The notes under the pieces: generated by a model
What the model was told of the DNA's origin: nothing
Databases searched by the model: none
What the model saw: only the letters and a program-made list of their open reading frames with translations
Translations under genes and position numbers: made by a program
Shown: positions 1 through 64,000 of the stretch, piece after piece
How the letters are laid out: each line of letters opens with the position of its first letter
Numbering within the stretch: position 1 is the stretch's first letter
Source of the DNA: Escherichia coli
GTDB taxonomy: Bacteria; Pseudomonadota; Gammaproteobacteria; Enterobacterales; Enterobacteriaceae
Direction: 5' to 3' (one strand)
Assembly: GCF_003334255.1 (NCBI RefSeq)
Contig: NZ_QOWU01000003.1
DNA length: 64,000 bases

Positions 1-752
1 TTCTGGGGATTGATTTTTGGCTGGAAGCCTTATTTTTATTCCGCCCGATAATCGTTTGTACCCTAACTGGCGCTATTCTCGGTGATATTCAGACTGGCTT
101 AATTACCGGTGGTCTGACAGAGTTGGCTTTCGCCGGATTAACCCCTGCAGGTGGTGTTCAGCCGCCCAACCCGATTATGGCGGGTCTGATGACCACCGTC
201 ATTGCATGGTCTACGGGCGTTGATGCCAAAACAGCAATTGGTCTTGGCCTGCCGTTTAGTTTGTTAATGCAGTACGTCATTCTGTTCTTCTATTCCGCTT
301 TCTCATTATTTATGACCAAAGCCGATAAATGCGCGAAAGAGGCGGATACGGCAGCGTTTTCCCGGCTTAACTGGACAACGATGCTCATCGTCGCTTCAGC
401 GTATGCGGTGATTGCTTTCCTCTGTACTTACCTGGCACAGGGGGCGATGCAGGCGCTGGTGAAAGCGATGCCCGCCTAGCTGACCCACGGCTTTGAAGTG
501 GCTGGCGGTATTCTGCCTGCCGTTGGTTTTGGCTTGCTGCTGCGCGTAATGTTCAAAGCGCAATATATCCCTTACCTGATCGCCGGTTTCCTGTTTGTTT
601 GCTACATCCAGGTCAGCAACCTGTTGCCGGTTGCCGTACTGGGCGCAGGCTTTGCGGTGTATGAGTTTTTCAATGCGAAATCCCGGCAGCAAGCGCAACC
701 GCAGCCCGTTGCCAGTAAAAATGAAGAAGAGGACTACAGCAATGGGATCTGA
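1..752 (+). pseudogene. agaC: PTS N-acetylgalactosamine/galactosamine IIC component; 5' end outside window; reading frame interrupted by in-frame TAG at 477-479
   Basis: ORFs 123..479 and 498..752 are in the same frame and together read as one mannose-family IIC membrane protein (...QALVKAMPA*LTHGFEVAGGILPAVGFG...); 3' end overlaps agaD start by 11 nt. Confidence 0.8.
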
Positions 753-1533
753 AATCAGTAAAAAAGATATCACCCGTCTGGGCTTTCGTTCGTCGCTGCT
801 GCAAGCGAGCTTTAACTACGAAAGGATGCAGGCGGGCGGTTTTACCTGGGCGATGTTGCCGATCCTGAAAAAGATTTATAAGGACGACAAACCGGGCTTA
901 AGCGCGGCGATGAAAGATAACCTCGAATTTATTAATACCCACCCGAATCTGGTCGGATTCCTGATGGGGTTATTAATTTCGATGGAAGAAAAAGGAGAAA
1001 ACCGCGACACCATTAAAGGCCTCAAAGTGGCACTGTTTGGCCCAATCGCCGGGATTGGCGATGCGATTTTCTGGTTTACTTTGTTGCCGATTATGGCGGG
1101 AATTTGCTCATCATTTGCCAGCCAGGGAAACCTGCTGGGGCCGATTCTATTTTTCGCCGTTTACCTGCTTATCTTTTTCCTGCGCGTCGGCTGGACCCAC
1201 GTCGGTTATTCAGTCGGCGTGAAGGCGATCGATAAAGTGCGAGAGAACTCGCAGATGATTGCCCGTTCGGCAACCATCCTCGGGATCACGGTAATCGGCG
1301 GGCTGATCGCTTCGTATGTGCATATTAACGTGGTGACATCGTTTGCCATCGACAATACCCACAGCGTTGCGCTGCAGCAGGATTTCTTCGATAAAGTCTT
1401 CCCGAACATTTTACCGATGGCCTACACCCTGCTGATGTATTACTTCCTGCGGGTGAAAAAAGCGCATCCGGTGCTGTTAATCGGCGTGACTTTTGTGCTC
1501 TCTATTGTTTGTTCCGCATTCGGCATTTTGTAA
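742..1533 (+). CDS. agaD: PTS N-acetylgalactosamine/galactosamine IID component
   Basis: Internal ATG at 742 gives 263 aa starting MGSEISKKDITRLGF; IID-family membrane protein; longest ORF (595) is an upstream extension. Confidence 0.9.
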   Translation: MGSEISKKDITRLGFRSSLLQASFNYERMQAGGFTWAMLPILKKIYKDDKPGLSAAMKDNLEFINTHPNLVGFLMGLLISMEEKGENRDTIKGLKVALFGPIAGIGDAIFWFTLLPIMAGICSSFASQGNLLGPILFFAVYLLIFFLRVGWTHVGYSVGVKAIDKVRENSQMIARSATILGITVIGGLIASYVHINVVTSFAIDNTHSVALQQDFFDKVFPNILPMAYTLLMYYFLRVKKAHPVLLIGVTFVLSIVCSAFGIL

Positions 1534-2289
1534 ATGGAACGAGGCACTGCGTCTGGTGGTGCCTCTTTACTTAAGGAATTTCATCCTGTGCAAACCCTTC
1601 AGCAAGTTGAAAACTATACGGCGTTAAGTGAACGTGCCAGCGAATATTTATTGGCCGTGATCCGTAGCAAACCGAATGCCGTGATTTGCCTGGCGACCGG
1701 AGCCACGCCATTACTGACGTATCATTATCTGGTAGAAAAAATCCACCAGCAGCAGGTTGATGTCAGCCAGCTCACCTTCGTGAAGCTCGACGAATGGGTG
1801 GATCTGCCATTAACGATGCCAGGCACCTGCGAAACTTTCCTGCAACAGCATATCGTGCAGCCGCTGGGGCTACGTGAAGACCAGCTCATCAGCTTTCGCT
1901 CCGAAGAGATAAATGAGACAGAGTGCGAACGGGTAACGAACCTGATTGCGCGCAAAGGCGGTCTGGATTTATGCGTTCTCGGATTGGGGAAAAACGGTCA
2001 TCTTGGGCTGAACGAACCGGGAGAAAGCCTGCAACCGGCCTGCCATATCAGTCAACTTGATGCCAGAACACAGCAACATGAGATGTTAAAAACCGCGGGT
2101 CGCCCCGTGACTCGTGGGATCACCTTAGGCCTGAAGGATATTCTCAATGCCCGCGAAGTTTTGTTACTGGTGACTGGCGAAGGAAAGCAGGATGCGACAG
2201 ATCGTTTTCTCACGGCTAAAGTCTCTACCGCTATCCCGGCTTCATTTTTATGGCTGCACAGTAACTTTATTTGTTTAATTAACACCTAA
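1534..2289 (+). CDS. agaI: Galactosamine-6-phosphate deaminase/isomerase (NagB-like)
   Basis: 251 aa ORF, ATG immediately after agaD stop; NagB/6-phosphogluconolactonase fold. Confidence 0.9.
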   Translation: MERGTASGGASLLKEFHPVQTLQQVENYTALSERASEYLLAVIRSKPNAVICLATGATPLLTYHYLVEKIHQQQVDVSQLTFVKLDEWVDLPLTMPGTCETFLQQHIVQPLGLREDQLISFRSEEINETECERVTNLIARKGGLDLCVLGLGKNGHLGLNEPGESLQPACHISQLDARTQQHEMLKTAGRPVTRGITLGLKDILNAREVLLLVTGEGKQDATDRFLTAKVSTAIPASFLWLHSNFICLINT

Positions 2290-2689
2290 CCAGATGAAAA
2301 ATTTGCTCAAAATGTTTAAATTAACTTATGTAACAGTCACGCATTATATTAAATAACATTTGACTGGGTTGAACATAACGCCGATAGCAAAAGGAGTTAT
2401 GTTCAACAATTTAATTTTAGATATACATATAACTTGTTCTATTAATAAATCACCTCGTATTCTGACTCGCCCCCTGGCGCAGCAAAGTCAGGCATTTATA
2501 CTCTTTTGAATACATAGAAAATTGATATCAATATAATGAAAATATCAAATATTTGCATATAAATATAATCTTAAAGCTCAGTCTATTTAATGTTCAATGA
2601 AATATTTCTGCCTGTATAATCTTTAAAGATGTTGAACATATATTCACATTAAATATGATTATGTACTTGTTACAAGGATAAGGTTATAT
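2290..2689 (+). promoter_or_regulatory. AT-rich 400-bp intergenic/promoter region upstream of yraH fimbrial operon
   Basis: Very AT-rich with A/T tracts and no ORF; lies directly 5' of the fimbrial major-subunit gene. Confidence 0.5.
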
Positions 2690-3274
2690 ATGAATAAAGT
2701 TACAAAAACAGCTATTGCGGGCTTACTTGCGCTTTTCGCAGGTAATGCCGCTGCAACCGATGGTGAAATAGTTTTTGATGGCGAGATTTTAAAATCCGCT
2801 TGTGAAATCAATGACTCTGATAAGAAAATTGAAGTTGCTCTTGGTCACTATAATGCCGAACAGTTTCGTAATATTGGCGAGCGTAGCCCAAAAATTCCAT
2901 TCACTATTCCTTTAGTTAACTGCCCAATGACTGGGTGGGAGCACGATAACGGCAACGTTGAAGCGTCTTTCCGTCTATGGCTGGAAACGCGAGATAATGG
3001 CACCGTCCCTAACTTCCCTAATCTGGCAAAAGTAGGCTCTTTTGCTGGCATAGCGGCAACAGGTGTGGGTATCCGTATTGACGATGCGGAAAGCGGAAAC
3101 ATTATGCCACTGAATGCTATGGGCAATGATAACACGGTTTATCAGATCCCGGCGGAATCCAATGGTATTGTCAATGTTGACCTCATCGCTTACTACGTAT
3201 CAACCGTAGTTCCATCAGAAATCACCCCAGGGGAAGCAGACGCTATCGTTAACGTAACGCTGGATTACCGTTAA
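2690..3274 (+). CDS. yraH: Fimbrial major subunit-like protein
   Basis: 194 aa; N-terminal signal peptide (MNKVTKTAIAGLLALFAGNAAA); fimbrial subunit-like. Confidence 0.9.
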   Translation: MNKVTKTAIAGLLALFAGNAAATDGEIVFDGEILKSACEINDSDKKIEVALGHYNAEQFRNIGERSPKIPFTIPLVNCPMTGWEHDNGNVEASFRLWLETRDNGTVPNFPNLAKVGSFAGIAATGVGIRIDDAESGNIMPLNAMGNDNTVYQIPAESNGIVNVDLIAYYVSTVVPSEITPGEADAIVNVTLDYR

Positions 3275-3282
3275 TACGTTAG

Positions 3283-3317
3283 GGCGTTATCTGACCTGTC
3301 AGATAACGCCCTTTTCC
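3283..3317 (+). terminator. Intrinsic terminator/attenuator after fimbrial subunit gene
   Basis: Perfect inverted repeat GGCGTTATCTGAC-CT-GTCAGATAACGCC followed by CTTTTCC. Confidence 0.7.
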
Positions 3318-3353
3318 TTCCTCTTTCTCGTTGTATCAGGTTGAAAAATAACT

Positions 3354-4049
3354 ATGTCAAAACGAACATTCGCGGTGATATTAACCTTGTTGTGTAGCTT
3401 CTGTATTGGCCAGGCGCTTGCAGGAGGAATCGTTTTACAGCGAACGCGAGTGATCTATGATGCCAGCCGCAAAGAGGCTGCGTTACCTGTCGCAAACAAA
3501 GGCGCAGAAACGCCTTATTTACTGCAATCATGGGTAGATAATATAGATGGTAAAAGCCGTGCCCCATTTATTATAACCCCACCGCTATTTCGTCTTGAGG
3601 CTGGCGATGACTCATCACTGCGAATTATTAAAACAGCTGATAACCTGCCTGAAAATAAAGAGTCGCTGTTCTACATTAATGTTCGTGCCATTCCAGCAAA
3701 GAAAAAATCAGATGATGTTAATGCTAACGAGTTGACGCTGGTATTTAAAACACGGATCAAAATGTTTTATCGCCCCGCACACCTGAAGGGACGGGTAAAC
3801 GATGCGTGGAAATCACTGGAATTTAAACGTAGTGACCATTCACTCAATATATATAACCCAACTGAATATTACGTCGTATTTGCCGGACTGGCAGTCGATA
3901 AAACCGATCTCACAAGCAAAATTGAATATATCGCGCCCGGAGAACATAAACAGTTACCACTTCCTGCATCTGGCGGAAAGAACGTGAAATGGGCTGCGAT
4001 CAATGATTATGGCGGCAGTTCCGGGACAGAAACTCGTCCACTGCAATAA
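3354..4049 (+). CDS. yraI: Periplasmic fimbrial chaperone (PapD-like)
   Basis: 231 aa with signal peptide; PapD-family chaperone features. Confidence 0.9.
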
Positions 4050-4077
4050 AAAATATAAAAACACAGGTCATCAGGGA

Positions 4078-6594
4078 ATGCCACAACGACACCACCAGGG
4101 ACATAAACGCACACCGAAACAGTTGGCGCTCATCATCAAACGTTGTTTGCCGATGGTGCTCACTGGCAGCGGCATGCTTTGCACTACCGCTAACGCCGAA
4201 GAGTATTATTTCGACCCCATTATGCTGGAAACCACAAAAAGTGGTATGCAAACAACCGATCTGTCGCGTTTTTCAAAAAAATATGCACAACTACCAGGAA
4301 CTTATCAGGTTGATATCTGGCTGAATAAAAAGAAGGTTTCACAGAAAAAAATTACATTTACCGCCAATGCAGAGCAACTTCTGCAGCCACAGTTTACGGT
4401 AGAACAACTACGTGAGCTGGGTATTAAGGTGGATGAAATCCCGGCGCTGGCTGAAAAAGATGACGATAGCGTGATCAACTCGCTTGAACAAATCATTCCC
4501 GGTACAGCTGCTGAATTTGATTTCAATCATCAGCAACTTAATTTGAGCATTCCCCAAATTGCACTGTACCGTGATGCAAGAGGTTACGTCTCCCCTTCTC
4601 GTTGGGACGATGGTATACCAACGCTGTTTACCAACTACTCGTTTACAGGTTCTGATAACCGTTACCGCCAGGGCAATCGTAGCCAACGACAGTACCTGAA
4701 TATGCAAAATGGTGCTAATTTTGGCCCCTGGCGATTACGCAACTATTCCACATGGACACGCAACGATCAGACATCAAGCTGGAATACCATCAGTAGTTAT
4801 TTACAACGTGATATCAAGGCGTTGAAGTCTCAGTTGCTTCTGGGAGAAAGCGCCACCAGCGGCAGTATTTTTTCCAGCTACACCTTTACTGGCGTGCAAC
4901 TCGCTTCCGACGATAATATGTTGCCAAACAGCCAGCGCGGATTTGCCCCAACGGTACGCGGTATCGCAAACAGTAGTGCAATCGTGACTATCAGGCAAAA
5001 TGGTTATGTGATCTATCAAAGCAACGTGTCAGCGGGTGCCTTTGAAATTAACGATCTCTACCCCTCTTCCAACAGCGGCGATTTAGAAGTCACGATTGAA
5101 GAAAGTGACGGTACACAACGTCGCTTTATCCAGCCTTATTCTTCATTACCCATGATGCAGCGACCTGGGCATCTAAAGTATAGCGCGACCGCTGGACGCT
5201 ATCGCGCTGATGCAAACAGTGATAGCAAGGAACCCGAATTTGCTGAAGCCACGGCAATATATGGTTTGAATAATACTTTTACGCTGTATGGCGGCCTGCT
5301 CGGTTCTGAAGATTATTATGCGCTGGGGATCGGTATCGGCGGCACACTTGGCGCACTGGGCGCGTTGTCGATGGATATCAACAGAGCTGACACCCAATTC
5401 GATAACCAGCACTCTTTTCATGGCTATCAATGGCGTACGCAGTACATCAAAGATATCCCGGAAACCAACACCAATATCGCTGTCAGCTACTATCGCTATA
5501 CCAACGATGGCTATTTTAGTTTTAATGAAGCCAATACCCGCAATTGGGACTATAACAGTCGCCAAAAAAGTGAAATTCAATTCAACATCAGCCAGACAAT
5601 ATTTGATGGGGTAAGTCTGTATGCCTCCGGTTCGCAGCAAGACTATTGGGGCAATAACGATAAAAACAGGAATATCTCTGTTGGGGTTTCCGGCCAGCAA
5701 TGGGGAGTTGGTTACAGCCTGAATTATCAATACAGCCGCTACACTGATCAAAATAATGACCGCGCACTCTCTTTGAATCTCAGTATTCCGTTAGAACGCT
5801 GGTTACCGCGTAGCCGGGTTTCCTATCAGATGACCAGCCAGAAAGATCGCCCAACCCAACATGAAATGCGTCTTGATGGCTCACTGCTGGATGATGGTCG
5901 CCTGAGCTATAGCCTGGAACAAAGTCTGGATGACGATAACAACCATAACAGTAGCCTGAACGCCAGTTACCGTTCACCTTATGGCACCTTCAGTGCCGGA
6001 TACAGCTACGGTAATGACAGCAGCCAATACAATTACGGCGTTACCGGCGGCGTGGTTATCCATCCTCATGGCGTGACGCTCTCGCAATATCTGGGCAACG
6101 CTTTTGCGCTTATCGATGCTAACGGAGCATCTGGCGTGAGGATACAAAACTATCCGGGGATTGCTACCGATCCTTTTGGCTATGCAGTGGTTCCTTATCT
6201 CACAACTTATCAGGAAAACCGTCTCTCGGTAGATACTACGCAGCTGCCCGATAACGTCGATCTTGAACAAACAACACAGTTTGTGGTGCCCAACAGAGGT
6301 GCAATGGTAGCGGCGCGTTTCAACGCCAATATCGGTTATCGCGTACTTGTTACAGTCAGCGATCGCAACGGTAAACCGTTGCCCTTTGGCGCTCTTGCCA
6401 GCAACGATGATACGGGGCAACAAAGTATCGTCGATGAGGGCGGCATACTATATCTCTCTGGGATATCGAGTAAATCACAAAGCTGGACTGTACGCTGGGG
6501 AAATCAGGCAGATCAACAATGTCAGTTTGCTTTCAGTACACCGGATTCAGAACCTACAACCTCTGTATTACAAGGCACAGCGCAGTGCCATTAA
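4078..6594 (+). CDS. yraJ: Outer-membrane fimbrial usher
   Basis: 838 aa from ATG 4078 (MPQRHHQGHKRTPKQLALIIKR...); usher-family beta-barrel protein; longest ORF begins 25 codons upstream. Confidence 0.9.
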   Translation: MPQRHHQGHKRTPKQLALIIKRCLPMVLTGSGMLCTTANAEEYYFDPIMLETTKSGMQTTDLSRFSKKYAQLPGTYQVDIWLNKKKVSQKKITFTANAEQLLQPQFTVEQLRELGIKVDEIPALAEKDDDSVINSLEQIIPGTAAEFDFNHQQLNLSIPQIALYRDARGYVSPSRWDDGIPTLFTNYSFTGSDNRYRQGNRSQRQYLNMQNGANFGPWRLRNYSTWTRNDQTSSWNTISSYLQRDIKALKSQLLLGESATSGSIFSSYTFTGVQLASDDNMLPNSQRGFAPTVRGIANSSAIVTIRQNGYVIYQSNVSAGAFEINDLYPSSNSGDLEVTIEESDGTQRRFIQPYSSLPMMQRPGHLKYSATAGRYRADANSDSKEPEFAEATAIYGLNNTFTLYGGLLGSEDYYALGIGIGGTLGALGALSMDINRADTQFDNQHSFHGYQWRTQYIKDIPETNTNIAVSYYRYTNDGYFSFNEANTRNWDYNSRQKSEIQFNISQTIFDGVSLYASGSQQDYWGNNDKNRNISVGVSGQQWGVGYSLNYQYSRYTDQNNDRALSLNLSIPLERWLPRSRVSYQMTSQKDRPTQHEMRLDGSLLDDGRLSYSLEQSLDDDNNHNSSLNASYRSPYGTFSAGYSYGNDSSQYNYGVTGGVVIHPHGVTLSQYLGNAFALIDANGASGVRIQNYPGIATDPFGYAVVPYLTTYQENRLSVDTTQLPDNVDLEQTTQFVVPNRGAMVAARFNANIGYRVLVTVSDRNGKPLPFGALASNDDTGQQSIVDEGGILYLSGISSKSQSWTVRWGNQADQQCQFAFSTPDSEPTTSVLQGTAQCH

Positions 6595-6604
6595 GGATAA
6601 AAAA

Positions 6605-7696
6605 ATGAAAAGAGCGCCTCTTATAACAGGTCTTTTGTTGATATCCACATCCTGCACTTATGCCTCCTCAGGAGGGTGTGGAGCCGACAGCACTAGCGGT
6701 GCGACAAATTACAGCAGTGTGGTTGATGATGTTACGGTGAACCAGACAGATAACGTGACAGGACGGGAGTTTACCTCTGCAACGCTAAGTAGCACTAACT
6801 GGCAATACGCCTGTTCCTGCTCTGCGGGTAAGGCAGTTAAACTTGTCTATATGGTCAGCCCCGTACTTACCACCACTGGACATCAGACAGGATATTACAA
6901 ACTCAATGACAGCCTGGATATTAAAACCACATTACAGGCAAACGACATTCCAGGACTCACAACCGACCAGGTTGTCTCTGTTAACACCCGATTCACACAG
7001 ATAAAAAACAACACGGTATATTCTGCTGCAACCCAAACGGGTGTTTGCCAGGGTGATACGTCTCGTTATGGACCCGTTAATATTGGTGCGAACACCACCT
7101 TTACCCTGTATGTCACCAAGCCATTTCTCGGCTCGATGACCATTCCGAAAACGGATATTGCCGTCATTAAAGGCGCGTGGGTCGATGGAATGGGAAGCCC
7201 GTCTACAGGTGACTTCCATGATTTAGTCAAGTTATCGATTCAGGGAAATCTCACCGCCCCACAGTCGTGCAAAATTAATCAGGGCGATGTTATTAAGGTT
7301 AATTTTGGATTCATCAATGGTCAGAAGTTTACCACCCGCAATGCCATGCCAGACGGTTTTACTCCAGTAGACTTTGATATCACTTATGACTGTGGTGATA
7401 CTTCAAAGATTAAAAACTCGTTGCAAATGCGCATCGACGGTACAACTGGGGTAGTAGACCAGTACAACCTGGTCGCCAGGCGAAGAAGTTCAGACAATGT
7501 GCCCGATGTCGGTATTCGTATTGAAAATCTCGGCGGCGGAGTTGCAAATATTCCTTTTCAGAACGGTATCCTTCCCGTTGATCCTTCCGGGCATGGCACC
7601 GTCAATATGCGCGCCTGGCCAGTTAATCTGGTCGGTGGTGAGCTGGAAACAGGAAAATTTCAGGGCACAGCCACCATTACCGTCATCGTGCGGTAA
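6605..7696 (+). CDS. yraK: Fimbrial adhesin-like (tip) protein
   Basis: 363 aa from ATG 6605 ([22 protein letters not shown]...); signal peptide; last gene of the chaperone-usher operon. Confidence 0.85.
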
Positions 7697-8600
7697 AAGA
7701 AGACGTTGCGTTTTGATTAACGCAACGCTTCGGCACTGTTACCCCTGCTGCTCCAGCGCATAACTTATACAGCGCATTTTTCTTCACGCCGTGAATTTCT
7801 GCGGCCAGCGCCGCCGCTTTTTTCAGCGGCAGTTCTGCCTGTAGCAGCGCCAGCGTGCGCAGGGCATCGGCGGGTAAGTCTTCTTCCTGTGCTTTATGAC
7901 CTTCGACAATCAGCACCATTTCGCCTTTGCGACGGTTTTCATCTTCCTTTACCCACGCCAGCAGCTCGCCAACGGGCGCGCCGTGAATGGTTTCCCAGGT
8001 TTTGGTCAGCTCACGCGCCAGAACCACGTAGCGGGATTCGCCTAATACCGCAACGATATCTTCCAGGCTATCTAACAGACGGTGGGTAGATTCATAAAAA
8101 ATCAGCGTGCGCGGCTCCGCTTCAATGGCTTTTAGCGCATCACGGCGGCCTTTTGATTTGGCAGGTAAAAAGCCTTCGTAACAGAAACGGTCAGAGGGTA
8201 AACCCGCTGCGCTTAACGCAGTGATAGCAGCACACGGCCCGGGTAGCGGCACCACGCGGATCCCCGCTTCACGGCAGGTACGCACCAGATGGTAGCCAGG
8301 ATCGTTAATTAGCGGCGTTCCGGCATCGGAAACCAGCGCAATGTTTTGCCCCTCTTGCAGCTTCGCCAGCAGCGTTTCAGCTTTTTGTTGTTCGTTATGG
8401 TCGTGCAGCGCAAACAACCGGGCATTAATCCCAAAATGTTGCAGCAATAAACCGGTGTGACGAGTATCCTCGGCGGCAATCAGATCAACGGCCTGTAATA
8501 CCTCTAACGCACGCTGGGTGATATCCGCCAGATTGCCGATTGGCGTCGGTACAATGTAAAGCTGGCCCTGAGAATTATCCGCCGATTGGTGTTGTTTCAT
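7683..8600 (-). CDS. rsmI: 16S rRNA 2'-O-ribose C1402 methyltransferase; 3' end reads in a shifted frame in this window (305 codons instead of the expected 286)
   Basis: N-terminus [24 protein letters not shown]; tetrapyrrole-methylase-type SAM MTase; the +1 frame between about 7760 and 7783 leads to ...YALEQQG-TAA at 7739-7741, i.e. a 286-aa product. Confidence 0.85.
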
Positions 8601-8664
8601 TGTGTCGTCCGTATTGCCGATTTAATATTGAGCATTGCGTAAAAAAAATATCACTGGATACATT

Positions 8665-10701
8665 ATGGTACCCTCAACATTTTCTCGTTTGAAAGCCGCG
8701 CGTTGTCTGCCTGTTGTTCTGGCAGCCCTGATTTTCGCCGGTTGTGGCACCCATACTCCCGATCAGTCCACTGCTTATATGCAGGGCACGGCGCAGGCTG
8801 ATTCTGCCTTTTATCTTCAGCAGATGCAGCAAAGCTCTGATGATACCAGGATCAACTGGCAATTACTCGCCATTCGTGCACTGGTGAAAGAAGGTAAAAC
8901 CGGGCAGGCGGTTGAGTTGTTTAACCAACTACCGCAAGAACTGAACGATGCTCAGCGTCGCGAGAAAACACTGCTGGCGGTAGAGATTAAACTGGCGCAG
9001 AAAGATTTTGCTGGCGCGCAAAACTTGCTGGCGAAAATCACACCTGCCGATTTAGAACAAAACCAGCAAGCGCGTTACTGGCAGGCAAAAATCGATGCCA
9101 GCCAGGGGCGTCCTTCCATTGATTTACTGCGCGCGTTAATTGCTCAGGAACCGCTGCTTGGCGCGAAAGAAAAACAGCAGAATATTGATGCCACCTGGCA
9201 GGCGCTCTCCTCCATGACTCAGGAACAGGCGAATACGCTGGTGATCAACGCCGACGAAAATATTCTGCAAGGCTGGCTGGATCTGCAGCGCGTCTGGTTT
9301 GATAACCGTAACGATCCCGACATGATGAAAGCCGGGATCGCCGACTGGCAGAAACGTTATCCGAACAATCCGGGCGCGAAAATGCTGCCAACGCAGTTGG
9401 TTAACGTAAAAGCGTTTAAACCAGCCTCGACCAACAAAATCGCCCTGCTGTTGCCACTGAATGGCCAGGCAGCGGTATTTGGTCGCACTATTCAGCAAGG
9501 CTTTGAAGCGGCGAAAAATATCGGCACTCAGCCAGTGGCAGCTCAGGTAGCTGCCGCACCTGCCGCAGACGTAGCTGAACAACCTCAGCCGCAAACCGTG
9601 GATGGCGTTGCCAGCCCGGCACAAGCCTCGGTTAGCGATCTGACCGGTGAACAGCCTGCAGCCCAGCCGGTGCCTGTAAGCGCCCCGGCGACAAGCACCG
9701 CAGCGGTAAGCGCACCCGCAAATCCATCCGCAGAGCTGAAAATCTACGATACCTCATCACAACCACTTAGCCAGATCTTAAGCCAGGTTCAGCAGGATGG
9801 CGCGAGTATTGTGGTCGGTCCGTTGCTGAAAAATAACGTTGAAGAGTTGCTGAAGAGCAACACTCCGCTGAACGTACTGGCACTGAACCAGCCGGAGAAT
9901 ATCGAAAATCGCGTCAATATTTGTTACTTCGCGCTTTCACCGGAAGACGAAGCGCGCGATGCAGCGCGTCATATTCGTGACCAGGGTAAACAAGCGCCGC
10001 TGGTGCTGATCCCACGCAGTTCATTGGGCGATCGCGTAGCCAATGCGTTTGCGCAAGAGTGGCAGAAACTGGGCGGCGGCACCGTTCTGCAACAAAAATT
10101 TGGTTCCACCAGCGAATTACGCGCGGGTGTTAACGGCGGTTCTGGTATTGCTTTAACGGGTAGCCCGATTACTCTCAGAGCGACAACCGACTCCGGCATG
10201 ACGACCAACAATCCAACGCTGCAAACCACGCCAACCGATGACCAGTTCACCAATAATGGCGGTCGTGTCGATGCGGTGTACATTGTGGCAACGCCGGGTG
10301 AAATCGCTTTTATCAAACCGATGATCGCCATGCGTAACGGTAGCCAGAGCGGTGCAACGCTGTACGCCAGCTCCCGCAGTGCGCAAGGGACCGCTGGCCC
10401 GGATTTCCGACTGGAGATGGAAGGCTTGCAGTACAGCGAAATCCCGATGCTGGCAGGCGGTAATCTACCGTTAATGCAGCAGGCACTCAGCGCGGTGAAT
10501 AACGATTATTCACTGGCTCGCATGTATGCGATGGGCGTCGATGCCTGGTCGCTGGCAAATCATTTCTCACAAATGCGCCAGGTTCAGGGTTTTGAAATCA
10601 ACGGTAATACCGGAAGCCTGACGGCTAACCCGGATTGCGTGATTAACAGGAACTTATCATGGCTACAGTACCAACAAGGTCAGGTAGTCCCCGTCAGTTA
10701 A
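8665..10701 (+). CDS. lpoA: Outer-membrane lipoprotein activator of PBP1A
   Basis: 678 aa from ATG 8665 ([28 protein letters not shown] lipobox); TPR-like N-domain, Ala/Pro-rich linker. Confidence 0.9.
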
Positions 10702-23304: not shown

Positions 23305-24189
23305 CTATTGCTGGTCCGATTCTGCCAGGTCATCTTGGTCCTGGCCCAGGAGCGATAATTCCAACAATGCGTATCGGTGCTCAACAAAGTTATGAACGTT
23401 GTTGGCAACCGCCAGTTTGAACAGTGCCGTGGCGCTGTCCAAATCCCCCAGACTTAGGTAGTACTTACCTAAATAGAAGTTGGTTTCACTGAGATGCTCA
23501 GCGAGCGAGGTGTTATCCGTTGCGTCCGCCTTGAGCCTTTCCATTAACGTTTGTTCGCTAATGTTGCCCAGGTAGAACTCGACAATGTTCCATCCCCACT
23601 GTTCCTTATCCGATTTTTCGAAGTGCTGTTTCAACACTTCTTTAGCCTGCTTCTCATCGAGCTTCTGCTCGGCGAGATAAAGCCACAGACTACGGAAAGG
23701 ATCATTGGGATCGTCTTGATAAAACGCCAGCAGATCATCTTGCGCTAACTTGTCACGACCGCCGTAATATAATGCGATCCCGCGATTCAAGTGCGCGTAG
23801 TTGTAAGTTGGATCAAGCTCAAGTACAGAATCAAACGCTTCATAGGCAGCATCAAAATTGCCTGCCTGCGTTAAATATATGCCTAAGTAATTGAATACTT
23901 CAGGCATATCCGGTCGGATTGCCAGCGCTTGCGAAAAATCGTTACGCGCTAATGCCCTCAGACCGAGACTATCATACAACACTCCGCGCTCATATAAAAG
24001 CTGTGCGCGTTCGTCATCGGTTAAAGCCCGACTGGCAAGGATTTGTTCCATACGTGCCAGAATCACTTCCTGCTGTAAAGTCGGTTGCAATGGTACCGCG
24101 AGGACTTCACTTTTACGCCAGGAAGTATTACTGCATCCTGCAAGCGTAAGTGCTGTCGCAACGAAACACCAGCGCAAAAAAGGCTTCAT
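23305..24189 (-). CDS. nlpI: TPR-repeat outer-membrane lipoprotein
   Basis: 294 aa; lipobox LTLAGCS; TPR repeats. Confidence 0.95.
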
Positions 24190-24297
24190 TTCCCACTCCC
24201 GAAGACCACGGTTGAATGAACGTCCTGTTCCCGGTTGCTAACAAGGCGTCCTGCCCGGTTAAAAGCCCCCCGCCGCAGCGGAGGGCAAATGGCAACC

Positions 24298-26433
24298 TTA
24301 CTCGCCCTGTTCAGCAGCCGGAGCTTCCGGTGCTGCAGCAGGTTGAGACTGCTCAGTCGCTTCTTTAATGCTCAGACGGATACGGCCCTGGCGATCAACT
24401 TCCAGAACTTTCACCGGTACTTCCTGACCCATCTGCAGGTAATCGGTCACTTTCTCAACGCGTTTGTCAGCGATTTGAGAGATGTGGACCAGACCTTCTT
24501 TACCGCCGCCGATGGCAACAAATGCGCCAAAGTCAACGATACGGGTCACTTTACCAGTGTAGACGCGGCCCACTTCGATTTCTGCAGTGATCTCTTCGAT
24601 ACGACGAATAGCATGTTTCGCTTTCTCGCCGTCGGTCGCTGCAATCTTCACAGTACCGTCATCTTCGATTTCGATGGTGGTGCCAGTTTCTTCGGTCAGA
24701 GCACGGATTACAGAACCGCCTTTACCGATAACATCTTTGATCTTGTCCGGGTTGATCTTGATGGTATGGATACGCGGTGCGAACTCAGAGATATCGCCAC
24801 GCGGCGCGTTGATCGCCTGTTCCATTACGCCCAGGATATGCAGACGCGCACCTTTAGCCTGGTTCAGCGCAACCTGCATGATCTCTTTGGTGATACCTTC
24901 AATTTTGATATCCATCTGCAGTGCAGAGATACCGTCGCGGGAACCTGCAACTTTGAAGTCCATATCGCCCAGGTGATCTTCGTCGCCCAAAATGTCAGAC
25001 AGTACAACGTAGTTGTCGCCTTCTTTCACCAGACCCATTGCGATACCCGCAACGGCAGCTTTGATCGGCACACCTGCGTCCATCAGCGCCAGAGACGCGC
25101 CGCACACGGAAGCCATAGAAGAGGAACCGTTGGATTCAGTGATTTCAGACACAACACGTACGGTGTACGGGAATTTGTCCATATCCGGCATGACTGCCAG
25201 CACGCCGCGCTTCGCCAGACGACCGTGACCAATTTCACGACGCTTCGGAGAACCGACCATGCCGGTTTCGCCTACGGAGTACGGAGGGAAGTTGTAGTGG
25301 AACAGGAAGGTATCGGTACGTTCGCCCATCAGTTCATCAAGAACCTGCGCGTCACGAGCAGTACCCAGCGTTGCGGTAACCAGCGCCTGCGTTTCACCAC
25401 GGGTGAACAGCGCAGAACCGTGAGTACGCGGCAGCACGCCAGTACGCACATCCAGACCACGGATCATATCTTTTTCACGACCGTCGATACGCGGTTCGCC
25501 TGCCAGTACGCGGCTACGAACAACGTTTTTCTCGATCGCGTGCAGAATTTCACCCAGTTCGTTTTCGTCCAGGGTTTCGTCTTCAGCAAGCAGCGTCGCG
25601 ATGGTTTCAGATTTGATGACATCAACCTGCGCATAACGCTCTTGTTTGTCGGTGATGCGGTAAGCATCGCTCAGGCGAGCTTCAGCCAGTGCAGCAACGC
25701 GCGCGTTTAGCGCTTCGTTTACCGGCTCCGGCTGCCAGTCCCAACGCGGTTTACCGGCTTCTTTCACCAGTTCATTGATGTTCTGAATAACAACCTGCTG
25801 TTGTTCATGACCGAACACTACTGCGCCCAGCATCTGGTCTTCGCTCAGCAGTTGAGCTTCAGATTCAACCATCAGTACAGCGGCTTCAGTACCGGCAACA
25901 ACCAGATCCAGTTTGCTCTCTTTCAGCTCGTCCTGAGTCGGGTTCAGTACGTACTGGTCATTGATGTAACCTACGCGGGCAGCACCAATCGGGCCATTGA
26001 ACGGAATACCAGACAGAGACAGCGCTGCGGAAGCACCAATCATCGCGACGATATCCGGGTTAACTTGCGGGTTAACAGAAACCACGGTGGCGATAACCTG
26101 AACTTCGTTGACGAAGCCTTCCGGGAACAGCGGGCGAATCGGGCGGTCAATCAGACGCGCGATCAGGGTTTCGCCTTCGCTTGGGCGGCCTTCACGACGG
26201 AAGAAGCTACCCGGGATACGACCAGCAGCGTAGGTACGCTCCTGATAGTTAACGGTCAGTGGGAAGAAGTCCTGACCTGGTTTGGCTTTTTTCTGGCCAA
26301 CAACGGTAACGAATACCGCGGTGTCATCCATGCTAACCATAACAGCGGCAGTAGCCTGACGAGCCATCATGCCGGTTTCCAGAGTCACGGTGTGTTGGCC
26401 GTACTGGAATTTACGAACGATCGGATTAAGCAA
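24298..26433 (-). CDS. pnp: Polynucleotide phosphorylase
   Basis: 711 aa from TTG at 26431-26433 ([21 protein letters not shown]…); PNPase family with C-terminal KH and S1 regions. Confidence 0.95.
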
Positions 26434-26634
26434 TGTAATATCCTTTCTCTTTCTTAGACAGTACCTTACGGCACTGGTGTTAATACCCGATCTTCTGCGC
26501 ATCCTCGCGACTAATGACAACCCTAACCCAGCTCTATGTGGGTAAAGCCTCTCATTAGCCGCGCGAACCTCTGCAACGGAAGATCATTCATAGCAACAAT
26601 ACATTAGTTTCCAGTGAATTGCTGCCGTCAGCTT

Positions 26635-26660
26635 GAAAAAAGGGGCCACTCAGGCCCCCT
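26635..26660 (-). terminator. rpsO intrinsic terminator (bidirectional hairpin)
   Basis: GGGGCC-ACTCA-GGCCCC flanked by A-run and T-run. Confidence 0.75.
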
Positions 26661-26679
26661 TTTCTGAAACTCGCAAGAA

Positions 26680-27045
<366 letters not shown>

Positions 27046-27097
27046 TTAAGCGGCAGTATTCTACTCGTAGCGACCTGTTATCGCAAGACGGTTAACA

Positions 27098-28042
27098 TTA
27101 CGCCGGGTATTCAACCACCAGGCGACGAGGCGCAACGCGGCCTTCATCGTCAATTTCGCCCATACCGATAAATTTGCCGTTCTCACCTTCCGTGACGCGA
27201 ACCAGTCCTTCCAGTGGCGCACCAGATGTACGAACCGGGTTACCATTTTTGAAGTAAACAGAAGACGTTAACGGAAGATTCACCACCGGATAGTCCGAAG
27301 CTGGACTGTCCATTGGCATCAGTAATGGATCAAGTAACTCCGCGGCTGGAATATCCTGCTGTTCAGCTTGCTCAACAAGTTCACGCAGGTGCTCCAGGGT
27401 CACCATCCGTTCAACCGGATATTTACTTACCGCCAGACGGCGCAGGTAAATAACATGCGCGCCACAGCCGAGTTTTTCACCCAGGTCATCAATGATGGTG
27501 CGGATATAAGTGCCTTTTGAGCAGTGAATTTCCAGCTCCAGCTCATTGCCTTCATGGCGAATAAACAGCAATTCATAAACGGTAATCGGACGCGCTTCAC
27601 GCGGAACTTCAATGCCCTGACGCGCATATTCGTACAGTTTTTTGCCCTGATATTTCAGTGCTGAATACATCGAAGGGATCTGTTCGATATCGCCACGGAA
27701 AGTATCCAGTGCCGCTGCCAGCTGCTCTGCGCTAAAGGTTACCGGACGTTCTTCAACGATCTGTCCGTCGGCATCAGAAGTATCGGTACGCTGTCCAAGA
27801 CGCGCAATGACCCGATAGCGTTTGTCGGAGTCCAGCAGATACTGGGAAAACTTCGTCGCTTCCCCGAGGCAAATCGGCAACATGCCGGTCGCCAGCGGGT
27901 CCAGCGCACCGGTATGCCCGGCACGGTTGGCGTTATATATACGTTTCACTTTTTGCAGCGCATCGTTGCTGGACATACCCTGAGGTTTATCCAGCAACAA
28001 AACGCCGTTAATGTCGCGACCGCGACGACGAGGACGACTCAT
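27098..28042 (-). CDS. truB: tRNA pseudouridine-55 synthase
   Basis: 314 aa; TruB family (pseudouridine synthase catalytic Asp motif region). Confidence 0.95.
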
Positions 28043-28443
28043 TAGTCCTCCTTGCTGTCGTCCGGGTTAACACGACGTTCTTCGTCATGTTTGACCACGC
28101 TGGTCACCAGGTTTGACATGCGCATCCCTTCAACCAGAGAGTTGTCGTAGAAGAAGGTCAGTTCCGGCACGATACGCAGGCGCATCGCTTTCCCCAGCAG
28201 GCTGCGGATGAAACCAGAAGCTTCTTGCAACGCTTTGATGCCCGCTTTAACCGCGTCTTCATCTTTGTCGTTGAGGAACGTCACATATACTTTGGCATAC
28301 GCCAGGTCGCGAGACATTTCGACACCGGAAACGGTGGTCATCATGCCCAGGCGAGGATCTTTAATTTCACGCTGCAGGATGAGAGCGATCTCTTTTTGCA
28401 TTTCCTGCGCTACGCGCTGCGGGCGACCAAATTCTTTCGCCAT
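28042..28443 (-). CDS. rbfA: Ribosome-binding factor A
   Basis: 133 aa from ATG 28443 ([20 protein letters not shown]…). Confidence 0.93.
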
Positions 28444-28460
28444 AATAAATTCTCCTGACA

Positions 28461-28485
28461 AAAAAGGGGCTGTTAGCCCCTTTTT
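28461..28485 (-). terminator. Hairpin/attenuator between infB and rbfA
   Basis: AAAAA-GGGGCT-GTT-AGCCCC-TTTTT, a symmetric hairpin with flanking A/T runs. Confidence 0.5.
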
Positions 28486-28520
28486 AAAATTAATTTCAGG
28501 TGGAAGGGCTGTTCACGTTG

Positions 28521-28593
28521 ACCTGATAAGACGCGCCAGCGTCACATCAGGCAATCCATGCCGGATGCAGCGTAAACGCCTTATCCCGCATGG
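28521..28593. repeat. REP elements in infB-rbfA intergenic region
   Basis: GACCTGATAAGACGCGCCAGCGTCACATCAGGC and GCCGGATGCAGCGTAAACGCCTTATCCCGCATGG. Confidence 0.75.
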
Positions 28594-28606
28594 AACCCTA
28601 AAAACC

Positions 28607-31279
28607 TTAAGCAATGGTACGTTGGATCTCGATGATTTCGAATACTTCGATCACATCGCCAGTGCGGACGTCGTTGTAGTTCTTAACGCCGATACCACAT
28701 TCCATACCGTTACGGACTTCGTTAACGTCATCTTTGAAGCGGCGCAGGGACTCCAGCTCGCCTTCGTAGATAACCACGTTGTCACGCAGAACGCGGATCG
28801 GGTTGTGACGTTTAACCACACCTTCGGTAACCATACAGCCTGCGATGGCACCAAATTTCGGCGATTTGAACACGTCACGAACTTCCGCCAGACCGATAAT
28901 CTGCTGTTTCAGTTCCGGAGACAGCATACCGCTCATCGCCGCTTTCACTTCGTCAATCAGGTTATAGATGACGGAGTAGTAACGCAGATCCAGGCTTTCC
29001 GCTTCAATCACTTTACGTGCAGAGGCATCAGCACGTACGTTAAAGCCAACCAGGATGGCGTTGGACGCCGCAGCCAGGGTGGCGTCGGTTTCGGTGATAC
29101 CACCTACGCCAGAACCGATGATCTTCACTTTAACTTCGTCAGTAGACAGTTTCAGCAAGGAGTCGGAGATCGCTTCGACAGAACCCTGTACGTCTGCCTT
29201 CAGGACGATATTCACTTCGTGAACTTCGCCTTCGGTCATGTTGGCGAACATGTTCTCGAGTTTAGATTTCTGCTGACGCGCCAGTTTAACTTCGCGGAAT
29301 TTACCCTGACGATAGAGTGCAACTTCACGCGCTTTCTTCTCGTCACGTACAACGGTAACTTCATCACCCGCAGCCGGTACGCCGGACAGGCCGAGGATTT
29401 CCACCGGAATGGACGGACCCGCTTCCAGCACTTCCTGACCCAGTTCGTTACGCATCGCACGAACACGACCGTATTCGAAGCCACACAGAACGATATCGCC
29501 CTTGTGCAGAGTACCTTCACGTACCAGAACGGTAGCAACCGGACCACGACCTTTATCGAGGAAGGATTCGATAACCGCACCGCTCGCCATACCTTTACGT
29601 ACCGCTTTCAGCTCCAGAACTTCCGCCTGCAGCAGGATAGCGTCCAGCAGTTCATCGATACCGGTACCCGCTTTCGCAGATACGTGTACGAACTGGCTTT
29701 CACCGCCCCACTCTTCCGGCAGGATGCCGTACTGGGAGAGTTCGTTCTTAACGCGATCCGGATCAGCTTCTGGTTTATCGATCTTGTTCACTGCAACCAC
29801 CACCGGTACCTGCGCCGCTTTCGCGTGCTGGATTGCTTCGATGGTCTGCGGCATCACACCGTCGTCGGCAGCAACAACCAGGACTACGATGTCCGTTGCC
29901 TGCGCACCACGAGCACGCATTGAAGTAAACGCGGCGTGCCCCGGGGTGTCCAGGAAGGTGATCATGCCGTTTTCAGTTTCAACGTGGTATGCACCAATGT
30001 GCTGGGTAATGCCGCCCGCTTCGCCAGAGGCCACTTTCGTTGAACGAATGTAGTCCAGCAGAGAGGTTTTACCGTGGTCAACGTGACCCATGATGGTCAC
30101 AACCGGCGCGCGCGGTTCAGCCGCAGCACCCGTGTCACGGTCGCTCATTACCGCCTCTTCCAGCTCGTTTTCACGACGCAGGATAACTTTATGGCCCATC
30201 TCTTCAGCAACCAGCTGTGCGGTTTCCTGATCGATAACCTGGTTGATGGTTGCCATTGCGCCCAGTTTCATCATCGCTTTGATGACCTGAGAGCCTTTAA
30301 CCGCCATCTTGTTCGCCAGTTCGCCAACGGTGATAGTTTCGCCGATCACAACGTCACGGTTAACGGCCTGAGCAGGCTTCTGGAAGCCTTGCTGCAGCGA
30401 AGAACCTTTACGTTTTCCGCCTTTACCGCCACGTACTGCTGCGCGTGCTTCTTCACGATCAGCTTTTGATTCAGCGTGTTTGTTGCCTTTCTTCGGACGC
30501 GCTGCTTTCGCGTTACGACCACGGCCACGGCCGCCTTCGACTTCACGATCGCTTTCGTCTTCTGCCTGGCGAGCATGTTGAGAAGTAGTGACGTGATAAT
30601 CGCTGGAATCTTCAGTCGGTTCCGCGTTATCAGTCCATTTGTTTTCTTCCGCCATACGACGTGCTTCTTCAGCAACGCGACGTGCTTCTTCTTCGAGTTT
30701 ACGACGCGCTTCTTCTTCAGCTTTACGCTTGAGCTCTGCAGCTTCCTGCTCACGGCGGGCTTTTTCAGCCTGGGCGTTTTTAGTCATATCGTCTTGTTGA
30801 TTGCTCACTTTGTCTTTTTCCGCAGCTTCACGTTTCGCTTGTTCAGCAGCTTCACGCTTAGCTTGTTCTGCGGCCTCACGTTCAGCTTTTTGTTGCGCCT
30901 CGCGTTTAGCCGATTCTTCTGCCTCACGACGGGCTTGCTCTTCCGCTTCACGCTGCGCTTGCTCTTCCGCTGCAAGGCGTTCAGCCTCTTGCGGATCGCG
31001 TTTCACAAAGGTGCGTTTCTTGCGGACTTCGATTTGTACCGATTTGCTTTTTCCACCGGTACCAGGAATGTTAAGGGTGCTGCGTGTTTTACGTTGCAGC
31101 GTCAATTTGTCCGGGCCTGAATTTTTCTGATTCAGGTGGTCAATCAAAGTCTGTTTCTCTTGTGCAGACACAGAGTCGTCAGCAGACTTCCGGATACCTG
31201 CATCAGCAAATTGCTGTACCAGGCGTTCCACGGAGGTCTGTCGCTCTGCGGCCAGCGTTTTAATCGTTACATCTGTCAT
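28607..31279 (-). CDS. infB: Translation initiation factor IF-2
   Basis: 890 aa; GTP-binding domain ([16 protein letters not shown]); N-terminal E/A/K/R-rich repeats. Confidence 0.97.
30785..30808 (-). other. infB: Internal in-frame start codons for IF2-beta (GTG, codon 158) and IF2-gamma (ATG, codon 165)
   Basis: Counting the translated ORF puts V158 (GTG at 30806-30808) and M165 (ATG at 30785-30787) at the reported isoform starts. Confidence 0.6.
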
Positions 31280-31303
31280 GCTGTTCCTTCCTGCTACAGT
31301 TTA

Positions 31304-32791
<1,488 letters not shown>

Positions 32792-32818
32792 CGCGGGCTT
32801 TTCACCTCATCCAGACTA

Positions 32819-33271
32819 TTAAAAGTGGGGAACCAGGTTCGCCTTCTGGATATTACTCAGCGCGAACACTTCATCTTTACCTTCGACGGTAACTGTGATC
32901 ATTTCACCGTCTACCGCTTTGATAACGCCCTGCCATTTACGACGGTTTTGTACCGCCATACGGAGAACCAGAGTCACCTCTTCTCCGACAAAACGGGCGT
33001 AGTGTTCAGCCGTGAACAGTGGGCGATCGAGACCCGGTGAGGAGACTTCCAGGTTATAAGCAACGGTGATGGGATCTTCAACATCCAGCACAGCACTTAC
33101 CTGGTGGCTCACATCAGCACAATCATCAACATTGATGCCATCTTCACTATCAATATAGATGCGCAGTGTGGATGTGCGACCGCGAATAAATTCGATGCCA
33201 ACCAGTTCAAAACCCAGGGCCTCAACTGGCGCAGTAATCATCTCTGTTAATTTTTGCTCTAATGTGGACAA
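32819..33271 (-). CDS. rimP: Ribosome maturation factor RimP
   Basis: 150 aa from TTG ([28 protein letters not shown]…). Confidence 0.9.
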
Positions 33272-33330
33272 GCCCACCCCCAAGACATAAAAAAAGGGCC
33301 TAAAGCCCAGTTATTCTGTAGTCAGATAAC

Positions 33331-33356
33331 AAAAAACCCCGATAAATCGGGGCTTT
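33331..33356 (-). terminator. Hairpin terminator/attenuator downstream of metY tRNA
   Basis: Minus strand AGCCCCGAT-TTAT-CGGGGTTTTTT between metY and rimP. Confidence 0.65.
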
Positions 33357-33477
33357 ATATAACTGAACCCTATAACCGCAACTGCGGTCTGGAGCACTTT
33401 CCAGAAGGATTTTTTCAAATCCCACTACGAAGGCCGAAGTCTTCACAGTATATTTGAAAAAGGACTCTAAGGGAAAG

Positions 33478-33554
<77 letters not shown>

Positions 33555-33813
33555 CCTGAAACGTGGCAAATTCTACTCGTTTTGGGTAAAAAATGCAAAT
33601 ACTGCTGGGATTTGGTGTACCGAGACGGGACGTAAAATCTGCAGGCATTATAGTGATCCACGCCACATTTTGTCAACGTTTATTGCTAATCATGTGAATG
33701 AATATCCAGTTCACTTTCATTTGTTGAATACTTTTGCCTTCTCCTGCTCTCCCTTAAGCGCATTATTTTACAAAAAACACACTAAACTCTTCCTGTCTCC
33801 GATAAAAGATGAT

Positions 33814-33851
33814 TAAATGAAAACTCATTTATTTTGCATAAAAATTCAGTG
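33814..33851 (+). promoter_or_regulatory. Candidate ArgR operator (tandem ARG boxes) upstream of argG
   Basis: AATGAAAACTCATTTATTTTGCATAAAAATTCAGT contains two TGnAT…ATTCA-like 18-mers, 50-90 nt upstream of the argG ATG. Confidence 0.5.
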
Positions 33852-33886
33852 AGAGCGGAAATCCAGGCTCATCATCAGTTAATTAA

Positions 33887-35245
<1,359 letters not shown>

Positions 35246-35252
35246 TTCGACA

Positions 35253-36878
35253 TCAACCCTGCCCTTCAGGGGTGGGGTTACCTTGCTTATCCTCTGTAAA
35301 CTCCTTTCTGAGCATCACATAATCGAAAACATCATGGTTTGCATCCACAACCCGTGAGTCTCCTTTATAGTGTGCAATCACTTCCTCAAGCGTTTGCGGC
35401 TGTTCCGGCTTTGTTACCCCCATCCACGCATTAATAAGGTAATTATTGTAAGCTGTCGAAAAGATGTTGTTTTCCGTTGTGCGATCCACGCCATCCCCAA
35501 GAACGGGGCTATACCAGATAAACATCGGGACATGATATGCCTGCTGGCTAGCCTCCCTGCCTCCATGAAAATAGACGTTCTTCTTCGTAGGGTCACGTTC
35601 CAGGCCGTGGTCGGCAAAATACATGACCGAGGCGCGGCGATCTTTTAATAATTCAAAAACCTGACCTAGCAAACTATCTGTGTAATGAATGGAGTTGTCA
35701 TAGCAGGCATCCTGATCGTCCTGCGGTTGAAACACGGCGCTGGATTGCGGATAGGCGCTACAAGCCGGTTCATGGCTTCCATTTAAATGAAGAACAATCA
35801 GTTTCTTTTGCTGCGTATTTTGCTGTAATGCTTGCGATAAATGCGGCAACAACAATTCATCAAATCCTCTGACATAAACTGTTTCCATGGCGCGCATGGC
35901 GATACTGGTAACTGCTGTACCATTCTGCCGAAAAGCGGATTGCGAGCTTAGCCAGAAAGTCTGAAATCCTGCTTGATTAGCCATATTAATAATGTTGTCG
36001 GGGTAATTATGAATGTCATGACTCAAAACAGAATCAGCAGTTAAAGAAAGGGGAACCGACAGCGCAGTGTAAGGTGCGCCGCTTATTGCTTGATTAAACA
36101 GTTTGATCTGTTTTCTTTGTGCTTCAACTTGCGGTGTCGTAGAGCGTGTATATCCATACAAAGACATATTGTCGACACGTACAGACTCCCCCACAATCAA
36201 CACGTAGGTATCAATACCTGTATCCCTGACTGATAATTGAAAATACGGCACCGTGTTTGCAATTGAGAGTAATCTTTGATGCTCTTTCGCTGCTAAAGCA
36301 AAATAGTTGAGATTGAAAAACGGCGTATAGGTAGCAAATCGCGACGCTAGTATATATGGACTGAACGCTTTTTTATTTTTTGCATCTTTATAAGCAAATT
36401 GACAAGCGGAAAATAAACTGCCCGAAATGACAATCAGCAATAATATTCCTGTCACTTTTTTTGTCGGCAAGGAAACATCATATTTTATTATTACTGCCAA
36501 AAAAAGAAGGGATAAAAAAGCAAAGGCACATAGATAAGGGATATACATCCCCAGCATTTTGACAACTTCATCCGGATCACTCTGGAGCACACTAATCGCA
36601 AATCCATCATTGAAAGTTGTACCAAAGGTACACCATGAATAGAGGCTAATACTCATGTCTGCCGCAGTCAGTAACACAAATGGTGCGGCAACAAGCAGGC
36701 GAAGCGGAAGGGATGATATACGTTTTACAACCAGGATGGTCAGAACGAAGAACAGCAAGCGCTGAACCATATGCGCTCCGGAAGAAGCGACTAAGTTCGT
36801 AATACCAAAAACAATAACACAAAGATACAACAACCAATGAGATTTAAAAGTTCTAGCAAATTTGTTGAATACTGTCAT
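35253..36878 (-). CDS. yhbX: Putative phosphoethanolamine transferase (sulfatase/EptA-like inner membrane protein)
   Basis: 541 aa from ATG 36878; N-terminal TM helices and C-terminal sulfatase-like domain; visibly AT-rich. Confidence 0.85.
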   Translation of the reverse strand: MTVFNKFARTFKSHWLLYLCVIVFGITNLVASSGAHMVQRLLFFVLTILVVKRISSLPLRLLVAAPFVLLTAADMSISLYSWCTFGTTFNDGFAISVLQSDPDEVVKMLGMYIPYLCAFAFLSLLFLAVIIKYDVSLPTKKVTGILLLIVISGSLFSACQFAYKDAKNKKAFSPYILASRFATYTPFFNLNYFALAAKEHQRLLSIANTVPYFQLSVRDTGIDTYVLIVGESVRVDNMSLYGYTRSTTPQVEAQRKQIKLFNQAISGAPYTALSVPLSLTADSVLSHDIHNYPDNIINMANQAGFQTFWLSSQSAFRQNGTAVTSIAMRAMETVYVRGFDELLLPHLSQALQQNTQQKKLIVLHLNGSHEPACSAYPQSSAVFQPQDDQDACYDNSIHYTDSLLGQVFELLKDRRASVMYFADHGLERDPTKKNVYFHGGREASQQAYHVPMFIWYSPVLGDGVDRTTENNIFSTAYNNYLINAWMGVTKPEQPQTLEEVIAHYKGDSRVVDANHDVFDYVMLRKEFTEDKQGNPTPEGQG

Positions 36879-37299
36879 CCAGAAATCCAAGTTCACAACC
36901 AATATAAACAATTATCAACAATGTTTAATTTTATATCAGACATGTTTTTCAACTCTGATCCATATCAGAACGAAACACTGTTAGTTTTTTCTTTTTAAAT
37001 GATGCGGCCATTGCGTTCTCAGTAATTAAATAACATTATCAATGCGTCTCTAAACATTACGCAGAACGTAGCCATCAGTCGTTATACTGACAGGAGCAGG
37101 ATGGTTTATCGAGAAGTAAACATATCCGTATTCGTACCGGAACTGGAGTTGACACAATAAAGTGCCAATTATGTCAGTAGAAGGGAAAAATTTATAACTA
37201 AGGCGTACCGGCACCATCGTTTCAAGGTACCAGCTACGAGTAAAGCAACTGGACGAGATACAGATACCTGACAACCATTCCTCAGACCTGGACCAAAAC

Positions 37300-37323
37300 G
37301 AAAAAAGACGCTTTTCAGCGTCT
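37300..37323 (-). terminator. Intrinsic terminator after leuU (secG-leuU transcript)
   Basis: Minus strand GACGCT-GAAA-AGCGTC followed by TTTTTT. Confidence 0.75.
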
Positions 37324-37336
37324 CTTTTCTGGAATT

Positions 37337-37423
37337 TGGTACCGAGGACGGGACTTGAACCCGTAAGCCCTATTGGGCACTACCACCTCAAGGTAGCGTG
37401 TCTACCAATTCCACCACCTCGGC
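37337..37423 (-). tRNA. leuU: tRNA-Leu (GAG anticodon)
   Basis: Minus strand reads GCCGAGGTGGTGGAATTGGTAGACACGCTACCTTGAGGTGGTAGTGCCCAATAGGGCTTACGGGTTCAAGTCCCGTCCTCGGTACCA (87 nt, long variable arm). Confidence 0.95.
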
Positions 37424-37437
37424 ACGGATACTACTTT

Positions 37438-37770
37438 TTAGTTCGGGATATCGCTGGTCGGCTTAGCCGGAGCAGCTGGCTGAGTTTGTTCGGTTTTCGC
37501 CGGTGCACTCAGATTTTCCCATTCGCTACCTTTATTGGTTTTGTTGCTATTGATGTTACCCAGCACCAGACTGATGATGAAGAATAACGTTGCCAGCAGC
37601 GCCGTCATGCGGGTCATGAAGTTACCAGAACCACTTGAACCAAACAGCGTAGCGGAAGCGCCTGCTCCGAAGGAGGCTCCCATATCAGCGCCTTTACCTT
37701 GCTGCAGCATGATCAGACCAACAAGGCCAATTGCCACAATAAGGAAAACTACTAAAAGAGCTTCATACAT
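37438..37770 (-). CDS. secG: Protein translocase subunit SecG
   Basis: 110 aa from ATG 37770 (MYEALLVVFLIVAIGLVGLIMLQQGKGADMGASFGAGA…). Confidence 0.95.
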   Translation of the reverse strand: MYEALLVVFLIVAIGLVGLIMLQQGKGADMGASFGAGASATLFGSSGSGNFMTRMTALLATLFFIISLVLGNINSNKTNKGSEWENLSAPAKTEQTQPAAPAKPTSDIPN

Positions 37771-37997
37771 AATCAACCTGTTCCTTGCGGAGTTGCCGCG
37801 TACCAATGCTTCAACCAATAAAGCGGGAGTTTTTAATCTTTCCCACTGAAGCGGGTGTGAATACTAACCAAAGCGAATGACCTTCGCAAGGGCAATTTTA
37901 TCGCATTGTATCAACTGCGGAAAAAAACAGCAAAACCGATGTGTTCGCTGAGAAAAAAGGCGACAATCGCCGCCTTTTTAGCCAGTTATCTAACGCT

Positions 37998-39335
37998 TTA
38001 AACGGCTTTTACTGCATCGGCGATGCGGTGTGCAAATTCAGTCACCTGCGCTTCGTCTTCGCCTTCCACCATCACGCGAATTAACGGTTCGGTGCCGGAT
38101 TTACGCAGCAACACGCGTCCACGGTTGCCCAGCGCAGCTTCAACCTCTGCGGTCACGGCTTTAACTGACTCATGCTCAAGTGGATCGCCGCTACCTGCGG
38201 TGTAACGTACGTTAACCAGAATCTGCGGGAACATTTTCATGCCGCTGCAAAGGTCGTGCAGGCTCATATGGTTACGTGCCATCGCCGCCAGCACCTGCAA
38301 GCCAGCAACGATGCCGTCACCGGTAGTAGTTTTATCCAGCAGGATCACATGACCGGAATTCTCTGCACCGATACGCCAGCCTTTCTCCTGCATTTTTTCC
38401 AGTACGTAGCGGTCACCCACTTTCGCGCGCGCAAATGGAATTCCTAACTGTTTCAGCGCCAGTTCAAGCCCCATGTTGCTCATCAATGTACCCACAGCGC
38501 CACCACGCAGCTGGCCCTGACGAAGACCTTCACGCGCGATGATATACATGATCTGATCGCCATCGACTTTATTGCCTTCATGGTCAACCATAATCACGCG
38601 ATCGCCATCGCCGTCGAAGGCAATACCGAGATCCGCTTTTTCAGCCAGCACACGAGCCTGGAGCGCGCGAACGTCGGTAGCCCCCACTTCGGCATTGATG
38701 TTTACACCGTTTGGCTCACAACCGATAGCGATAACGTTCGCCCCCAGTTCGCGCAGCACGTTCGGCGCGATGTGATAAGTCGCACCGTTTGCACAATCCA
38801 CCACAATCTTCAGTTCACTGAGGCTAAGTTCGTTCGGGAACGTGGCTTTGCAAAACTCGATATAGCGACCCGCGGCATCAACGATACGGCTGGCTTTACC
38901 CAGTTCTGCCGAATCAACGCAGCTGATCTCCTTTTCCATTTCCGCTTCGATGGCCTCTTCTACCGCATCCGGCAGTTTGGTGCCGTCGATAGAGAAGAAT
39001 TTAATGCCATTATCGTAGAACGGGTTATGCGATGCAGATATCACAATTCCGGCCTCTGCGCGGAAGGTACGCGTCAGATAAGCCACGGCCGGTGTTGGCA
39101 TCGGGCCAGTGAAGAGTGCGGAAAGGCCCGCTGCCGCCAGACCCGCTTCCAGTGCTGACTCCAGCATATAGCCAGAAATACGCGTGTCTTTACCAATAAT
39201 AATCTTACGGGAGCCGTGGCGCGCCAGCACTTTACCCGCGGCCCAACCCAGCTTAAGCACAAAATCAGGTGTGATCGGCGCATCCCCTACACGACCACGA
39301 ATCCCATCGGTACCGAAATATTTACGATTACTCAT
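37998..39335 (-). CDS. glmM: Phosphoglucosamine mutase
   Basis: 445 aa; phosphohexomutase active-site motif (SASHNP). Confidence 0.97.
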
Positions 39336-40176
39336 AGCGTTTGTTTTCCTTTGCAGACAGAGTGGCTTCCACCACCCGCATCGCTTCTACGGTTTCTTTG
39401 ACGTCATGAACACGAATGATGTGCGCGCCTTGCATTGCGGCAATGACCGCACAGGCCAGACTACCGCTCAGGCGCTCGGACGGCCCCACGTTCAGCAGCT
39501 GCCCAATCATCGATTTTCGTGACATACCCACCAACAGCGGCAGGTTGAAATGGTGAAATTCAGCCAGGCGCGCCAGTAATGAATAGTTATGGGAGAGATT
39601 TTTACCGAAACCGAATCCGGGGTCGAGCAACAATTTCTCTTTTGCGATACCCGCCTGCTCGCAACGTGCTATTTGCTCAATAAAGTAGCGATTCACTTCT
39701 GCAAAGACATCGTCATACTTCGGAGCTTCCTGCATGGTTTTTGGATTTCCCTGCATATGCATCAGACAAACCGGTAAACCGGTTTCTGCAGCCGCCTCCA
39801 GAGCGCCAGGTTCGGAAAGGGAGCGGATATCATTAATAATGTGAGCGCCAACTTTCGCTGACTCACGGATGACTTCTGGTTTGGATGTATCGACTGAGAT
39901 CCAGACTTCGAAGCGTTGAGCAATTGCCTCAACCACAGGAATAACACGTTGCAACTCTTCTTCAACGCTAACTTCCGCCGCCCCTGGGCGCGTGGACTCG
40001 CCACCAACGTCAATGATCGTCGCGCCAGCGTTGATCATCAGATTCGCATGTTTCACCGCATCTATCAGCGAGTTATGCGTGCCACCATCCGAAAAGGAAT
40101 CAGGCGTGACGTTGAGGATCCCCATTACGTGAGGATGGCTAAGGTCCAGTGAAGTACCCTGGGCAAAGAGTTTCAT
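39328..40176 (-). CDS. folP: Dihydropteroate synthase
   Basis: 282 aa from ATG 40176 ([32 protein letters not shown]). Confidence 0.95.
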
Positions 40177-40265
40177 GATGTTATCCCTGGTATGAATTGA
40201 TAAGAAAAAACCCCGGAGCACGCCCCGGGGTTTTCGGTACAAATACAGTCATCTGATGCGGGAAC

Positions 40266-42200
40266 TTACTTGTCGCCTAACTGCTCTGACATGGTGTTAC
40301 CCGGGTTCGGCGTACGCGGTTCATCAACCGGACGAGGAGCCTTTGGACTACCATTGTCGCCAGAATTGTTAGAAGCGCCTGGTTCTTCCCAGCCCGCTGG
40401 CGGACGTACATCGCGACGTGCCATCAGGTCATCAATCTGCGGTGCGTCGATAGTCTCATATTTCATGAGAGCATCTTTCATCGCATGCAGAATATCCATA
40501 TTGTCGGTCAGAAGCTGACGCGCACGATTATAGTTACGCTCAATCAGTGCTTTCACTTCCTGGTCGATGATACGTGCAGTTTCATCGGACATATGTTTCG
40601 CTTTCGCTACGCTACGGCCGAGGAACACTTCACCTTCTTCTTCCGCGTACAGCAGTGGACCCAATTTCTCAGAGAAGCCCCACTGAGTCACCATGTTACG
40701 TGCCAGGTTGGTCGCAACTTTAATATCGTTGGACGCACCGGTAGATACATGTTCCGGCCCGTAGATGATCTCTTCTGCCAGACGACCACCGTACAGCGTA
40801 GAAATCTGGCTTTCCAGTTTCTGACGGCTGGCGCTGATTGCGTCGCCCTCAGGCAAGAAGAAAGTCACACCCAGCGCACGACCGCGTGGGATAATCGTCA
40901 CTTTGTGCACCGGATCGTGTTCCGGCACCAGGCGACCGATAATCGCATGACCCGCTTCGTGGTAAGCCGTCGATTCTTTCTGCGCTTCCGTCATCACCAT
41001 GGAGCGACGTTCCGCACCCATCATGATTTTGTCTTTCGCTTTCTCGAACTCAACCATCGACACAACGCGTTTGTTGCCACGAGCAGCGAACAGTGCCGCT
41101 TCGTTCACCAGGTTCGCCAGGTCAGCACCGGAGAAACCAGGAGTACCACGGGCAATGATTGCCGCGTCGATATCGGGTGCCAATGGTACGCGACGCATGT
41201 GAACTTTCAGGATCTGCTCACGACCGCGAACATCTGGCAAGCCGACCACAACCTGACGGTCGAAACGGCCAGGACGCAGCAGGGCCGGGTCGAGAACGTC
41301 CGGACGGTTAGTCGCGGCGATAACGATGATACCTTCGTTACCTTCGAAGCCATCCATCTCAACCAGCATCTGGTTCAGAGTCTGTTCACGTTCATCGTGA
41401 CCACCGCCCAGACCAGCGCCACGCTGGCGGCCTACGGCGTCGATTTCATCGATAAAGATGATGCACGGTGCCGCTTTCTTCGCCTGTTCGAACATGTCAC
41501 GAACACGGGATGCACCCACACCGACGAACATTTCTACGAAGTCAGAACCGGAGATAGTAAAGAACGGAACTTTCGCTTCGCCTGCAATCGCTTTCGCCAG
41601 CAGCGTTTTACCGGTACCCGGAGGACCGACCATCAAGACGCCTTTCGGGATCTTACCGCCGAGTTTCTGGAAGCGGCTCGGCTCGCGCAGATACTCAACC
41701 AGTTCAGCAACTTCTTCTTTTGCTTCGTCGCAGCCCGCAACGTCAGCAAAGGTCGTTTTGATCTGATCTTCCGTCAGCATGCGCGCTTTGCTCTTACCAA
41801 ACGACATGGCACCTTTGCCACCGCCGCCCTGCATTTGACGCATGAAGAAGATCCAGACACCAATCAGCAACAGCATCGGGAACCAGGAGATGAAGATAGA
41901 AGCCAGCAGGCTTGGTTCTTCAGGCGGTTCACCGACAACCTTGACGTTCTTGGTCAACAGGTTATCCAGTAATTTCGGATCCTGAACCGGAATGTAAGTG
42001 GTATAACGGTTACTATCTTTCTTGGTAACGTTGATTTCACGTCCGTTGATACGCGCTTCACGAACCTGGTCGTTATTGACCTCTTGTAGGAAGGTAGAGT
42101 AATCCACCTTACGGCCATTAGACTCGCTGGGCCCAAAGCTCTGGAATACTGACATCAGCACAACGGCAATGACCAGCCAGAGTATTAGGTTTTTCGCCAT
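40266..42200 (-). CDS. ftsH: ATP-dependent zinc metalloprotease FtsH (AAA+)
   Basis: 644 aa from ATG 42200; Walker A (GPPGTGKT), second region of homology, HEAGH zinc motif. Confidence 0.97.
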
Positions 42201-42299
42201 GTCACTCAAGGGATTAACCTCTTATTACAACTGTGTTAAAAACAGCGTCAGGATACTCTATATCCAGCATCTTTCAAACTTTCGTCTGAAATCTCCCGG

Positions 42300-42929
42300 T
42301 TAGGGTTTACGCCCGGTCGCTACAATATACACTTCCCGCGAACGTGCACGAGAAGAGTCCGGCTTACGAACTTTGACCTTCGTAAACAGGGAGCGAATTT
42401 CCCTTAGATACTCATCGAAACCTTCGCCCTGGAACACCTTCACTACAAAACTGCCACCTGGCGCTAATACATCACGACACATTTCTAGCGCCAGTTCCAC
42501 CAGATACATGGCACGGGGGATATCCACCGCCGGTGTTCCGCTCATGTTTGGTGCCATATCGGACATGACAACCTGGACTTTGCTGTCGCCAACGCGCTCC
42601 AGCAGTGCTTTCATCACCAGTTCATCACGAAAATCGCCCTGAAGAAAGTCCACACCAACGATAGGATCCATAGGTAAAAGATCGCAAGCGATGATGCGGC
42701 CTTTGCCGCCAATTTGGGTGACCACATATTGTGACCAACCACCCGGAGCAGCACCAAGGTCGACAACCGTCATTCCCGGTTTAAAGAGTTTGTCACTTTG
42801 CTGTATTTCATCAAGTTTAAACCAGGCACGGGAACGTAACCCCTTTTTCTGTGCCTGTTGAACATATTTATCGCTAAAGTGTTCCTGAAGCCAGCGGCTG
42901 GAGCTGGCAGAACGCTTCTTACCTGTCAT
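42300..42929 (-). CDS. rlmE: 23S rRNA U2552 2'-O-methyltransferase
   Basis: 209 aa; FtsJ/RrmJ-type SAM methyltransferase. Confidence 0.95.
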
Positions 42930-42994
42930 TTAACTTTCCCATGGGGATAACTCATCGTAACCAATTGCATAAATTTTTACGCGCCTATTTGGTG

Positions 42995-43032
42995 ATATAT
43001 GGGAGATGGCGGTAGAATGACCCGTTTTCAAT
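42995..43032 (-). promoter_or_regulatory. Candidate sigma32 heat-shock promoter of rlmE-ftsH
   Basis: Minus strand ATTGAAAA (-35-like) then a 17-nt spacer then TCCCATATAT (-10-like, CCCCATnT class), about 60 nt upstream of rlmE. Confidence 0.5.
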
Positions 43033-43054
43033 CCCAACGTAAGCAAAAAATACG

Positions 43055-43348
43055 ATGAATCTGAGTACTAAACAAAAACAGCACCTGAAAGGTCTGGCAC
43101 ATCCGCTCAAGCCAGTTGTTCTGCTTGGCAGTAATGGTTTGACCGAAGGGGTGCTGGCCGAGATTGAACAAGCGTTAGAGCACCATGAACTCATCAAGGT
43201 GAAAATCGCCACCGAAGATCGCGAAACTAAAACCTTGATCGTGGAAGCTATCGTGCGCGAAACCGGCGCCTGTAATGTACAGGTCATCGGTAAAACGCTG
43301 GTGCTTTATCGCCCAACTAAAGAACGTAAAATCTCGCTGCCACGCTAA
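43055..43348 (+). CDS. yhbY: CRM-domain RNA-binding protein
   Basis: 97 aa (MNLSTKQKQHLKGLAHPLKPVVLLGSNGLTEGV…). Confidence 0.93.
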   Translation: MNLSTKQKQHLKGLAHPLKPVVLLGSNGLTEGVLAEIEQALEHHELIKVKIATEDRETKTLIVEAIVRETGACNVQVIGKTLVLYRPTKERKISLPR

Positions 43349-43436
43349 GATTATCCTAAAGTTACACACATTTGCTGTGTAAAACGAGGGGTTTTCCGCA
43401 GGCAGGAGAGCAAAATGCCACGCTCTGTTCGTTGAT

Positions 43437-43462
43437 AAAAGGCCGCATAGCGGCCTTTTTCC
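43437..43462. terminator. Bidirectional intrinsic terminator between yhbY and greA
   Basis: AAAA-GGCCGC-ATA-GCGGCC-TTTTT. Confidence 0.75.
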
Positions 43463-43503
43463 TTTCTTTACAATACATCAACATCTTGAGTATTGGGTAA
43501 TTC

Positions 43504-43980
<477 letters not shown>

Positions 43981-44227
43981 TTGTTATACCTCTTGAATAT
44001 TCCTGATGGGGCAAGTCTTCACCCACCCCGGCTGTTCGGCCTGCCCGGCATAACTCCTCACCGGGACCAGAAGCAAAAAAATACCGACCCGGGTACAAGT
44101 CCCAGGTCAGCTACAATTCACATTTTGATAGTCATTTTACCCTGAAGTTCCCGAAGGGTCATCGTTTACTTTATAGGGCGTTGCGCCGTAGTATGACGGC
44201 TCGATTCCAGGTTGTTAGCGCGAGATT

Positions 44228-45661
44228 ATGCGATTTTCCAGATTTATCATCGGATTGACCAGCTGTATAGCGTTCAGTGTTCAGGCCGCAAATGTTGATG
44301 AGTACATTACTCAACTCCCCGCTGGTGCCAACCTTGCCCTGATGGTGCAAAAAGTCGGCGCGTCGGCCCCCGCTATTGATTACCACAGTCAGCAGATGGC
44401 GCTGCCTGCCAGTACCCAGAAAGTGATTACTGCGCTGGCGGCGTTGATTCAACTCGGCCCCGATTTTCGTTTTACCACGACGCTTGAAACCAAAGGCAAT
44501 GTGGAAAACGGCGTACTTAAGGGTGACTTAGTGGCGCGATTTGGTGCCGATCCGACGTTAAAACGTCAGGATATTCGCAATATGGTCGCGACTTTGAAAA
44601 AATCTGGCGTCAACCAAATCGATGGCAATGTGTTGATAGATACCTCCATTTTCGCCAGCCACGATAAAGCCCCCGGCTGGCCATGGAATGACATGACACA
44701 ATGCTTTAGCGCTCCGCCTGCCGCCGCCATAGTTGACCGCAACTGTTTCTCCGTCTCGCTCTACAGTGCCCCAAAGCCTGGTGATATGGCTTTTATACGC
44801 GTGGCATCTTATTACCCCGTTACGATGTTCAGCCAGGTACGCACCCTCCCCCGTGGTTCTGCCGAAGCGCAATACTGCGAACTGGATGTGGTGCCAGGCG
44901 ACCTGAACCGCTTTACGCTGACGGGATGCCTGCCACAACGTTCTGAGCCGCTCCCGTTGGCTTTTGCCGTGCAGGATGGAGCCAGCTATGCCGGTGCAAT
45001 TCTGAAAGATGAGTTAAAACAGGCGGGTATCACCTGGAGCGGAACACTGCTGCGCCAGACTCAGGTTAACGAACCTGGAACGGTAGTTGCCAGTAAACAG
45101 TCGGCCCCGCTGCACGATCTGCTTAAGATTATGCTGAAAAAGTCGGACAACATGATCGCCGATACGGTTTTCCGCATGATAGGCCATGCGCGCTTCAATG
45201 TGCCTGGAACATGGCGGGCCGGGTCGGACGCCGTGCGTCAGATCCTGCGCCAGCAAGCCGGTGTCGATATTGGAAACACCATTATTGCCGATGGTTCAGG
45301 GCTTTCGCGGCATAACCTGATTGCCCCCGCCACCATGATGCAGGTGCTGCAATACATTGCCCAACACGACAATGAACTTAACTTTATCTCCATGCTGCCG
45401 CTGGCGGGCTATGACGGCTCTTTGCAGTACCGTGCAGGTCTGCATCAGGCGGGCGTGGATGGAAAAGTCTCAGCGAAAACCGGTTCGTTGCAGGGGGTAT
45501 ATAACCTGGCGGGATTCATTACCACAGCGAGCGGGCAACGAATGGCGTTTGTGCAATATCTTTCTGGCTATGCAGTAGAACCTGCGGATCAGCGTAATCG
45601 CCGTATTCCGTTAGTGCGTTTTGAAAGCCGTTTGTATAAAGATATTTATCAGAACAATTAG
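44228..45661 (+). CDS. dacB: D-alanyl-D-alanine carboxypeptidase/endopeptidase PBP4
   Basis: 477 aa; signal peptide; class-C PBP motifs (STQK, SDN, KTG). Confidence 0.95.
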   Translation: MRFSRFIIGLTSCIAFSVQAANVDEYITQLPAGANLALMVQKVGASAPAIDYHSQQMALPASTQKVITALAALIQLGPDFRFTTTLETKGNVENGVLKGDLVARFGADPTLKRQDIRNMVATLKKSGVNQIDGNVLIDTSIFASHDKAPGWPWNDMTQCFSAPPAAAIVDRNCFSVSLYSAPKPGDMAFIRVASYYPVTMFSQVRTLPRGSAEAQYCELDVVPGDLNRFTLTGCLPQRSEPLPLAFAVQDGASYAGAILKDELKQAGITWSGTLLRQTQVNEPGTVVASKQSAPLHDLLKIMLKKSDNMIADTVFRMIGHARFNVPGTWRAGSDAVRQILRQQAGVDIGNTIIADGSGLSRHNLIAPATMMQVLQYIAQHDNELNFISMLPLAGYDGSLQYRAGLHQAGVDGKVSAKTGSLQGVYNLAGFITTASGQRMAFVQYLSGYAVEPADQRNRRIPLVRFESRLYKDIYQNN

Positions 45662-45669
45662 TCAAAAAG

Positions 45670-45700
45670 AAACCCCGGCACATGGCCGGGGCTTCAGATT
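45670..45700 (+). terminator. Hairpin terminator after dacB
   Basis: AAACCCCGGC-CACATG-GCCGGGGCTTCAG. Confidence 0.6.
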
Positions 45701-45724
45701 ATTGACAAAGTGCGCTTTGTTTAT

Positions 45725-45822
<98 letters not shown>

Positions 45823-45846
45823 TGATTTGGCGTTTATCATCAGTGA

Positions 45847-47034
<1,188 letters not shown>

Positions 47035-48000
47035 TCATTCGCCTGCGCGGGGTTGCGATACCACCGTTGTATGCTTACGTAATCCGCCCCAAATACGATG
47101 ACCAATGGCGGAATACATCGCGCCCGCAACCACGACAAACGCACCGAGATAACCTAAAAGGTTTAACATCGGTCTGGCGAAGAAATCGGGCCAGGCCAGT
47201 GATAAAAGATCTGAAAAAAACAGCGTAAACAGTGGGGTGAGCGTGATGATCGCGCTCACCTGCGCTGCCTGCCAGCGAGCCATCGCTTCCGCCAGGGCGC
47301 CATATCCTACCAATGTATTCAGTCCGCAAAAAATTAAACATGCGAGCTGCCAGTGGCTAAGCTGCGCTATCACTCCAGGCTTTGCCAGAGGGAAGAGCGC
47401 AATTGTACATAAAGTGTACAGTAAAAACAGGATCTGCGGTGAGGCCAGCCGACGCAATAAAACCTTTTGCGCCACGCCATAACTCACCCAAACCGTCGCA
47501 GCACCGACCCCAAAGATAACTCCCCAGGTGTAATCGGTGAGCTTTGTAAATATCTCGACCAGACTGGTGTTAAAAAACATCACCAGGCCGCTCAGGAGCA
47601 TCAATGCCCCTACAACCTGAGTGCTGCGCATTTTCTCTTTCAGGATAAATACGCTGGCAACCATCATGCCAACTGGCGAGAGTTGCCCAATCACCTGCGA
47701 AGCGGTCGGACTCAGGTATTGCAAGGATGAGCTGAACAGGATGAAGTTCCCAAACAGCCCGGCGGTCGCCACTGCCAACAAAATCAACCAGCGTGGCTTA
47801 CGAAACACGCGTAATGGCGGCAACCTCTTCTTCACCGCAAGAATGGCACCCAGGCCAATACTCGCCATCAAGAAACGGTAAAACACGATTGTCGGAGGTT
47901 CCATCACCTCCAGCACCTGCTTCATTGCGATTGGCAACGCCCCCCAGCAAATTGCTGTGGTGAGCGCCAAAAGAATGCCAATGCCTGCCTGCTGCTTCAT
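47035..48000 (-). CDS. yhbE: EamA/DMT family inner membrane transporter
   Basis: 321 aa, 10-TM-like hydrophobic profile. Confidence 0.85.
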   Translation of the reverse strand: MKQQAGIGILLALTTAICWGALPIAMKQVLEVMEPPTIVFYRFLMASIGLGAILAVKKRLPPLRVFRKPRWLILLAVATAGLFGNFILFSSSLQYLSPTASQVIGQLSPVGMMVASVFILKEKMRSTQVVGALMLLSGLVMFFNTSLVEIFTKLTDYTWGVIFGVGAATVWVSYGVAQKVLLRRLASPQILFLLYTLCTIALFPLAKPGVIAQLSHWQLACLIFCGLNTLVGYGALAEAMARWQAAQVSAIITLTPLFTLFFSDLLSLAWPDFFARPMLNLLGYLGAFVVVAGAMYSAIGHRIWGGLRKHTTVVSQPRAGE

Positions 48001-48070
48001 ACCGTATTCCCTGCAAAGCGCATTTGCGGATTAACGTCGCACCATGCGCATTTTTACCGGTTATCGAATG

Positions 48071-48100
48071 TAAAAAGCCCCGCAACGTGTTGCGGGGCTT
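48071..48100 (-). terminator. Intrinsic terminator of rplU-rpmA operon
   Basis: Minus strand AGCCCCGCAAC-ACG-TTGCGGGGCT followed by TTTTTA. Confidence 0.8.
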
Positions 48101-48126
48101 TCATCCGTTACCGGGACGCGAAAAAC

Positions 48127-48752
<626 letters not shown>

Positions 48753-48974
48753 TCAGAGTGCGCTATAAATATTCACAATAGGGCGCGAATATTACGCAAA
48801 ACGCACGCCTTTGACAAGTGCTACAGTCAATACACGAAGAAAAAAAACACAACTTGTACGGTAACGTTTATCTGTGCCATTTTTTCAGTACAATCACCCT
48901 ATATTCCTAACCATAAACCCTAAGTTGCCTTTGTTCACAGTAAGGTAATCGGGGCGAAAAGCCCGGCTTTTGCG

Positions 48975-49946
48975 ATGAATTTAGAAAAAATCAATGAGTT
49001 AACCGCGCAAGATATGGCGGGTGTTAATGCGGCAATCCTTGAGCAGCTTAATTCCGACGTCCAACTGATCAATCAGTTAGGCTATTACATCGTCAGCGGC
49101 GGCGGTAAACGTATTCGTCCGATGATTGCTGTACTGGCTGCACGAGCTGTTGGCTATGAGGGAAATGCGCATGTCACCATTGCTGCCCTGATCGAGTTTA
49201 TCCACACGGCGACTCTGCTGCACGACGACGTTGTGGATGAATCAGATATGCGCAGGGGTAAAGCTACCGCCAACGCCGCATTTGGCAATGCCGCCAGCGT
49301 GCTGGTAGGCGATTTTATTTATACCCGCGCTTTCCAGATGATGACCAGCCTCGGTTCACTCAAAGTGCTGGAAGTCATGTCAGAAGCCGTAAACGTCATC
49401 GCAGAAGGTGAAGTTCTGCAACTGATGAATGTTAACGATCCGGACATCACTGAAGAAAACTACATGCGCGTTATCTATAGCAAAACCGCGCGTCTGTTTG
49501 AGGCTGCCGCGCAGTGTTCCGGAATTCTGGCTGGCTGTACGCCGGAGGAGGAGAAAGGCCTGCAGGATTATGGGCGCTATCTCGGCACTGCTTTCCAGTT
49601 GATCGACGATTTACTCGATTACAATGCCGATGGCGAACAGTTAGGTAAAAACGTCGGCGACGATCTGAACGAAGGTAAACCGACGCTGCCGCTGCTGCAT
49701 GCGATGCATCATGGCACACCAGAACAGGCACAGATGATCCGTACCGCCATCGAACAGGGTAACGGTCGCCATCTTCTGGAACCGGTTCTGGAAGCAATGA
49801 ACGCTTGTGGATCTCTTGAATGGACGCGTCAGCGCGCCGAGGAAGAAGCAGACAAAGCCATCGCAGCGTTACAGGTGCTCCCGGACACCCCTTGGCGAGA
49901 AGCACTCATCGGCCTCGCGCACATCGCTGTTCAACGCGATCGTTAA
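48975..49946 (+). CDS. ispB: Octaprenyl diphosphate synthase
   Basis: 323 aa; trans-prenyltransferase DDxxD motifs (LLHDDVVDESD, DDLLD). Confidence 0.97.
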   Translation: MNLEKINELTAQDMAGVNAAILEQLNSDVQLINQLGYYIVSGGGKRIRPMIAVLAARAVGYEGNAHVTIAALIEFIHTATLLHDDVVDESDMRRGKATANAAFGNAASVLVGDFIYTRAFQMMTSLGSLKVLEVMSEAVNVIAEGEVLQLMNVNDPDITEENYMRVIYSKTARLFEAAAQCSGILAGCTPEEEKGLQDYGRYLGTAFQLIDDLLDYNADGEQLGKNVGDDLNEGKPTLPLLHAMHHGTPEQAQMIRTAIEQGNGRHLLEPVLEAMNACGSLEWTRQRAEEEADKAIAALQVLPDTPWREALIGLAHIAVQRDR

Positions 49947-50174
49947 TCCCCTCCCCTCATCCCGCGCAGTGCGCGGGATGATTCCAGTAAACTCCATAAG
50001 AATACTTATTCAGCGTAATAATGCACTGAAAAACCAGTGTATACATCTTTATATATTCTGAATATTCACACTCTTTACAGGAACTTTTTAGAGCAATCGG
50101 CCATCAGGAGTATAGTGATGCTCGACAGAAGAAGTGTTCTGAATGAAAGCGACTAACTTAAGGAGTGAGGAAAG

Positions 50175-50453
50175 ATGGAAAGTAATTTCATTGACTGGCA
50201 TCCCGCTGACATCATTGCGGGTTTGCGCAAGAAGGGAACGTCAATGGCGGCGGAATCTCGCAGAAATGGTTTGAGTTCCTCAACGCTGGCGAATGCATTA
50301 TCGCGCCCATGGCCGAAAGGAGAGATGATTATTGCGAAGGCCCTGGGAACTGACCCCTGGGTTATCTGGCCATCACGCTACCATGATCCGCAGACCCATG
50401 AGTTTATCGACAGAACGCAGTTGATGCGTAGCTACACTAAACCGAAAAAATGA
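50175..50453 (+). CDS. sfsB: Ner-like DNA-binding transcriptional regulator
   Basis: 92 aa; HTH Ner-family. Confidence 0.9.
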   Translation: MESNFIDWHPADIIAGLRKKGTSMAAESRRNGLSSSTLANALSRPWPKGEMIIAKALGTDPWVIWPSRYHDPQTHEFIDRTQLMRSYTKPKK

Positions 50454-50500
50454 GTGGTCTGGCGGTAGCCCCGCGTACGGGGCTGCCAGCTTTCAGACGA

Positions 50501-51760
<1,260 letters not shown>

Positions 51761-51814
51761 TTAGTTTGTTCTCAGTTAACAATTCATATCCGCTACCGGC
51801 GAATCGCCCATAGC

Positions 51815-52069
51815 TCAAAAGCCGTTCAGTTTGCGATCGCGCGCCCACTCCGCAGGGGTATACGCTTTAATCGACACAGCATGAATGCGGTTATCCGCAA
51901 TATATTCCATCAGCGGGCCATAGACCGTCTGCTGTTTTTTAACCCGACTCATGCCGTCAAACAACTCACCCACGGCAATAACCTGAAAGTGGCTGCCATC
52001 GCCGGAAACGTGGACTTCCTGGAGGGAGAGAGCGTTCATCAACACGCTCTGAATTTCATTATTTTCCAT
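51815..52069 (-). CDS. ibaG: BolA-family acid-stress protein
   Basis: 84 aa from ATG 52069 ([30 protein letters not shown]…). Confidence 0.9.
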
Positions 52070-52188
52070 GGGATCTTCAATCATCAGTTAATAAACCAGC
52101 GAAACATCTTAGAGCAAAGTTGCGCTGGCATAAATAAGCAAAAAGCCTCGCTGATAAATCAGACAAGGCTCGACTTGCAGGCAGGTTT

Positions 52189-52219
52189 GCCGGACAGGCG
52201 GTTAACGCCATATCCGGCC
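52189..52219. repeat. REP-like palindromic element downstream of mlaB
   Basis: GCCGGACAGGCGGTTAACGCCATATCCGGCC followed by an A-run. Confidence 0.6.
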
Positions 52220-52228
52220 TGAAAAAAT

Positions 52229-52521
52229 TTAACGAGGCAGAACATCAGCAGGCAAATTATACAATTTCGCCAGGGTATACACTTTGTCATTTACCCCCTG
52301 AAGCGTCACATTGTTGCCCTGCTTTTTCGCCAGATCGATAAGATGGAGCAGCAGTGCCAGTCCCCCCGTATCCACGCGGGAGACACGGCTAAGATCGATG
52401 CAGGTAATCCCCTTCACCGCTTCCTCACGCATTTCCCAAAGCGGTAGCAAAACGTCCTGATCCAGCTCTCCGGATAACGCCAGCGTGTCACCCGTCTGCA
52501 TCCAGCTCAGTGACTCGCTCA

Positions 52522-52522
<1 letters not shown>
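52229..52522 (-). CDS. mlaB: Phospholipid ABC transporter STAS-domain subunit
   Basis: 97 aa from ATG 52522 (MSESLSWMQTGDTLALSGELDQD…); start overlaps mlaC stop by 1 nt. Confidence 0.9.
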
Positions 52523-53175
<653 letters not shown>

Positions 53176-53727
53176 TTATTTCGTTGTACCCACAGGTTCA
53201 GTGGTTTCATTATTACCTGGCGCAGCAGCTGGCGCATCGCCACTATTCTTATTGTCATCGCCTTTACTACCGTAAAGGAACTGACCAATGAGATCTTCCA
53301 GCACCATCGCAGACTTAGTGTCCTGAATTGTATCGCCATCCTTCAGGATAGCAGTCCCCAGTTCCGGGTCTTCAAAACCGACGTTTAATGCCAGATATTG
53401 TTCCCCCAGCAGGCCGGAAGTACGAATGCTCAGCGAACTGGTATCTGGAATGTGGTTATAACGTTGTTCAATTTCCAGCGTTACGCGCGGCAGATAGGTT
53501 TTCGGGTCCAGCGTAATATCCGCCACCCGACCCACAACAACGCCACCAATACTGACCGGAGAGCGCGCTTTCAGGCCGCCAATGTTATCGAACGTCGCAT
53601 AAAGCGTGTAGGTCGGTTCAGTACGTATGGACGTCACGTTCGCCGCCTTCAGGCAAACAAACAGCGCCGCCAGCAGTGCTGCTAATAAAAAGATACCCAC
53701 CCAAATTTCATTTTTTTTCGTTTGCAT
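53176..53727 (-). CDS. mlaD: MCE-domain phospholipid transport substrate-binding protein
   Basis: 183 aa from ATG 53727 (MQTKKNEIWVGIFLLAALLAALFV…). Confidence 0.93.
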   Translation of the reverse strand: MQTKKNEIWVGIFLLAALLAALFVCLKAANVTSIRTEPTYTLYATFDNIGGLKARSPVSIGGVVVGRVADITLDPKTYLPRVTLEIEQRYNHIPDTSSLSIRTSGLLGEQYLALNVGFEDPELGTAILKDGDTIQDTKSAMVLEDLIGQFLYGSKGDDNKNSGDAPAAAPGNNETTEPVGTTK

Positions 53728-53731
53728 GAAC

Positions 53732-55331
<1,600 letters not shown>

Positions 55332-55540
55332 AATTCACCCTTCGTCTTGCGTTGATTTTCTAAGCATGGCGCTCAATTTAACCTTGAACCCAACATATTT
55401 ACAGAATATTACCCGCCGTGGTTAGCGAAAGCTGGCATTTGTTTTACTTTTTAGCCGCATAAAGTCAAAATTAAGCATCCGTTACGGCTTTCTGAAAATC
55501 TTCAGCGGACCGGCGAGTATACCTGAAGAAAGGACGTTAG

Positions 55541-56518
55541 ATGCTTTTAGCTACGGCACTGTTAATTGTTGGTTTACTTTTGGTCGTTTACAGTGCCGAC
55601 CGCCTGGTTTTTGCCGCGTCTATTCTTTGCCGAACCTTTGGCATCCCGCCGCTGATCATCGGCATGACGGTGGTCAGTATTGGTACATCGTTACCAGAAG
55701 TCATCGTCTCGCTTGCCGCGTCTCTGCACGAACAACGCGATTTAGCCGTTGGTACAGCCCTCGGCTCAAACATTATCAATATATTGCTGATCCTCGGTCT
55801 GGCTGCGCTGGTTCGTCCTTTTACCGTCCATTCTGATGTTCTACGCCGTGAATTACCCTTAATGTTGTTGGTCAGCGTGGTGGCCGGTTCCGTACTCTAT
55901 GACGGACAACTTAGTCGCAGCGATGGTATCTTTCTCCTCTTTCTGGCTGTGCTATGGCTGCTGTTCATTGTTAAACTTGCACGTCAGGCTGAACGTCAGG
56001 GGACTGACAGCCTGACCAGAGAGCAGCTTGCAGAGCTGCCGCGTGACGGCGGATTGCCCGTCGCGTTTTTATGGCTCGGCATTGCGCTTATCATCATGCC
56101 AGTGGCCACGCGGATGGTGGTTGATAACGCCACGGTGCTGGCGAATTACTTTGCCATCAGCGAGTTGACGATGGGTCTGACGGCAATTGCTATCGGAACC
56201 AGCCTGCCGGAACTGGCAACCGCAATAGCGGGGGTTCGCAAAGGTGAAAACGACATTGCTGTCGGAAATATCATTGGCGCAAACATTTTTAATATTGTCA
56301 TCGTGTTGGGTTTACCCGCGCTGATAACGCCAGGAGAGATTGATCCACTGGCGTACAGTCGTGACTACAGCGTGATGTTGCTGGTGAGCATTATTTTTGC
56401 GTTGCTGTGCTGGCGGCGCTCCCCGCAACCGGGCCGTGGTGTAGGGGGATTATTAACTGGCGGATTTATCGTATGGCTGGCGATGTTGTACTGGTTATCG
56501 CCAATACTCGTTGAATAA
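55541..56518 (+). CDS. yrbG: Na+/Ca2+ exchanger (CaCA) family inner membrane protein
   Basis: 325 aa; duplicated alpha-repeat motifs (GTSLPE). Confidence 0.9.
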   Translation: MLLATALLIVGLLLVVYSADRLVFAASILCRTFGIPPLIIGMTVVSIGTSLPEVIVSLAASLHEQRDLAVGTALGSNIINILLILGLAALVRPFTVHSDVLRRELPLMLLVSVVAGSVLYDGQLSRSDGIFLLFLAVLWLLFIVKLARQAERQGTDSLTREQLAELPRDGGLPVAFLWLGIALIIMPVATRMVVDNATVLANYFAISELTMGLTAIAIGTSLPELATAIAGVRKGENDIAVGNIIGANIFNIVIVLGLPALITPGEIDPLAYSRDYSVMLLVSIIFALLCWRRSPQPGRGVGGLLTGGFIVWLAMLYWLSPILVE

Positions 56519-56531
56519 CTGGAAACGCATT

Positions 56532-57518
56532 ATGTCGCACGTAGAGTTACAACCGGGTTTTGACTTTCAGCAAGCAGGTAAAGAAGTCCTGGCGATTGAA
56601 CGTGAATGCCTGGCGGAGCTTGATCAATACATCAATCAGAATTTCACGCTTGCCTGTGAAAAGATGTTCTGGTGTAAAGGGAAAGTTGTCGTCATGGGGA
56701 TGGGAAAATCGGGGCATATTGGGCGAAAAATGGCGGCAACGTTTGCCAGCACCGGTACACCTTCATTTTTCGTCCATCCTGGTGAAGCCGCGCATGGTGA
56801 TTTAGGCATGGTTACCCCACAGGATGTGGTGATTGCTATCTCTAACTCTGGTGAATCCAGCGAAATCACGGCCTTAATTCCAGTGCTTAAGCGTCTTCAC
56901 GTACCGTTAATCTGCATCACCGGTCGCCCGGAGAGCAGCATGGCGCGCGCCGCAGATGTGCATCTGTGTGTTAAAGTAGCGAAAGAAGCCTGTCCGTTAG
57001 GGCTGGCACCGACCAGCAGCACCACCGCCACGCTGGTTATGGGCGATGCCCTCGCTGTCGCGCTGTTAAAAGCACGCGGCTTTACTGCTGAAGATTTTGC
57101 GCTCTCACACCCAGGCGGCGCACTGGGTCGTAAACTTCTGCTGCGCGTAAACGATATTATGCATACGGGCGATGAGATCCCGCATGTTAAGAAAACGGCC
57201 AGTCTGCGTGACGCGTTGCTGGAAGTTACCCGCAAAAATCTTGGTATGACTGTCATTTGCGATGACAATATGATGATTGAAGGCATCTTTACCGACGGTG
57301 ATTTACGCCGTGTCTTCGATATGGGCGTGGATGTTCGTCAGTTAAGTATTGCCGATGTGATGACGCCGGGGGGAATACGTGTGCGCCCTGGCATTCTGGC
57401 CGTTGAGGCACTGAACTTAATGCAGTCCCGCCATATCACCTCCGTGATGGTTGCCGATGGCGACCATTTACTCGGTGTGTTACATATGCATGATTTACTG
57501 CGTGCAGGCGTAGTGTAA
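56532..57518 (+). CDS. kdsD: D-arabinose 5-phosphate isomerase (SIS + CBS domains)
   Basis: 328 aa from ATG 56532 (MSHVELQPGFDFQQAGKEVLAIE…). Confidence 0.95.
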   Translation: MSHVELQPGFDFQQAGKEVLAIERECLAELDQYINQNFTLACEKMFWCKGKVVVMGMGKSGHIGRKMAATFASTGTPSFFVHPGEAAHGDLGMVTPQDVVIAISNSGESSEITALIPVLKRLHVPLICITGRPESSMARAADVHLCVKVAKEACPLGLAPTSSTTATLVMGDALAVALLKARGFTAEDFALSHPGGALGRKLLLRVNDIMHTGDEIPHVKKTASLRDALLEVTRKNLGMTVICDDNMMIEGIFTDGDLRRVFDMGVDVRQLSIADVMTPGGIRVRPGILAVEALNLMQSRHITSVMVADGDHLLGVLHMHDLLRAGVV

Positions 57519-57538
57519 AGATTCAAGGATAAACAACA

Positions 57539-58105
57539 ATGAGCAAAGCAGGTGCGTCGCTTGCGACCTGTTACGGCCCTGTCAGCGCCGACGTTATAGC
57601 AAAAGCAGAGAACATTCGTCTGCTGATCCTCGATGTCGATGGCGTACTGTCAGATGGCCTGATTTATATGGGCAATAATGGCGAAGAGCTGAAAGCGTTC
57701 AATGTTCGTGACGGTTATGGCATTCGTTGTGCGCTCACCTCTGATATTGAAGTCGCTATCATTACCGGGCGAAAGGCTAAACTGGTAGAAGATCGTTGTG
57801 CCACATTGGGGATCACTCACTTGTATCAGGGGCAGTCAAACAAACTGATCGCCTTTAGCGATCTGCTGGAAAAACTGGCGATTGCCCCGGAAAATGTGGC
57901 TTATGTCGGCGATGATCTCATCGACTGGCCGGTAATGGAAAAAGTGGGTTTAAGCGTCGCCGTGGCCGATGCGCATCCACTGTTGATCCCGCGCGCCGAT
58001 TACGTGACGCGCATTGCTGGCGGTCGTGGCGCAGTGCGCGAAGTTTGCGACTTATTACTCCTGGCGCAGGGCAAACTGGATGAAGCCAAAGGGCAATCGA
58101 TATGA
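57539..58105 (+). CDS. kdsC: KDO 8-phosphate phosphatase (HAD family)
   Basis: 188 aa; HAD motif LLILDVDGVLSDG. Confidence 0.95.
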   Translation: MSKAGASLATCYGPVSADVIAKAENIRLLILDVDGVLSDGLIYMGNNGEELKAFNVRDGYGIRCALTSDIEVAIITGRKAKLVEDRCATLGITHLYQGQSNKLIAFSDLLEKLAIAPENVAYVGDDLIDWPVMEKVGLSVAVADAHPLLIPRADYVTRIAGGRGAVREVCDLLLLAQGKLDEAKGQSI

Positions 58106-58677
58106 GTAAAGCCAGACGTTGGGTTATCATTGTGCTATCACTGGCGGTTCTGGTGATGATCGGCATTAATATGGCCGAAAAAGACGATACCGCCCAGGTG
58201 GTCGTCAACAACAATGATCCCACCTATAAAAGCGAGCATACGGACACGCTCGTCTATAACCCAGAAGGGGCACTAAGCTATCGATTGATTGCTCAACACG
58301 TTGAATATTATTCCGATCAGGCCGTTTCGTGGTTTACGCAGCCGGTACTTACCACGTTTGATAAGGATAAAATCCCGACATGGTCCGTAAAAGCAGATAA
58401 AGCCAAGCTGACCAATGACCGGATGCTCTATTTATATGGACACGTTGAAGTCAACGCACTTGTGCCAGACTCTCAACTTCGCAGAATCACGACGGATAAC
58501 GCGCAGATCAATCTGGTGACGCAGGATGTTACCTCTGAAGACCTCGTCACGTTATACGGAACAACATTTAACTCCAGCGGTCTGAAAATGCGCGGCAACT
58601 TACGCAGCAAGAACGCCGAGCTGATTGAAAAGGTTAGAACATCCTATGAAATTCAAAACAAACAAACTCAGCCTTAA
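58102..58677 (+). CDS. lptC: LPS export inner-membrane anchored protein LptC
   Basis: 191 aa; ATGA overlap with kdsC stop. Confidence 0.95.
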   Translation: MSKARRWVIIVLSLAVLVMIGINMAEKDDTAQVVVNNNDPTYKSEHTDTLVYNPEGALSYRLIAQHVEYYSDQAVSWFTQPVLTTFDKDKIPTWSVKADKAKLTNDRMLYLYGHVEVNALVPDSQLRRITTDNAQINLVTQDVTSEDLVTLYGTTFNSSGLKMRGNLRSKNAELIEKVRTSYEIQNKQTQP

Positions 58678-59203
58678 TCTTGTGCTTGCCAGCTCACTTC
58701 TGGCCGCCAGCATTCCGGCATTTGCCGTAACCGGAGACACTGATCAGCCGATCCACATTGAATCGGACCAGCAATCTCTTGATATGCAAGGCAACGTGGT
58801 TACCTTTACCGGTAATGTCATCGTCACCCAGGGCACCATCAAAATTAATGCCGACAAAGTGGTCGTTACCCGTCCGGGCGGCGAACAAGGTAAAGAAGTG
58901 ATTGACGGCTACGGTAAACCGGCAACGTTCTACCAGATGCAGGACAACGGTAAACCCGTTGAAGGTCACGCTTCCCAGATGCACTACGAACTGGCAAAAG
59001 ATTTTGTCGTTCTGACGGGTAATGCTTATCTGCAGCAGGTCGATAGCAACATTAAGGGCGATAAGATCACTTACCTGGTGAAAGAGCAGAAAATGCAGGC
59101 TTTCAGCGACAAAGGCAAGCGCGTAACAACCGTTCTGGTGCCGTCGCAGCTGCAGGACAAAAACAACAAAGGCCAGACCCCGGCACAGAAGAAGGGTAAT
59201 TAA
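58646..59203 (+). CDS. lptA: Periplasmic LPS-binding protein LptA
   Basis: 185 aa from ATG 58646 (MKFKTNKLSLNLVLASSLLAASIPAFA); overlaps lptC by 32 nt. Confidence 0.95.
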   Translation: MKFKTNKLSLNLVLASSLLAASIPAFAVTGDTDQPIHIESDQQSLDMQGNVVTFTGNVIVTQGTIKINADKVVVTRPGGEQGKEVIDGYGKPATFYQMQDNGKPVEGHASQMHYELAKDFVVLTGNAYLQQVDSNIKGDKITYLVKEQKMQAFSDKGKRVTTVLVPSQLQDKNNKGQTPAQKKGN

Positions 59204-59209
59204 TTCGTT

Positions 59210-59935
59210 ATGGCAACATTAACTGCAAAGAACCTTGCAAAAGCCTATAAAGGCCGTCGCGTGGTAGAAGACGTCAGCCTGACCGTCAACTCCGGGGAAA
59301 TTGTCGGTCTGCTGGGGCCAAACGGTGCCGGTAAGACCACCACTTTCTACATGGTTGTAGGCATTGTGCCGCGCGATGCGGGCAACATCATTATTGATGA
59401 TGACGATATCAGTCTGCTGCCTCTGCATGCACGCGCGCGCCGCGGTATCGGCTATCTGCCACAGGAAGCCTCCATTTTCCGTCGCCTCAGCGTTTACGAT
59501 AACCTGATGGCGGTACTGCAAATTCGTGACGACTTGTCTGCTGAACAACGTGAAGACCGCGCGAACGAGCTGATGGAAGAGTTTCACATTGAGCACCTGC
59601 GTGACAGCATGGGGCAGTCACTCTCCGGGGGTGAACGTCGCCGTGTAGAAATTGCCCGCGCACTGGCTGCGAATCCGAAATTTATTCTGCTCGACGAACC
59701 GTTTGCCGGGGTTGACCCGATCTCGGTTATCGACATTAAACGCATCATTGAGCACCTGCGCGACAGCGGCCTGGGCGTGCTGATCACTGACCACAACGTG
59801 CGTGAAACACTGGCGGTTTGTGAACGCGCTTATATCGTCAGTCAGGGGCATTTGATCGCCCACGGCACGCCTACAGAAATCTTACAAGACGAACACGTTA
59901 AGCGTGTATACCTTGGGGAAGACTTCAGACTCTGA
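59210..59935 (+). CDS. lptB: LPS export ABC transporter ATPase LptB
   Basis: 241 aa; Walker A (GPNGAGKTT), signature LSGGERRR. Confidence 0.97.
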
Positions 59936-59982
59936 TAGGGTAGAAGTTTGCGACGTTTTAGCAGGAGAGTACGATTCTGAAC

Positions 59983-61416
59983 ATGAAGCAAGGTTTGCAA
60001 CTCAGGCTTAGCCAACAACTGGCGATGACGCCACAGCTCCAACAGGCAATTCGTCTGTTGCAGTTGTCGACGCTGGAACTTCAGCAGGAGCTACAGCAGG
60101 CGCTGGAGAGTAATCCGCTGCTTGAGCAAATCGACACTCATGAAGAAATCGACACCCGCGAAACGCAAGACAGTGAAACGCTGGACACCGCCGACGCGCT
60201 CGAACAAAAAGAGATGCCGGAAGAGCTGCCGCTCGATGCCAGTTGGGACACCATTTACACCGCTGGTACACCATCCGGCACCAGCGGTGACTACATTGAC
60301 GACGAGCTGCCGGTCTACCAGGGCGAAACGACGCAGACCTTGCAGGATTACCTGATGTGGCAGGTTGAGCTGACACCGTTTTCCGACACTGACCGCGCTA
60401 TTGCTACCTCTATCGTCGATGCCGTTGATGAAACCGGTTATCTGACTGTCCCGCTGGAAGATATTCTCGAAAGTATAGGCGATGAAGAGATCGACATCGA
60501 CGAAGTTGAAGCCGTCCTTAAGCGGATCCAACGGTTTGATCCGGTCGGTGTGGCGGCAAAAGATCTGCGTGACTGTCTGCTGATCCAACTCTCCCAATTC
60601 GATAAGACCACGCCGTGGCTGGAAGAGGCCAGACTGATCATTAGCGATCATCTCGATCTGTTAGCCAATCACGACTTCCGCACTTTAATGCGCGTCACGC
60701 GTCTGAAAGAAGATGTGCTGAAAGAAGCCGTCAATCTGATCCAGTCGCTCGATCCGCGCCCCGGGCAGTCGATCCAGACTGGCGAACCTGAGTATGTCAT
60801 TCCAGATGTGCTGGTGCGTAAGCATAACGGTCACTGGACGGTAGAACTCAACAGTGACAGCATTCCGCGTCTGCAAATCAACCAGCACTACGCCTCGATG
60901 TGCAATAACGCGCGCAACGATGGTGACAGCCAGTTTATCCGCAGCAATCTGCAGGATGCCAAATGGTTGATCAAGAGTCTGGAAAGCCGTAACGATACGC
61001 TACTGCGCGTGAGTCGCTGTATCGTTGAACAGCAGCAAGCCTTCTTTGAGCAAGGTGAAGAATATATGAAACCGATGGTACTGGCCGATATCGCCCAGGC
61101 TGTCGAAATGCATGAATCGACGATATCTCGCGTGACCACGCAAAAATACCTGCATAGTCCACGAGGCATTTTTGAACTGAAGTATTTCTTTTCCAGTCAC
61201 GTCAATACCGAGGGCGGCGGCGAAGCTTCCTCCACGGCGATTCGTGCGCTGGTGAAGAAATTAATCGCGGCGGAAAACCCAGCGAAACCGTTGAGCGACA
61301 GCAAGTTAACCTCTTTGCTGTCGGAACAAGGTATCATGGTGGCACGCCGCACTGTTGCGAAGTACCGAGAGTCTTTATCCATTCCGCCGTCAAACCAGCG
61401 TAAACAACTCGTTTGA
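59983..61416 (+). CDS. rpoN: RNA polymerase sigma-54 factor
   Basis: 477 aa; Gln-rich N-terminus and RpoN box ([10 protein letters not shown]). Confidence 0.97.
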
Positions 61417-61438
61417 CCCAACCGATAAGGAAGACACT

Positions 61439-61726
61439 ATGCAGCTCAACATTACCGGAAATAACGTCGAGATCACCGAGGCACTGCGCGAATTTGTTAC
61501 AGCCAAATTTGCCAAACTTGAGCAATATTTTGACCGAATCAACCAGGTCTATGTTGTTCTGAAAGTGGAGAAAGTCACCCACACCTCAGATGCAACACTG
61601 CATGTAAACGGTGGTGAAATTCATGCCAGCGCGGAAGGTCAGGACATGTACGCTGCCATTGATGGCTTAATTGATAAGCTGGCACGCCAGTTGACCAAAC
61701 ATAAAGATAAACTGAAACAACACTAA
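61439..61726 (+). CDS. hpf: Ribosome hibernation promoting factor
   Basis: 95 aa from ATG 61439 (MQLNITGNNVEITEALREFVTAKFAKLEQYF…). Confidence 0.95.
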   Translation: MQLNITGNNVEITEALREFVTAKFAKLEQYFDRINQVYVVLKVEKVTHTSDATLHVNGGEIHASAEGQDMYAAIDGLIDKLARQLTKHKDKLKQH

Positions 61727-61843
61727 TTGTCCGGGCAATTAGCATGTGCATGGCGGCCTGTTGTGCGGCACAACGGGCCATTTGTACGGTTAATGCTCCG
61801 AGCCTGTTCCACTGTTTGAGTGGGCAGGTTCTTAGGTGAAATT

Positions 61844-62335
61844 ATGACAAATAATGATACAACTCTACAGCTTAGCAGTGTTCTTAACAGGGAATGTACG
61901 CGAAGCCGCGTCCACTGTCAGAGCAAAAAACGCGCCCTGGAAATCATCAGCGAGCTGGCGGCGAAACAACTTAGCCTGCCGCCTCAGGTGGTTTTTGAAG
62001 CTATCCTGACGCGGGAAAAAATGGGCAGTACCGGTATCGGCAATGGTATTGCCATTCCGCATGGCAAACTGGAAGAAGATACTCTGCGCGCCGTTGGCGT
62101 TTTCGTTCAGCTCGAAACGCCTATAGCTTTCGATGCCATCGACAACCAACCGGTGGACTTACTTTTTGCCCTGCTGGTGCCGGCAGACCAAACTAAAACG
62201 CACCTGCATACTCTGTCGCTGGTGGCGAAACGTCTGGCGGACAAAACCATCTGCCGCCGTTTACGCGCAGCCCAGAGCGATGAAGAGCTGTATCAAATCA
62301 TTACGGATACCGAAGGTACTCCGGATGAAGCGTAG
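61844..62335 (+). CDS. ptsN: Nitrogen-related PTS EIIA(Ntr)
   Basis: 163 aa from ATG 61844 (MTNNDTTLQLSSVLN…GIAIPHG active-site His). Confidence 0.95.
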   Translation: MTNNDTTLQLSSVLNRECTRSRVHCQSKKRALEIISELAAKQLSLPPQVVFEAILTREKMGSTGIGNGIAIPHGKLEEDTLRAVGVFVQLETPIAFDAIDNQPVDLLFALLVPADQTKTHLHTLSLVAKRLADKTICRRLRAAQSDEELYQIITDTEGTPDEA

Positions 62336-62380
62336 TTATTCGGTAATGTCTCTTTTAGACGTTGTGAGGAGAAACAGTAC

Positions 62381-63235
62381 ATGGTACTGATGATCGTCAG
62401 CGGACGTTCAGGTTCAGGTAAATCTGTCGCCCTGCGTGCGCTGGAAGATATGGGTTTTTACTGCGTGGATAACCTTCCCGTAGTGTTGTTACCCGATCTG
62501 GCTCGAACCCTGGCCGATCGCGAGATTTCTGCCGCCGTCAGCATTGATGTTCGTAATATGCCGGAGTCACCAGAAATATTCGAACAGGCGATGAGTAACC
62601 TGCCTGACGCTTTCTCACCGCAACTCCTGTTCCTGGATGCCGACCGTAATACCTTAATTCGTCGTTACAGTGACACGCGCCGACTGCATCCGCTTTCCAG
62701 CAAAAACCTGTCGCTGGAAAGTGCTATCGACAAAGAAAGCGATTTGCTGGAGCCTCTGCGTTCGCGAGCGGATCTGATTGTCGATACCTCAGAAATGTCC
62801 GTTCACGAGCTGGCTGAAATGCTGCGTACCCGTCTGCTGGGTAAACGTGAACGCGAACTGACCATGGTCTTTGAGTCTTTCGGCTTCAAACACGGTATCC
62901 CTATCGATGCAGATTACGTCTTTGACGTGCGCTTCTTGCCGAACCCGCACTGGGATCCGAAACTGCGTCCAATGACAGGTCTTGATAAACCTGTCGCCGC
63001 GTTCCTCGACCGCCACACAGAAGTACACAATTTTATCTACCAGACGCGAAGCTATCTTGAGCTATGGTTACCTATGCTGGAAACCAACAACCGTAGCTAC
63101 TTGACGGTCGCCATTGGTTGTACCGGCGGGAAGCACCGTTCGGTGTATATTGCAGAGCAACTGGCAGACTACTTCCGCTCGCGCGGTAAAAACGTCCAGT
63201 CACGCCATCGTACGCTGGAAAAACGTAAACCATGA
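62381..63235 (+). CDS. rapZ: RNase adapter protein RapZ (P-loop NTPase)
   Basis: 284 aa; Walker A (GRSGSGKS). Confidence 0.95.
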
Positions 63236-63504
63236 CCGTCAAGCAAACTGTTGAAATCACAAACAAGCTGGGCATGCATGCCCGGCCTGCAATGAAGCTG
63301 TTTGAATTAATGCAGGGTTTTGACGCTGAAGTGCTCTTACGTAATGACGAAGGCACCGAGGCTGAAGCCAACAGCGTTATTGCGCTGCTGATGTTGGATT
63401 CTGCCAAAGGACGGCAGATTGAAGTTGAAGCGACCGGTCCACAGGAAGAGGAAGCACTGGCCGCCGTTATCGCCCTCTTTAATTCTGGTTTTGATGAAGA
63501 TTAA
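63232..63504 (+). CDS. npr: Nitrogen-related phosphocarrier protein NPr (HPr-like)
   Basis: 90 aa; HPr fold with active-site His (GMHARPA); ATGA overlap with rapZ. Confidence 0.95.
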
Positions 63505-63650
63505 TCTTCATCACTTTGACATACAACTCCCTTCAAACTCCCCCCGACAATAAGAAAATCACGTACTGAAATCGTTCTCAATCAACGTCATTTGTACATT
63601 TTGTGCGCTTTTCACTTTCAGAAGAACCTTAAGAAAACCTTAAGAGGCAT

Positions 63651-63667
63651 TGTTTAGGTTTTGTTTA
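63651..63667 (+). promoter_or_regulatory. PhoP box (direct repeat TGTTTA-N5-TGTTTA) in yrbL promoter
   Basis: Exact TGTTTAggtttTGTTTA about 50 nt upstream of the yrbL ATG. Confidence 0.75.
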
Positions 63668-63717
63668 AGTTAATCGACCATACTGGAGATCGTCAGAAAA
63701 TATTTCCAGGAGATGGC

Positions 63718-64000
63718 ATGATTCGCTTATCTGAACAAAGTCCCCTGGGCACCGGAAGACATCGGAAATGTTATGCGCATCCGGAAGATGCCCAACGCTG
63801 TATCAAGATTGTCTACCATCGTGGCGATGGTGGCGATAAAGAGATCCGCCGTGAGTTAAAGTACTACGCGCATCTTGGTCGCCGGTTAAAAGACTGGAGT
63901 GGAATACCGCGCTATCACGGTACCGTTGAGACGGATTGCGGAACCGGTTATGTCTACGATGTGATTGCAGATTTTGACGGCAAGCCTTCCATTACGCTGA
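63718..64000 (+). CDS. yrbL: PhoP-regulated protein YrbL (5' part only; continues past window end)
   Basis: ATG at 63718 reads MIRLSEQSPLGTGRHRKCYAHPEDAQRCIKIVYHRGDGGDKEIRRELKYY… open to the window edge. Confidence 0.85.
   Translation, partial: MIRLSEQSPLGTGRHRKCYAHPEDAQRCIKIVYHRGDGGDKEIRRELKYYAHLGRRLKDWSGIPRYHGTVETDCGTGYVYDVIADFDGKPSITL

Follow-up and report, generated by a model that had tools for sequence, protein, structure and literature searches.

Canonical sigma-32 promoters of E. coli, such as those of dnaK P1, groE, htpG, hslVU, and grpE, combine a TTGAAA-type -35 element, a spacer of 13-14 nt, and a CCCCATnT-type -10 element, and they are bound by the sigma-32 holoenzyme both in vitro and in vivo. 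The published working consensus is CTTGAAA[11-15]CCCCATnT. In the paper on the structure of the sigma-32 open complex, the dnaKp1 promoter carries CTTGAA at -35 to -30 and CCCCATTT at -15 to -8, with +1 placed 8 nt past the last T. The rlmE-ftsH operon is described in the literature as being driven by a heat-shock promoter, and its genes rrmJ and ftsH are heat-induced and cluster with heat-shock genes (PMC3384335). RpoH also induces ftsH in P. aeruginosa, where the -10 consensus of this sigma factor is ccATcT (PMC9866376).

The documented ftsJ-hflB (rrmJ-ftsH) heat-shock promoter has the same locus, the same operon, and the same sigma factor as the promoter analysed here and is this very promoter. 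Herman et al. reportedly described, in 1995, one promoter of the ftsJ-hflB operon as being under positive control by heat shock and sigma-32, and the operon is said to be included in the sigma-32 regulon list of Nonaka et al. from 2006. Sigma-32 drives ftsH and FtsH in turn degrades sigma-32, a negative feedback loop that belongs to the textbook heat-shock circuit. The rlmE-ftsH sigma-32 promoter is thus already known, and its confirmation is biologically nothing new; the analysis below concerns which bases make up the promoter and how it is arranged relative to the promoter of the divergent gene yhbY.

The window (the whole 64-kb stretch of E. coli DNA that was analysed, 64,000 nt long) has the local gene order folP (-), ftsH (-), rlmE (-), yhbY (+), greA (-), and dacB (+), where the signs give the strand. 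Adding 3,284,735 to a window coordinate gives the corresponding coordinate in K-12 MG1655 (NC_000913.3). The earlier note had placed a sigma-32-type promoter for rlmE-ftsH in a region common to rlmE and the divergent yhbY, and the location is right: per the ORF list and the RefSeq annotation, the interval 42930-43054 is exactly the whole 125-nt spacer between the two genes, whose ATG codons begin at 42929 on the minus strand (rlmE; K-12 3,327,664) and at 43055 on the plus strand (yhbY; K-12 3,327,790). An 801-nt region around this spacer was found at an identity of at least 99% in 5,426 of 5,426 complete E. coli genomes. Compared to K-12, the spacer differs at a single base, 42969, which on the minus strand is T in the window and C in K-12 and most E. 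coli genomes. Within E. coli, the spacer varies at 42993, 42969, and 42943, and none of these positions falls in either of the sigma-32 elements discussed below. The last of them is polymorphic (C/A) in some strains, and the variant breaks the sequence CCCCATGG beside the rlmE start. The start of yhbY itself has been determined by directed 5'-RACE at -31 from its ATG, with the sigma-70 -10 element given as tggcGGTAGAATgacc (Mendoza-Vargas et al. 2009, PMC2760140 Table S1). The features of the region are collected in Table 1.

Table 1. Features of the rlmE/yhbY spacer and its surroundings, in window coordinates.
Feature	Position	Strand	Basis
rlmE (ftsJ/rrmJ) CDS, 23S rRNA U2552 2'-O-methyltransferase	42300..42929	-	ORF and RefSeq annotation
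ftsH (hflB) CDS, downstream gene of the operon	40266..42200	-	ORF; K-12 annotation 3325001-3326935
Sigma-32 -35 ATTGAAA (consensus CTTGAAA; hexamer TTGAAA 43031-43026)	43026..43032	-	Sequence and conservation
Sigma-32 spacer, 14 nt; holds ATTCTA (yhbY -10 TAGAAT on the other strand)	43012..43025	-	Length of 14 in 80/80 loci
Proposed sigma-32 -10 CGCCATCT (consensus CCCCATnT)	43004..43011	-	Spacing and conservation
TCCCATATAT, not the -10; last T of the proposed -10, discriminator, and start site (-8 to +2)	42995..43004	-	21-nt spacer; low conservation
Predicted sigma-32 start A (K-12 3,327,731), about +/-2 nt	42996	-	dnaKp1 register and invariant A
rlmE 5' UTR, about 67 nt including +1; varies between genera; no unusual structure	42930..42995	-	Conservation, fold, Rfam
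yhbY sigma-70 promoter: -35-like TTGGTG 42989-42994, 18-nt spacer, -10 TAGAAT 43013-43018, TSS G43024	42989..43024	+	5'-RACE mapped onto the window
ftsH sigma-70 promoter in the rlmE-ftsH spacer: -35 region AGTTTGAAA 42280-42272, -10 AGTATCCT 42257-42250, TSS 42243	42243..42280	-	PMC2760140 mapped onto the window

Very probably, the spacer contains the known sigma-32 (RpoH) heat-shock promoter of rlmE-ftsH, made up of ATTGAAA, a 14-nt spacer, and CGCCATCT, with transcription starting at or near A42996. The -35 element had been recognised correctly before. The sequence quoted for it, ATTGAAAA, is present on the minus strand at 43032-43025, its ATTGAAA matches the consensus CTTGAAA at 6 of 7 positions, and TTGAAA is invariant across the 80 loci compared below. 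The -10 element, in contrast, had been assigned to TCCCATATAT, which is indeed present on the minus strand at 43004-42995 and whose end lies 66 nt from the rlmE ATG, in agreement with the claimed distance of about 60 nt. This assignment is wrong by 7 bp, since it implies a 21-nt spacer and a CCCAT core that is not conserved. The sequence CGCCATCT, located 7 bases further upstream and 14 nt past ATTGAAA, matches CCCCATnT at 6 of its 7 specified positions and is one base away from CCCCATCT, the -10 element of htpG and hslV. We therefore correct the annotated register such that the -10 element is predicted to be CGCCATCT at 43011-43004 and +1 to be A42996. The start follows from transferring the dnaKp1 register onto CGCCATCT; the exact base at which transcription begins is thus a prediction made from the sequence, and contact of the polymerase with CGCCATCT rather than with another element is likewise something that we infer. 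In the same register, the first base of the "extended -10" is kept as C-15, while -14 is a G instead of a C.

Spacing is the first property that separates the two candidate -10 elements. We searched the upstream regions of established K-12 sigma-32 genes with the consensus while leaving the spacer free between 8 and 24 nt, which yielded 12 clean promoters (dnaK P1 and P2, clpP, lon, htpG, clpB, grpE, hslV, fxsA, groS, ibpA, and htpX). Their spacers measure 13 nt in eight cases, 14 nt in three, and 11 nt in one, and none is longer. The 14-nt spacer that leads to CGCCATCT fits the published range of 11-15 nt, whereas the 21-nt spacer from ATTGAAA to TCCCATAT is outside of it.

Motif scores by themselves say less. 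The window holds 47 copies of the hexamer TTGAAA alone where 50.8 are expected, which is no better than chance. The combination TTGAAA-N13-15-CNCCATNT occurs once on either strand of the window, at the rlmE site, against 0.05 expected, although we formulated this pattern with the site already in view. We also carried out the scan with a sigma-32 position weight matrix (PWM) that the earlier note had proposed, using a matrix trained on just the 12 strong canonical K-12 promoters listed above. The spacing-correct rlmE site scored 14.0 bits and ranked first on both strands of the 64-kb window, ahead of a runner-up at 12.5 bits; the 12 canonical promoters, on which the matrix was trained, score 18.4-22.8 bits. 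An exact calculation and 100 shuffles agree that chance would produce about 3.7 matches at 14.0 bits in 64 kb when both strands are counted; at the scale of the window, the motif thus lacks significance when taken alone. Within the 125-nt spacer and on one strand, the chance expectation computed from the per-position probability is about 0.004. As a separate observation, the real window holds fewer sigma-32-like matches than its shuffles do (at 12 bits or more, 4 versus about 15; at 14 bits or more, 1 versus about 3.7), a shortage that may be an effect of composition or codon usage or may reflect avoidance of spurious sigma-32 sites.

The phylogenetic footprint of the promoter was drawn from 80 Enterobacterales rlmE loci (75 distinct sequences) obtained by a protein-guided scan. 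The genera covered include Escherichia, Citrobacter, Enterobacter, Klebsiella, Serratia, Yersinia, Pectobacterium, Dickeya, Erwinia, Pantoea, Proteus, Providencia, Photorhabdus, Xenorhabdus, Edwardsiella, Hafnia, Budvicia, and Zophobihabitans. The best spacing-correct match takes the form (A/G)TTGAAA-N14-C(G/A)CCAT(C/A)T in all 80 loci, and the spacer is always 14 nt long. The hexamer TTGAAA at 43031-43026 is invariant in 74-75 of the 75 distinct sequences (99-100%). For the proposed -10, CGCCATCT is found exactly in 78 of 80 loci and as C[GA]CCAT[CA]T in all of them, with each column conserved at 99-100%. In contrast, TCCCATAT persists in 11 of the 80 loci, each of which belongs to Escherichia, Citrobacter, Pseudocitrobacter, Superficieibacter, or one Enterobacter sp. 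isolate, and positions 43002-42998 (-6 to -2), the CCATA of TCCCATATAT, show a conservation of 0.1-0.7 bits. Conservation resumes at the T-A-T of 42997-42995, where A42996 is present in 80 of 80 loci, and drops to about 0 bits past +12, in the rlmE leader. The invariance of CGCCATCT is best explained by sigma-32 because its columns sit between the -35 and -10 elements of the yhbY sigma-70 promoter, a stretch in which that promoter would leave the sequence free of constraint; the conservation of the block as a whole is in part also due to the yhbY promoter that overlaps it and to the 5' UTR of yhbY.

We also considered whether the leader could act as an RNA thermometer or another cis-regulatory RNA. 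No Rfam match was retrieved in the spacer at E <= 1, and the predicted fold of the rlmE leader has no extra stability compared to shuffled sequences (z = -0.17). On both of these grounds, such an element was rejected.

Published binding data place sigma-32 at this spacer. Genomic SELEX with the RpoH holoenzyme gave a peak in the rrmJ/yhbY spacer with an intensity of 14.1, which is in the top three of the genome (PMC5493296). By ChIP-chip, the sigma-32 region SigH_324 covers 3325009-3326545 in older K-12 coordinates, i.e., 42252-43788 in the window, and an RNA polymerase peak covers 3325546-3325896 (42789-43139), while the sigma-70 region SigD_1318 spans 3325708-3326245 (42951-43488) (PMC3923258 supplement). 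These older coordinates were converted with an inferred offset of 1,978, and both SELEX and ChIP have a resolution of hundreds of bp, which cannot separate the two -10 candidates. A full-text literature search with the promoter sequence returned no match, and the rlmE/yhbY locus is unmentioned in the ROSE paper and in the ChIP-exo paper. What is documented for the rlmE promoter is its sequence, its spacing, its conservation, and sigma-32 binding at low resolution. Of the earlier claim of a sigma-32 promoter for rlmE-ftsH, then, the presence of the promoter in the spacer (by motif, SELEX, ChIP-chip, and literature) and its -35 element stand, while the register of its -10 element does not.

Taken together with the corrected register, a sigma-32 RNA polymerase would read ATTGAAA at 43032-43026 as its -35 and then CGCCATCT at 43011-43004 as its -10. 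Opening of the DNA would be followed by a start at or near A42996, and the resulting mRNA would carry about 67 nt of leader ahead of the rlmE ATG. Upon heat shock or protein misfolding, sigma-32 rises and transcription of rlmE and ftsH rises with it. Basal ftsH expression comes from other, sigma-70 promoters. The rlmE promoter shares with the canonical sigma-32 promoters the TTGAAA-type -35, the spacer length, the CCCCATnT-type -10, and binding by the holoenzyme. It differs from them in having an A for the C before TTGAAA, in having GGG rather than a C-rich tract upstream, and in having a G at -14 where the "extended -10" has CC. A consensus match that is weak in these three respects suits a modest induction.

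Such other promoters are on record. A sigma-70 start for hflB (ftsH) is listed as "Known" at -43 from its ATG (PMC2760140 Table S1), and with this promoter at 42243, ftsH does not depend on the rlmE promoters only. In EHEC EDL933, Cappable-seq detected a pair of strong, adjacent starts that lie 64 nt upstream of "oloz4542", an ORF antisense to yhbY, and RT-PCR showed that at 37 C transcription reads through into ftsJ-hflB. In the window, "oloz4542" corresponds to a 100-aa ORF at 42985-43287 on the minus strand, antisense to yhbY, and the EHEC starts correspond to a minus-strand start near 43350 (about 43345-43351), just past the yhbY/greA hairpin. The ftsH sigma-70 promoter and the read-through promoter account for basal expression and are no argument against the sigma-32 promoter.

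A few further features of this neighbourhood were recorded. The start listed as "rrmJ -416" is a single K-12 454 read (Mendoza-Vargas 2009) whose literal position, 43345, may place it near the EHEC Cappable-seq TSS; we did not rely on it, as its listed -35 box at 43087-43079 is inconsistent with that start. The hairpin between the convergent genes yhbY and greA, AAAAGGCCGCATAGCGGCCTTTT at 43437-43459, is perfectly palindromic and is probably a bidirectional terminator; weak, sub-threshold Rfam matches to STnc540 and STnc420 fall on it. The only significant Rfam match nearby is the greA leader (RF01769; 44076-44197 on the minus strand, 127.5 bits), which is expected upstream of greA. Finally, a 495-aa ORF at 40485-41972 on the plus strand runs antisense through ftsH, probably as a shadow of its reading frame.

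The alternative that fares best is one in which a single -35/-10 pair is used by both sigma-32 and sigma-70 and thereby provides basal rlmE expression as well. Wade et al. reportedly found in 2006 that sigma-32 and sigma-70 targets overlap, which favours such dual use, and the ChIP-chip region SigD_1318 does put sigma-70 over the spacer besides sigma-32. The sigma-70 signal is, however, accounted for by the yhbY promoter that was mapped there. In addition, a consensus scan of 42700-43300 for TTGACA-/TATAAT-like hexamers 16-18 nt apart found 0 sites on both strands, leaving rlmE without a sigma-70-like promoter of this form in that interval, and the position 17 nt past TTGAAA is occupied by CATCTC, a poor sigma-70 -10. 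We thus regard shared use of the elements by the two sigma factors as quite unlikely.

It could also be argued that the sigma-32-like motif is a coincidence, that the block owes its conservation solely to being the sigma-70 promoter and 5' UTR of yhbY, and that rlmE-ftsH is transcribed from sigma-70 promoters elsewhere, namely the read-through start at ~43345-43351 and the ftsH promoter at 42243. The yhbY TSS and -10 do map within the conserved block, EHEC does produce a sigma-70 read-through transcript over ftsJ-hflB at 37 C, and the sigma-32 PWM score is not significant alone. Against this, the eight columns of CGCCATCT are invariant within the yhbY sigma-70 spacer, where no constraint is expected, the RpoH holoenzyme alone binds the spacer strongly in vitro, a sigma-32 ChIP signal is present, and the operon is heat-inducible. 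A coincidental motif is, given these points, very improbable.

The pairing of ATTGAAA with TCCCATATAT (43004-42995) as the sigma-32 -10, which would move the start to near 42988, has even less to recommend it, and we consider the chance that it is correct to be slim indeed. It was put forward because TCCCATAT, taken in isolation, scores slightly higher than CGCCATCT as a -10 element (7.9 versus 6.3 bits), and it too matches 6 of 7 specified consensus positions. The 21-nt spacer, however, compares to at most 14 nt in the canonical set and 11-15 nt in the published range, and no alternative -35 is found 13-14 nt upstream of TCCCATAT, where the sequence reads CGGGTCA or ACGGGTC. The restriction of TCCCATAT to 11 of 80 loci, with core columns that are unconstrained, adds to this. 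The case carries a methodological caution: a reading based on the motif only took the better-looking but non-functional CCCAT, and it was spacing and phylogenetic footprinting alone that resolved the choice. As for the perfect CCCCAT core held by CCCCATGG at 42946-42941, 12 nt ahead of the rlmE start codon, its use as a sigma-32 -10 has a negligible probability and is effectively refuted by the missing -35 (no TTGAA-like sequence at 11-15 nt) and by the lack of conservation (it differs between genera and is polymorphic in E. coli at 42943, C/A), quite apart from a score of 4.4 bits and from the essentially leaderless mRNA without a ribosome-binding site that would result.

With the sigma-32 promoter read as ATTGAAA, 14 nt, and CGCCATCT, the promoters of rlmE and yhbY interdigitate. 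Each promoter has its -10 element inside the spacer of the other, that of yhbY within the sigma-32 spacer and that of rlmE within the sigma-70 spacer, so that the two -10 elements are found on opposite strands and one base pair apart. The -35 of each promoter is located just downstream of the start of the other, and the mapped yhbY start at 43024 and the predicted rlmE start at 42996 are separated by 28 bp. Both sets of elements can be followed across the loci: ATTCTA, the complement of TAGAAT, is kept inside the sigma-32 spacer in 76 of 80 loci, and C[AG]CCAA, the complement of TTGG(T/C)G, which lies at transcript positions +3 to +8 of rlmE, is kept in 58 of 80. The arrangement of the two promoters and their spacing are co-conserved across Enterobacterales.

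The closest described class is that of the bidirectional promoters of Warman et al., in which TSSs are 7-25 bp apart (mode 18 bp) and symmetrical sigma-70 -10 elements overlap (bioRxiv 10.1101/2020.01.31.928960). The yhbY/rlmE pair resembles this class in its close divergent starts within a compact conserved block and in having elements of one strand inside the promoter of the other. Nevertheless, it falls outside the definition of Warman et al., as its starts are 28 bp apart, its -10 elements are adjacent (43004-43011 and 43013-43018) rather than overlapping, and two sigma factors are involved.

From the interdigitated layout, we infer that the sigma-70 and sigma-32 polymerases cannot bind the two promoters together. 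This raises the idea of a sigma-factor toggle, in which a rise in sigma-32 would lead its holoenzyme to displace the sigma-70 holoenzyme from yhbY; we put this forward tentatively and consider it an unlikely outcome. The interdigitated pair is a neat system, open to testing, for possible competition between two sigma factors within a single compact bidirectional region. If the toggle is true, it would amount to a switch between two 50S-ribosome assembly factors, with YhbY going down and RlmE going up, that operates without a transcription factor.

Follow-up and report, generated by a model that had tools for sequence, protein, structure and literature searches.

The greA leader of Escherichia coli carries the intrinsic terminator of the small RNA GraL, followed by a conserved hairpin in the read-through untranslated region

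On the greA strand of the greA-dacB intergenic region of Escherichia coli, a short palindrome is followed by a run of T residues, which raises the question of whether the greA leader contains an intrinsic terminator and, if so, which RNA this terminator would produce. We addressed this question in a stretch of 64,000 nt of E. coli chromosome (the window). Here greA (158 aa, 43504..43980, minus strand; the identical region is labeled greA in RefSeq) and the divergent dacB (44228..45661, plus strand) are separated by 247 bp, with yhbY, rlmE and obgE/cgtA as the other neighbors of the locus. A first-pass annotation of the window had described the range 43981 to 44227 as the greA leader region, and this range coincides exactly with the entire intergenic region. 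It had also placed the palindrome ACCCGGGT and the T-run CGGTATTTTTTT correctly, on the minus strand at 44094..44087 and 44086..44075, respectively. The 247-bp region was found in all complete E. coli genomes searched (5426 of 5426), many at 100% identity, and differed from K-12 MG1655 at 44059 and 44008 only, both downstream of the terminator described below.

Analysis of the transcribed strand by a terminator scan, by folding and in an alignment of 103 species, combined with the published 11-bp stem, located the GraL terminator hairpin at 44083..44111 (minus strand). The hairpin consists of the 5' arm GCUGACCUGGG (44111..44101), the loop ACUUGUA (44100..44094) and the 3' arm CCCGGGUCGGU (44093..44083). 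The terminator scan revealed 11 pairs, 7 of which are G-C, a 7-nt loop and 7 U residues among the 8 nt after the stem. Past the stem, the sequence continues with A at 44082, U7 at 44081..44075 and GCUU at 44074..44071; this U-rich termination zone, A-U7-G-C-UU (44071..44082, minus strand), was read directly from the sequence and corresponds to the published AU7GCU2. The elements by which intrinsic terminators are recognized were all found on the transcribed strand, namely a G+C-rich hairpin, a short loop and a U-rich tract directly after it. Folding of the 11-bp hairpin gave -19.6 kcal/mol (z = -4.80), a value that none of 200 dinucleotide shuffles equaled. The full stem-plus-tail pattern occurs once in the window, and no match was contained in any of 100 shuffles. 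The arms GCUGACCUGGG and CCCGGGUCGGU followed by AUUUUUUUGCUU fit the published "11 bp stem + AU7GCU2" base for base (PMC2836576, abstract). An 11-bp stem is unusually long for a terminator, accounting for 12% of 148 terminators surveyed (PMC2836576).

These results change how the palindrome is to be read. The first-pass annotation took ACCCGGGT to be the hairpin, but this 8-mer in fact comprises the last loop base and the first 7 bases of the 3' arm. Its description of the hairpin as short, and of the call as weak, does not hold for an 11-bp stem of -19.6 kcal/mol (z = -4.8), and its low confidence arose because the 5' arm was overlooked and only the 3' half of the stem was seen. It had named a negligible folding energy as grounds for dropping the proposal, and an energy of -19.6 kcal/mol is not negligible. 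Its proposal of an intrinsic terminator of GraL is borne out by the published stem and tail, the P1 and P2 start sites, the distance to the greA AUG and the match to Rfam family RF01769, all of which fit. Thus, the identification of GraL was correct and the structure was under-called.

Placement of the published landmarks on the window positioned the longest P1 form of GraL at 44071..44129 (minus strand), with the P2 forms beginning at 44118. P1 transcripts are initiated with ApU and carry four A residues at +4 to +7 (PMC2836576); this fits AUCAAAA in the window and sets P1 +1 at 44129. P2 starts 11 bp downstream of P1 and is initiated with ApA (PMC2836576), and the position 11 bp downstream of P1, 44118, reads AA and was taken as P2 +1. 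The greA AUG is reported at +150 counted from P1 (PMC6829880). The distance from P1 to the AUG in the window (44129 - 43980 + 1 = 150) is equal to this value, and the hairpin lies on the greA strand, downstream of the P1/P2 promoters and upstream of the greA AUG, as in published GraL.

A promoter scan identified the greA P1 sigma-70 promoter at 44134..44162 (minus strand), to which we assign the probable hexamers ATGACC (-35, 44162..44157) and TAAAAT (-10, 44139..44134), separated by a 17-nt spacer. The P2 sigma-E promoter was identified at 44124..44151 (minus strand) by its match to GGAACTT-N16-TCNAA, the consensus given in the legend to Figure 1 of PMC2836576, with GGAACTT at 44151..44145, N16, and TCAAA at 44128..44124. 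Both promoter motifs are present with starts 11 bp apart, and sigma-factor dependence is taken from the literature only; that of P1 on sigma-70 has been demonstrated (PMC2836576). The P1 promoter ATGACC-N17-TAAAAT was retained in 99 of 103 species, as was the P2 promoter GAACT[TC]-N16-TCNAA. From the P1 -35 through the U-tract (44071..44162, comprising the promoters, GraL and the terminator), the window is the MG1655 sequence with no differences, and the published experiments are therefore directly applicable to it. On the opposite strand, TTTACT-N18-TAGTAT at 44165..44194 (plus strand) points towards dacB, ends 34 nt before the dacB ATG and was kept in 102 of 103 species. It has 8 of 12 matches, which is below the threshold of the promoter scan, and no experimental mapping of it was found in the literature; it is possibly a dacB promoter.

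The behavior of this leader has been described in detail for K-12. About two thirds of the P1 and P2 transcripts terminate in the greA leader, and one third continue into greA mRNA (PMC2836576). The 3' ends of GraL are imprecise, with 1-nt differences over a range of approximately 10 nt (PMC2836576), and the resulting RNAs measure 49-59 nt if started at P1 and 37-47 nt if started at P2 (PMC2836576, PMC6829880), given at the level of the abstract as 40-50 and 50-60 nt (PMC2836576). The P1 lengths of 49-59 nt place the 3' ends at approximately 44081..44071 in the window. In vitro, the short RNAs were released into the supernatant from bead-immobilized templates without added factors, and the terminated RNAs were not reversed by Gre factors (PMC2836576, PMC6829880). 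Mutations at the base of the 11-bp stem altered both the efficiency and the pattern of termination (PMC2836576). Northern blots revealed terminator-dependent clusters of approximately 45 and 55 nt in vivo (PMC2836576, PMC6829880); the short leader RNA that the first-pass annotation proposed as a check is thus already published, for an MG1655 sequence identical to the one examined here. A literature search found no independent transcriptome or Term-seq support for GraL beyond the primary papers.

GreA itself affects termination at this site. It represses its own expression in vivo, an effect for which the protein must be catalytically active (PMC6829880). Autoregulation depends on GraL sequences in cis, namely the stretch from +1 to +18 and the arms of the hairpin, and not on the promoter, and remained intact in transcriptional fusions in which all sequence after +59 was deleted (PMC6829880). 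The effect of GreA was absent in vitro, and an additional factor has been postulated because it could not be reproduced there (PMC6829880). GraL is also reported to act in trans, with nudE as a likely target (cited via PMC6829880).

We also examined the conservation of the leader across Enterobacteriaceae. Loci were collected by searching one genome per species with a degenerate DNA pattern that encodes 10 residues of the GreA N-terminus and is independent of the leader. This search recovered 105 loci. Two of them (L011 and L019) are 'Proteobacteria bacterium' MAGs without an Enterobacteriaceae label, and the remaining loci have an Enterobacteriaceae label (family or genus) in their record or, in the case of L058, an Enterobacteriaceae-type leader. 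The alignment comprised 103 non-redundant 250-nt upstream regions, the window included. At the homologous position, all 103 regions formed a hairpin with 9-14 pairs and a U-rich tail after it, with a mean energy of -19.6 kcal/mol (range -26.6 to -11.1, n = 103). In the terminator helix, 97.8% of the alignment cells were paired across the 103 species. Compensatory (both-side) changes were found at 4 of the 11 pairs and one-side changes alone at the other 7; since the stem is highly conserved, the covariation comes mainly from its top pairs and from a small number of divergent genera. The G-U pair that forms the base of the stem, already remarked as conserved in PMC2836576, was kept in 91 of 103 species. 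In contrast to the long hairpin, which was present in 103 of 103 species, the 8-mer ACCCGGGT was kept in only 16 of 103, which indicates selection on the long stem and not on the palindrome.

The alignment yielded two further observations. The U-tract (44071..44082, minus strand; columns 184-196 of alignment A1) occurs in two forms, A-U7 in approximately 20 species, including Escherichia, Citrobacter and Salmonella among the rows inspected, and U4-C-U4/5 in most other genera. The published work on imprecise termination concerns the AU7 form. Locus L058 (CACSKA010000008.1) was deposited as 'Chryseobacterium sp. 18061' and has an Enterobacteriaceae-type greA leader, which nearly matches the leader of L076, a 'Citrobacter sp. 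18056' locus of the same study; the L058 assembly is likely mislabeled or contaminated.

The greA leader is also represented in Rfam, and this entry bears on a different reading of the locus, in which RNA helices upstream of the hairpin, or an antiterminator, compete with the terminator as in a classical attenuator or riboswitch-like leader. A cmscan search revealed a match to RF01769 ('Enterobacteria greA leader') at 44076..44197 (minus strand), which scored 127.5 bits (gathering score 60; E = 2e-24) and spanned the model in full (positions 1-124 of 124) without truncation. In the model, the terminator helix falls on the 11-bp stem, and the consensus structure shows six helices upstream of the terminator. 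An antiterminator structure has been stated to be detectable for greA leaders (Naville and Gautheret, PMC2965389); however, that terminator-centered screen, from which the Rfam family derives, defined its candidates without start-site data, as stretches of up to 200 nt that run from the upstream gene to the predicted terminator. Unlike GraL, the model reaches 68 nt upstream of the mapped start, with helices drawn in that part. Its positions 1 to approximately 69 correspond to 44197..44130 (minus strand), upstream of the P1 start at 44129, and 44076..44129 is the only transcribed part of the match when transcription begins at P1. The upstream helices are therefore absent from P1 and P2 transcripts, in which no more than 18 nt (P1) or 7 nt (P2) of RNA lead up to the stem; 18 nt leave no room for a classical antiterminator.

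The pattern of variation points in the same direction. The six upstream helices showed 0 compensatory changes in the 103 species, and the variation that was present breaks pairs, with one pair, for example, unpaired in 66 of 103. The block 44130..44197 is nearly invariant and includes the greA P1 -35 region as well as, on the opposite strand, the TTTACT-N18-TAGTAT motif that points towards dacB. Conserved promoter DNA explains this block better than RNA structure, and RF01769 appears to include untranscribed promoter DNA; since the upstream helices correspond to promoter DNA, the family is probably in need of trimming to its transcribed part. The intact regulation in the absence of all sequence after +59 also speaks against a classical attenuator, and the authors of PMC6829880 conclude that neither the definition of an attenuator nor that of a riboswitch applies to GraL. 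We consider control of this kind at the greA leader to be very improbable.

A second alternative is that termination depends on a short local structure around ACCCGGGT and is hence weak and marginal. The palindrome is present at 44094..44087, and a 6-bp hairpin (GACUUG/CGGGUC) can form beside the U-tract. However, this hairpin folds with only -5.7 kcal/mol (z = -0.75), 51 of 200 shuffles were as good, and the 8-mer palindrome itself offers no loop. The fold energies, the conservation pattern (16 of 103 species for ACCCGGGT versus 103 of 103 for the long hairpin) and the published effects of mutations at the base of the 11-bp stem (PMC2836576) together refute the short hairpin, to which we assign next to no probability. 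It is just as hard to credit that the dyad acts as DNA, as a palindromic protein site or a CCCGGG SmaI/XmaI site: ACCCGGGT is a perfect DNA palindrome with CCCGGG inside, but it is no commoner than expected by chance (it occurs twice in the window, and 8 of 100 shuffles reached that number) and poorly conserved (16 of 103), whereas the conserved trait is the complementarity of two arms 7 nt apart, including G-U pairs that make sense only in RNA (bottom pair in 91 of 103), with polarity conferred by a U-tract on one strand.

Taken together, these data identify the element, almost beyond doubt, as the intrinsic (Rho-independent) terminator of the greA leader from which the sRNA GraL arises, and no sequence feature was found that argues against this identity. 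The evidence obtained here comprises the anatomy of the element, its base-for-base identity with the published terminator, the strength of its fold, its membership in the Rfam family, and its conservation and covariation across Enterobacteriaceae. The efficiency of termination, the imprecise 3' ends, factor-independent release, autoregulation and action in trans come from the literature. From the sequence identity with MG1655 we infer that termination takes place likewise in this strain.

The terminator is the same element as that of K-12 (Potrykus et al. 2010, PMC2836576; Dylewski et al. 2019, PMC6829880), with no difference within GraL; the two changes that distinguish the strain from MG1655 (44059 and 44008) lie in the read-through untranslated region (UTR) and leave the terminator unaffected. 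It is already known in detail, and there is nothing new in the terminator itself. It resembles canonical intrinsic terminators such as lambda tR2 in its G+C-rich hairpin, the immediate U-rich tract and factor-independent release. In contrast to these, its 11-bp stem is unusually long, an A breaks the start of the U-tract, termination is spread over approximately 10 positions instead of 2-3, and its distance from the start site is 19 nt and its efficiency only approximately 67%. The authors of PMC6829880 compare GraL with the SreA riboswitch of Listeria, which is likewise a leader that terminates prematurely and works both on its own gene, in cis, and on other mRNAs, in trans. Unlike SreA, GraL has no known ligand-binding aptamer or alternative fold, and its effector (GreA plus the extra factor) enhances termination and does not relieve it (PMC6829880). 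At the other end of greA, where greA and yhbY converge, the sequence separating the two genes contains AAAAGGCCGC-AUA-GCGGCCUUUU, a perfect 10-bp hairpin (43437..43459, both strands). Since it is U-rich on either strand, it looks like a putative bidirectional terminator; in Rfam it gave sub-threshold matches only, to the terminator parts of STnc540 and STnc420.

We also analyzed the read-through 5' UTR of the greA mRNA, which extends downstream of the terminator from the U-tract to the greA ATG at 43980 (43981..44070, minus strand). The greA Shine-Dalgarno sequence GAGG (43989..43992, minus strand), 8 nt before the ATG, was invariant in the alignment, and GAGG-N7-9-ATG was retained in 98 of 103 species. 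Just upstream of the ribosome-binding site, the E. coli minimum free energy (MFE) fold and RNAalifold revealed a hairpin, H3 (44008..44029, minus strand), composed in the window of GGGGUGGGU (44029..44021), the loop GAAG and ACUUGCCCC (44016..44008). The sequence of the UTR (44070..43981) varies among genera, yet H3 is kept, ending approximately 8 nt before a near-invariant block, AGGAAUG...AAGAGGUAUAAC, that precedes the greA AUG.

H3 was recovered by RNAalifold from an unbiased fixed-window alignment that covers the 58 nt immediately preceding the ATG in the 103 species. In a controlled count all 7 pairs had both-side changes, amounting to 80 cells compared with 17.6 ± 3.5 in shuffles, with the E. 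coli clade one column out of register in the alignment, which works against the structure. The covariation score was 0.427; shuffles gave 0.250, and slid partners did not exceed 0.225. Extraction based on folding gave 38 distinct 7-bp stems. One of the two differences from K-12 lies inside H3 (44008, C here and U in K-12) and changes G-C to G-U, with pairing kept. H3 had no match in Rfam, and no description of it was found in the available text of the greA-leader papers PMC2836576 and PMC6829880. H3 is a well-supported conserved hairpin in the read-through UTR. The proximal UTR differed in this respect: single-sequence folds suggested two hairpins, H1 and H2, and RNAalifold returned no pairs from indel-rich MAFFT alignments of the whole read-through UTR or of its proximal half (H1, H2).

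What H3 might do is a separate matter. Deletion of the sequence after +59 leaves autoregulation intact, and H3 is therefore not part of the GreA feedback loop. Primer-extension ends termed 'P3/P4' have been attributed to post-transcriptional events (PMC2836576), and on our reading these ends might be related to the UTR hairpins. One idea, which we hold tentatively and consider unlikely, is that H3 and the AGGAAUG...AAGAGGUAUAAC block constitute an undescribed post-transcriptional control element that stabilizes the 5' end of processed greA mRNA or tunes greA translation as a binding platform. If this were true, the element would account for the P3/P4 ends and would represent a second regulatory layer, invisible to the published transcriptional lacZ fusions.

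Two other features of the UTR were considered. The motif GCUUCUG directly after the U-tract (44068..44074, minus strand) was present in 57 of 103 species, and the E. coli MFE fold shows it paired to the Shine-Dalgarno region AGAGGUA (43986..43992, minus strand). Occlusion of the Shine-Dalgarno sequence by this motif was not supported; it was predicted in 54 of 103 species, pairing of the Shine-Dalgarno sequence was 0.69 compared with 0.62 when the motif was shuffled, and the pairing offers no variation for a covariation test. An upstream open reading frame at 44018..44050 (minus strand), with AUG at 44050 after GAGGAG, 10 codons (MPGRPNSRGG) and a stop at 44020..44018, was rejected, with neither the AUG nor the frame conserved in other genera, and is probably due to chance.

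The following sequence of events at the greA leader would combine the features described here with the published experiments. RNA polymerase would initiate at the overlapping sigma-70 P1 (+1 at 44129) and sigma-E P2 (+1 at 44118) promoters and transcribe 18 nt (P1) or 7 nt (P2) of unstructured RNA, then the 11-bp G+C-rich hairpin (44111..44083) and then A-U7-G-C-UU. Approximately two thirds of the polymerases would let go of the transcript at the U-rich zone, at ends spread over approximately 10 positions (44081..44071), and release would yield GraL of 49-59 nt for transcripts begun at P1 and of 37-47 nt for those begun at P2. The other third of the polymerases would read through the 90-nt structured UTR, leading to greA translation. 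In vivo, catalytically active GreA would raise termination, a negative feedback exerted via the GraL sequences in cis and an extra factor, and freed GraL would act in trans, with nudE as the proposed target. The amount of GreA, the principal factor for transcript cleavage and fidelity, is set by GraL, and this control combines an unusual, imprecise terminator with a feedback loop that involves a postulated accessory factor.

Follow-up and report, generated by a model that had tools for sequence, protein, structure and literature searches.

The DNA upstream of yrbL in Escherichia coli carries a short direct repeat, TGTTTA-GGTTT-TGTTTA, and the question raised by this locus is whether the repeat is a functional box for the regulator PhoP, through which yrbL would be switched on when Mg2+ is low, or whether it is better explained as a chance motif of intergenic DNA, as the target of another OmpR-family regulator, or as a place where PhoP blocks transcription. 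The repeat lies close to the end of a 64,000-nucleotide stretch of E. coli DNA, which was analysed as a whole and is referred to below as the window. In the RefSeq annotation the gene order is rpoN-hpf-ptsN-rapZ-npr, followed by a 213-bp spacer and then yrbL, whose coding sequence is cut short by the window's end. The identity of the gene is secure, since RefSeq names its product "PhoP regulatory network protein YrbL" in every one of the 5426 complete genomes of E. coli, and the full-length protein (taken from locus L001 of the genome collection described below) matches the NCBIfam equivalog NF007671 with 399 bits, the cut-off being 227. The final 600 bases of the window are matched in all 5426 of these genomes and are 100% identical to those of K-12 derivatives. 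The features of the region around the repeat are, in order:

63232-63504, plus strand: npr (ptsO), the last gene of the rpoN operon and the 5' neighbour of yrbL, from the ORF list and the annotation
63651-63667, plus strand: PhoP box TGTTTA-GGTTT-TGTTTA, a direct repeat read from the sequence
63655-63660, plus strand: vestigial -35 hexamer TAGGTT, inside the PhoP box, 18 nt from the -10 hexamer and with four mismatches to TTGACA
63679-63684, plus strand: -10 hexamer CATACT, 11 nt (63668-63678) past the end of the PhoP box (63667)
63686-63692, plus strand: putative start-site zone of yrbL, from homology with Salmonella and the usual -10 spacing
63708-63712, plus strand: Shine-Dalgarno sequence AGGAG, with 5 nt between it and the ATG, from the sequence and conserved in the alignment
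63718-64000, plus strand: 5' part of yrbL, the coding sequence continuing past the window end, from the RefSeq annotation

The published PhoP consensus is (T/G)GTTTA-5nt-(T/G)GTTTA (PMC3335776; PMC5775216), and positions 63651-63667 agree with it without a single mismatch, the two GTTTA cores occupying 63652-63656 and 63663-63667 of the plus strand. The initial annotation had described an exact PhoP direct repeat with a 5-nt spacer, placed upstream of yrbL, and both parts of this description are borne out: neither strand of the 64-kb window has another exact copy of TGTTTA-N5-TGTTTA, and the site starts 67 nt 5' of the yrbL ATG (63718-63720). An exact match of this kind is expected by chance at a mean of 0.01 per window, and only one of 100 dinucleotide-preserving shuffles of the window contained any. 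When the motif is loosened to KGTTTA-N5-KGTTTA with up to two mismatches, the window holds 19 matches, with 14.3 expected, so the loose motif is not enriched and remains near chance level; thus only the perfect site at 63651-63667 stands out.

The initial annotation had also proposed a scan with a PhoP weight matrix, and such a scan places the site first by a margin of about 6 bits. The log-odds matrix was built from 37 Salmonella boxes defined by DNase footprinting (Table 1 of PMC3335776), and the yrbL box was excluded from it in order to avoid circularity. The 19-mer at 63650-63668 scores 22.67 bits and ranks first among about 128,000 window positions, while the next site in the window scores 16.31 bits and the best of the training boxes themselves 18.85 bits. 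In 100 windows generated by a first-order Markov model, the mean maximum score was 15.0 and the highest 18.33, and none of the 100 reached 22.67. Within the window, the scan found no second high-scoring PhoP site near the box. Two weaker candidates elsewhere were rejected as their scores lie in the range of the random windows just given: one at 55559-55577 (plus strand, 16.3 bits), which is situated just inside the ORF 55541-56518, and the other at 52076-52098 (minus strand, 14.7 and 12.4 bits). The 19-mer at 52080-52098 has its first 14 bases, TGGTTTATTAACTG, in common with the Salmonella phoP box.

The position of the box relative to the promoter elements is as informative as its sequence. 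The proposal that the box overlaps or replaces the -35 element of a yrbL promoter agrees with the anatomy of the region, in which the poor hexamer TAGGTT is covered by the box and the -10 hexamer follows 11 nt on, as in the Salmonella yrbL promoter. A scan of 63200-64000 for consensus sigma-70 promoters found none, a result that fits an activator replacing the -35 contact and is not evidence against a promoter. The sequence features of what has been termed PhoP "architecture I" are all found here, namely a single box in direct orientation, a distance from box to -10 close to 12 nt (11 nt here), and overlap with a poor -35. The yrbL promoter of Salmonella enterica was assigned to this architecture, with a class II mechanism predicted (PMC3335776), and by analogy a class II contact between PhoP and RNA polymerase may be supposed at the E. 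coli promoter as well. Activation independent of alpha-CTD has been demonstrated for mgtA only and is a prediction for yrbL (PMC3335776).

In Salmonella, the yrbL box TCGTTTAGGTTTTGTTTAA lies 11 nt from the -10 hexamer CATACT, the -35 hexamer is TAGGTT (four mismatches), the spacer between the two hexamers is 18 nt and the leader is 32 nt long (PMC3335776). This orthologous box, CGTTTAGGTTTTGTTTA, belongs to the set defined by DNase footprinting, and a single start site, mapped with S1 nuclease, was seen only in the wild type at 10 uM Mg2+ (PMC3335776). The two promoters therefore have in common a single direct box, the spacer GGTTT, the second hexamer, CATACT at a distance of 11 nt and TAGGTT, and they differ in the first hexamer (Salmonella CGTTTA, window TGTTTA), the difference falling on the degenerate position 1. 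The mapped Salmonella start is only 2 nt past the -10 hexamer (PMC3335776), which is unusually short, so a slight error could lie in the assignment of the hexamer or in the mapping of the end. For E. coli, transcription would begin near 63686 if the 32-nt Salmonella leader is carried over, and near 63691 if the usual distance from -10 to +1 is assumed.

Shigella lies phylogenetically within E. coli, and its yrbL promoter can be compared directly with the window. The 19-mer predicted as the PhoP site of Shigella flexneri 2a, tTGTTTAggtttTGTTTAa (PMC5775216), is identical to the window, with no difference in the box. A fragment carrying the yrbL promoter of this strain is shifted in gels by phosphorylated PhoP (Lin et al. 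2018, PMC5775216), and yrbL expression in a phoPQ deletion falls to 0.02 of the wild-type level by microarray and 0.07 by qRT-PCR (PMC5775216). In E. coli itself, yrbL reporters respond to controlled PhoP levels, with early saturation and noise, and of the reporters followed by single-cell imaging that of yrbL gave the weakest and noisiest PhoP response (PMC13215669), indicating that PhoP is not the sole determinant of yrbL output. Other E. coli papers handle yrbL as a PhoP-regulated, Mg2+-responsive gene, while Perez 2009 (PMC2650801) does not mention it. The recognition of yrbL as a PhoPQ target, which the initial annotation had taken as given, is thus well founded, the gene being treated as a direct target in the literature on Salmonella, Shigella and E. 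coli. As for the suggested comparison with published footprints, the Salmonella orthologue belongs to the footprint-defined set and E. coli footprint and start-site data are cited second hand.

The canonical PhoP-activated genes mgtA, phoP and slyB of E. coli and Salmonella resemble yrbL in having one direct box that overlaps the -35 region and precedes the -10 by about one helical turn. Their boxes are 12 nt from the -10, whereas that of yrbL is 11 nt from it, and they have no adjacent PmrA box, unlike yrbL. This second box, which was absent from the initial annotation, is found just upstream of the PhoP box:

63628-63644, plus strand: PmrA/BasR box CTTAAG-AAAAC-CTTAAG, the repressor input according to the literature, 6 nt 5' of the PhoP box

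The site fits the PmrA/BasR consensus YTTAAK-5 nt-YTTAAK. It is the sole exact match in the window, and with up to one mismatch there are 2 matches, compared with 0.10 expected. The E. coli yrbL promoter has been described as bearing both PhoP and PmrA sites, which are about 24 bp apart in Salmonella (PMC2681069); in the window the two boxes are 23 nt apart from start to start. PmrA represses yrbL (PMC3335776), and a regulator table lists the gene under "BasR, PhoP". In evolved E. coli B lines in which basR, eptA and arn are up, yrbL is consistently down (PMC13405929). Another gene with the same pair of inputs is pmrD, which is likewise activated by PhoP and repressed by PmrA and forms, jointly with yrbL, a bi-fan motif in the literature; the products of the two genes are unrelated, and the distance between the PmrA and PhoP boxes is about 38 bp at pmrD and about 23-24 bp at yrbL (PMC2681069).

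Conservation across genera was assessed in a genome collection in which the YrbL peptide GTGRHRKCY was sought by means of a degenerate codon pattern. The exact 9-residue peptide was demanded, which skews the sample to close relatives; it includes no Salmonella, Klebsiella or Enterobacter. The scan returned 26 loci, 24 of them enterobacterial, and the other two (L008 from Sphingomonas and L024 from Tannerella) were dropped as chance matches to the degenerate pattern. With L002 and L004 also dropped, which came without upstream DNA, 22 loci were analysed. In 18 of the 22, belonging to Escherichia, Citrobacter, Pseudocitrobacter, Siccibacter and Intestinirhabdus, the best PhoP-matrix site within 200 nt 5' of yrbL lies 66-71 nt before the ATG and scores 13.1-22.7 bits, and in the same 18 it is followed at exactly 11 nt by (C/G)ATACT and preceded at 5-7 nt by a repeat resembling CTTAAG-N5-CTTAAG. 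A weak PhoP box remains in Cedecea and in an Enterobacteriaceae MAG, with TAGACT or CATACT 11 nt further on. A Pluralibacter MAG (L017) retains the CTTAAG repeat and lacks both CATACT and a good PhoP-like site, and in a Pseudocitrobacter MAG (L006) both boxes are absent and the DNA 5' of the -10 is unrelated to that of the other loci, a divergence that could reflect a rearrangement or an assembly join.

The frequency of the majority base per column, computed over 19 well-aligned enterobacterial sequences, shows which parts of the promoter have been kept. It is 0.97 for the first GTTTA core and 0.92 for the second, 0.97 for the -10 hexamer and 0.96 for the CTTAAG repeat of the PmrA/BasR box. 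It falls to 0.63 and 0.58 at position 1 of the first and second hexamers, to 0.66 in the spacer from the PhoP box to the -10, to 0.53 in the linker that separates the boxes and to 0.47 farther upstream. In most Citrobacter relatives the second hexamer is CATTTA. The refinement that these data bring is that the PmrA box, the PhoP box and the -10 constitute a module of fixed spacing across several genera.

With this evidence at hand, the alternatives can be weighed. A chance motif without regulatory role, arising in AT-rich intergenic DNA, has some initial appeal since short T-rich repeats are common in such DNA and the versions of the motif with two mismatches occur at chance level in the window (19 and 14.3). 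It is nevertheless barely conceivable for the perfect site, as an exact match is expected just 0.01 times per window, the matrix score exceeds the maxima of 100 of 100 random windows, and the cores, always equally far from the -10, are kept in five genera or more while the linkers around them diverge. Moreover, binding and phoP dependence have been published for identical or orthologous sequences (PMC3335776, PMC5775216).

The other alternatives accept that the repeat is a regulatory site and differ as to which protein uses it, or to what effect, and together they are very unlikely, if slightly less so than chance. Since PhoP and PmrA half-sites are alike, the repeat could be read by PmrA/BasR through TTTAGG-TTTTG-TTTAAG, the sequence at 63653-63669, which is one mismatch away from YTTAAK-N5-YTTAAK and has an equivalent overlap in locus L023; PmrA input is already accounted for, however, by the perfect and separately conserved PmrA box just upstream. 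A box lying over the -35 could in principle also occlude RNA polymerase, making PhoP a repressor of yrbL, in which case loss of PhoP should raise expression, whereas deletion of phoPQ makes it collapse about 50-fold (PMC5775216) and activity of the promoter in Salmonella is confined to the wild type at low Mg2+ (PMC3335776). The reading that we prefer, with a probability of roughly 95%, is that PhoP acts on the E. coli yrbL promoter through the box at 63651-63667, a real and functional site that was already known. Our confidence in the box derives from sequence, statistics, geometry and conservation as analysed here, and binding, phoP dependence and repression by PmrA are taken from the literature. 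As a discovery the site has little weight, being an example from the literature; its value is that of a positive control for the reading of raw sequence at exact coordinates.

The way in which the PhoP box would act can be outlined as follows. Low Mg2+, or else antimicrobial peptides, acid pH or an osmotic upshift, is sensed by PhoQ and leads to phosphorylation of PhoP, a head-to-tail dimer of which would bind the two GTTTA cores. Standing 11 nt, or one helical turn, before CATACT, PhoP would take the place of the missing -35 contact and recruit RNA polymerase in the manner of a class II activator, and transcription of yrbL would then begin about 30 nt before the ATG. PmrA/BasR, bound at 63628-63644, represses the promoter and counteracts PhoP, although the mode of this repression is conjectural.

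A further stretch of conserved DNA lies upstream of both boxes:

63591-63612, plus strand: conserved block TTTGTACATTTTGTGCGCTTTT, with a majority-base frequency of 0.89, compared with 0.47-0.56 in its flanks

The block lies about 16 nt 5' of the PmrA box, is kept in Escherichia, Citrobacter, Pseudocitrobacter, Siccibacter and Intestinirhabdus, and is recognisable in the Pluralibacter MAG. Its conservation is not explained by an RNA element, as an Rfam scan of 63200-64000 returned no family other than a meaningless snoRNA match (E = 0.33). Comparison by eye with consensus sequences gave no convincing fit to a site for sigma-54, CRP, OmpR, RstA or TyrR, to an Ada box or to a marbox, and a literature search combining yrbL and SELEX found no paper. 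The block may or may not belong to the yrbL promoter; it could be a candidate site for a third, undescribed input.

Within E. coli, the yrbL intergenic region is variable, 1420 genomes being just 90-95% identical over 226 nt. Alleles of the box region were counted as 45-mers over 63636-63680, and three of them account for 5410 of the 5426 genomes: TGTTTA-GGTTT-TGTTTA, the allele of the window, in 3366 genomes; TGTTTA-GATTT-CGTTTA in 1196; and TGTTTA-GGTTT-CGTTTA, found for example in O157:H7, in 848. They differ at 63646, 63658 and 63662, and about 38% of genomes have CGTTTA as second hexamer. Among the variants sampled, the polymorphic positions are two in the linker that separates the boxes (63646, 63647), one in the 5-nt spacer (63658), one at hexamer position 1 (63662) and two in the spacer from the PhoP box to the -10 (63673, 63675), and none falls within the GTTTA cores. 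A second refinement follows from these variants: inside the E. coli box only hexamer position 1 and the 5-nt spacer vary, so that the "perfect" box is the majority allele and not a universal one, and the constrained element is GTTTA-N6-GTTTA. It is a tentative idea, on balance rather doubtful, that the three alleles tune PhoP affinity between lineages or that the block at 63591-63612 is the site of a third input, the two being judged here jointly.

One genome, Ecol_AZ161 (L028, at about 2670-2680), carries an insertion of the IS66-family element ISEc23 (tnpA, tnpB, transposase) within the -10 hexamer, at about window position 63683, which parts the PhoP box from yrbL.
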